Source of the DNA: Tubulanus polymorphus
Taxonomy: Eukaryota; Animalia; Nemertea
NCBI RefSeq assembly: GCF_964204645.1
Contig: NC_134026.1
Span: 8,021,950 to 8,085,949, forward strand
Direction: 5' to 3'
Length of the DNA: 64,000 bases
This document shows positions 1-64,000 of the stretch, piece after piece. The translations under genes and the position numbers were made by a program. Under the pieces are notes generated by a model, which did no database searches, was not told the origin of the DNA, and saw only the letters and a program-made list of their open reading frames with translations. Numbering within the stretch: the first letter of the stretch is position 1; every line of letters starts with the position of its first letter.

Positions 1-3000
1 TAATAACCATAAGGTAATGTTTTTATACCATCATCTGAAATATGCCTTTTATCATCAAATGGATTCAAACTAGTTTTTTCAGCTTCATTAATGTACATCT
101 CGTGATTTTCTGATCTTAAACAATTCATTTTATCTTTCATTACAATTGATTTATATAAACACTTTATATAATCTTGAAATTCTATATGTTTATCAACCAC
201 ATGTTTTGTTATTCCTTTTAACTTTTTAGCTTCATGATCTTTTGTTCTGTAACTATACATTTTACTTCTTATCCCAACAAATTCAATCATTTCATCACCC
301 CCTAATTCATCTTTAAACTTACTAGGAATCTTTTTATTATCATTGCTAAATAGTTCATGATCTTTGGGATAATTGCTAAAATCAAAATGATGTTTTAATG
401 TTTTTAAGTCTTTTGTTATATCATTTGTCTTGATTTTTAGTATGTAGGCGTCGGTATTTTTTTGGATTAATGGGAACCCAGAATTGAATGTTCCATCATC
501 TGTTGATAAATCATAAACATAGTCAGTTGGGTTATATATTTCAAATAAATCTTTAACTTCTTCTGTTAACTCATTTTCTACATGTCTTAAATTAAAGCAA
601 TTTGGTTTAGATTTAATCAATCCAATATTCATATTAAATCCTAATGAACTGCATAATATATTCAATCCTGATATAGCAACTTTTCCTTTTTGAGCTAAAG
701 ATATTGTTTTGCGATTTTTGAAACTTTTTGAACCATCTGCAGCATAGAATCCAATGAAGAACCATTTTCTTAAATTATTTTTTGCATTTAATACATAATC
801 TGGAACTATCTTTTCTTTTGTTGAAGTATTACTTTTAACTATTGCATGAATATAGAATTCATCATTATATTTTATAGCAAACTCTTTAGGATTATTTACA
901 AGTATTCTATAAACTGCTGTTGATTTCATAACATCCATGATTTTAAATGTTTTATTTGGATAAACTTCTTCACAGAATTTCTTTATTCTTTCTAATAATT
1001 TTAAGTCTTGATTGCATAAATACCAGCAATATTGAGTGCGATTAACATAATTATACACACCTGCTGAACCATCACCCATGAAAAATCCTTTGATAAAATA
1101 TTCTTTTTCTTCTAATGTTTCGGGTTCTACATTATAAATATTATCAATAATTTCATCAAATGAAATATGATTCATTCTTTGGAAAAATCTTTTATGCAAT
1201 AATTCATCTCCAATTTTTATATCAGTTGGTTTTATTTCATCACCATTTCGTTTAATTAAACTATGATCTTCTGTAACATCTACAAATGCTAATTTAGTTT
1301 TTAACTCTATAGATTTTCTTATTTGTTTTATGCCTAATAATATTCTTTAATTTTTTCCATCCATTTCTTGTCCAAACATCCATTAAATCATTTATTTGTA
1401 TTAATTCTTTTTCTCCATATGAAATATAACATTCATTTTGTTTTGGAATTATTTCTGAAATTCTTCTTATCAATATTTTATTATTACATTTTAATAATAT
1501 TGGGGTGTCAGCTGTTACAGAATCAAAATATAATATTTCAATATGCTTTTCCCCAAAAAGTGGTTGTAAAACATTATAATAAAAATCATACATTAATAAT
1601 TTTGATACTTCTAAAACAGTCGAACCAATAAATATAGGTTTATTAAATTTCATTGATGTTCTTTTTAATTTAACTGCTGTTAAATAATCTTCAAATCTTT
1701 TATTTCCTAAATGTCTAGGACTTGATTGTAGGTGTCTTAATCTTTCAGAATTATTTACTAATTCAATATCATTTCTATTTCTAATATTTTCGCATGTTTT
1801 ACCATAAAAACTATTATTCATTAATTTGAAGAAATCTTTTTCAAAATCTGTTTTTGATATGGTTCTCTGTTGAGTATTGAAATCTATATATTTTTCTAAC
1901 CACTTCGATTGATTAAATTCAATATATCTATGTACTTTCTTTAATTTCATTCCTTGTTTTAGATAAAATTTTAACATTCTATAATGAACAATATAATTGT
2001 ATTTATTATTTTGAGTAAGTATTAATTTTTCTGTAAAAACATGATCTTTCGGTTTTATTTTCTTCTGGTATTCACTTAAATAACTATCATCTACAGTTAA
2101 ATGTTCTGGGCAATAAGGTAAGTTTCTTGTTTTAAACTTAATATTTTCAGGATATTCTAAATCAACTACAAAGAAATAACCAATTGGTGCTTCATCTTTT
2201 AAACTCGCAATTGCGCTTTCCCAATCAGTTTTATCACCATTTTCAACTTCTGTTAATATAAATCATTGCCCAACCATATAAATTATTGGCGTCAATATAT
2301 AATAATTTATATTCATCATTTGCTTTAAAATATCTATCTCCCATAACACCACTAATTCCACCTCTAATTGATTTTTCAAATAATAAAACCATATCTGGTT
2401 CTTTTAATAAATCTAATTCTACATTTGTATATTTTAAACCACATTGCCAGGTTAAACCAGGACTAGAGTAGCAATAACAAGGATCAACATTAAAATGATT
2501 CAAATTAACTTCTCTAAATTTTTCAAATATGTCAGCCAATATCATAACATCTGATTTTAAATATAAATCAACTAATTCGCCATGATTTTTCATCTTAAAA
2601 TGGTTCCAAATATTTAATGTTCTATTAAAAACTTCGTCTTTCACATACTCCTCTTTTAATTGATCATAAAATTGATCTTTTAATAATTCTGTTACATTAA
2701 AATCATTGTGTGTTTTATAAAATGAATAAGGAATTGCGCCTTTATATCTCAATAATTTAAAATCTTGTTCATTTGGATAATAATATCGAGTTATAACAAA
2801 ATCATTATCAACTAAACTTTTTGATAAATTATCTAATGAACTTGCTAGAAATCTATAAGAATCTAAAAATCTAATGCAACCAAATTGAAATGAAATATAA
2901 TTTTCAGATGTTTTAGCTAATAGTTTAAAATCATATTTTCTTACATTTGCTTCATTCATAGCATTATATTCTTCTATTTCTTGATTAATTGCGCCCAATT

Positions 3001-4443
3001 TTCCCGATAATTGTTTTATAAATAGATGGGTATCATATCCTGATAAATTATGAAATAATATTGGTACGAAATTTACTTTTTTAGCTTGTAAATTGCAATT
3101 TTCATGAGCAGCTCCACGATATTTTGAATTCAAATCATCATGATCTCTAACTCTTTTATCAAATGAATAAAAACGTTTTTCACAATAACAACAATGAGTT
3201 CATTTTCATCTTTTTTGTAATATAACAAATCTATAGCATTTTCATCATCATAATATTCTGTTAAATATAAAGCTTCCAATGTATAATCTTTAATATTTTC
3301 ACCTTTTGTCTTTGGTAATTGCATTAATTCGAATACATTTATTTTTAAATTATTAACTTTTTCTATTTTAGGAATCATTTTTATAGTTACTGGATATTGA
3401 TCAATTTTATATAATGTTTCATATTTCCGATAATCTGTTATTCTACAAACATTTTCCTGTGATGGATGTAAGCAACTAATAATTGACCATAGAAAACATT
3501 TATTATCTTCATTTTGAATATTTATTACTGCTTTTGTTATAAATGGTAATTTAATATAAGATGATGCTTTAATATCCTTTTCTGTTGTAAAGTTTGAATC
3601 ATTTTTAAACATTTTATTACTTTTTGATGTTTTATTTCTTTTTGTATTATAAACATTTGAATCTAAATATATTATTTCATTCAATGTTAAGCCAGAACCC
3701 TCAAAATATCTTTCTTCAATATGACGTTTAAATTCATTTAATATTTTTTCTAACTTCTCTTTTATTTGTGTTTTTGAAATTATTTCTTCAGAGAGTGTTT
3801 GAATATTATAATTCATCTTTTCTTCTGACTTTATAAAACTTACTTTCCCAGAGATACTAATTTTTGGATATTCAACATCTGTTATCAAATCTAGTATTTT
3901 TTCTATTATTTCATTAAATTTACTATAATCTTCTATTGTTGTACCTTTAAAAAATCTAAATATAATAGCTGCAGGACCAATTTTACTATGTAATGTTTCT
4001 AAAATTTCAATTGTATCTTTTATTTCTAGTGAATCAATATAATTTCTAACATTTTCCATGTAAGGTTTATTTGAAATGGATTTAGTTTTTGAAGTTGATT
4101 TTTTTACTTGTTGAGGTTTATTATCAAAATATTCTGATCCTAAAACATTTTTATTTAAATTTTTATAATGTTTTTGTGATTCGAGATGTCTATTATAATT
4201 CCTTTTTACTATAAATTCATTACAAACTTCACATTTTATTTCATCCACATTCATATTTTCTAATCGTTCTTTTCTTTCATTGGAATTTTCTGGAGTTTCA
4301 AAATCTATTACATTTTTTATATGATTTGCAGATTTTTCATGTCGTGATTTTTGGGATTTATCGATGTATTTTTTACAATATTGACAATAATATTGATTTT
4401 TATTAACATTATTATTTTCTGGTTGGTGTTCATTCTCCCCCAT
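1..4443 (-). pseudogene. Polinton/Maverick (adintovirus-like) protein-primed family B DNA polymerase, intein-containing, disrupted
   Basis: Pieces in three ORFs plus an unlisted frame (3..~1297) join into one pPolB. Motifs in order: two C2H2 fingers, SSYIKLP..KAVINIQNEDNKCFLW, C..C....RDH..L...YRGAAHENCNL, FHNLSGYD, YLKSDVMILADIFEKFR, SIRGG, YIDANNLYGWAM, KLMNNSFYGK, YFD|TDA, KFKDE, SKMY, KGI, DDKR, TLPYGY at the window edge. Lesions at ~3200 (large deletion plus frameshift), ~2260 (small deletion plus frameshift) and 1298-1302 (+1 in a T5 run). No introns and much more AT-rich than the host genes. Confidence 0.92.
456..1521 (-). mobile_element. Intein with LAGLIDADG homing endonuclease inserted in the PolB catalytic motif (YxD/TD)
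   Basis: Block A SVTADTPILL directly follows YFD. Block B VDVTEDHSL (TEDH 1263-1274). LAGLIDADG motifs GFFMGDGS (1068-1088) and GFYAADGS (732-752). Block F YVYDLSTDDGTFNSG. Block G LIQKN followed by +1 Thr of TDAY. Span is 1066 nt = 355 codons after removing one extra base at 1298-1302. Confidence 0.95.
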
Positions 4444-4714
4444 TTATAAGGAAAAAAAATTACTTGTGGTGATCAGTGTTCGACCTTCGACCTCTGATCT
4501 GAAACCCTACTTTCCCAAATACTAGCAGAGATTCCTCTGAGTGACATTTGTGAAAACTTTGGTTAAACTTAACCAGGGATAGTTAACATGGTGACATAAA
4601 ATCTCATGTTTGCAATGCTATTTTACCGGCCGGTTATCTTACCAACTTTTGAGCAACCTTGAAACTCCAGAAAAGCCACGTGTGCTGACTACCAATCCAC
4701 CTCCGGTTTTCCCG

Positions 4715-5130
4715 GTGCTGGTTAAAATGGAGATGATTGTCGTCATGATCGTGATAGATGGTGATGCTTGTGAAGGTGATAGTGGTGATGTGATAGTGGT
4801 GATGGAGATGGTGATAGTGATGGGGATGCTGTAGGCGATCGTGGTGGGATGATGGTGAAATAAGTGATGGTGGTGATGGGGGAGGGGGGGGGGGTGATGA
4901 TGATGGTGAAATTAGTGATGTTGGTGGAGTTGGTGATGCTGGAGAAGGTGTGGCTGGTGATGGTGGTGATGGCGCTGATGATGGAGAAGGTGATGGTAGA
5001 GATTTTTTATGATAGCGATGCTGAAGGAGGTGACGGCGGTGATACTGGAGGATGATGGTGCAGATGGTGGATACGACGGGTGATGATGGTGGTGATGCTG
5101 GAGAAGGTGATAAGGCGATGGTGGTGAAGC
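4715..5130. repeat. Low-complexity GAT/GGT-rich degenerate trinucleotide tract
   Basis: Runs such as ggtgatgatggtgatggag; the overlapping His/Pro/Ser-rich ORFs are by-products. Confidence 0.85.
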
Positions 5131-6678
5131 TGAGCAAGGTAAAAACACTGACAGTGTCAAAACAAATTAGAAGTTTCTTGTTATTCTAGGGTAGCGCGAA
5201 CCAGGCCGATTACTGATGAAATCACGTTTATGGACTGACTGACTGACTGTGGATTTAAATAAGTTTGACGTTAGGATATCTTTTTATAGTAAAACCATCA
5301 CGGATTAATGTTAGGGTGAAACGATATTTTTATATGAAAAGCTGGCTTAATGCTCCGGTGTATTCAATGTTTCGTGCCCATTAACTAGACCTCAAGTGAA
5401 ACTGTTACAAGCATTATTGTTGTACGTTTTGATTTTGTAGTTTTCTGATCAAACGAAACCATTTCTGAACCTCTGAATAACTGAATCATTACAACAGTAT
5501 TTGAAGTAATGATCAAAGTAAACGGTAGAATACTAAAGTGGACGCCAGTTATGGCAAAATATGTTATTTGGTGAAATATAGTTCGTGGCAACATCCGAAA
5601 AACCTGTCAGTTGTAAAGTTTATTGCGCGTTATGAGTAATGATATGAAACCAATCCAACAGTTAGCGCATGGCTAAGGTAGTAGAAATAGCTGTAACGTT
5701 TCTGTTGCATTCAACTTAACCGTTACAAGGTAAGATGATGGAAGGCGAAAACCACCAAAACATGGTTATGTCATTCGATAATAAAAAAAATTTAAAAAGA
5801 TGATGAAAACATACAAAAAGTGAAAACATGTAATAAGGTGATGAAAACAAACTGTCAATAGGTGATAAAAAATCAATTGATGGTATCTTATCATATTTTC
5901 ATATTTTATCACCTATTCATCTTTTACAACCTTTTCATTATCTTTCGACGGTTGCCAATAGCAATATGTTACCTCATATTATTAATATATTACCTCAGCA
6001 AGAGAGTATATGAATACTTATACATTGTTTAGTATGGTAACGTATCTGTTGGGCCATATTTTGCAACAGAATAATTTTTTGTTGCTGAAGAAAAGCGAAC
6101 TTCATGGTCAAATAGATGTTTATTTGCCGACCATTACGGGTACCTGTAAAGATAAAACTCATTGGACTGATTTCACAGGAGAAAAAAATGCCCTTTGATT
6201 GTTGATGTCAACTGCGACTGAGGTTAAACGGCCTGTTCGCATTAAGTGAATATATTTTTTCAAAGATAGATCGCAACCAACAAAAACTATATATTTTTGT
6301 GTTGGAAACATACACCCGATCATGCCAAACAGATAATATCCCCGGGAAAATATCGCGGATTTATTGCGGCAACGAATTAAGTCCATGCATCAATGGAAAA
6401 TCCTGTATTCAACGGATTGATTCTGATAACGGCTCCAGTGACTTTAAAAAGCTAACGGTGAAATATAATGACGTTTTCAAAATGATAGTTATACAAATCG
6501 CGGCAGTTTTTTCCAATCGTATTTCAAGTATTGCAGTCATCATTCAGGAGAATCCGGCCCGCCGCCACCCTGATCATTCAGGAGAATCCGACCCGCCGCC
6601 GTCCGGACCATTCAGGAGAACCATTCAGAGGTGCTGCCTCAGTACACATCATTCGCGGTTAATAAGTGAACTAGAGAA

Positions 6679-8474
6679 GGGTCATTCTTAAGAATCCGCA
6701 GACCTGCCCTGAGAGGCCACATGGCTTCTCAGGGCAGGAACCTGCCCTGAGAGGCCATTGGCGCAATTAAGCAGTATAAATGGAAAACTCTGCTATAATT
6801 CTGATGAAACGGCGAACTATCTCGCCGATGTTTGACATGCACATTATCGAGTCATGAAATTAAATGGATTAAAATGAAATAAATTAAACGTATTGATATA
6901 TCGACACTTAACAAATAAAACGAAAGTGATATTTCAATTAAAATTCATTCATAATAAGAAATGTATTTTTAAAAAGTTATGTAGTTAACCGACGACGAAA
7001 AGTTATGGTGATTATATAAATTTCAAAGCATTAATTTAATTATTCAAATATCCTATAGGCCTACATAAACAATTTGTGTCGTCCACTGATATTAGTGCGT
7101 TTCAATATGCTGTATATTCTAATTCAACAGTGAATTTTTCGGGGTTGTCTACTGCTTTCGCAGAAACTCTATTGTAATTCTGCTGATCATATTTTTCTTC
7201 TCCGGGGTAAGGGTTGGTTGATCATATGTCATATTATTTTTCGTTAGGTTAATTACCTGAGCGCAGGCCAACTTTAATCAGTTTTATACTTTATCTAATG
7301 ACAATGGCATAATTATAGTTGCCACATGCAATAAGGCATACGCAATTGAATCTAATCTGATCAGCCCTGCGGGTGCAATTATATACGTAGTCTACTGTCG
7401 TCAACCTGCCCTGAGAGGCCAGTTCAACTGCTGCAGTTTGACTTCTGATATCACCTGCCCTGAGAGGCCTGTTCAACTGCTGCAGTTTGACTTCTGATAT
7501 CAACCTGCCCTGAGAGGCCACTTTCATTTTTGCAGATATCAACCTGCCCTGAGAGGCCACTTTCATTCTGCAGAAATCAACCTGCCCTGAGAGGCCAGTT
7601 TTACTGCTGCTGTTTGAGTTCTGATATCACCTGCCCTGAGAGGCCAGTTTCATTCTGCAGATATCACCTGCCCTGAGAGGCCAGTTCAACTGCTGCTGTT
7701 TGAGTTCTGATTAAACCTGCCCTGAGAGGCCACTTTCATTTTGCAGATATCAACTTGCCCTGAGAGTCTAGTTCAACTGCTGCAGTTTGACTTCCGATAT
7801 CAACCTGCCCTGAGAGGCCAGTTTCATTCTGCAGAAATCAACCTGCCCTGAGAGGCCAGTTTCATTCTGCAGATATCACCTGCCCTGAGAGGCCAGTTTA
7901 ACTGCTGCAGTTTGAGTTCTGCAGATCACCTGCCCTGAGAGTCCAGTTCAACTGCTGCAGTTTGACTTCCGATATCAACCTGCCCTGAGAGGCCACTTTC
8001 ATTCTGCAGAAATCAACCTGCCCTAAGAGGCCAGTTCATGCTTTTCCCACAGAGAAAAGTTTTTTTCATTTCTTTATTTCTATGAAAAATATTAGTATTT
8101 TTTAATTTGTTTCTGAAAAATACCAATTCTAATTCTTTTTTCTTATATATTTCAACAAAAATTCATATTTTGATTTTAGGTAACTTTTGTTTCCCTATCG
8201 TCTTGACTTTTTAACTGTTTTAGCTTAATATGATTAAAAGCATTTGTATTTCTCAATTTATTTCTATAGAATACAGCGTAGTCTTCTATTGTATGATCGA
8301 AAACTTTAGTTTGAATCTGAATATCCCGATCACCTTGCCACCATTTCAGCTCACTCTGTTGAATGGGTTTTCATTTTCTATTGATTCAAACGACTGGCCT
8401 CTCAGGGCAGGTTCCTGCCCTGAGAAGCCATGTGGCCTCTCAGGGCAGGTTCTGGAAAATCTGCAGAATGACTC
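6679..8474. mobile_element. Non-autonomous TIR DNA transposon with internal array of its TIR motif
   Basis: ~80-bp terminal inverted repeats (G(G/A)GTCATTC...acctgccctgagaggccacatggcttctcagggcaggaacctgccctgagaggcca) at 6679-6758 and 8395-8474. No transposase ORF and no clean TSD seen. Confidence 0.7.
7404..8037 (+). repeat. Tandem array of ~15 units: 18-bp core acctgccctgagaggcca plus one of two recurring linkers
   Basis: Core recurs every ~37-50 bp; linkers are of type gttcaactgctgcagtttgacttctgatatc or ctttcattctgcagaaatca. Confidence 0.9.
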
Positions 8475-8652
8475 ATATGGTGAACTAAAACTACTGCGCA
8501 AATTTCTACTGTGGCAAGCGACTACTAAGTTAGTTCGCACGTTCGCCGTCAACAGCAGCACTTGACGGGCTCTATGTTCAATTTAAATCATAAATTTATT
8601 CAACGCCAAAATAACATACATGTTAAGACCAAAACTGATTATTTTGAGAGCA

Positions 8653-10369
8653 ATGAAGAAAGTATTGACAAAGTGTTGTGTATGCGAGGAGCAAATGAGT
8701 CGTTATAAATGCCCGTCATGTTTCATTCAGTAGTAAGAAGAGTTCCCTCGCTTTCTTCAAATCGAATATTTAACGTTGGTTGTCGTTTAATATATTTCCA
8801 ATTTATAATCAATGAGAAATAAACCAAAAAATCAGTTATGAATAATGCACTCAATGTTCGATATTTTTCAGTTGTTCTGTGAATTGCTATAAAAATCATA
8901 AGAAAGGTAAATATGAAAAAACTGACGCCCCCTCCACCATGGATGAATGAGAGTGGCTCCGTTGATCTTAAATTGTTAATTATTACATTTTGCAGGCGTT
9001 TGTGGGACCCCAGAACAACAGATACCTGACGTAACACCAGTAATACCTACACCAGCAGCACCTGTAATACCTACAGCAGCAGCAGCTGCTGCACTTGTAA
9101 TACCTACAGTTACACCAGCAGCAGTACCGGTACTAGTCACCACTCCACTTTCAAATGAAGAAGGTACAGAAATACATAAGAGTAGATCCTAGTGATATGC
9201 AATTGATTGTTGTGAATCCTGGTCATTGTTTTGATTGTAATATTTCAATTGTCACAGCTGATGACGATGATGATTTTAGATGTTTAAATATAGAGGAAAG
9301 TGAAGATCGCGTCCCAGTCGAATCACTGCATTTATTAGGTGAGTTTTAGACTACAGTTAAACTCTTTTCAATTCTGGGCCCAGTTTCAGGAAAAATTTTA
9401 AGCCTAAAACGGTTAAGTTTGAATTGTTGTCCGCATTGAAAACACGAAGTAACCAATGGCAATTACACCAAAAATTTGAGTTTAACTCTTTCGTGAAACT
9501 GGGCCCTGGGCCTGGTTTCATAGACTGGTATCAAAGTTATCCCTAGGGGTAAATCCTTAATTCGGGTGCCAACCACCATAGTAACAATGAGAAACCATAG
9601 TAATACCTGACAAATTTCACAATGTTCCCAGGGACTATCTTTCCTCCACATCTATGAAACGCAGCCTAGCAGATCTTTAACGACAAAATTTGTGCGACTA
9701 CCGCCTGAAATTAGAGTTAATTGGGTTTTAGAGTTAATTTTCTCACTCTGAAATTAGAGTTAAATGGGTTTTTCTCTCAGTTGAGGTTACTTATACTACC
9801 GCGTACATCAATAAGATGAAATCGATGCAAGAACTAATTTGTAGTTGTCGAATGAACACTATACTCCGTGTAAACTGTAGATAAATGAAGAAATCCCACA
9901 CTTCGAATTTAAAATTATACGATTATATTTATTCTTACGAAACCTCAACGTTTCGGCTGTTGACTAACAGCCATCATCAGGTGGAATGACCAGAAAAACA
10001 AGTAACAAGAGTTTATATCCTTTGTTACTTCTTTTTCTGGTCATTCCACCTGATGATGGCTGTTAGTCAACAGCCGAAACGTTGTGGTTTCGTAAGAATA
10101 AATTTAATCGTATAATTTTAAATTCGAAGTGTGGGATTTCTTCATTTAACTAATTTGTAATTGGAACGAAACCGAGTGAAGAATAAATGATTGTAATTTC
10201 AGGTGAATCTCATGATGTAAAACAGTTACTACAGAATCAACATCTTAGAGAAATATTACTGAATTTATATCAGGACGGTAAAACTGCTACAGCTCATATC
10301 GAATCTGCGATGAAAGAACCGTTATTTATTGAATTGGCACAAACCTGTCTCACTACTATCAAACAATAA
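8653..10369 (+). CDS. ZNHIT3: Zinc finger HIT domain-containing protein 3 (multi-exon)
   Basis: Spliced exons give MKKVLTKCCVCEEQMSRYKCPSCFIQY|CSVNCYKNHK (zf-HIT), later EDRVPVESLHLL|GESHDVKQLLQNQHLREILL...AMKEPLFIELAQTCL. GT-AG junctions. Confidence 0.88.
9377..9667. mobile_element. Two abutting PIF/Harbinger-like MITEs
   Basis: First element ggcccagtttca...tgaaactgggcc (9377-9505) is flanked by CTG on both sides. The second, ggcctggtttcataga...tctatgaaacgcagcc (9509-9666), starts right after that CTG. Confidence 0.6.
9943..9984 (-). ncRNA. Minimal hammerhead ribozyme motif, mirror copy
   Basis: Reverse complement reads ccacCTGATGAtggctgttagtcaacagccGAAACGTTgagg (one stem I mismatch). Confidence 0.7.
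10046..10087 (+). ncRNA. Minimal type I hammerhead ribozyme motif
   Basis: ccac-CTGATGA-t-ggctgtt(agtc)aacagcc-GAAAC-GTT-gtgg: stem I CCAC/GUGG, 7-bp stem II, palindromic AACGUU in place of stem III. Confidence 0.78.
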
Positions 10370-10525
10370 AACACTATATTCAGTATATTGATTTATTTAT
10401 TGATTCCTCTTTGAGGTTTAATCGGACTTTATACAATTACACAATAACTGTGGCCTGAACCCTAGCCCCCTTCCAGCCCGGACCATGCACCCCCCTCAGA
10501 CAGGACCTGTACTCCCTCAGCCTCG

Positions 10526-13500
10526 TTAAGTTTTTTTTGCTTTCATGAATATTTTACTCTGTTCTCTTCTGCGTTTAGTGACCGGATTCCGAGGATCAAA
10601 TATTTCATATCGATCCAATTCATCAACGTTCGCGTCTAAAACTTTCTGTTTACTTTCTATAAATGTCAGTTTATGAGCCAGCCTGAAATAGATAACACAG
10701 AACAGTTTATGAGCCAGCCTGAAATAGATAACACAGAACAGTTTATGAGCCAGCCTGAAATAGATAACACAAAACAATTTATGAGCCAGCCTGAAATAGA
10801 TAACACAGAACAGTTTATGAGCCAGCCTGAAATAGATAACACAGAACAGTTTACGAGCCAGCCTGAAATAGATAACACAAAACAGCCTGAAATAGATAAC
10901 ACAAAACAGTTTATCAGACAGCCTGAAATAGATAACACAGAACAGTTTTTCAGACAGCCTGAAATAGGTAACACAGAACAGTTCATCAGACAGCCTGCAA
11001 TAGATAACACAGAACAGTTTATCAGTCAACTTGAAATAGATAATACAGAACAGTTTTTCAGACAGCCTGAAATAGGTAACACAGAACAGTTCATCAGACA
11101 GCCTGCAATAGATAACACAGAACAGTTTATCAGTCAACTTGAAATAGGTAACACAGAACAGTTCATCAGACAGCCTGCAATAGATAACACTGAACAGTTT
11201 ATCAGTCAACTTGAAATAGATAACACAGAACAGTTCATCAGACAGCCTGAAATAGATAATACAGAACAGTTATCAGACAGCCTGAAATAGATAACACAGA
11301 ACAGTTTAACAGACTGATATAGATAATATGGATACGATATACGATATACGTTTACAGGAGACCAGGGAAGTGAGGAGACTAAGTGTCTGCCTCCATCATA
11401 TACTAACCATGAATCGCCTTCAATATCATCATTCGTTTCATCGTTTATATCGACTATTTTCTCCTCAGTTTCCTCATCGTGTTGTTCTCTAACCGATTGT
11501 AGTCGTGTTTTGAATTTGGCCAATATCGCTAATGTCTCTTCCTCTCGTCCTGATCCTTTTTTTTTATTCTTTCCTTTCAATTCTTTATATTTTAGTTGCT
11601 CCTTTTTAAAATCTAACACGGCATCATTTGTAGATTCAGTCTCTTCTTCCGACTCTGAAATAGAAACAATCTCATACAATTACCCCCGCTTACCAGTCGT
11701 CGAAACTAGTGACTGGATACGTGCTCACTTACCAGGGCTTGTTTTCTGTGAAGTTTGTTTATTTTTCTCTTGCTTTCTTCTTTTCGCTTCTTTTAATTCT
11801 TTCTGTAACTGACGAACTTCGTTCCTTAATTCTTCCCTGAATGAAATATATTTCATATTTTTAAATTCATTCTGATGTCATTTTTACTGTTCAACTATTC
11901 GTAAATACACGAACTTTCTGGATAATTCTTTTGGTTTATCTGTTTCTTGTTTTACTGTTTCTTGTTTTACTGTTTCTTGTTCCACCTCTGTCGGTGATGA
12001 TTCATTTTCTGTTTCTTTCTTTAATTTTTTCTTCACATTTTCGATGCTCGATTCAACTGAATCTTCTTCCTATAAAACATCAGAATAACTTCATCCAGTT
12101 CACCATCAGAGTTCCAAAGTTCACAACCCAGTGCCTGATCGAGTTCCACCGTTCACAAACCAGTGCCTGATCGAGTTCCACAGCTCACAACCCAGTCCTG
12201 GATTCAGTTCCACAGTTCACAACCCAGTAGTGAACTGTGAAACTAGGTCGTGAACTGTGAACCAGGGTCCGATCTAAGTACTTTTCCGATTGCCTGGGAC
12301 AAGTATATTTTCATTAGGGCAAGTAGGTTATCATTATCACTTGTCCACCGGGCTAACGCAAGCTGTGGAACTGTGACTGTGGGTCATAAACCGTGGAACT
12401 GGATCCTGTAGTGAACTGTAGGTGTCGAACGTAATATTCACCTCTATTGAATCCTTGCTGCGTTTTTTACTAGTTTTTGTTGTTATTGGATCATCATGAA
12501 TCACTGATACTGAACTCAATTTTGGATCATCGATCAAATCATGGCTACTTTTACTTTTTCCTCTCATTTGCTACAAAAGAAAACAACATTTCAAATTACT
12601 CTCTTTATATGCGGAAATAATGAAGACGAAAATGATTTTTACCTCTGTCGCTTCATTAATCATCTCTTCATCTTCCTCTGCTTCTTCTCCGAATGACAAC
12701 AACTTAAAATTTCTGTAAACATTAATTTTCCAAAAATAGAAAATAACTTACATCTGAATTGCTCTAATACGACACAAGACGTTTGCACGTACTTTGTAGC
12801 CTTAGAACGACTGACTTTCTTCTGATTATTATCTACGTTTTTCTTATAAATTTCTCTCGGCAAAATATCATCAAACGGATTGTTCAAAATCTGTTAAAGG
12901 AAATATAAACACAATCTAAACAACTGGAGCCATCTTTCAAATCAGGTCAAGGAGATTGAATAAGGTCAAGGTTTTGGAAAGTTTTTGAGAGGGTCGCCTG
13001 TCCCACTGAAGTGATGATTTTGAGACAGTCCTCTGTCGATCTTGAAGTAATGATTTTGAGGGGGTCCCCTATCGCCCTTGAAGTAATGATTTTGAGAGGG
13101 TCCACTCACGCGTGTTGATATTATTTTCTGTAGATATTTCGGGCGGTCGTTGCTATCTGTTTCACATTCACCCAGTTTTAACATGTTGTAAACAGTCGGG
13201 CCGGTTATCTGAGAAAAGAGTAGATTATCTGAAACAGCAGATCTGAAAACTGATTCCCTGAATCAGAAATCTGATTCACTGAATATCAGCAAAAATACAA
13301 GTATTTTTGATATCAGACATCTGAAAAACTGATTCCCTAAATCACTGAATCAGAGATCTGAAAACAGACTTAGCGAATAAGAAATCTAAAAACTCCAGAA
13401 TGATTTTAAAAACATATTTAGTATTTTACCTTGCCGAATAGAGTGTGTTTTTTATTGAGTTCGGAAGCCTCGCCGAGCGTGAAAAAAAACTGACTGTCAT

Positions 13501-14446
13501 TGTTATTAGGACCGGCATTCGCCATGGCGACCAAACCACGTCGGTTGAATCTGAGTCGAGAATGAAATTCATCCTTTAAAAAAAAAATGAGATAAAACAT
13601 TATTACAATTGCAGCAGGAGCCACATTTCTACAATCAACACACTTCCCAGCGACGTTTGGCAAAATGTTCATTTTAAGTTTTAACTCCTGCTACAGTCAA
13701 ATGTACCTAGAATAGTGGAATCGTGGAAATGGATTTTCAGGAAATTTTAGCTCAGTTCTTGTAGTTACCTTGAATGATTTTCCGTAGATAGATTCACCTC
13801 CATTACCCGTACCCGTTGGGTCTCCACCTTGAGCGATGAAATCTTTGATAACCCTATGAAACACTGTTCCATCGTAATAACCTTCCATACACAACTGGAT
13901 GAAATTTCGGCATGTTTTCGGACATTCTTTCGACCACAATTCTATATCAATTTCTCCGACACTGGTTATGAGCAGCACCTGCAAAAATACCGCCACCAAA
14001 CGGTCCGTATCGGTAACTTATGGTAAAAACCGTTTTATGTCTGAAATACATTGTTGACCTGACAAATTTACTATAAATAATCTACATTAATGTGTGTGAC
14101 CAACATCTGCCTATACCTATAACATTTCTTCTAAAAACTTTCGAACCATGTCCATGACCATTCAATGCATGCCAGCACTAGTCTATCAATCATATTATGT
14201 CCGTTTTGTTATATCAGTTAATGTTTATCAGATCAGATTTTTATTATTTTACACTCTGTTACATGTATGTTTGTATTATGTCAGTCACACAAATCCGTCA
14301 ATACACTGCAGACAGCAGGACAGTGCACTTGTTTTATAGTTTTGAATAAAGATTTCATTTGATTGAATTGAGATGCATATAATTGGCCTGACGAATTTAC
14401 ATACCTTTCCTTTCGTTGGAGGTTCTTGAATATAAATGTTACTCAT
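10526..14446 (-). CDS. CWC27: Spliceosome-associated cyclophilin CWC27 (multi-exon)
   Basis: MSNIYIQEPPTKGK|VLLITSVGEIDIELWSKECPKTCRNFIQLCMEGYYDGTVFHR...DEFHSRLRFNRRGLVAMAN; NNPFDDILPR; GKSKSSHDL; C-terminal YEIFDPRNPVTKRRREQSK. Confidence 0.96.
10667..11308. repeat. 36-bp minisatellite (~18 copies) spanning the CWC27 last intron/exon junction
   Basis: Unit cagtttatgagccagcctgaaatagataacacagaa; on the minus strand each unit carries ttatctatttcag|gctg. Confidence 0.95.
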
Positions 14447-14753
14447 GTTTTAACAGTTAAGAATAGTGTAACTTGCGGAAAAATGTCAAATATTTGACAT
14501 AAAAGATGATTTTTTGAGGTTTCACTTTTAATTCATGGGCGCAGCCATTTTTATTTCTGCACTGAATATGAAAATAATTCCATAGAGAGATAAATTTAAT
14601 CAGATATTTTACAAAAATTTGGAAAACTATTCAATAAATAAACGATTCATGATAAACATACGAATTGAATTAGTAATTTGTGATGATTTCTGATGTCACC
14701 GGCACCTGCAGCTGCCACCAGGTGGTGCACTGGTCGATTATTGAACAATTAAT

Positions 14754-16014
<1,261 letters not shown>

Positions 16015-17139
16015 TTTTAACCACAGTTAGGACTCAGATTGATTCAGATTAATTTTAACCGTGTTTTGGACTCAGTTTTGTGTAAAGGTTTTCCTGGCAT
16101 TTATTTTAAGTTTTCTCTTTATTGAATGAAACAAACTGTAAGATGTTTTATTTCAAAATCATGTTTTATAAGATAATGCAATAAATCCTCACAAAATATC
16201 TTAATATATTCAATCTTAAAATCTCTCTGATGTTGAAAGCCCATTCTGATTCTCGGAAAAAAACCTTCTGGTGGAAAACTTTCCGATTCAGTGGAAACCC
16301 TTCTGATTCACAGTGGAAACCTTCTGAGTAACGGTGGAAACCCATCTGATTCACAGTAGAAACCCTTCTGATTCATTGGAAACCTGATTCATAGTGGAAG
16401 AAAGGCCCCGATTTGTGCTTAATCTTCACAAAAAGTGCAACTTTTAGACTGATAATCATAAGCCAAGCACACATCACTTCTGGGTAATTGACATGCCCTA
16501 GGGCAGAAGTGAAATCTATTGGTCCCATGAGATCCAAAGAAACTGCAAGCTACTGTCTTAGTAAAATGTTGATTAATATAAGTCTTCCCTACGTTTTGAA
16601 AATTTTTAAGTTTTGGTTAAAATGATGGCGTGTACTGGGTCAGTCTGTCCAGGCAATGCTTCCACAAATCTCTAGCTGTTACAGTGTCTATTATCATGGG
16701 TGCAATCCGCTTTAAAAAGTGCTACTTATTCCGCACCATAAGTGCTTACTTTTTCTTAAGCCTTACGACAACGAACCGTCCTTCTGAGGCAGCTTTCTTC
16801 AAATTTGTCCTCACTTTCTTCCACAATTGCCAAAATAAATAATCATAAATGCAGTTAATGAATATTTTATTTGTTCATATGGTACACAATGAATACAGCG
16901 AAAATTACATACAGCGAATATTACACGCAGCTAATATTACATTATAGCGAATATTACACACAATGAATATTAGATATTTATAACATGTATGGTAATATAT
17001 ATTATAATAATTCATATACACAACAAGCACTGCTGGAATTGTTTATCGTGGAAATTGAATTTCTACTGTTTTAATCAACTAATATTGATTGCACACAGTA
17101 CATATAACAGTCACTAGGGGGCAGCTCTAGGGTAGGGGA

Positions 17140-20100
17140 CTAGTTACGCAGAATGACGTCGTAAGCTTGTTGAATACACGGGTAAACATCCATAGCGCGA
17201 GATTTCAATGACAACTGAAAATAAACGATCAATATAGCCGAATCAGTAATATATCGGGGGTTTATCAGTGATATATTGGGATATCAGGTTATTTAGTGAT
17301 ATACAATGTATCGAGATAGATAGTAGATCAATGATTTATCGGGATATCAGGGGTAAATCAGAAATATATTGCGATACCAGGGGTAAATCAGTGATATAAA
17401 TCGAGATATTAGGGGGGGGGGTAAATCTCTGATATACCTAGATGTCAGATGTTAGTGGCGATGCATGGAGGTACTTACAGTAATATTCGTATTTCCAGGT
17501 TGCATTTTTAATTCGGCTAAAACCCAGATTCCATTGGTCAATCTGAGAGACTGATATAACATATCCTGACCTTCAACGTTGCGTTTAGCAATCGTAAACA
17601 CGTTATTATTACGCAACTTAGCAGACGACGTATCTATAAATAGAAACAACAGCGACACCTATAATCAGTGAAGAGACACTATTCCAGTGTTTTCAACAAG
17701 AGCCAGGTCTCGGGTCCCAGACCCGTCTGTCGTTTTTTAAGGATCCACCTGTTTTTTCAAACCAGCTTTCGTTTCAGGGACTTGTGACATATTATGGGAC
17801 CCTCCTGTTTTTCGAAGGGACCTGGCTTCTTAATTTCTTACTAAAAACACTGTATTCAACCCAGAACTGACAGACCCTAGTATCAATGGCCCTATGGTGA
17901 CAGTAAATCATACTAACCTGCACTGTGTGGTATCTGATTGATAGTTATTTGAACCTCGTTCTGAGCCGGGATATCCTTCCAGGTGGCGAGGAAAACGCGA
18001 CGTTCCATTTCACCGTCCTCAACAAATAGAACATGCATCGGTACGATACAACTGAAGTAAAACACATCGATGTTGTTCTTTACGGCCACCTGAAAATAGA
18101 AAACACAACGGGTGGCTCCAAATACTGTACTGCGAGTTTCGACACATTTCGGAGCTGTCCCGATAAGACACTGACCTGTAAATTAGTTAATGGTTCCATA
18201 CGTTGGACAGGTCCGGTTGTATTCAGATTCAGTGTTACTGATGCTGATTGATTCGGAGGAAGTGGTGTAGTTACGGATAACGGTCCAGCAGGTGTCAATC
18301 CAAAACTACAAACAATCAATCATTAATATAAACGAGGTGTAAACCAGTAGTCCATTGGGAGGTATAAACTGGTAGTCCATGGGGAGGTTTTAAACCGGTA
18401 GTCCATGGGGAGGTTTTAAACCGGTAGTCCATGGGGAGGTTTTAAACCAGTAGTCCATGGGGAGGTTTTAAACTGGTAGTCCATGGGGAGGTATAAACTG
18501 GTAGTCCATGGGGAGGTTTTAAACTGGTAGTCCATGGGGAGGTATAAACTGATAGTCCATGGGGAGGTATAAACTTATAGTCCATGGGGAGGTATAAACT
18601 GGTAGTCCATGGGGAGGTATAAACTGGTAGTCCATGGGGAGGTATAAACTGGTAGTCCATGGGGAGGTTTTAAACCGGTAGTCCATGGGGAGGTGTAAAC
18701 CAGTAGTCCATGGGGAGGTGTAAACCGGTAGTCCATGGGGAGGTATAAACCGGTAGTCCATGGGGAGGTATAAACCTGTAGTCCATGGGGAGGTGTAAAC
18801 CGGTAGTCCATGGGGAGGTGTAACCCGCTAGTCCATGGGGATGTGTAAACCGGTAGTCCATGGGGAGGTGTAAACCGGTAGTCCATGGGGATGTGTAAAC
18901 CGCTAGTCCATGGGGAGGTGTAAACCGGTAGTCCATGGGGAGGTGTAAACCGGTAGTCCATGGGGAGGTGTAAACCGGTAGTCCAGGGGGAGGTGTAAAC
19001 AGGTTACAGGTTGTAATCCAGGGGTAGGAATATTACCTGTTTTTATTGAACTGTACAGCGAATCCACCCATAGCCTGCATCGCTCTATTTGTGAATGTGA
19101 ATTCCATACAAACATGTCCTTGTTTCCGCGAGAACGTTCCAGATATATCTAAACCTTTTCCCTTAGACGCTGGTAACCAAACCTAAAATATCAGCTCATT
19201 TATTAGTGAACATGTTCACCTTCATTTAATCACCCTATGGCATCATCAACGACTAGTAACTGACCTCTTGTGGTGGAACGTAAGAAGCAGAAGTCGCAGC
19301 TAATCCAAATATGTCTCCTAATCCGGCCATACCGCCGCCCGGTTCAGACTGATTACCACCACTAAACAACTAAAACAATTCAACATACATCATTTTAATA
19401 TTGCATTCAGCTTCAGTTACTCTGCAACTAGAAACAACTATGAGCTAGGATCGCTCCAGAGACCAGAGCTAGGGTTCCTGTAGAGCTTGGAGCTAGTATC
19501 GCTCTAGAGACCAGAGTTAGGGGTCCTGTAGAGCTTGGAGCTAGGATCGCTCCAGAACTAGGGTTACTGTAGACCTTAGAGCTAGGATTGCTACAGAGGT
19601 CAAAGCTAGGGTTCCTGTAGAGCTCGGAACTAGGACTGCTCCACAGACCAGTGCTAGGGTTCCTGTAGAGCTTGGAGCTAGTATCGCTCTAGAGACCAGA
19701 GTTAGGGGTCCTGTAGAGCTTGGAGCTAGGATCGCTCCAGAACTAGGGTTACTGTAGACCTTAGAGCTAGGATTGCTACAGAGATCAAAGCTAGGGTTCC
19801 TGTAGAGCTCGGAACTAGGACTGCTCCACAGACCAGAGCTAGGGTTCCTGTAGAGCTTGGAGCTAGTATCGCTCTAGAGACCAGAGTTAGGGGTCCTGTA
19901 GAGCTTGGAGCTAGGATCGCTCCAGAACTAGGGTTACTGTAGACCTTAGAGCTAGGATTGCTACAGAGATCAAAGCTAGGGTTCCTGTAGAGCTCGGAAC
20001 TAGGACTGCTCAACAGACCAGAGCTAGGGTTCCTGTAGAGCTTGGAGCTAGTATCGCTCTAGAGACCAGAGTTAGGGGTCCTGTAGAGCTTGGAGTTTGG

Positions 20101-23100
20101 ATCGCTCTAGAGACCAGAGCTAGGGGTCCTGTATAGGTTGGAGCTAGGATTGCACAGACCTCTAAGGGTTGGAGCTAGGATTGCTCCAGAGAACAGAGCT
20201 AGGGTTTCTGTACAGCAAGGATTGCTCGACCACAAACCAAAGCTAGGGTTCAGGTAGAGCTAGGATTGCTCCACAGAGGATTGCTCTTGGAAAGCTTGGA
20301 GCTAAGATTGCTCCAAATACTCAGTAATTGTTTGTAATTGAAGAACAGAAATTATAAAATATATGAACTGGGAAAAACAGAATTTTAAGTCACCAGAAAA
20401 AAACAGAAGAGATAGAGATTTACACAACACTCACACAGAAATACCACTAGGTGGCGCTATTAATACACCTAACACACACACACAGCTACCACTAGGTGGC
20501 ACTATATACACCTACCGTATCCTCAGATCCTTCCATTGCAAACGGTGCACTCTATACGTAAATAATTAAAATACCAATCAATCAAACATGCAATTAGTAT
20601 CAGATCGCCCTCACTGCCCACCAAACCCCTGCACAGCCGACACGTCATAAATTTGAAGTGTTAGAAAGCCCTGAGCCGCAGTATTCTCTTCCCCTGGTTC
20701 CCTCCCCTGTCTATGGGAGATCTATTCAACTCACCAGACTATCCAACCCTTCTCCTAACAGATCCATCGCACCAGTTGAACTCTGCTGTATCGGAGGTTG
20801 TTGATGCATTGTCGGACCGAGGTCCATATCTAACAGGTCTCCAATCAGCGAATCGGCTCCCGGTATAACAGTAGTGACCGGCTGTTGAGCCGTCTGACCC
20901 GACTGCTGCTGCTGCTGCTGAGCTTGACCGGACGATGAATCTAATGACGTCATCTCCTCGCTGCCAGCTCTACAAACATTCGAATCAATCAATCAATCAA
21001 TCAATCAATCAGTCAATCAATCAATCAATCAATCAAAATCCACTAGGGTGAGCCACCAGTAGGGGGTGTTATACTCACGATGTAGAACGAGGCGGTAACG
21101 CTTTACGAATCGACATCCTACCCTCGACAAACGCGCTCGGTGGTTTATGATAAACCGAGGCCAGACTGGAGATGTGACAGATTAGTTCATCCAGTAGTGT
21201 CGGTTCGATGAGGTCGGTCTCTTCGCTGATCAACGGTTTCTCCGCTAACACGACGTCTTTAGCGGCAGCAGGATCCGTGGATAGTAATCTCCAATAGATA
21301 TACCCTCTGTCTCTTAGATCCGGGTTATCGCTATCCTGTGTGGCTAGCGATAGTACTTGTTGTACTAACTCCTGCGTATCTGTCGGCCGAGTGAGGAATA
21401 GTTTCACTATCGCTGTCAATAACTGTAGCTGAACCTGTCACAAATATACAGAGAGTTGAATTAAAGAGTTGATATGAGAAGAGTTGATATGAGAGGAGGA
21501 GTTGATATGAGAAGAGGAGTTGATATGAGAAGAGGAGTTGATATGAGAAGAGGAGTTGATATGAGAAGAGGAGTTGATATGAGAAGAGGAGTTGATATGA
21601 GAGGAGGAGTTGATATGAGAAGAGGAATTGATATGAGAGGAGGAGTTGATATGAAAAGAGGAGTTGATATGAGAAGAGGAGTTGATATGAGAGGAGGAGT
21701 TGATATGAGAAGAGGAGTTGATATGAGAGGAGGAGATGATATGAGAAGAGTTGATATGAGAAGAGTTGATATGAGCGGAGGAGTTGATATGAGAGTTGAT
21801 ATGAGAGGAGTTGATATGAGAGGAGTTGAATGAGAGTTGATATGGAAGGAATTGATATGAGAGGAGTTGATATGAGAGGAGTTGATATGGAAGGAATTGA
21901 TGAGAGGAGTTGAATCGAGAGTTCATTATTATTACCTGTGTATTTTCATCCTGAAATCCTTCTAGGAAACTTTCTAACAGTTCATCAGCGTTATCGATCC
22001 TCTCGGCGTATTGACCAATAATCCAAATCATTGACGCCCTGTAAACATAAACAACTCACCGATTAATCACGATTCGGGGAGTTGAGAGGGAGCGAGAGGG
22101 GGAGATACTAACCTAGCCTCAGGTTCATCCAATGTATCCAGATTCTCACACAACGTCGAAATGATACTCTCGTATTTGTTCGGATATTTACGGAAGATAT
22201 CCTAAAAATAAGGAAACCTGAATTTAGTGTCGGTAGCATATCGGCAGCGTAAGTGACGATGGAAGCGCGACCTGGTGTTTACCTTGATCACTACGATAGC
22301 CTCCTGCACGACGTAGTTGACTTTAGTTTGAATGAGGTCTAGTAACGTACTGACGCATCTTTCCGCGGCCTGTTCGACTTTAATAGCACAACGACCGATA
22401 GCGCGGACTGACTTGCGCACAAAATCTACATCGACCTCCGTAGCATATCTACAATATAAATATATATACACACACATAAATCGGATACATCCTAGCATAT
22501 CTACACAATCAGGATGTTTCCCCTGAGGGGAATGAGGAGGTGATACTCCTTTAATTCAGCCAGCATCTGTGCTATGCTGCCCTGAGGAAGTGGGAGAGTG
22601 AGCAGAGAGGGGGAGGTGTTACTTAATCCCGCCAGCATCGGTACTATGTTCGCCTAAGGAGAGGGGGTAGGAAGGGAAGGTGTTACTTACTCTTTTAATT
22701 CAGCCAGCACCTGCGCTATGTTGCCCTGACTTGTCAATCTAATCATTATATCCAATTTCTCCAGTTTCACATAAATCGGATCGTTGTATTTAACAAAGAA
22801 AACTTTCATTTCATGTCTCAATATTTCTGACCTGTGAAATAAATCACAGTTAGTTTACAATTTGGACCTTAGCTCCACAGAACATTGTCCGTTTAGATTG
22901 ACTGTAAAAATCTGATCATTTCCGATATGTTTTAAAACTTGAAGACTGAAACCGAGAAGGTTCAGAAGTCTATAGTTTATACCTCTTCTGTACGATGAGG
23001 TTAATATTCCTCAAAGCGACGTATTGAATCTCAGGTTCCGCGGATAGCAACGTCACTAAAGGTGGCGCCAGTTTCTTTATGAGATTAGACACGAATTGAG

Positions 23101-25933
23101 TTGTTTGATCCATCATTTCTAACAGTTTCATTATCACCTGAAATACAACAACATCAAACCGTTCAAACCCGGCCGAATGGACGGGGGGTATCAGTGAGAG
23201 GGGAAAGGGGTGATACAGACCTTCACAGCGGAGAGCACTACTGCCGCATTAGCGTGAGATAATCTAGGAGTAACTCGCTCGCAAATACTACAATAGACAA
23301 ACACATTATCTGATCAGTATAATACAGGGTAGAGTTATAAATACAGGGGTAGAGTTATTAACAGGGGTAGAGTAATAAATACAGGGGTCGAGTTTTAATT
23401 CAGGTGTAGAGTTAAAAATACAGGGGTAGAGTTATCAGTACAGGGGTAGAGTCATAATACAAGGGTAGAGTTATAAATACAGTGGTAGAGTTATAAATAC
23501 AGGGTAGAGTTATAAACAGGGGTAGAGTTATAAATACAGGGTAGAGTTATAAATATAGGGTAGAGTTATAAATATAGGGTAGAGTTATAAATACAGGGGT
23601 AGAGTTATTAACAGGGGTAGAGTTATAAATTCAGGGGTAGAGTTTTAATTCAGGTGTAGAGTTAAACAATACAGGGGTAGAGTTATCAGTACAGGGGTAG
23701 TCATAATACAAGGGTAGAGTTATAAATACAGGGGTAGAGTCATAATACAAGGGTTGAGTTATAAATACAGGGGTAGAGTTATTAACAGGGGTAGAGTAAT
23801 AAATACAGGGGTAGAGTTTTAATTCAGGTGTACAGTTAAAAATACAGGGGTAGAGTTATCAGTACAAGGGTAGAGTCATAATACAAGGGTTGAGTTATAA
23901 ATACAGGGGTAGAGTTATTAACAGGGGTAGAGTAATAAATACAGGGGTAGAGTTTTAATTCAGGTGTAGAGTTAAAAATACAGGGGTAGAGTTATCAATA
24001 CAGGGGTAGAGTCATAATACAAGGGTAGAGTTATAAATACAGGGGTAGAGTTATAAATACAGGGTAGAGTTATAAATACAGGGGTAAAGATAGGATCAGT
24101 TGCTCGAAGTTGATGAGAGTTAACCAGAGGATATTTGACATAGTGACAACGGAAACTACGCTGTTACTATGATATGTATCCGCTGGTTGTCTTAAACCAA
24201 CTCCGATTGAGAACGAGTGATGTCTTTACCTTTGTGCCTCGCGGTCATCTTTAGGGGTATAGTTAGCGATGGAGTCTAGTATAAACACTTGACCCCATTC
24301 GGTGCATTCGTTCAGAGCCGTCAGCAATTTATTGATAGTTTGTGAATTCATATCGAGAGTTTGATTTCCCGACGTCGACGTCTCGGATATCTCCGATATA
24401 GCGGCGACTGCATTTGCTACCACCTAGCGCAGAAAATAATAACTAAATATCATCACTCACTAAACTGCTGCGCCGGCTAGCGGAGATATAATGATTCAAA
24501 CTACTGACCATGGGGTTCGAGTCCGAGAGTAATTCTCGAAGGTTTTCCAGGAATCCTTGATCGTCGACCATTGTTGAGTTAATATCGTGTAACTTAGCAA
24601 CGCAAACCGCAGCCGTTTTCCTCACGTAGGGATCTTCATCCTTTAAACACTTTCGCAACGGTTGACACAAATATTCAGTGATCTTATCAACCCTGATGCA
24701 ACCCATCGTTCGCACGGCAAGGGCTCGAATTAATGGATTCGGATCTTCGCAATCCTGCAATCAATCAATCAACAATATACAATCAACCAATCAATCAATA
24801 ATACAATCAGTCGATAATACTACGATCAATCAATAATACAATCAACCAATCAATCAAACAATCAATCAATCAAACAATCAATCAATCAATCAATCGATAA
24901 TACAACCAATTATTCAAATTGGAATCTTTTTAATTTTAAAGCCTAAAATAGCTGAATTTTCATTGTTTTAGATATTGAAGCAGTATACACCTGGATTGAT
25001 ATTTCACTAAGCTGGAGTTTCAGTGATCTACGAGAGTTAAATATGAAATGTGACCTATAGAACTAGATACAGGATGCAGTCACTCCCCCTGGTGACAATA
25101 ATAACCCTTATGTGTTAACTTATGTTATGACTTATGTGTTAACAGCCATGATGGCCACATTTAGTCCCCCCCGGTGACAGTAAACAGTAGGTCTATCAAT
25201 CCTGAAGAATGTGTGAACAGCCATGATGGCCATATCCGATCCCCCTCTGATGACGAACAGTAAACAGTACTAACCCCCTGGTGACAGTAAATGGTACTAA
25301 CCCTGACGAATGTGTTGACAGCCATGATGGCCATATCCGGTTGACTCTTAGCGTAATTCATCAGATACAAATAAACCAATTTCTTCAATTCCAGATTATC
25401 AGTTTGCATACAATTCACTACATCCGGGAATAGAGCACTGAAAATACGAACAAACAATGTGTTAGCCTACACTAATTCATTTAGACAGATAGTACGATTG
25501 GACAGATAGTGGGAGTAGTTAACTAACCTGACATCTTTACCGACAGTCATACTAGCGATAACCTTCTTTACTGCCTCCTTTTTCTTCTCCTTCTTTTCTG
25601 AATTCAATTCTGCTCGTAATTCGAAAATCTCACCTAGAAACACGGATTAAGATTGATATAAGGGGTTGACGAAGATCAGTGTTTTCAATAAGAGCCAGGT
25701 CCCAGGTCCCAGACCCGTCTGTTGTTTGTAAAGGACCCGCCTGTTTTTTCAAACCAGCTTTCGTTTCAGGGACTGTGACATAGGGGGGACCCTCCTGTTT
25801 TTCAAAGGGACCTGGCTTGCTAATTTCTTATTGAAAACACTGTAGATGGATATTTTGGATGGACACCGAATGACCGAACGAGTCAGTGTTACTGACCTTT
25901 CTTGGTGGTAGTGAAATATTTGGAATCAGTCAT
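17140..25933 (-). CDS. AP-1/AP-2 complex beta subunit (beta-adaptin), ~20 exons
   Basis: [12 protein letters not shown]|[12 protein letters not shown]..., [87 protein letters not shown], and an appendage ending [12 protein letters not shown]1B1 versus AP2B1 is not resolvable (many invertebrates have one shared gene). Confidence 0.96.
17685..17852. mobile_element. hAT-like MITE, copy 1
   Basis: TIRs cagtgttttcaa...taaaaacactg with a perfect 5-bp TSD TATTC (17680-17684, 17853-17857). Confidence 0.8.
18334..18998. repeat. 25-bp intronic minisatellite
   Basis: Unit aaaccggtagtccatggggaggtgt, ~26 copies. Confidence 0.95.
19442..20310. repeat. Intronic minisatellite with 185-bp higher-order repeat
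   Basis: Diagnostic gtatcgctctagagacc at 19496, 19681, 19866 and 20051; each period holds four related monomers. Confidence 0.9.
21466..21912. repeat. 15-18-bp intronic minisatellite
   Basis: (gagttgatatgagaagag)n. Confidence 0.95.
23323..24085. repeat. ~20-bp intronic minisatellite
   Basis: (aggggtagagttataaatac)n with variants. Confidence 0.95.
25677..25842. mobile_element. hAT-like MITE, copy 2 (same family as 17685-17852)
   Basis: TIRs cagtgttttcaataaga...tcttattgaaaacactg; flanks aagat/tagat (4 of 5 match); body is highly similar to copy 1. Confidence 0.8.
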
Positions 25934-28659
25934 TTTGAATGCGTCTCTCGAAGGTAACTACAAAATATAACACGTTTCACTAGTTTACCTTATACACATA
26001 TAGACGGCGCTACTAATAGTAGAATAGAATAATGAAAAATATTAGTCAAATCATAGAAACCTACACTTATGCCCCCTTCCCTATAAGCTAAACTAAACAC
26101 TCTCAACTCACAACTACCAGACTCCTTCCCCCAACAACACAACCCCCCCCCCCGTGTCAAACTCAGTGACATTTCACACAAGTGACTCACTAGATGTGAA
26201 GAAAGTCCTGATGACTCACTGGATGTGAAGGGAGTTCTTATGACTACCAACTACCTAGTACCTAGTGAAGAAACCCTTTGCAGTGACACTAGTATTGGTC
26301 GGTCTGTATCTGTCTATATGTCTGTGTCTCACTGTCTGTCCGTTTAAATCAATCTGTATAATTTGCCAGTCTATCAATCTATCTAAGTCTATCGATTTGT
26401 CAATCGTGTGTCTAATCCGTGTGTCTAATTCGTCTAATCTGTGTGTCTATCTGATGTAAGGCTTTCTTACCTTTTTAAACACAGATAAATGAGACGATGC
26501 TCTATTTTGTATTTGAGAGCTGATTTCCACAACATTACTCTGTAGAGGCACGAGATATACATATATAACACATCGATCAATATTAACCATTACAGGAGCA
26601 ATCACTGGCGAGTGAGCGAGAATTACTGACTGACACCATCACTGGCTGGCGAGTGAGGAAGGAGGATTACTGACTGATACCATCACTGGCGAGTGAGGGA
26701 GGGTGGAGGACTACTGACTGATACCATCACTGGCAAGTGAAGTAGGAGGATGATTGACTGACACTGTCACTGGTGGATGAGGGAATAAACAAAAATTTGA
26801 AGTACAGGTCTAACATTTAATCAATAGTTGAAACATGCAAAACATGTGTGGATTTAGTTGAAAAGGTCTGTTCCCGGGTATAGGGTAGGTGCCCCCCCCC
26901 TCTGTTCACACCTCACCCGCCAGGGTCCAATCAACACAAATACCCAGCATATAGGAAATAATTCACAGAAAAAACAACTACAGGCAAATCCTAACCCTAC
27001 AGGCAAACTCACTTAAAAGTCATTATGAAGAATTAAAACTTGAGTTTTGCAACTAAAAATGGAGATGACTTTTGAGTAATGCGACGACTTCAGAGAGAGT
27101 TTGACTGCTTGTATACAAATACATATATATATGACTGAATTAATGCACAGCGACAAAAAACAATACCACTTATCAATAATAGGTGGCGCTACACAAATAT
27201 CATAAGCAGGGCGACTGACTGCAATGTGAAAAGATTGAGAGAGCGGAGGCTGCTTGAATCTTTCCAGAAACACCACGCCACCTAGTGGACAACAACACCA
27301 AAAACACAACACCATACAACCTAGGGGTCAATATCAAAACTACCCATTCATAGCGATTTTTCTGGAAAGATTTTAATCAAAGCTTTTCTAAAAGCACAAG
27401 TTTTCAATCAACCAATCATTCAATCAATCAATCAAACAATCGAGTGATCAATCAATCAATTGGTCAATTAACTGGTCAATCAATTGATTGATCAATCAAT
27501 AAATCAACTGGTCAATAAATCTATCAATCGTCATGTGAACAGTGAACAATACAGAAATCACTGAAACTTTGTGGAATATAAGAGTGGAATAATATGCACA
27601 CAATACATGTCAGTGTCTGAGAGCGAGTGAGTGAGAGCTAGATTATTATTGATATAGAGGGCTCTGCCTGTCTGCCGCGCGCGTGCCCGCCTGCCTGTCG
27701 CCTGCTGTCTGTATCTCACTGTGCATAATTCACCACTATCTCTATACTCACCCAGTTTAATGAGTTCTGTATTGATTGTTGAATGACGTCCATTACGTCT
27801 GACTGAAGAAAATCAACACCAAACACCAAAACTATTAACAACTCATTATTCAGTTCAATCACAGTCTGAGATCAGATCACATCAGTATAGCATGGATGGA
27901 CAGAGGAGGTTCAAGGGGGAGGGAAGGATGGAGCCTGAAAATGCAGACATGCAGAGGGATATGTACTGGTACATACTCTACGAACTATCCCTTATTATCG
28001 TAAATTTTCCCTCCTTTGTCCATGAATTGATTTTTAAATGAATTTCATTTACAGCGAAAACATAAATCAATAGTGAAACACTACAGGGGGACATCTCACA
28101 GCCGCGGTACTCAAGGGCATTGTGGGGGACCATCACCAAACTTTCTGAAATTGACATCACCGAAAACTGAAATACAAACGGGTAAAGCTACACATAGCGC
28201 CACCTATTGTGAAATACGCCAGTTCCCGATCAGCCCCATGATATTTACAACAATCAAAATCAAACAGTTGATTAAATATGAATCAGTAAAATCTATAATT
28301 AATTAAAATCATTAATTCATTCAATGTCATGCTAGAAATTATTACATGATTTTCACTAAATAAAACTATTCAATCATTCAACCAGACATCTAGAGGTCTA
28401 CAACTATAAGAGTAAGAGGGAGACGGGTCACGGGATTGGAAGGGGGTCACTGAGTGACTCGGATAGGTCAACGCCCTGACAGTGACTAGTAAGAGGGAGG
28501 GAAGGTAGCTGTATTCCCATCAACATCCCAAAGAACTAGGACAATATAATCAGCCCGTTTAAACCATCGTGAAGCTTTTAGACTGATTTCACTAGGGAAC
28601 TAGTAGAACTATTAGACCTATGAGAAATAGAAGAGAGGGAGAGAATGGAAGAAAAGGTA

Positions 28660-28970
28660 CATGCTCCCCCGGCAGGGATTTGAGCCTGATGGCATCGAGA
28701 CTCGTTACATAGCATGAAGCCCTACCACACTAGACCGGATGCGCAGACACGGGCAGCTTAAATATCATATCATTAGCCAATCAGAAATTCTGATTTAGTT
28801 TAGCGCGAGTTTTTCTGTTGAAGGTTTATCCGCGAAATTCGCCGCCACGATTATATGAAACGGACCATCTGATTGGTGCCGCACGTTGCGCACCTAGTCT
28901 AGTGTGACAGGGTTTCGTACAGCGGCCGAGTCCAACAATTGCCAGCAGGTTCAAATCCCTGCTGCAGGAA
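28660..28970. repeat. Divergent pair of tRNA-derived (SINE-like) heads
   Basis: Plus copy tagtctagtgtgacaggg...ggttcaaatccctgc (~28894-28963) and minus copy ggtctagtgtggtaggg...ggctcaaatccctgc (~28671-28737), with A-box and B-box-like motifs. Confidence 0.5.
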
Positions 28971-31264
28971 GATGGGAGAGGAGGTATTTTTTTATGCCAT
29001 CCTGTAAATTCCCAACCGACACTAGACTAATTATAAATATGTATATATATACATATACATTTATATATATATATATATATATATATTTAAATCACGTTTG
29101 TTTGAAAACTAATCATAAAAAATCAACAGTGAAAAATGAAGAATAAAAACACATGAATATTAGAGATTGAATTACAGCTGAATACTATGCAGCTAGCGCA
29201 GTAGCTGGCACTCAATACAGCTACCGCAATAGCTGCTGCGTGAATAGCTGCTGTTCTATACCTTAGCTTTCACTTTCTCCATTAAAGCGCGATTTTTATT
29301 TTATAAATTAATCTGAAATGGACAAAAATTTACTACAAATTCAATTCATGAATATCATAACTCACTTACCAGGGCTCGACCGGCCTGGAGACCCTGGTTA
29401 GAGATAGATACTCTAGTGCAGGCAAACGTCACCAAAATGGCCGTAATTATTTCAGAAAGTTTAGTGATGATCTTCTTACATGTTTACACGAAACCAAACT
29501 GTTCTAGAGAATGAGGGCCCCTACAACAGTGAAAGGAGTGTCTCGTGCTGGCCTGTCGTCTGTCTGGCTAAGATAGTGATACTGATAGAGGTGTTATACT
29601 GAATTAAATAGCATTAATAGCGATAGATTCATTAAAGGCAGTAGCAAAATAAAAGCAAGAATGAGATAGACGAGTACAGAGAGAGGGGAGCTGCTCTGAG
29701 GGGAGGGGAAACAACTGGTATGGATTGGAAGCAGCAGATTCAACAGAGAATCCATCCTGGCTTTTTTTAGATTGCAACGGCAATAAAAACGCATCAATAC
29801 ATTCCTGCCTCGGCACATTGCTTGCAATTCCTACGACAAACAATCACCAGCAATTCCTGCTACAATCAATCGCTAGCAATTCCTGCCACAATCTGAGCGA
29901 TATTAACAGGAATTCAGTTACGTTAAACATAAACCCGGAAATGAATTAGGCGACAATTTATTACTAGAATGGAAGGATTCTGTATATTTGAGTTGTTTCT
30001 ACGCATCGAAATTCAACATACATAACCTACGTGAATATACAAATTACATCTGATATTCTTACCTGAAAACAATGAAGGATTAATCGGATGTCAGACGATT
30101 ATTTAAAGGCAAAACAAAAAATGTCTACTGTCAAAATTTATACGCCCCAAGATGGCGGATAATGAGATGTTTTTCCGGCCGGAGTTTTAATAATAAACAT
30201 AGTCAGGAATGAATTGAAATATTACAAATCTGACTATTAGAATGCGATAGTTATCAAATATTTATATAATCTGAGTTAATGTTTTCGCCAAACATCTTGA
30301 GTGGATTTATACTGATATATAAATATAATCTGGCTGGACAAAATGAACTTGGATCATGTTTTATGTAGAGGGCGGGACTATACGGTAAATTTTTTTCCGG
30401 TAGGAGCGGTGAAACATCGTTGAATATTTTTAAAGCCGCAATGAATTTGATTTCTCATAATGTAGGCACCGTTATTATTCAGTTTTCATGTAGTGTTTTT
30501 TTCTAAATATCCTTTTTGTTCACTGGGTCATTCGTTAGTTTGCACCCCTTTAAAGTATTAAAATCATTGGAGTGCCTGGCTCTACCAGTCGCTTTAAAAC
30601 ACTCCTAACAACATCACGAAACGCTGCCGTGTATGAAATGAATTCAACCAAAGAATAAGAAATTGACATTTTCGATAAATGTTTATTTATAAATATGTTT
30701 TTGTCGCATCGAATATAAAACGATAGTGCATTTCAAGCTGTTTTTCAGACAACAAGAAAATCTCAAATTATCACAAATTTTTGATTCTAAACAACAAACA
30801 CCCCACAAAACATTTTTAAACGTTTTTGAGTAATTACAAGTTAAATTTGATTAAAATTTAAAAAATTAAAACAATAATTCTCCACGAATAACATCTCTTA
30901 ACCCTGACATTGATTATTACCCTTATTAGATTCAACTATTTTGGAATAATGATTGAAACTGAATTTTCAAGACATATTAATTTCAACTGAAAATAGATTT
31001 AAATCATGTGCTAGCACCAGGAAATACTGATTACATCAGTGTAATAAATCTCTATCAAAATGTTTATATTTTGACATAAATTCAACACAATATTGACATT
31101 ATTTACAATATTTACATGTTATAAAATGGAACATTTTTCTTAAAGTAAAATTGTATACAATAAACCATCAAAAACAGTTTAATAAAAATCTCATCATTCA
31201 TTTATGTGTGGAAACATTTTCTGGCATTATGCAAATTACTGAGTATTCAAAAACGTTATTTATT

Positions 31265-34200
31265 TTATTGTACAATAAAATCTTTGTAGCCTTTCAATTG
31301 TTTGAGTTGTTTTTTGAGTAATTTTATAAAGTCTTTTGGTTGAACCATTAGTGATATATCACGTCCTACAGCATTCAATCGATATTCTATCTGTTTAAAT
31401 AAAAAGAAATATATAATTTATGATTTTAACAGTGTAAAATTTTTTTAAGAGTTTTGTAGACTGGTATCAACTTTAACGCAGGGGTATTCATTTTCAGTTG
31501 ACTTAGCCCCTTGGGTTAAAGTAAATACCAGTCTATAAAATCGGGCCATGGATAATAACTAATACATGTACATTTACAGTAAAACTGTAAATGCAGCCTT
31601 ACTCAGACATGGTCAACTCGAAATCAGTTTCTTGGTTCCAGAAACATATTTTCCTGTCCTTAAACTCTGATCAACTTTGACGGTTCTGAGATATCTGATT
31701 GTCTGAGTTAAAGCGGGATAAAAATTAGAATCGGCTACAAGCCTTTTTTCTCGTTAATTTCAATTTCTAAAATTCGGATTTCATTAATCGTAGATTTCAC
31801 TGATTCTTACCTCATTATCTTTGAAGAATAAATTCAAAGGTCGATTATTGATTTCAGTGATCACCCAATTACACAAATCACTCCCATCAATAGTCTGAGC
31901 TTTAGCAGATAATCCGTGTTTAGCCGCTAATCCAGCCAGATTAACAAATCCAATCTGTAAACATAACATAACATAAATGTTCTTATATAGGGTATAATAT
32001 AACACTAATTAGATATCCCATTCAAAATAAGATGTCAATTATTACTACGGTTACGAGCAGACGTACCTCGGCAGTTCCACCTTCTCGTTTGAATCCTAGA
32101 TGTTCTCCTTCGGCCGAGCGTTTAATAGCGAATACTTTAGCGTGCGGAGTTCGTTTAACGATGAATTCCACTTTAACGTCGTCCCGCGACGAGTCCAAAA
32201 CTCGCGGAATATCTTTAGAACGCGTTACCTGAAAACCATTGACGGAGACGATCTGATCGCCGATGTGGAACGCACTGTGGAGGAACGGACGAGCTTTCTG
32301 ATTCCAACCGGCAATCCTACAATCAAAATCCCACAACTCTACAATCATATACACTACCAAAAATTCATAATTGAGTAGTCTTTATGAATTTTTGATATAT
32401 TACTAATCGGTGATAATGTGAAATGTAGGTCTTCACTTACCAGACCGCATCTAATATTTCAATCAATGCTAATGTATGATGACAGTCTTTTTTACGTAAT
32501 GATACTCTCACGCCACCTGGATGTGATATTTCTTGTTTTAACTGATAAACCTCTCTCTCTTTTAACGTCATTGAGCCCATTTTCTCGGTAAGCGCCCCTC
32601 TCGAATTCTGCCTCTGCATCCCGGCGCTACTACTACTCCCCCTATTGTCCGACGTCATCTCATTTGATTTAGATTTAGCGAACTCTAGAATCGCGTCGTG
32701 CGTAAGATTCTTATTGGCTCCTATCGCCGTCGCCATGACGTTTTTCATCGCTTCCGGATCGAATGTACTAGCCGCAGGAAGTGGATCGCAGCTCGGATCT
32801 ACCGGTAACCCGGAGGACGGTACTAATTTATAAGTGTCGTATCCGGGGTTTTCTAAATCTGACTGGAACGGGTCAGGTGACCTCGGGGAACCAAGCGACG
32901 GTTTTCTATAAGCAGGTAACGAGTTGCTAGGTAATGATAGCGGGTCAGGTGACCTAGGCGACCCGAGCGATGGTTTTCTGTAGCCGGGTAATGGGAAGAA
33001 TGGGTCAGGCGACCTAGGTGAATCAACGGAACCACGTGTTCGTCTGTTGGCCGGTACCGGAGGTGGATTGTTGATCAGTTTGATCGGACGAGAGTTGTTT
33101 CTGCGTAACTGGTGAGGATCTGATTGAGTGGTTGAATTACCGTTTGTCCGGTGCCACACCGCTCCGTACGTGTCGCCCTCGATATCACCACCAGGTGGAG
33201 CTGCTGGCGGGGGTATAGCAGGTGCTCTCTCAGACGGAGGAGTGAAAGGACTCTCATATTCATCAAAATCTATCAGATTCTCATTCATCATATTGCCACT
33301 AGGCGGCGCTGATAGTGGTGATCTGAGTTGTGTGTGATTGCCAATAGAGGGTGTTGTAAATTCTAGGGGGTTCAAAGGCAATGGTGTGCGAGGGTGTAGG
33401 TCGAGGGGAGTTGGGGGTAAGGGGGAGCGAGGATCTCTTATTGGTATTTTTTTCCCAGACTCATCAATATCGAATTCAACCATTACTTGGAGAGGTCTCT
33501 TACCTCCTTCATCATCCGGTTCATATTCTAATACACCTATACCTCCCTCAATGCCCTCCTGATCTCCCTCAACGCCTTCACGACCTCTCTCTACCTCGCC
33601 CTGACCTCCATCAACGTTCTGACCTCCTACATTTTCAGTCTCATCGAACTGAAATTTACTTTTCTCCATTGATTTCATTGCAGTAAAATCATCTGTAGTC
33701 GGTAGATGAACCTCTAATCCTGGTTTATCCCCCGCCCTGGCCCCACACTGCTGTTTATCTATTGACTGTTGTTTGGTGAAACATTGACTTCGTTTCGGGT
33801 GTTCATCATATAGATTATCTTTACCCTGAAAAATGCAGATCAATGATTGGTTCATTAAAAACCCCTGCAGTAACGATCCTCCTTCCCCTCCCCTCCCTGC
33901 AGTAACACCCTCCTCCTTACCCCTCCCTACTGTAACACCCCCTGCCTTCCTCCCCTCCCCTCATTTACATCCTCCACCTCCCCTTCCCTCCCTACAGTAA
34001 CACGCCCTCCCCTCCCCTCCCCTCCCTGCAGTTACATCCTCCTCCCTCCAAGAACACGCCCTCCTTCCCTCTTCCTGCAGTGTCACCCCATTCCCTCCCC
34101 ATCCCTCCTCGCCTCCTCCCTCCCCTCCCTGCTCCCCCTGTCAAACTGCAGTTCACACTTACATGTAAGATTCCTAGTTTAGTGAGGTTTGATTGAAGAC

Positions 34201-35096
34201 ATTCGATCCACGCGTGCATCTCACCTCTATAATAAACAATATACATCAATCTTGAATACCTCGAGTACCTGATTATGAATACCCCTAATAATTCATTATG
34301 AATAATTCTAGTCATATTTCAAAACTTGGAAATGTCATTTTGAGATATCTGGGTACTGTGGGAGCTTAAAGAGTGATACTTTACCGTGGGCGCTTAACCC
34401 TTTCAGTGCTGGCTAATCAATGCCCTATAGTGATGAAGATAATTTGAAAATTCTGAAAAATTCCACCCTAGTGTGTTGAATAATGGGAATAGCACTATAA
34501 ACTTTAAGTGCGTCTACACCCTGGCGCGGTATATCGTTAGTTACTAATATTTCACTGTTTGACAGGTGCTGCCATCTTTCAAGAGAGATGATCAGTAATT
34601 ACTAATTAAATCAATACACCGCACTGTGGTGTACTACCAAAATCCATCACTGATTCGTACACAGCACTGAAAGGGTTAACGGAGTGGTAACTTACAGAGT
34701 AGTAACTTACAGAGTGGGAGCGACAAGATTGAGAACACGATCCATCATTCCTATGGTGAATGTATTATCATACTTCTGTTCCATTACATTCACCGTTACA
34801 AACTGACACGTTCCCAGCCAGATGGTGTTTATAGGTGGCGCTTTACCCGGTCCCGCTTCGGTCTCGTAATATTCCAGAAATACGCTTCCGGTCATCGTTC
34901 CAAATACAAACCATCTTTTATCCCATTTCTATTAAAAAAAAACGACATTTATTATTACTTTTCAAGACATTAATCACAAGTCTATTAACATGGAATTGAA
35001 ACTCACTTTAAAAGATGCTGCAAATTTTCCAGCTTTCGGCGCTTTTTTCAAGTAGCCTTGTTTATAAATAATCCGATTACCTTCACATAAATTCAT
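31265..35096 (-). CDS. PH-domain / PDZ-like adaptor protein with proline-rich linker (multi-exon)
   Basis: N-terminal PH (IIYKQGYLKKAP...KWDKRWFVF...LEYYE...LNLVAPT..EMHAWIECLQ), a large low-complexity exon (32437-33826) and C-terminal PDZ-like segments (FHIGDQIVSVNG, GLAAKHGL, VITEINNRPL), ending KGYKDFIVQ*. The true start may lie further upstream. Confidence 0.8.
34398..34675. mobile_element. piggyBac-like MITE
   Basis: TTAA|ccctttcagtgctg...cagcactgaaaggg|TTAA: 14-bp perfect TIR with TTAA TSD. Confidence 0.88.
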
Positions 35097-35781
35097 CTTC
35101 CCTGAATGAAAATTAATCAGAAATTCAGTTTTTCAGTAAGGGGGAGGAGGGAAGGGGCAGTACTCTAGTCGTCGCTCTATGATGGTCCTCCATTCATCCC
35201 ATGTAGTAATCACCATTTTACTGCACTCAATTTCAACCTTTTTAGCTAGTTTCGATTCAATTAAGTTAAAAGTGTTTTTTAATTGTTGACAATTAAGCTA
35301 AGGTTCAAATGTCAAAATTTGATCGTCGAGAGCTGGTCACCCACCTTCACTCTAGGGCTAGCGTGCAATAACCCTAGGGTAAATACATATGCACTCACCT
35401 CAGGGTAAGCCCATTGGTCAAGACAAGTGGTCACCAAGGTTGAACTCATGGCGTCAAAAACCCCCATCCAAAATCTCTGGCTCCACAAAAAATCTGAATC
35501 ACACCACCTCGACAGAACGGAGGGTTAGGGTAAGAGACTATCCAAAAGGTCACGTGAGCAATTATAGAGTACAATTGGAGGCAATCGGATTCTCTGATTT
35601 GATAAAAGAGTAAGCCTCAATACATTAGAATGAGAATGATCTAACTTTAGGGTAAGCGTTAACAGCACATTCTCTGTGGTTGAATGGACTATAAACCCTA
35701 AATTCATCGGTCTAGAGTTGGTCACCGGATATAAATAAACAACATAACTGACGGTGGTCAGTGCCTAAATCAAACCCACGC

Positions 35782-36030
35782 AACTGTGGAAGTGGATCCA
35801 TAGTCAAATTAAACTCATATAACTGTGGAACTGGATCCACAGTCAATTTAAACTCATATATCTGTGGAAGCGGATCCACAGTCAATTTAAACTCATATAT
35901 CTGTGGAAGCGGATCCACAGTCAATTTAAACTCATATATCTGAGGAAGCGGATCCACAGTCAATTTAAACTCACAGAGCTGTGGAACTGGATTCAGTAGA
36001 ACTGAGTAAAATTGAACCCATGGAACTGAG
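35782..36030. repeat. 39-bp tandem repeat of a dispersed aactgtggaactggatcc family
   Basis: Unit aactcatatatctgtggaagcggatccacagtcaattta; related motifs at ~12090-12420, 62440-62520 and 63370-63510. Confidence 0.85.
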
Positions 36031-39000
36031 TCCATGGAACACAGTAAAATCAAACCAAGAAAAAATAGAAAATCTCCCTAAAACCTTACCCGAAAAGATG
36101 AACTGATTTTCATTCATAGAGTAAATAAAGCTTAACCTCAGCTGTAATTGCAGATAGCTGCAGCAGTTTTACCCTGAACCTGAACTAGACAAAGCAGCAA
36201 CTAACACTGCTAGCACTCCCAAACTAAACTTAAAGTCCCTGTTTACTTCAAAACTACAGGAAACTTTCATTAACACTTAATAAGTGAATTCTATATTAAT
36301 CATTTTGTAATTAGCGACTTATAGGCCCTATAGCACAAATAATTAACATCAAATCTATTTCGTAACAAAACGATATTTGAAAATCAAAAACAGAACAAGT
36401 TTTTAACAAAAACATTAGAAGAAATAGAATAAATATATTTGACCTGAATATTCTAAACAAGTCGGAAGAGAATTGTACATGATATAGCTAGCGCAGTACA
36501 GGAAACTCGTAGGCCTATTGAATTCATTCATTCTGACAAAATCACATATATTCATATTGAATAGAAGATAGATGAAGCCCTGAGGCTATAGATCAATGAG
36601 ACAGTAGTCAGCGGAGGTGAAACTAACTGTAACTATACCTAGTGAATTCCTGGAGCTCAATCAATACACTATAAATCATCTGAGTATAGAGAAAGTTGAC
36701 ATTTCTGAAATAAAAACAACTGAATTACTTTTTCAAACCCTTTTCACACAAGGAATACAGATTTTCAGCCCTACGCATTTTTGAAGTTAGATCAACTGGT
36801 GGCTGGTTAGTCACTAGTGACTAGGGTAGGATGAGGTCCACTGGCTGGGGCGAGTATAGAGCTGCAGAGGTCCTAATATTAGTATTTTATGACTGCATGA
36901 TGGGACACCAAATGTAATGTACAATAGAAAATTACTTAAACTAAAATGGGGTCTTCTATCCAGCCCTGGGGCCTGTTTGGACCTAATTCAGTGGTTGGGG
37001 GTCACTCAGTGGTTCCGTCGGTCAGCCATGCCCATCATGTCATGTCTTGCTTGTCATGACCATGTTGTCAGTCAGCCAATCCTGAAACTACTTCCTGGGC
37101 GGGCAGTAAATGAATGTAGTATTGAACTAACATTAGACGACTTAACTTTATTTTGTAACAACCTACTCAGAAGAACAAACAGATCCGATGACTAATGAAT
37201 CAGAAACAGATATAGAAACAGAATCAATTAATTTCATTTGAATTGTTTTGATTTTGGAGCGAAATTGAAACGAATCGGGAAAAAGCCTTTCAAATACGTC
37301 AATTTACCCTTAAATATCAGCCTCCACTTACATGGATAAGTCGATAGATAAATTTATCCACTGTCAGTGACGCTTTAACCAAATAATCCCAATAATTAAC
37401 GAAGAAGTATTCATTTCCTGGTTGAACTATGTATCGAAATGAACCGATGATGACACGTAGTACGTACGTTGGCCTACTCTTCCAGAGAGAGATCATAAAA
37501 GGATATAGAATGAACGAAATCATTCCCATAAATTTCAATCGTATTCTAAATCAGAGTTTTGGGAAACCTGAAATTGAAAAATAACGATAGAATATTGGGA
37601 TTCGAACCCACTCTGACTGTAGTACAGTACCGACACCTATTAAACTCAGAATTAACTACAAATACAGCTCGCTTCTGTGCGATGATTTATATCGACTTTA
37701 CCTATATTGAAGTATATCGTTCATAAAGAGATGGAGAAAGAAGTTGCCGTCTGGTTTTAGGGCTCTATGCTCCGAATCACGTTATTAGAAATAAGCAAAC
37801 GAAACAGGTAAGACTGAGGAGTGTGAGTGATGCTGCCGCGGGGAAGGAACTGAAAACGGTATCAACACTTTGACTATGTCTATATATAATTTTATAAAGC
37901 TGAAGCCTGATGACGTTTCTCTTCCTCTTCCTGGTTCCACTGTTCCAGTGTTTCGTAGTTTTTGTTACCTCCTATCGTTCGTGGTAAGCTTTCATAATCG
38001 GATGGTTTTGTTAACCAATGTGGTTTGTACTGACATTTAAACTGGATACTTCTGTCAAACTGTCAGCAGATGTTGATGTCGCCAGATCAGTAGTGGTCAT
38101 CATATATGTGTCTAATGAAGCAATATATTTAGGCAGTTGATATTTTGCCAATGCGGCATTATTCCAATGGCTCATTCTGATTGGCCAATAGACGCGAACA
38201 TTTTTCAAGATCAAGGATAATGGAATGGAGTCCAACGGAGTTGGAGAAAATAGAGGCATAGAGCGGGATTTGAACCTGGACCAGCATATTGCTAGCTTAA
38301 TGTCTGTCTACTAGACCACCACAGTTCTTACAATCCGGCCATAAGTTATCACTAAATAAAGCATTCAACCATACCCTAACCTTCTCTCCGTAGTAAAACG
38401 GACCCTCTAGACCCTAACCATATCGAAACCCTGACCCTAAACCTGATATAATGATTTTATTGTTTTGTTTTATAAGTAAATAGCCATTGGCAAAATAGTG
38501 TTTACACGAATAATGCCGCATTGGCAAAATATCCACTTCCATATATCTATTATTGTTACTTTTCAAGCATCTACAAACTTTCGAGTTAACTTTCTAGCAT
38601 TGATTATTATCCATTTTCATTATTATTATTACCTCTCGTAAATAGTTCAATCAAAACTGACTATAGAGATCACTATTAGGGCGATTCGCCCTGTGTTGTA
38701 CAGGACACTTATATCACATTCTCAGCTAAAAGAACTACAAGGCATCCTTTAATTTCAATGTGTTTTGTTACTTTGGTACTTAGGGAGGTTGTCAATCATC
38801 AGGCAGCGAAAAGATTCTGATAGGCCTATCATACATACAAGAAAAAATATAGCCATCCAAAAATAGTATTACCGACTCAAAATGTCATTAGGAATTCAGT
38901 GCAATGGTTTATTTTGATAATATATCCACTAGAAAGTAGCTTTTTGGCCCAGTTTTTGTCTTGAGATTGTGATGATTTTTGAACCGCACACCATATTTGA

Positions 39001-39651
39001 TTGGTGAATCTAAAGTGGAGATTTATAAAAAATATTCGCTGAAATGATGTTACGTGATCCACTGAATTTGAAAAATGAAAATCAAACTTTCTCATCAATT
39101 CTAACTATAATATCGGACTCTGGATGGCATCGTAACTCAAGTGACAGTTGACAAAAATGTAATAAACATAATTGCACTGATTATCCTAACATCGTTTCAG
39201 TAAGTATTTGTGGTGAGTTTGCTTTAGAATAACGAAATCCAATATGGTATCCAGTGCAAAAATTGTGACGATCTTGAGACGGAAACCGGATCAAAATTCT
39301 ACTTCCTAGCGGAGATATCATAAAATGAATCGCTGCATTGAATTCATAGAGACGTTTTGAGTCTGGCTTGGCAGCGATTTGTAATTACATAGATTGCGAC
39401 ATTCAATAGAGGTCTTGCACTTTTATCTGCACTTTTACCTTTACATTGGCTGTAGGAACCTTACTGGAAGAGGCCTCTCTTCCTGATTCTGCAATTCACT
39501 ATTGAATACAATTGTTTTAACAATTTCAAGAGCTGTGAGGAGTTTAAAGAAGCTCTGAGGAGTTTAAAGGAGCTGTGAGGTGTTTAAAGGAGCAGCGGTG
39601 AGGAGTTTAAAGGGGCAGTGGTGAGCCGCTACTGTCAGATTGGTATTAAAG

Positions 39652-42600
39652 ATGGCTGCTGTGGTGAGTTGTGAGTGGTTCACGGTCTATTACCGATTAA
39701 TTCTCCTAATTGCCTTGTTGTGTTTTTTATTATGTAGGTGTTAGGAAGAGGTGCTAGTGCAGCTGCTGGTGTAACATCGCAATCTGATGATGAAATAGTG
39801 AACCATTTAAAGAAGACACGCGGTCGAGGTCGCGGAGTCAGACGACAAGTGCAATCTACCCACAATTCACCTAGTTTTAATAGACCAGGTAATCGACGAT
39901 CATACGTCTCATCACCAGGGGGCGCTGCTGTACAGTCTAACGTCTCTTCACCAGGGGGCATTGTTGAACTGACCAAGCTGCCGCGAGAGGGCATTGTTGA
40001 GTCGATAGTACTACCACCAGAGGGTGCTGTTGATTGTACAGTACTACCACCAGAGAGTGCTGTGGATTGTACAATAGGCCTACTGCCACCAGGTGTCACT
40101 AGTGTTAAAAAATCAGTAGATTCAGATACAACAATGGATTCTGATAAAGGTATTTATAATCATTACCGGGCATCTTTAATAAACTAAGCTTGTCTATTAA
40201 ACTAGAGCTAAAGTCTTTAAACCAGGTTTATAATTATTGTCTATAAACTGTCTCTTTTAAAATCAAGTTCCTCTATGAAAACAAGGTTTATAGTCCATAA
40301 ACTAGATCTCTATTAAACAGGGTTAATATGTAATCTTTAGTCTGTAAACTGTGCTTTGTTCATATCTTAAGATACTGGTACATGTGATTCCGATACAGCT
40401 GCTGCTGCTGCTGCTACTGATGTTGGTGATATCAGTACCACAGAAAGTGATACCTCAACCACTACTAACGCAAAGAGACGTGGTTTATATGACATCATAG
40501 TTACGCGAGTTATAGACCCGCATAATATATGGGCACAGTTTGGGCGAGGTATGTACCCCTTTATGGGCAAAGTTTGGGCGAGGTGTGAACCCGGCATTTA
40601 TGGACACAGTTTGGCCAATGTATGAACCCCTTTATAGGCACAATTAGGAGGTAGGAACCCCATTATGAGCACAGTTTGGGCAATATATGAACTCCTTTAT
40701 GGATACAGTTTTGGTGAGATATGAACCCTTTTTGGTCACAGTTTGGGCTAGGTATGAACCATTTTATTGGCACGGTTTAGGTGAGGTATGAACCATTGTA
40801 TGGGCACGGCCTGTTCCTTAATGATTGAGAGATGATATTTCTGTATTTTTCAGATGGAAGTTTGAAACATTTCAGACAGATGGATGATAGCATCAATGAT
40901 TATTGCAGCCAATCGCATTTAACTATTCCTAATATGGATGCTATACGCATACATCAGTTGGTTTTTGCGTTTTCGTCAATTACTCAGAAATGGCACCGAG
41001 CAAGTGTTATTAGAGTTGACAGGTGCGTTATATTAAGACTGCTGCTGATTGCCTCCGATTCCCACTCTTATTGCCTCTGATTCTTACTGATTCTCGACGC
41101 TGCGACTCTTTGTTCCGTAGTGAAGTTGAAGAGATTGATGTGTATTTCATCGATTACGGTAATAATGAAGTAGTCAACGTAGATGAGATAAGAACTCCGA
41201 TACCCGAAGTTTACAGCGTACAACCTGGTTTAGCTTACATGTGTAGACTCAACGGTGTTCAACCGGTAAGTGTGCGTTCTGTCGCTACCAGTGCCGCTGC
41301 TGCTGGTGCCGCTGCTACTGGTGCCGCAGCTGCCCCCTTGTCATAATATTTCTATAATTTTCGCTCTCTAGTTGGCGTCAGTTTGGATTCGTCGCGCGAC
41401 TGAACAGTTCAGATCGTTGGTTCTCAATAAAACGGCTCAAGCCTCATATTGTATGAAAGACAACACGATATACGTCAATATATTCGTTACGTAAGTTACT
41501 CTAGCCTACATTTATTGATTGATTAACTTAATTACTTATCAACCTACGAATTACTTATCAACCTAACTATTAATTGTTTGTTACTTATAGAATCAATGAT
41601 GAGAAGGTATCTGTAGCTCAGTGTCTTATTGATGATGAATTAGCTATGGTGAGTAAAATGTTCTGTCAGTTATTTATCTCTTTTCTGTTGTTAGAATTGT
41701 TTCTATATTGTTTCGTTACTTACAGCCATCTGAAGATACCGAACTGGTAACCATTGACAACGAAGAAACCGGTAGCGACGATAAACAATCGGAGCAGGCG
41801 TTGTCATCGCCGTGGAAACAACAATTGAAGATATTTAAAGCCAGTTCTATCGGATTAGCGCAATTTAAAATCGACCAGATTCCTAAAAACATGCCATCAT
41901 CATCATCATCATCATCTAACAGCAACAACAATAACCAAGACCATGACCATACCACCGGTATGTATCATTTACTGCACCTCTGGGCTTTCACTGCCTTCAT
42001 GCTTTCTTACTGCGCCCCAGGCTCTCCCTGTGTCCCTGAGCTCAGTGGGCCCTCTTACTGTGCCTGGGCTCATTTAGCTTTTTTTCTGCCCCTCGGGCTC
42101 TCTAACTGTGCCCCCGGGCTCAGTAACTTCTGAATGCACCTACGGGCTCTGTGGGCTCTCTCACTGCGCCTACGGGCTCTGTGGGCTCTCTCACTGCGCC
42201 TACGGGCTCTGTGGGCTCTCTTGCTGTATGCTGTTGATATATTTTCAGATACCGGTAATGAGATTTCACTTGAAGCTCAGATTTTATTCGGTGACATTTT
42301 GACGGATCAGAAAGATTTAGCTGAAGAGACGACACATCATAACGATCAGAGGTCTTTAATCGATAAAATAGAGGAACAAATTCAACACGCTCAACTCGGT
42401 AAATATAAACTACACTCAGTTGCCCCTCAAACCCTCGTTCTGCAGCCCTCGGTATTTACACTCGTCAACTGTGTTTGGTATTTTTAGGGTTTCAAGACAA
42501 ACGCAGAAAGAGAAATTTATCACCAGAAGAAAAAGCACCAGTCAGGTACCAGTACTATACAAACAGACAGACACACACACAGACACACACACACAGACGG

Positions 42601-45600
42601 ACACACACACAGACAGACACACACACAGACACACACACAGACAGACACACACACACAGACGGACACACACACAGACACACACACAGACAGACACACACAC
42701 AGACAGACACACACACAGATAGATAGATTAACAGACAGACAGACACACGGACAGACAGATATAAAACTGAAAAGACAAACACAAAGAGATAGACATGATT
42801 GATAATGCGGTAGGTTAATATTTCTTTGTAGAGAGGAAAATGAAATGATTAAAACTTTGCGGAAGAAATTTCGACATTTGTCAGAAATTGAAATACCGAG
42901 ATTATTCCGACAGGAGATATTCTACATCGAGAACACTATTACTGAGAGTAAGTTTAATCCTCCATTCACATAATAATCCTCCGCTAATCCCTGGTTTAAC
43001 CAATTAATCTTTTTGTAGATGGTCTTGATATCGAGGATATATTCAATGAACGCGACGTGAAGAATTTAGTTCCGATGATCATTAAAAGAGGGCTCTCGCA
43101 CTATGATACCCATTGCATTTCAACCATTCGACTTCTCAAACTCATTCATAGTAACTATCATTCGATTTGGTTTGAAATTTATTTGATTGATTCGAAATCC
43201 AATTGATATTCAATTGATTTGATATTTGATTGATCAGATATTCAATTGATTTTTGATATATGATTGATAAGATATTCGATTGATTTGACATTTGGTTGAT
43301 TTGATATCCGATTGATTTCTATATTTGATTGATGTGATATCCAATTGATTTGATATTCAATTGATTTCATATTTGAATGATTTGATATCCAATTGATTTG
43401 ATTCAATTGATTTGACTTTCGGTTGATTTGATATCCAATTGATTTGATATTCAATTGATTTCATATTTGAATGATTTGATATCCAATTGATTTGATTCAA
43501 TTGATTTGACTTTCGGTTGATTTGATATCCAATTGATTTGATATTTGATTGATTTGTAGCGCATAAACAGTGTAAGGAGATGATAGGAGCGACAATAATT
43601 GATTTAACACATCAATATGTAAAGGTAAGTCTTCCTCCCTTCCCCTTCCCTAATTCTTCCCTCCTGCTATTGTCAGTGAACCTAGCTGTTATTTTTTTAC
43701 AGGTCTCTAAACAGAAATTCCATCAGGAACGAGTTCACAATTTCGTTAAATTCATGGGTGTTCTGTTTGTGAATAGCGCCACCTGGGAGTCTGAGTAAGT
43801 ACTATCAGCTGGTCTCTGCGCGGGATGGCAGATGTTGATAATGATGTTATATCAATATATTTTTTAGAATGCCGATTGCTTGTCACATTCATGATTCAAT
43901 CAAACAAATCATTCTCAAATGGTCTCTTTTCAAGAAATCTGTAAGTATCACTTCCCAATATCATCAAAGATACCTCAATTTCATCAGTGATATCTCAGTG
44001 TTATCAATATATAAACATCATCAATTAATATTTCTATTTGAGATATAAAAAACCGATATCAATTATATCTCAATATCATCAAGGATACCTAAATTCATTG
44101 AACTCTAAGCGAAAGGGAAGGCCAACTCCGTGACGTCACTGTACATTTGTCTTTGCTATCTTCGAAATTGATCAGCGCCCTCACCGGTGACGAAACAATA
44201 GGTTCTGGGAAATATTTTCGCTTCTATGCTCAATTTCATTAGTGATATCATCAATTATATATATCATCAATTAATATTTGAGATATCATCAAAACGATAT
44301 TGTCAATGAAATATGCTATATCGTTCTCTGTCTCTGCAGCAGTCTGATGTTTGTGCGGTTACCGAACTGTATTTAAACAGCCTCGTTCAGATTCTATACG
44401 AAACTCACCACGTTTTCAAACTCATGTTTCACAACGATTTCGAATTCATCCAAAACGAAATCAAGACGAGAATTCTCGACGGTCACATAGTCAGGTAAAT
44501 AACTCCGGGATTATCGTCTGATTACTTAGTATTATCTATCGATGGTGATATTATTGTGATGATATTTTGTAGGAGTTTGAGATCTGCTCTGTTAGACCTG
44601 CTGTTAGATATCTCCAGTAATAAATCCGGTGTCTCGTTCGAAGATAAATCTGTTCAATGTAACGACGCTGTTACTGATTTGGAAGGTACAAAAAGTTTAA
44701 CATTTTCGATCTACTCAGAGCTATCCCTTTCTCCGGTATATGCGGTGGGTGGCTCCGGTATGTAGTAATTTATGTTAATGTATTTTCTAGATGACAGTTT
44801 TGCTGATAATTTGTCGTCTGAAATTCAACCGGATTTTGAACTTGTTTATGACATCTTAAGCAAACTGAATCTTACTTCATTGTATCCGAAATTCATCAAG
44901 TGGGGTTTAGATGTAAGTACCATCCCCTCACAACTCCCCCTCTCCACTCACGATTCCCTCTCACATCTCAATCTTCCCTCACAACTCCCCTCTCCTCTCA
45001 CAGCTCTCAAAATTCATCAAAACGGGTTAAAATGTATGTACTTCCCCTCACAACTCCCAAAATTCATCAAGTGGGGTTTAGATGTACCTCTCCTCTCACA
45101 ACTTCTCCACTCCCCTCATAACTCCCCATCTTCCTCACATCTCCCCCTCTCCCAGCACAACTTCCCCTCTGCCCTCACAACTCCCCCACTCCCAGCAAAA
45201 CTTCCCCTCACAACTCTCCCACTCCCAGCATGACTCCCCTCACAACTCCCAGCACAACATCCATCTCTCCTCACTCTGATATTGTATTTGTGTATTGTAG
45301 GATGGAATAGTGCGTAGTGATAAATATGATCTGGAGACTCTACTACCGAATTGTGGATTCAGTTACATTCAAACATCGAACATCATTAGATACATAATCA
45401 CTAATAAACTGAGACGATACGTTACCGCGACTACCAGCAGCAGACCGTGTATACTGAGCGATGATAGTGATGCGGAGCAGCTCCTGTTGAGAGGAATCGG
45501 TCAGGTATTATCGAGCGATGTAAATCCTGCGGATGGCGTCGTTACTCGCGTCGATCGTTCACCGACGTCCGTTATGAACGTCGACAACAACGAATTCCCT

Positions 45601-46833
45601 CCGTTAGTTACCGTCGATGTTAACCCCTATGGCGGTAACCGTGACGACAGCGATGACGACGGCGCGAGTAGTCCTCCGTCGTCCCCGGCGAGTAGTTTAC
45701 TACAGAATCAATTCGACGTTGATTATCAGGACGCGAGCCTCAGCGTCGTCTGTCCGGATACCGCTAATAAACTATACTCGGAAATGACTAAGCTCAATAC
45801 TCGTCGTAATGACTCTCGCCGGAGTCACTGGGACTCGCGTGATACACAGCACGACTCAAGAAGGAGTCATAAAACTGATATTTCTGGTATGAATCTGATT
45901 TCTAATTTAGTTTCCGATGAAAATCAGAACCGTATCTACGACCAGAATAGAGCTGCAGTAGCGCCACCTACAGTGATTCAATCAACGGCGCAGCCTCCTA
46001 GTGGTGCTAGCGGTACTACTACTGTGTTAACACTACACGATATCAGCAATAGACTCATACAATCATCACCAGCAGTAGAGGGAGCCGTTGCTTCTGCTGC
46101 TGCTGCTGTTGGGAGGAGGCCGAGTGAAGATGATAGTGAGGCTGACTGGTGGGATGCTAAACAATCTCCCGTGAAGCGAAGAATTGATAAAACGTCCGTG
46201 AAATCGCTCGTTTCTGATTGGCTGGCTGAAAAACCTCGTCTAGAAGCAGGTGAGTTAAAACCGGCGTCGGCGAACGAAGAGCAGGAGCAGGATGATATCC
46301 CGGATAGCTCAGAAGAGCAGCACGATAAGCTCGAGGAAGATGTGCCCGATACGTGGGAGGATGCTATTGATACCGATGATATAGTGATAACTGATGATAA
46401 AACATTAGAGGAAACATTTATTGAAGCTGATACTGATGAACATGTTAAGATAATTATTCATGATAAAACAGTCAACTCAACTGTTCGTGAACAGGTGGGA
46501 GGAGTTATCAATGATGGGCAGGTGGGAGGAGGGAGCAATGATGAACAGGTGGGAGGAGTTAACAATAATGAAGAGGGCGAAGTTGATAATCTAAGGGGTG
46601 GAGGGAGTAACTCGGTTGAAGGAGTCAGTAACTCGGAGGGCGGATCTGGTGTTCGACAGTTTATTTTAGATACCACTTTACCACCAATTAAAAGTAGACG
46701 TCAGTTCGGTAAAATAATTCAGGAAGAGCCTAAAAATTTCAGTGGTTTTAAAAGTTCAGGATGTACTGTTTGTGGTGATACGAGACATACTTCGGCTGAC
46801 TGTTTCAATGTAGCTGATAGTCTATTTTTCTGA
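39652..46833 (+). CDS. Tudor-domain protein with MIF4G-like helical region, SAM-like domain and C-terminal CCHC zinc knuckle (multi-exon)
   Basis: Extended Tudor: [57 protein letters not shown]. Later exons [49 protein letters not shown]. The last exon ends [14 protein letters not shown]...FF*. Tudor and CCHC are firm; MIF4G and SAM are motif-level guesses. Confidence 0.75.
42562..42760. repeat. Compound (CA)n/(CAGA)n microsatellite
   Basis: acagacacacacac runs. Confidence 0.95.
43165..43555. repeat. Degenerate (ttgat)n intronic repeat
   Basis: ttgatttgatatccaattgat repeated. Confidence 0.9.
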
Positions 46834-47614
46834 TAATCTGACTCCACCCCTAATTAACCTACCAGTTTGGTTCCGCCCCTCATTGACATACCGGTACCTG
46901 ACCGGTTCCGCCCCTGATTGACATATTTGGCTGGTTCCGACCGTGATTGACATACTTCATACTTGACTGGTTCTGCTCCTGATTGATATACCCTGCTGGT
47001 CCACCCAGGATTGACGTACCTGTGACTTATGTGGTCTAGTGATTTAATCAATTCTTGATATGTCGCAGCTTTCGATGGAAGTAAAAGTCATCAACATGAT
47101 CCCAACTACAATGACTTAAGCAGTGAATTTACTGTTATGTACATTTCTAGTGTGAAAGAAATTGATGTTAAGTTGAATTATTTCTTGTATACAATTTAAA
47201 AAATTCTGAGTTCATATTTCGTAGTTATTTATTTTTGTCTGTGCTAGAACTAAACATTAATTTATAATGTGTAAATAATGCTGATTTTAACTCATTCAGT
47301 CAAGAGATATATAGTTTGTAAATATCATTTATTAACAACTCATAGAGTTTTTGTTGAATTATTCAGCTAGAAAAAGAAGAACTAAATGGCAAAAGTTTAC
47401 AGCAGGTACTACCCGCCTTTATCTTTGTCAAAAGCTTTATTTGCATGCTATAATAATCATCAGTCAAACTTGGTTAAGTCATCATTTGGATGAATCGCCA
47501 CATCGCTTAAGTTGTCCCTAATTTCGAGTCTCAATTTGCAATTCAGTTGAACCTCGTCAATACAGGACGAAACCCGTTCATCGCGATGATTTCCAGCATG
47601 TTCCAGCTAAGATA

Positions 47615-47873
47615 TAGGCTCCGATCTAAGCACTTGTTCGATTGCCCGGGAGAAGTATATTCTCATCAGGGCAAGTAGGTTATCATTATCATTTGTCCCC
47701 CGGGCTAGTGCAATTTTATGACACAAAGCTTTTTTCCCCACTCGATACAACGGTGAATTGTGCCACAAATCGGACTGCTTGTGTAGGTCAAGTAGCTTTT
47801 GGAGGGGGCAAGCGAAATTTCAGATATGCTTGCCCCTCGGGCAAGTGGATTTCATTCCTTAGATCGGACCCTG
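47615..47873. mobile_element. hAT-like MITE; truncated second copy at ~12263-12357
   Basis: Imperfect TIRs taggctccgatctaag...cttagatcggaccctg; the 5' ~90 bp matches cagggtccgatctaag...gggcaagtaggttatcattatca in a CWC27 intron. Confidence 0.7.
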
Positions 47874-48787
47874 AAGATATTTATATCGATCAAACTTTGG
47901 ACGATACGAAAACCGTTTGATATGACAATTTCACTTTTGCTGCAAGATTCGTAATAACGAGGTTCCACTGTACTAAAGTGCAAGTCATCATATGTTTAAG
48001 TTACCAACATAATGATCAGGGCTGCTGCCAACTATTCCTGATTTTCAGTATTTGTTACTTTATGATTACGAGAAATACTAATTTGATTTGTTTGATGCGT
48101 ACAGAAATATCAAAGTTGTTACGGGAGGGTCTTACTGGTTGATTACCGATTAATTGAACATTTTCTTTTATATCGAAATGTTACTGCAAAAACTTCAATT
48201 TGTTACTGATAACACTTTTCTGAGGTTGGCAGTCCTGAATGATTACAACTTAGCTGCAAGTTTGACTGTTCCAAATAAGTAATTCATTATTCAGATTCGA
48301 ATAAAACCTTTTGAGCAATATCAACAGGGTTCGCATTTAATCATATAAAAACCCTGTTCATTGTTTTTGTACGTATTAATTAAAGCATGACTATTAAAAG
48401 GAAAATTTCCTGCAAATGTATTTGTTTCAATTTTCTGTTTTGAGGCAAGCTGCTGATTTACATTTGTTTTTTTACACCAATGAAGGGAGAGGGGAAGGAG
48501 GTTTGAGAGGGGAGGTTCGACTCCTGTTTCATTCCACGTGTTCATTTCCTCTTTTTCTATTTTTAGTTTGATCGAAAAAAAATCTTCAACAGCATCAGTG
48601 AGAACCAGATAATCGTCTGTAATCCTGATAATCCTCTGTTATCTTGAATCATAAAGAATTCAAACTAATTTTTTTGTAACGTCGAAAAAATATTTTATTT
48701 CAAATTCATTAAAAAACATCTATAAATTCAACAGGAGATGTTCATCTCAGAATCACAGTTCAAAACCTCACTCGCCAGGGATTGATT

Positions 48788-51028
48788 CTACTCGGCGTCA
48801 ATAGGTGGCAGTCTAATCGGCGGTGGATTATTAGTCACACGTTTTAACATCGATAATACGCGTTCCCGCGGAAACGATTGCTCACCGCGTGCGGACAATG
48901 AGGAAGTTGAACTAGAAGTAGAGGCCGATGACGACGCCGCCCTATTGACAACCGGTTGAATTAATAAACCCGATTTGAATATAGGCGAGTGTATATCATT
49001 GGTAAGATGCATCCCCGACTCGTTGACGCCGTTTAATATCGATTCCGTTTTACGTTTCGATTCGACGTCTAAAACCGATTTACATTTATACAATACAACG
49101 TCGTCGTTGCCATCGGCTACGCGTTTTAAATTATTCGACATTTCATCGTTGTTGTTTTCGACGTGGCGCAGTTTTAAATTAATCTCTTTATCGGCGCGTT
49201 TTACTCTGGCAAGTGAGTCGGTTACAAATATTTTCGGATTGTGTCGTATATTTAATTCTTTAGGAGTTGAATTATTAAGAGGAAGCATTGTGTATATATC
49301 TCTGGGATACGCGTCTGATAAATTACTGATGTATTGTTTATCGGGTATTTTAGTAGAATGATTCCACACTATCGTATTATAAAACCTCTCGTCATTCTGC
49401 TCCTCATGAGGGTGGGCTCCATCCTGTTCCTCACAAAGGTCTCCTTCCCGATCTGATTTCTCTGATTTTGTCGTAGAGGGCGTTTTAATGTCGTCCGCCG
49501 TTACTATGACGACCTTTTTCTCGCGTAATTCTTCGCTCTTATTGGCCGCTTCCCCGGCCTCCGTAGCTACTACATCCATCTCGGAGATGACCTCAGCGTC
49601 CTCGGTTATGACCTCTTTCTCTGCGGTTACGACCTGGTAACTTTGTTTGTTACTGTTTGGTTTATGGAGGGATTCTTTAAACTGTATTTTTGGTTTTACC
49701 TTAAAATTGAGAAAGTTAATGAGAATTGAACCTTAAGATTTGAGGCCGATTCAATAAAATAAGTTAAATATTTGAATATGTACCGGTTTCTTCTGTTGTT
49801 TGTAACGTTGCTTTTTCTGATCGTTATTCAGCCAATCATCGTACGCCTGTTTACCGTAAAAATGACTCTCATCGTCGTCGGGTTTCACCGTATTTTCTCG
49901 TTCTATTTGATGAAGAACCTGTTGTAGTTTCACTTTGCGCAGTTGATTCATATCAGCGGCGATCAGTGATTTATTATTGTGCCACATTTCATTCGCTAAA
50001 ATCCTGTTCGAAAAAAAAAACAATCACATTACATCGAATTCTCGTGAAAAATGAGGACTTCGAGCAGTTTAGCTTCTGGGCCCGGAATCGCAACTACAGT
50101 GGAACCTCGCTTCAATTACCTTTGATTTAATGATTTATCGTTGATAACAAAACCTAGAATTTCATCCCAAATACAACAATATCAATTAGGCTACAATGTA
50201 CTTTCATACTGGATATAACAAGCTATAGTTATATCCAGTATGAAACATTTTTGTGAAACGGTAGCCCTGAGTTTTTTTAAGTTCAGACCAGTAACAAGAG
50301 TTCTACACACCTGGCACATTTTTTATGCGACCACAGTTTAGCCAGGTCAATAGGTCGATGGTTCCTGTTGTCCACGACATCAATTTTTGCCCCGATTTCT
50401 ATCAATACTTTTAAACATTGTACGTGACCCTCGCTGGCCGCCTGGTGGACAGGAGCAACACCGTCTTCATTTACACTACAAATACACAATAAAAGGCCTA
50501 ATAATGATAATAATTTACTTTCTTGATATATTGATTATCAAAGTAATCTTTGCGTTTTAATACATAAGATTAGAAAATTGAAAATGCAATTCTCTGTGAA
50601 AAACATAACATTGAGATTGTAGATTTGTTTAACAAACATTAAGACAAATAGGTTCGTATAAAAAGATGTGTTTTCATGTTTGATTTAAAAAATTCGACTG
50701 TAGGACTAGATCTAATATGACTAGGCAGAACATTCCTAAGTTCAGGTACAACACCTCACAACATTGAGGGAGCCACCGAGCCGAGAAATAGACGGAGCCC
50801 GACTGGTACTTACACGTCAGGATCTGCGTTGTGTTCTAATAAATAAATCAAACACTTCAAAGATCGTGCACCGGTCTGGTTACTGATACAAAGATGTAGA
50901 GGTCGCCATCCGTTTTTACTGGCTATATTGACGTCCGTGTGATGTTTCTCGATTAGTAACCGCAGACAGTCGATTCTACCGTGTAAAGCTGCTAGATGAA
51001 TCGGGGCTAAACCCTGCATTACAAAATA

Positions 51029-51078
<50 letters not shown>

Positions 51079-52097
51079 TATAGATATCACATACATGCAA
51101 AAGAAAAAATCTATAGACAACAGGCAGCGTTAAACGAACCTGACCCCAGACACTAGCGACCCCTAGACCTAGATTAGTTCCAACCCCTAGTATTAAAGGG
51201 GGTTCTTCGGGTCTCTCCTCATATTTCCAGTTAGTAGAAGCAGTCATTACGTGTGACGGTGGTAGAGAGCGTGAGAAGTCTCCTATGTTGTTAGTGCAGT
51301 GTTGTTTATTATGATCTCAACTGTGAAATACATATATATAGATTATACAGTACAGTACAGTAGTATAGACAGCCTACAGTAAATAGTTCAGTCACGCAAA
51401 CCAGTTCTATTCAATACACCGGTTCAGTATTACTGTAAATAGTAATTACTGCCGGAGAGAATATTCAAAAATAACCTCAAGCTTTCAGTTCAATGTTCTA
51501 TTGTTATTGGGCTCAATGCATTGCTAACCCTTAGTCTAGTACCTAGCCATTGTTCCCCAAACAACCCGTAACAACTAGGCCTATGCTCTATGGGAATGGG
51601 CCGGGCGGCTCTGACTGAGGGGTGAGGTCAATTTGTACAATTTCTATTATAAACTATCATCAAATATTATCACATCTGAAATGTTCAGGGGCCAGCTGCT
51701 CAAAAAGGACAAAGTTTGGTAAGGCCTAGAGTTTACTAGGGTGGATAGTTGACATAAGGTGTCAATTAAAAGTTCATTGTTACGGTATTTATCCACTGGT
51801 TAAACCTAACTTTTGAGTAACAGGCCTGTTTGGGTGTCAATAATTGACACCCCAATTTTCTACCAAGTTGGCACTGGCACTGCACAAGGGCAAGGCAGGG
51901 CCCGGGGGCCACCCCCACTAGTCCCCACCCTGCAACCCCAGCAGGCTAGGCCTACTCACATTTTGATCAAATGTTATCGCTCCTTTGGGGATATTTTTCA
52001 AACTCTGTTGTAACCAGTTGACATCTCCTAAAGCTGCTGACGTGAATTCATCATCTTTTAACGGAATTGTCGTTTTTATGTTGCGTCCTCGACCCAT
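48788..52097 (-). CDS. ANKRD53: Ankyrin repeat protein, ANKRD53-like (multi-exon)
   Basis: MGRGRNIK...DEFTSAALGDVNWLQQSL|GLAPIHLAALHGRIDCLRLLIE...GWRPLHLCI|GVAPVHQAASEGHVQCL...PIDLAKLWSHKKCAR|ILANEMW, then a disordered last exon. Confidence 0.78.
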
Positions 52098-53074
52098 TTT
52101 CTATAAACTCTAACGACAAAAAAAACTGAAATAAAATAATAAAACAGCGAAAAGAAAGAAACGAATAGACGGAGTAAGAATCGATAATTACCATTTAAAT
52201 TCCAAATTTTTAATCATTTACCTGATTTTAATACATGTCACGTATTGATTGGGTCTTTCGGTAATTGTATTTTTTCATATAACTGTCAAAAGATTTGACA
52301 CCTTTCAAAACAAACCTTTACTTCCGGGTCATGTGATGACGCCTTTTTCGCACGACGCGTAAAGGCTACACGTACATATGCCTAACGTTATATGTCTACG
52401 CGTAGTAAAATTGATTTTACGCAAAAATAGATTTTTTGATCCAGCATTCGTTAAATTACGTGTTTGAAATAAAAATTCTCGCTGAAAATGAGTTTTTTGT
52501 TGAAATTTTTGGATGGCCATAAAATACTAACATGCCAAAGGTGGGTTCCAAATACCCGGACCGTCTTGGTGCGCGATCTTTACGCCGTACTCACATGCCA
52601 AAGTAAGTGGCTGAAATAAGGTACCGACTAGTAGCGCCATGGCCAGCCTCACATACCAGTGTATGTTTGAATGAAAACGTTATGTTTATACGATTTTTGC
52701 ACCGTATAAAACTCTGAGAACGCATTGTGGGTTGCCTGTTTTACTCGAGCATGCTATGAAGGGAGAAATTTGTGAAGAGACCGTTTTAGAAAAAAACGTA
52801 CGCATCCGTTGAGGGAACCGGCGACTGAACAAAAGCGCCCCCGCCGGCACGGCTCAGTCCCCGTAGCTGACCGTCAAAATGGCAAACCCTGGCCGCCAAA
52901 CCATGATTGGTCTATTTAACACCACCAGGTCCGATGCTTTCTTGTATATTTCTGACTGAGGAGCCCATCCGCCAAATGAAAACCATCCATCCTCACCATA
53001 GGGTTTTCATTGATTGCCGCTGGCGCTGGAGCACCATGCGCCAACCCTGAGCGCAACCTTCGGATTAGTCATAT

Positions 53075-54004
53075 TAACGGTTGTACCAGAATTATTAACT
53101 ACTGGAAACATATATGTACAGATAGCGACGGAATTGTAAATAGAACACTGAAAGATATCCGGGATGAGGATAAGTTTCATTGTGATTGGAAAGTGTTTTT
53201 GAATGCATTGTTAAAGACTAGCAGAAGCGATGTAGATGTATATAGTAATTTTGTACCGACTTATCTTCCCAACTGTATTAAACATATCCTACAAGAAAGA
53301 TACAAAATATTTTGGAATGATAGAATCAAACAATTTAGTAAACTTCAATGCTTGAGTAATACCGAATCCGAATTTTGCATGGAACAGTACCTGCTACTTA
53401 ATATCCCAAAAATATTTAAATCTGCAATATCCCGACTCAGATTAAGCGCACACTCCCTACTAATTGAAAAAGGGAGACACCTCAATCTAGCAAGAGAGAA
53501 TAGGCTATGTGAAAAATGTAATATTGTTGAGGATGAATTCCACTTTGTTATGCAATGTTCAAAGTGGTCTGACAATAGAAAAACTCTTCTTGAAGAATTA
53601 TATAGAAATTTTCCGGAATGCAGGAGGTCCTCAAGTGAGTGTAAATTCAGAACCATTATGTCAACTGTACAGATGGCGTATAGCCTTGGGAAATTTATAA
53701 AGGCTTCTTGCTAGAGTCAGCTATGTGTATGTATATGACATGATATGACGTTGTTTACTGAATCAGATTTTTTACTTGTACATAGCCTACTCATATGAAC
53801 CGTCTCGGACTATTGAATCCTAGTCATAGTATAGAGAAACTAGTGTATCTGCCTATCTTATCATGTTTGTATATAGACTGCTATAAATTTTATCTGGTTT
53901 TGATATTTACTTATTCTTCTTTGTTTTCCTCTTTATTGTAAAAAGCCAATAATGTCATTTGTATATAACGGTGCAATAAAGATTAAATTGAATTGAATTG
54001 AATT
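53075..54004 (+). mobile_element. 5'-truncated non-LTR retrotransposon (LINE ORF2 C-terminus plus 3' UTR)
   Basis: RLRLSAHSLLIEKGRH..LARENRLCEKCNIVEDEFHFVMQC, a Cys/His motif found downstream of RT domains; AATAAA at 53975 followed by an (aattg)n tail. Confidence 0.85.
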
Positions 54005-54656
54005 ATTACATCGCCCAGCCCCAGAACCTCTTGGGCGGACAGTATACGTAGGTTCCCGCTCAGCGCCCACCAGTCTATTATCTAACCAGTAGTCGTTTTT
54101 TACCGGCACGCTCCGTTTGCTTTATCAAGTGTACCACGCATCTGATTAGACTGGTAAGTGCTGAGCGCCTGTCTGCCCAAGAAAGTATTGGATGTATTAG
54201 ACCAATGAAGGGTTTGCGGCCAGTAATGGCGGTTGCTCCGGCGGGCGGCAATCAAAACCTGCGGTCACGTAATGAACCATGTCTGACTTTTGAGGAGCGA
54301 CTGGCTTAAGTTTTTTAGTGAGGCCGGATGCAGGCCACACTCCTCCCTCCAACACGGGATCGGATTAGTTAAACTACTTTATGGGCGGTGAAGTTCGCAG
54401 TGGGTTGACTTCAAAACCACCCGCAACAGGCCACAAACACCATTTATCAGTCCATTATAGTGACCATACCGGTGATGAGGACGTCGACCAACTTCGCCTT
54501 CCGGCAACAGATTCATCGTAATTAAATCAACTAAGTTAAATAACTTTTTAAATATAAATAATATATGTTGAACAGAAACATTCGGTTTATTTATACAAAA
54601 ATATAACTAGACGGCACAGCAGAGAGATCGGTTCATTTAAATACCACTAGGCGGCG

Positions 54657-56783
54657 TTACTCTCGTTTGTCGATGTCAGCCTCATTAATAGTTGTCGGTA
54701 TGTCGACTGTATGCAGTAATAGATCCGGTTTTATCCTATAGATTGAGCTATTTTTCATACTTCCGTAACTATCATCTAAGCCGAGACTTGGAATGAGCGG
54801 AATGTGAGGCTCGAGCCTCGAACTGGTGCTGCTCTCGTCTGGTGAGTGAAACTGCGCGCCGGTTATATAGTCCCTTCTCGTGTTAGCAGAGAAACGTACT
54901 GTGGTATCACTACGCGAGGATCTACCGGACGTCGGGTTCCACATATTATTAGGTCTGGACGTTGGGTTCCAGGTGTTATTAGGTCTGGATTCCGGGTTCC
55001 ACGTGGAATTAGGTCTGGAGGTCGGGTTCCACATGGTATTAGGCCTGGACGCCGGGTTCCACATGGAACTAAGCCTGGACGCCGGGTTCCACGTGGAATT
55101 AGGTCGCCTGATTAGTTCAATGTGTTGAGATTTATCATTAGAATATTTCACCAGTATTTGATGATGTCGATGACTCTAAAAAAGAAAACATTTTACGAGT
55201 AAATTGATCTTGATTAGAAAAACATGGCACCCGTCGCGTTCGCCGTAAGTAATCATTAAAAATCATCGACTTTTTGCATCTGCTAAAAGGGAAATACACA
55301 CGAGTCGTTGCCCGGCAACTTCCCTCAAAATACACTCGGTCTAGCTGTAATAAAATTGTCTACTGAAATATTGACGTAAAACGCTATTTGTGATGTACGT
55401 ATGTGTGCATGCTGATCGAGACTTGAGATTTAAATTCACATCAGATACGAAACCCATCAGTAAATATGAATAGCGATTTATACCGCCACTAGAGGGCGTG
55501 CTTATCTCTTGATTTATCCGTTATTTGTCTAATTCAAAGTAAACAGCGATATAAACTACACCAGAAGCTGAAACACGTGATTTTATCTGCCTCGGGAGGC
55601 ACCTTCCTTACTCGTGATTCTATCTGTCCCAATGGACGACATGCGATGTATGGATGGCTGATTTAGTGAATAGAATGGCGACAGAAAATTACAATTTATT
55701 TCTTCCTTTTTTCTCGAGAAACAGAAATGATTTATGACAAGTTTCTTTCAATCATTTTAAACCCAACACCTCCAATTACCCAGTATATAGACGCCACTCA
55801 AGGATTCACAGCCCCTGGGCTCCGATATTTTGCAGGGCGGATCCGATGTTTCGGCGTCTGCCAAAAATAATAAGGTATGCACACATTTTTATGAATGCAA
55901 TTTTAATTGAAATGTAAAAAAAAGACTATATCGGGGAAAACACTATGCTCTACCTCTCTCTGCTCAAACATCAGGATCCGCCCTAATCATTGGGCCCTGG
56001 AATATAGCCCATAGGGCCGGGCTCGGGCGATACATACCGGTGAGGCCGGAGTTTTATAACTCGGTCTCGAATTGATGTTAACTTTTAGCCCCAATTTTTT
56101 CTTGACGCTTCTCCTGAAACTGCGATTCATAAACCAGTACAATAACGGGTTCAGGGCACTGTTGGAGTGTCCTAGTAACAGCGTAAACGGCAATACAGAT
56201 AATAACCCAACAGACGGGTTTATTCCAAACTCATAATCATGTAAATCAATACTCAATGATACGATGTTATACGGCATCCAACACACAGCGAATAGAATAG
56301 CCAAAAACATTAACATCCGGGACACTTTACGCCGACCCCGCATTATCGACTTATTTTGTTCTTGAAGCGCTTTCGAATCCTGGCGGTGAAGACTTTCACT
56401 ACTTCCAGTCAATAGTTGACACCCGATTAGCGAGTACGACGCGGTAATTATTACTCCGGGAATAATATAAACACAGATTAATAATGAGATACTGTAGGCT
56501 CTACGTACTTCAGGGGACCACCATCTTTCTGTACAGAAGTCTATTGGTTCGGAGTAGAGCTCAGTGATTGCGGGAGTGGTCTCTGTTTGTCTGACCAACA
56601 TCAGCGGTAACATTATCGCTAGCGATATCAACCATAAAATCACGATAGCGATTTTAGCGTATTTCGATTTACTGACGCGACGAAACGTCATTGGATGTCT
56701 AATCGCCAGGAGGCGCTCCAAACTCATCACGCATAGTGTTGTTACACTGGCTGATACCGATACTCCTGCAAATATATATGACA

Positions 56784-56819
<36 letters not shown>

Positions 56820-59800
56820 CACATTGGAAAATAGTTGTATACAATTTTCAAATTCAATATTTGTCATACCCATTAGGCAAAGCCGGTACAAATATAAATC
56901 ACAGTAAGGTCACACAAAGAAATATACTAGTTTCTCATCAGTATTTTATTCTGGAAGGTGACGAGGGCGGGCGAATTTTATTTTCATTGCTTTTTGTTAA
57001 ATAAAAAAGATGATATAAAAAGCTCAACTAGAGACTAATTGAAGAGACTCGGGAGGGAAGTTTTTTACCAATGCCAAACAAACACCAGTAATGCAAGTAG
57101 AACATATGCAAAAAAAACTTTATTTACGTAGAATTAAGAAGCTCCCTAAACCCGAAACATAAAACTACGTACATCATCACATTTAATCGAAACTGAGATA
57201 ATCATTTTCGCGCTTACTCGAAATGAAGTAAGATGAAACGAACCTGGTGCTGTTGTTGTCACCGTAAAATATGGATTAGCAGTACGATGAAGGATGAGCA
57301 TATTAGCACATGCAGAAAAAAAAAACCACTGTCGTACACTATACAGGTATACGGGCAAGCGGGTTTTGATTTTTATTTAAAAAAACGATTGATTCTTTTC
57401 CATCGCGGGCTGGGGCATTTTATGGTGGCTGATAAGGGCCAAATACAATAATTTTCACTCGACCTCGATTATAGAAAAACACAAAACGAAACTTGTGGAG
57501 CAAAACGAACTTCATTTTTGCTTGGGCACAAAAACGAATTTTAACGCGCAAAAACGAAATATTTTAGAGCAAAAACGAAAATATTCGTTTTTGCTCTATG
57601 ATTTTTCGTTTTTGCGCCATAAAATTCGTTTTTGCACCTTAGCAAAACGAACTTTCGATTTTGCTACCCCGCAAAAACGAATATTTTGGTTTTTGCTAGG
57701 GCGCAAAAACGAATTTTATGGCGCAAAAACGAAAAATCATAGTGCAAAAAACGAATATTTTCGTTTTTGCGCTATAATATTTCGTTTTTGCGCGTTAGCA
57801 AAAACGAAGTTTTCGTTTTTGCTCGATAGATTTCGTTTTGCGTTTTTCTATAATCGAGGTCGTGTAAAAATTAATGCATTTGGCCCTTATCAGCCATAGC
57901 ATTAGGCTTTTTTACTTTTATTCCTGACACTTTTTATGACACTTACTGACACTTTTTACTTTTCTTGAGAAACGTATTTCTTTGTGTGGCCTAACTTACA
58001 ATACAATATAATACATATACCGGTACACAGTTACTGAAAGAATTATATATTATCAACCAGTGCCCTCTAGCGATCATTGTGTCACTGGTTAACATATTGA
58101 CCCCCTGATTACCCTCCTCCAGTTAACTACATTTCGAATCACTTTTCTGGCTGACTTAGTATTTCAACTGTCAGTTCATCAGTTCATGTAAGTCAGGATC
58201 AATTTAAAATGCAAATTAGTTTGAATCATTGATCAGCGGTTAATTACAACTCACACCGACTATGACAAGCGAGGATAGACTAGTGTTAGATGTTAAAACT
58301 TACACCGACACTGGTAAGTGAGGATAGACTAGTGTTGGATGTTGCGTGTCGCTGGATTTTGTCATAAAACAGGATGCACTTTGCCGCCACCTGCTGGTAG
58401 GGTGTGGCTGGATGTTGTCTGTCACCAGAGGTAGCTAGTGGTTGTACAAAGCATCAATAGTCCCCAGGGGAAGCCATTTTCTTACCTTGTAAATAAGCTG
58501 TAAATTTACACATTACGAAACCATAAATCCAAACTTTATAAATACTTTGTCCAACTGCCATAGGTATACATATACATGTTACTGAAATAGAAACAAACAA
58601 TACAGAACCTAACTGTTATTAGTTCTACTAGGGTCCTTGGGTGTCGGGGACATTGAACCCCCCAAACTAATCGATCCAGGAAACTTTTATATAATTTGTG
58701 AAATACATTTACACAGCCTAGGAACGGGTTTTATCGTCATATTCATTAAATTCCCGAATTTTCTGGTACTTCTGATGTCAACTCTTAATTGATGGACCTA
58801 ATTCTCCTTCTTGAAAAACTTTGATCTGAAACTCTGGTCAACACAAAATTGGGGAGAAGAGTCACCACACCACTGACTTGTCGACCTGTCCACACAGCCA
58901 GACAAACTGACAACGTCGGTCTATGGTCTAGTCGCTTCGCATGCCCGGGCTGACATGCTGGAGATGGCCGGTTCCAGCTAGGTTTAGTGTTACTCGCGAG
59001 CTAGCCAGCCTTATGGTGACGTAGGGTTTGGTTTATATTGATGACGATAGCATTTGGCGTACGGTTGGTTGAAGATGACTGTCTTTTGTAATAAATCGCT
59101 CCCATCTACCATCCTCGCTTGCCAGGGGTCTGGTATCGTTCCCCGAACTGGCGGAAGCGGCTTAAGCTCATAGTGAGTTCGAATCCCTTGACGGGTGAAG
59201 ATGATCTATACGGGCACCTGTCTGTGTGCCTGTTGCTTTTATGACGTCAAAATCGGTGGGGGTGTATAAATTCGCATCACGCTTTGGTAGTAATAAGTCC
59301 GGCCTGTGTTATGAGTTGACATAATTTATTTATTTCTACGCCGATCATATAGTACCAAATTGGTAAAACAAATTGCTGTCACCTATTAGGGACGGTTCAT
59401 ATTGAACAATCAAAATCGACCACTCTGAATATATCTGATTGAAAAGCCCACGTCAATTTGCAGGTTTTGACAAAATATTAGAATCTTAGGTTGAAAACTT
59501 CTTGAGAAATTGATGGTCGAAAACAAGGCAAACTCAACTTATAGATTTTCTTTGATTTAGTTTGTGTTTCGATTTCGGATCAAACAATAAAAATCGATCA
59601 CTAAAACATGATCGAAAAGTCCACGTAAAGAGGTTATGGTAAACTATCAGAATCTTAGGTGGTAAATTCTTTGCGAAGTCGGCGGTTGAAATAAGGGAAA
59701 TGTATCTGTATTTCGATATGAAAGCCTGACATTGTATTGACGTACGAAGCTTTGATGTAGCATTTTAGTTAAATGAAACCACATCGATGGAGAGAGAGGG

Positions 59801-62800
59801 GGGAGAGAGGGGATGAGAGATAAAGTTAATTTTGCGTAAATGACTTTCGTTTGATGTTTTTGAACCGGCTGTTACGCTGTGTGACTAGTCGCACGACGGT
59901 GGAACACTCATTTCGTTGTGGTCTTACTCATATTACATTATTCATATCTGCTCGAAATATATACGTGAAAAACAATATCTGATTGTATATGAAAATGAAT
60001 TGAAGGAATTGGGGTGTAACGCAGTAGTGAGAGGGGGACCTGAGGTAGGGGAGGGGTTTTAGTGTTATACACACAGATACTGTGACAAACAGTTCGACAC
60101 ACTCACTGCAGGAGCTGCTATAGTAGTTCAGACCCCGGAGCATAGTTACCCCGTAATCAGTGTATCATCTGCGTCTGTCTGTCACACACTGATACTAATT
60201 ACAGAGAGACAGACACTGGTAATAGGGGGTTAGATTAGGGATAAAAGATTGACCTCTATCACATCTGAGTTTATCATGCACCAATTCGACTACGCCATTT
60301 ATTTTTTTACCAGTATTTTCTTGTGAATATATCTTATAAAGAATGTCGACTGTTGCAGGGGTGAAGGTCACCACAACTAAACTCCTTCAGCTAGCAGAGA
60401 TAGATTGATCCCTGGCAGGCGAGGCGAGCTGGTGAGATGATCAGTGGTTATGAAGTTGATGTTTTATTCATACTCAATACGAAACCCCAACACTGATAAA
60501 TCACCATCGTTACCATAGCTACATCTCATTTTAGATTCGTAACCATGGTAACTCGGGTAACAATAACTGCACGCATATCCATAGTAACCAGCAGGCTGAC
60601 ACAGGTTTGTACAGGTGTTTTTAGTCTGTGTCTCACTCTCGATCGTTATTCAATATTCCGATATTTTATGGTCGCGTTTTGTGTCAGACGAATGTTTTTT
60701 TTTACCGTTGATACATTCTTTGTTCCTGCTGGGGGCAAATTTCCGAAACTTTCCTGAGCAGAATCAGTAGTCTCGCTTACCGCAGGATGCACTGCAGTGC
60801 CCGTTGGGCACAGACTACACTGCAGTGCCCTCGCTTACCGCAGGCTCAGTGTACTGGTTTAATCGGATTATAACCAGATGAATATTAAATCATAATTTCA
60901 CTTGCTCGCAGGTTTTAAAATGGGATTTGTTAGCTTTTTTTTACCCAGCACGGCTAGAACCGCGTGTTTGACTCGCTGCTAATAGAGAACAGGCAATGGG
61001 GTACCCGCAGTGCTACTGTGGCAATCGAATGGCAATTCCACGTATGGCAGGCTGGGAGCCGCCAGGTTTGCTAGAAAGTTTGTCATTTCTCGATCCTACA
61101 TTTCAATTAAATTTGAATGAACTTTTAGAAGTAGAAGTACGGAGAAGAATGAATATTTTGTGGGTGCTGTGATGATTTGGGAGTCATAAAAATCTAGTTC
61201 AAAATTCATTGAAAATGAAACGAATATGTCACTGCTAATAAGGACCAGGCATTTGAACAGCGAGTCAGGGGTCACTGCTATGCTAATAGTGAACAGGCAA
61301 TTGAACTGAATAGTTTACGTTGGTTTATTAGTTTTAGTTTGGATCAATAATAATGTATTGAATTGTCTATCATGTCTGATTGAGGGTTTTGTCTCTAGTC
61401 GTCATGAGTAATTCGGTTATTCGGAAATGCATCGATCAAAGTCTCACATGTAGTATATCAGTAACAACGACATTCTCAAAAAAGTCATCGAAACCGTTCA
61501 CAAAAAACTCATCAACGGCACAAACTGTTTTCGATGAACAGCACAACAAACGGTTTTGTTCAACGCGCATTAATACACGAAATCTGTCGAAACCACTTGA
61601 TTATTTATGCATCAAACAGCTGGCAATTAGTTAAACTAAATCCCCCCTCTCTCTCCGTCCCTCCCCTCTAGTCTGTCGGGATTCAGTATTTAAAATGAAG
61701 AAGTTATTATACCAGAGATTTTGATTGAATTGGACGGGTTCCATGTTTGAATTGGACGGGTTTCGTGATTCTCTTTGATAAATCCCTATTCAATATTCTT
61801 TTCATTGTATATTTTTCACGTAACAGCTTCCGAAGTAAACAATCGCAACCTAGCAAGCGAGTTCAGTTGAGTCACTGTACGAAAACAAGTTCAAATCAGT
61901 TTCACAGATGTTGGTGGAGAGGGGAGGACGAACGGGCGAGGGGGTTTAGGGGCGAGGCAAGGGGGTAAGGACCGAGAGTTCCAGGATCCAGTTAATATAC
62001 GCGTACAGATCAAATCTGAATCTAGGTTTAAAACATTGCAGAATGAACCGATCTTACTTTTGAGTCGGAATGTGTGAGAATGAATTGTTCTACCCACAAG
62101 TAAGAGCGGTGTGGGCGGCGGGTAACGTTCGACTCTGGGTAGCCAGGTCATTGGTTCGAACCCCGTACATTACGGTAAGTGTCCCGGGGCAAGACACTTA
62201 CCCTCGTCGCCTCTCTTGACCCAGGAGTAAATGGGTACCTGGCCTGATAGATGACTCACGAGCGCTTAGTAGCTGCTCGGATTTTACTCTTCCCAAAAGA
62301 GAGATAACTGATAAATGGGGGGGGGGGGATAAAACTAATTCGATGGCAAACGTCGTTGAACATAGTGAAAAAGAGCGCTATCGAAATTAAATTACTATTT
62401 TCTAGTTTTAGATTACTAATTTATTATCACAAGTTTGGAACTGTTTTTAGTACTGTGGAACTCGATTCACTAGTGTGGAACTGGGTCCAGAACTGTGAAC
62501 TGGATGCAGAACTGTGGGAAAGTGCTTTATTCTATCATAGTCTGATCAATCATTGAGATAACAATAAAATGTTTTTTTTTACTACGACTCGGGGTCACTT
62601 ACCTAACAAATCTGCTACCGCTAAATTCACCAGAAAAACATTCGTGACGTTTCTCATATTCTTCTTAGGAAGAACAACAATTAAAATGGTAAAATTCCCA
62701 AAAAACGCCATCACAAACAGCGGAATATAAACTGATATTAATACGATATTAGTCGGTTTAGTGTAGATGTACAAACGATCCCGAAATCCTTCCAGTAATA

Positions 62801-62894
62801 AATTGATTTGTAGTTGTTGATTTTGAGTTGTATTCAATGTTGAATTCATAGTAATTCCTGCAGTGTTTAATAAGTTGTACAAAGATAATTCCAT
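54657..62894 (-). CDS. Class A (rhodopsin-like) neuropeptide GPCR, orexin/QRFP/SIFamide-receptor-like
   Basis: Exon ~62602-62894 (GN..., MRNVTNVFLVNLAVADLL), exon ~58486-58582 (VWIYGFVMCKFTAYLQ), exon 56038-56766 (ERLLAIRHP, CWMPY, HSNSALNPLLY), and a probable tail exon 54657-55175. Without that last splice the CDS ends at 55987. Confidence 0.88.
57426..57896. mobile_element. Foldback-type non-autonomous element
   Basis: Long imperfect inverted arms tggctgataagggccaaat...cgacctcgattatagaaaaac / gtttttctataatcgaggtcg...atttggcccttatcagcca, with many internal caaaaacgaa units in both orientations. Confidence 0.8.
62104..62290 (+). mobile_element. tRNA-derived SINE fragment with CORE-like domain
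   Basis: B box ggttcgaaccc followed by gtgtccggggcaagacacttaccctc...gtaaatgggtacc, resembling the CORE (MIR) consensus. Confidence 0.65.
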
Positions 62895-63000
62895 GATTTC
62901 CGACGGTAGAGGGGAGAGAGAGAGTTCACTGGTATCACTGATCTCACCTCGCTACTGAATGACTAGCAGCTAACCGTATCGCGTCACTTTCACTCGCTTT

Positions 63001-63308
63001 CAGTGGACCACTTACATGCTGCCAGTGGACCAACCCTCTACCACTCACCACTCGTTTTGGTGGACCACTCACTAGCTGCCAGTGGACCAACCCTCTACCA
63101 CTCAGCACTCGTTGTGGAGGACCACTCACTCGCTGCCAGTGGATCCCCTTACCACTCACCACTCGTTGTGGTGGAACACTCACTTGCTGCCAGTGGGCCA
63201 ACCCCTAGACCACTCACCGCTCGTTGTGGTGGACCACTCACTCGCTGCCATGCTGCCAATCAACTAACCCTCTACCGCTCACCACTCGTTTTGGTGGACC
63301 ACTCACTT
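63001..63308. repeat. ~57-bp tandem repeat just upstream of the GPCR start codon
   Basis: gtggaccactcactcgctgccagtggaccaaccctctaccactcaccactcgtt, ~5.5 copies. Confidence 0.9.
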
Positions 63309-64000
63309 CAGGACTCAGTTAATCAATGGATCAGAATTCGAGAAAACTCAGCTTATATTAGGATGCAGTTTCACAGTTCTGGATCCAAGTCCATTGTTCA
63401 AGATGCTGCAACTGGAGCCAGAATTATGGAACTGGATCAAAAACTGTGAAAATGGGTTCTGAACTGTTGAACTCGATCCAGAACTGTGGAACTAGGTAGA
63501 GCACTGTGGAACATGTGGACGTACACGTTTTACTCTGCTGAGATCCTCCGTGAACGATTATTTATTGGTTGCAATAAATCTGTTTATTTTTCTGTTGCAA
63601 GTGAAAATGTTTTCCACAAATGGAAACCGACATCAATCGAACTCGTGTTTGCTGAGATAAATAGCTTTCATTGAAACCACGTGGTGCGTTTAATGCTTTA
63701 ATCTCAGTTACAATTAGCTTCGTGAAAATATCCACTGCCTCCCTTCAGTGTGCGCCGTGTGCGCTGTGTGTGCAGGATTATTGAAATGTGACGATAAAGA
63801 AAGCAAGAAAGAGAGCGATAGATTTTAACTTTCAATAAGAACACAGACATGTACGCCGTGCTGTGGGTAATTAAATCATATTAATTCAGTTATAAACGCG
63901 GTATCACTGGTAACTACTACTAATTCAATTCCAGTATTCAATAAGCACAGGGGGTGCCGTGATGAGGAGGGGGCTTGGTATGGTCTATATGAAGTCGGGT

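Follow-up and report, generated by a model that had tools for sequence, protein, structure and literature searches.

The window analysed here is a stretch of 64,000 nucleotides from the nemertean Tubulanus polymorphus (assembly GCF_964204645.1, contig NC_134026.1, positions 8,021,950 to 8,085,949 of the forward strand). Its left end carries, on the minus strand, a gene for a protein-primed family B DNA polymerase (pPolB) that extends from 4443 to the left window edge in four reading-frame pieces. This gene is interrupted at the sequence YFD|TDAY by a LAGLIDADG intein occupying 1521-456 on the same strand. The relevant features, with the evidence for each, are the following.

3..455, minus strand: pPolB C-extein, from the +1 Thr (TDAY) up to the edge of the window; 75% identical to P0156 residues 1187-1337
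456..1521, minus strand: frameshifted copy of a Pol-c allele intein with a LAGLIDADG homing endonuclease domain; motifs and profiles, boundaries fixed by empty relatives
456..1346, minus strand: C-terminal piece of the intein, with blocks B, F and G and the LAGLIDADG motifs; motifs, profiles and 60% identity to the intact P0001 intein
1294..1346, minus strand: overlap of two reading frames, within which the intein changes frame; ORF and motif positions
1297..1521, minus strand: N-terminal piece of the intein, with block A (Ser1) and the beginning of the Hint domain, read in the frame of the extein upstream; TIGR01445, E 5.5e-5
1522..2262, minus strand: pPolB extein upstream of the site, with a KxxxNxxYGK motif at about 1830-1798 and ending in YFD; 89% identical to P0155 and 70-74% to P0156-P0158
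2243..3199, minus strand: middle piece of the pPolB, with an endonuclease VII-like motif at its start and broken at both ends; PF03175 E 9.5e-12, homologues matching PF02945, tblastn
3130..4443, minus strand: N-terminal piece of the pPolB, with zinc-finger motifs; zf-U1 E 2e-5, 57% identical to P0156 residues 6-407
4201..4523, no strand assigned: likely element end, terminal-repeat-like, reading 5'-AGTA on the minus strand at 4523; read depth, alternative flanks and GC
10187-10369: host exon, C-terminus of ZNHIT3
21936-22055: host exon, beta-adaptin
55987-56793: host exon, rhodopsin-type peptide GPCR

The N-side junction of the insert reads HIEILYFD|SVTADTPILL, with Ser1 at 1521, and the C-side junction reads GFPLIQKN|TDAY, with the terminal Asn ending at 456 and the +1 Thr at 455-453. 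Between them lie block B (TEDH, 1274-1263), two LAGLIDADG motifs that both retain aspartates (GFFMGDGS, 1088-1065, and GFYAADGS, 752-729), block F (YDL, starting at 515) and block G, which ends Gln-Lys-Asn (464-456). The set of class 1 intein residues is complete: Ser1, the Thr and His of block B, the Asp of block F, the terminal Asn and the +1 Thr. The penultimate His, which inteins do not strictly require, is absent; the window intein has Lys at this position, and P0002 and P0003 have His. The N piece is read in the frame of ORF 1294-2262 and the remainder in that of ORF 3-1346, and because the frame changes within 1294-1346 the two pieces were analysed separately. The C piece matched LAGLIDADG_3 (PF14528) above the cut-off (E 3e-7) and Intein_splicing below it (E 8e-4), while the N piece scored 24.1 bits on intein_Nterm (TIGR01445) against a cut-off of 24.5. 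The closest polymerase relatives, P0155-P0158 (70-89% identical), carry the uninterrupted motif IMYFDTDSY with no insert, and both boundaries of the intein are therefore exact. In relatives P0001-P0005 the insertion is in frame and intact; the window copy is frameshifted. Blocks, profiles and empty relatives thus agree on what the original prediction, made from the sequence without database searches, had proposed, namely an intein with all splicing blocks at the pPolB catalytic motif, and the frame break that it placed inside the intein could be located to 1294-1346.

The AlphaFold model built for P0004, an intact relative, has high confidence across the insert, with 10-residue blocks mostly at pLDDT 89-98. 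Compared with solved structures by Foldseek, this model retrieved endonuclease-bearing inteins first (7qst, E 1.7e-14), further matches including PhoVMA, TliVMA, PI-PfuI and PI-SceI and then I-DmoI; in a viral structure library, its top named matches were giant-virus DNA polymerases. By analogy with P0004, the window insert is predicted to adopt a Hint fold with an inserted endonuclease domain. Searched by sequence, the PDB yielded no significant match to the intein C piece (2 matches, E 0.5). A Hedgehog-type Hint domain was ruled out, given that the insert is internal, bears an endonuclease and has empty alleles, and a chance ORF was rejected as an account of the insert. The insert occupies the Pol-c site (equivalent to YGD|TDS) of Mimivirus and archaeal PolB and is kin to the inteins found there, although archaeal members lie outside our trees. 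The accessible text of PMC549080 describes this allele (position III) for Mimivirus and archaeal PolB, in line with the YxD/TD site assigned at the outset. Judged by its sequence, the insert qualifies as a canonical intein of the Pol-c allele that carries a LAGLIDADG domain, and both splicing and cutting are predicted.

The host protein is equally well defined. The polymerase matches PF03175, the window extein pieces gave no significant alignment to the Mimivirus PolB, P0038 (best E 0.36 and 0.78), and the upstream extein piece gave none to the RNA-primed PolB P0007 (E 0.16); the intein N piece, compared with the same P0038, is 43% identical over 82 aa (E 4e-12). These results rule out a giant-virus PolB as the extein and uphold its earlier assignment to pPolB as opposed to the RNA-primed PolB of NCLDVs. 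The window pPolB type shares an endonuclease VII-like (HNH) motif with P0002, P0138 and P0156, and its motifs would tentatively place it in the class called 'Beta' or group 1 in PMC8502044. Further breaks lie in the polymerase itself, near 2250 and near 3200, and about 205 residues of the homologue P0156 have no counterpart near the latter position. Given the frame breaks in both intein and polymerase, the window copy is a decayed relic, incapable of producing a full-length polymerase.

Raw whole-genome reads from a second study (run X5) showed a mean depth of ~380 on the polymerase and 211 within the intein, compared with 8 in three bins of unique flank. Relative to single-copy depth, this amounts to an estimated ~47x for the polymerase and ~26x for the intein, and the element is thus multi-copy in the host species. 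The element reads are heterogeneous, 85-99% alike to the window, and four runs of one study contain 55-59% of the element's words. No RNA data set was among those listed for the element, which says nothing about its expression, and no contigs over it came from run X6, which does not prove that it is missing there. A contig from run X1 that covers 1083-1386 has a gap relative to the window, consistent with the intein break being absent from some copies. No read joint across the empty site (455 to 1522) is found among the 15 of 151 joints listed, so the indication of empty copies in the host species is solely the intein-to-polymerase depth ratio of 0.56, for which divergence could be another cause.

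Near the right end of the polymerase gene, depth reaches 1065 at 4201-4500, against ~380 inside the element, and drops to 74 at 4501-4800. Contigs of run X1 exit the window sequence at 4523 and 4526 into different flanks, exits that likely mark the end of an element with several insertion sites, and GC shifts at this end from ~24% to ~40%. Terminal inverted repeats of Polintons start with 5'-AG. The element, known here by its pPolB and one end and running off position 1 of the window, is likely a Polinton. Polintons are further characterized by genes for a retroviral-type integrase, a packaging ATPase, a protease and capsid proteins, and in this element the capsid and integrase genes would fall to the left of position 1. 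Among the pieces listed, no contig or long read bridges the 4523 junction, and it is the window copy alone that links the intein to an animal. The depth at 4201-4523, nearly three times that of the element interior, is above what two terminal repeats predict, and there may be short non-autonomous or polymerase-only derivatives of the element. Elsewhere in the window, the GPCR exon has its best named relatives in bivalves (42-45%), with a beetle at 33% and a lizard at 25%, which points to a likely lophotrochozoan host, and 10529-10678 may encode the C-terminus of CWC27, which it resembles with no Pfam match. Positions 6702-8450 hold a MITE-like element, multi-copy by depth, whose inverted ends are perfect over 56 nt and whose interior has repeats of 38-50 nt, and low-complexity or minisatellite arrays with spurious long ORFs lie at 4750-5150, 10640-11290, 18575-19003 and 21331-22055.

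We then compared the intein with sequences in public databases. A protein search with the C piece returned 208 matches, from the best 120 of which our figures are drawn. The top five among the matches listed are intein-bearing pPolBs (60, 46, 47, 45 and 44% identity); RNA-primed PolBs follow, with the Mimivirus PolB intein at 36% and the best virus at 41%. A search of 1.84 billion representative sequences yielded 885 matches, with figures taken from the best 150. Out of 407 proteins gathered from the matches listed, 274 fit the intein profile, comprising 233 RNA-primed PolBs, 19 pPolBs and 22 unclassified proteins. Intein-bearing pPolBs accordingly number at least 19 proteins in 9 clusters, with an insertion site identical to that of the window. 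Of the carrier clusters, two have as many as 136 and 121 members and include, among those listed, contigs reaching 1.0 Mb and 55 kb, as repeats residing in genomes should. Both Pfam domains of the intact carriers are already precomputed in public databases. When the extein was used as the query, 118 new relatives were recovered, 105 of them empty, 10 truncated or odd and 3 with an insert, inside which all three sequences end. The closest relative among the matches listed is a fragment, P0272, 75% identical to the window intein and with a pPolB C-extein and C-terminal splicing blocks in frame. Related inteins also occur in 14 viral and 27 metagenomic loci (25-36% identity over long matches), none of these 41 loci containing a pPolB. 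A related-locus search with P0001 as query gave no loci, and a profile search with a mixed alignment gave polymerases only among its best 60 matches.

Phylogenetic reconstruction of 175 non-redundant full inteins and the window piece (176 rows; 35 of 210 were dropped as near-duplicates) was accompanied by a quick tree of 48 rows and a tree of 30 rows, all unrooted. The pPolB inteins, six rows in the largest tree, form one clade in each (support 0.99 with 176 rows, 99 with 48 and 100/99 with 30), which lies among RNA-primed PolB inteins, mostly of giant-virus type. The nearest row to the window intein is P0001 (97/94). With 176 rows, the clade is grouped with P0301 and a seven-row PolB group (0.93); the support for its sister in the 48- and 30-row trees is at most 77. 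A C-terminal segment of 20 residues, one shorter than in other inteins, occurs in 15 of the 176 rows, namely the six pPolBs, the seven PolBs grouped next to them and two others. Five of these seven PolBs have C-exteins 46-52% identical to Mimivirus PolB, and the remaining two are T4-like phage PolBs, P0281 (547 bits on phrog_262) and P0283 (51% identical to P0281). The inteins of P0281 and P0283 group with giant-virus inteins, likely through exchange between phages and giant viruses.

A special link to Mimivirus, which the original prediction had drawn in part from the penultimate Lys, did not survive these comparisons. Lys precedes the last Asn in 49 of 173 full inteins, Mimivirus among them, and the pPolB clade is not sister to Mimivirus P0038 in any of the three trees; Mimivirus as the specific donor was therefore rejected. 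The broader proposal, that the intein passed from a nucleocytovirus PolB into a pPolB, stands as regards kinship with giant-virus-type PolB inteins. As to donor and direction it rests on parsimony, because the sister group is weakly supported and the trees are unrooted; a giant-virus-type PolB is the most economical donor, though not a proven one. The natural meeting place of such a donor and a pPolB would be a eukaryotic cell.

The association of intein and polymerase appears to be old. Across seven carriers of the window's pPolB class, intein and extein identities track each other from ~0.4 to 0.75 (Mantel r 0.87, a value reached in 19 of 5040 permutations), and the GC of the window intein (24.9%) shows no contrast with that of its extein (23-26%). 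This co-divergence, together with equal GC, points to long residence and an old acquisition. The idea of a recent event peculiar to this lineage is accordingly unsupported, given co-divergence down to ~40-45% identity. Residence has not been confined to one type of polymerase. The intein of P0005 is 44-46% identical to those of other carriers and is nested within the pPolB clade (99/93), and its extein, of another pPolB class, gives no significant alignment; kinship of the intein combined with an unalignable extein indicates that the intein jumped between pPolB classes.

Signs of homing were sought in the distribution of full and empty alleles. In an extein tree of 45 rows (P0005 left out as unalignable, and 8 of 52 ids dropped because the site pattern was unmatched), the eight full rows are scattered, starred branches force at least six changes, and for most of the full rows the nearest neighbours are empty alleles. 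The P0002 cluster alone, among 15 listed members, contains 7 full alleles, 5 empty ones and 3 sequences without the site. We compared its 7 full alleles with 7 empty ones, of which the cluster itself contributed 5 and neighbouring clusters 2. Among 1191 columns, 10 are diagnostic, and all of these fall between -6 and +44 residues from the site, and upstream exteins are 94.6-100% identical between full and empty alleles. The ten columns are linked and so represent one tract, not ten events; on sequence grounds, this tract fits co-conversion of the flank and survival of resistant empty sites. At -1, three residues occur among the empty alleles of this family. The sole empty allele of the P0004 family, P0141, has flanks identical to those of the full P0004, P0138 and P0143 over 60 residues on each side, which fits precise loss equally well as an unconverted target. 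Among the full P0002-family alleles, conservation is lower in the intein than in the extein (97.9% versus 99.4%), so that a recent sweep is not suggested. Both LAGLIDADG motifs are kept in all five aligned intact carriers and in the window copy, at 45-60% identity. At the insertion point, 38 of 105 empty pPolB sites (P0172-P0267) have D-C-D in place of D-T-D, all complete full alleles having Thr; the D-C-D sites could represent escape of the target from the endonuclease.

Taken together, we consider it probable that the window contains a Pol-c intein in the pPolB catalytic motif of a multi-copy, likely Polinton, element, that it likely descends from one old entry from a giant-virus-type PolB and that homing has likely maintained it. 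In intact copies, the polymerase would be translated with the intein inside, and Ser1, the Thr and His of block B, the terminal Asn and the +1 Thr would excise it, restoring the D-T-D active site. The endonuclease would cut intein-free pPolB genes at the insertion site, and repair from an intein-bearing copy would transfer the intein with some of its flank, as the allele patterns suggest. Polintons are present in tens to hundreds of copies per genome, and empty targets would be renewed within one nucleus or in co-replicating elements. Such renewal would keep the endonuclease under selection and would account for the presence of both full and empty alleles in most sampled pPolB lineages. After its entry, the intein would mostly have travelled with its polymerase lineage, crossing at least once into the other pPolB class. 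We incline, by a little, to a stronger form of this account, in which a live intein of giant-virus origin cycles over the long term through animal Polintons, splicing, driving itself between paralogous copies and jumping between classes, with empty copies gaining resistance.

Much of this evidence might also be read without homing. After a single entry, the intein could have been inherited vertically and precisely lost many times, with little or no mobility in animal genomes; co-divergence of intein and extein, the greater variability of the intein within a family, the flanks that P0141 shares with full alleles and the preponderance of empty sites (105 of 118 new extein relatives, against 3 with an insert) are all as such a history predicts. 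We nevertheless judge it unlikely, since an intein that does not home should decay to a mini-intein and both LAGLIDADG motifs persist despite 45-60% identity, the P0002-family differences cluster at the site, and the jump into another pPolB class needs mobility. As to the source, the intein might have reached this Polinton lineage recently from a Mimivirus-like giant virus, on which the lineage would depend as a virophage does. This would account for the giant-virus-type dominance of the RNA-primed PolBs that make up 233 of the 274 intein proteins among the matches listed, and for the 46-52% identity to Mimivirus PolB of the C-exteins of five of the nearest candidates. The nearest inteins, however, are all in other pPolBs (44-60%, against 41% for the best virus among the matches listed), the pPolB intein clade is old and not sister to Mimivirus, the 41 viral and metagenomic loci with related inteins hold no pPolB, and GC does not differ between intein and extein, so that 'recent' is largely refuted. 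Nor is dependence required, as one ancient meeting in a shared cell is enough and T4-like phage PolBs are also near candidates; we regard this history as very improbable.

Two further explanations are, in our view, less plausible still, and to a like degree. One is that the donor was a T4-like phage PolB or an unsampled reservoir, or that transfer ran from pPolB to PolB. The phrog_262 score of P0281, the 20-residue C-terminal segment that it and P0283 share with the pPolB inteins and the weakly supported sister group in unrooted trees leave some room for this, whereas five of the seven PolB rows that have the short segment and group next to the clade are of giant-virus type, and the diversity of PolB inteins far exceeds that of the one pPolB clade. 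The other explanation supposes that the element came from a symbiont, a contaminant or a free virus and was misassembled beside animal DNA, as its GC (24% versus 40% elsewhere) and the unbridged 4523 junction among the contigs and long reads listed might suggest. Against this, reads of an independent study (X5, study P2) cover both element and flank, the former ~47 times more deeply, the copies are heterogeneous and other flanks begin at the same end (4523, 4526), the multiple breaks of the window copy are typical of a genomic relic, and contigs with related intein-bearing pPolBs reach 1.0 Mb. An old entry from a giant-virus-type PolB, followed by maintenance through homing, remains the reading that we prefer.

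Against this background, the window intein can be set beside systems already described. With the Mimivirus PolB and archaeal Pol-c inteins it shares the YxD|TD site, Ser1, terminal Asn and +1 Thr, the Thr-His of block B, LAGLIDADG motifs and a length of ~350 aa, and its identity to the Mimivirus intein is 36% for the C piece and 43% for the N piece. Unlike the Mimivirus intein, it is hosted by a protein-primed polymerase in a multi-copy element of an animal genome, and inteins of its type form their own clade with a C-terminal segment one residue shorter. Polinton/Maverick (adintovirus) pPolBs with inserted HNH or VSR nuclease domains appear in the accessible parts of PMC10748475 and PMC11161782, the latter suggesting that the inserts are an outcome of intein invasions. 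These proteins share the polymerase family, and the window type likewise has the endonuclease VII-like (HNH) motif; their inserts were reported as domains and not as splicing elements, whereas the window insert combines complete splicing blocks and LAGLIDADG motifs with a position in the active site and with empty alleles. In fungi and protists, nuclear inteins (VMA1, Prp8 and those of Anaeramoeba, for the last of which see the available text of PMC10710043) are similarly endonuclease-bearing and eukaryotic, and PI-SceI was among the fold matches. They reside in host genes of microbial eukaryotes and find their empty targets on the homologous chromosome, whereas the window intein resides in a virus-like mobile element of an animal and would find its targets in paralogous copies of that element.

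Earlier descriptions of an intein in a pPolB were not found in the full-text literature searched, a body that leaves supplements, Repbase, InBase and most subscription journals outside its coverage, and the novelty originally claimed for a Polinton pPolB intein holds within that literature. The word 'intein' does not occur in the main text, as accessible, of PMC8097293, PMC10748475 or PMC8502044; the consulted portions of PMC12220804, PMC3671162, PMC5718144, PMC13768754, 10.1101/299784 and PMC9939771 contain generic mentions of inteins only, and those of PMC10710043 mention neither Polintons nor animals. According to the available sections of PMC5784728 and PMC8529194, metazoan genomes lack inteins.

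What the window holds is an intein allele already known, here in a host protein of a new class and, in the case of the window copy, in the nuclear genome of an animal. It is an exception to the absence of inteins from metazoans, though inside an endogenous virus-like element and not in a host gene. It also shows that the divide between RNA-primed and protein-primed polymerases, with flanks that are unalignable, can be crossed by one intein allele, a kind of jump that PMC549080, in the part available, calls implausible for ordinary homing. With natural series of full and empty alleles available from single families, the cycle of homing, resistance and loss can be tested directly among the many copies of a nuclear element. 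Where some copies of a family carry an intein, its presence marks those that were recently translated and recombining, which bears on the question of Polintons as active viruses. If live cycling is true, the arrangement would be a parasite at three levels, an intein in a Polinton in an animal, and a molecular record of contact between Polintons and giant viruses. Beyond the polymerases, P0099, P0106, P0118 and P0119, which resemble type II topoisomerases, carry an intein of the same family at a D|TDG motif, and these carriers may reflect another jump to a different host protein.
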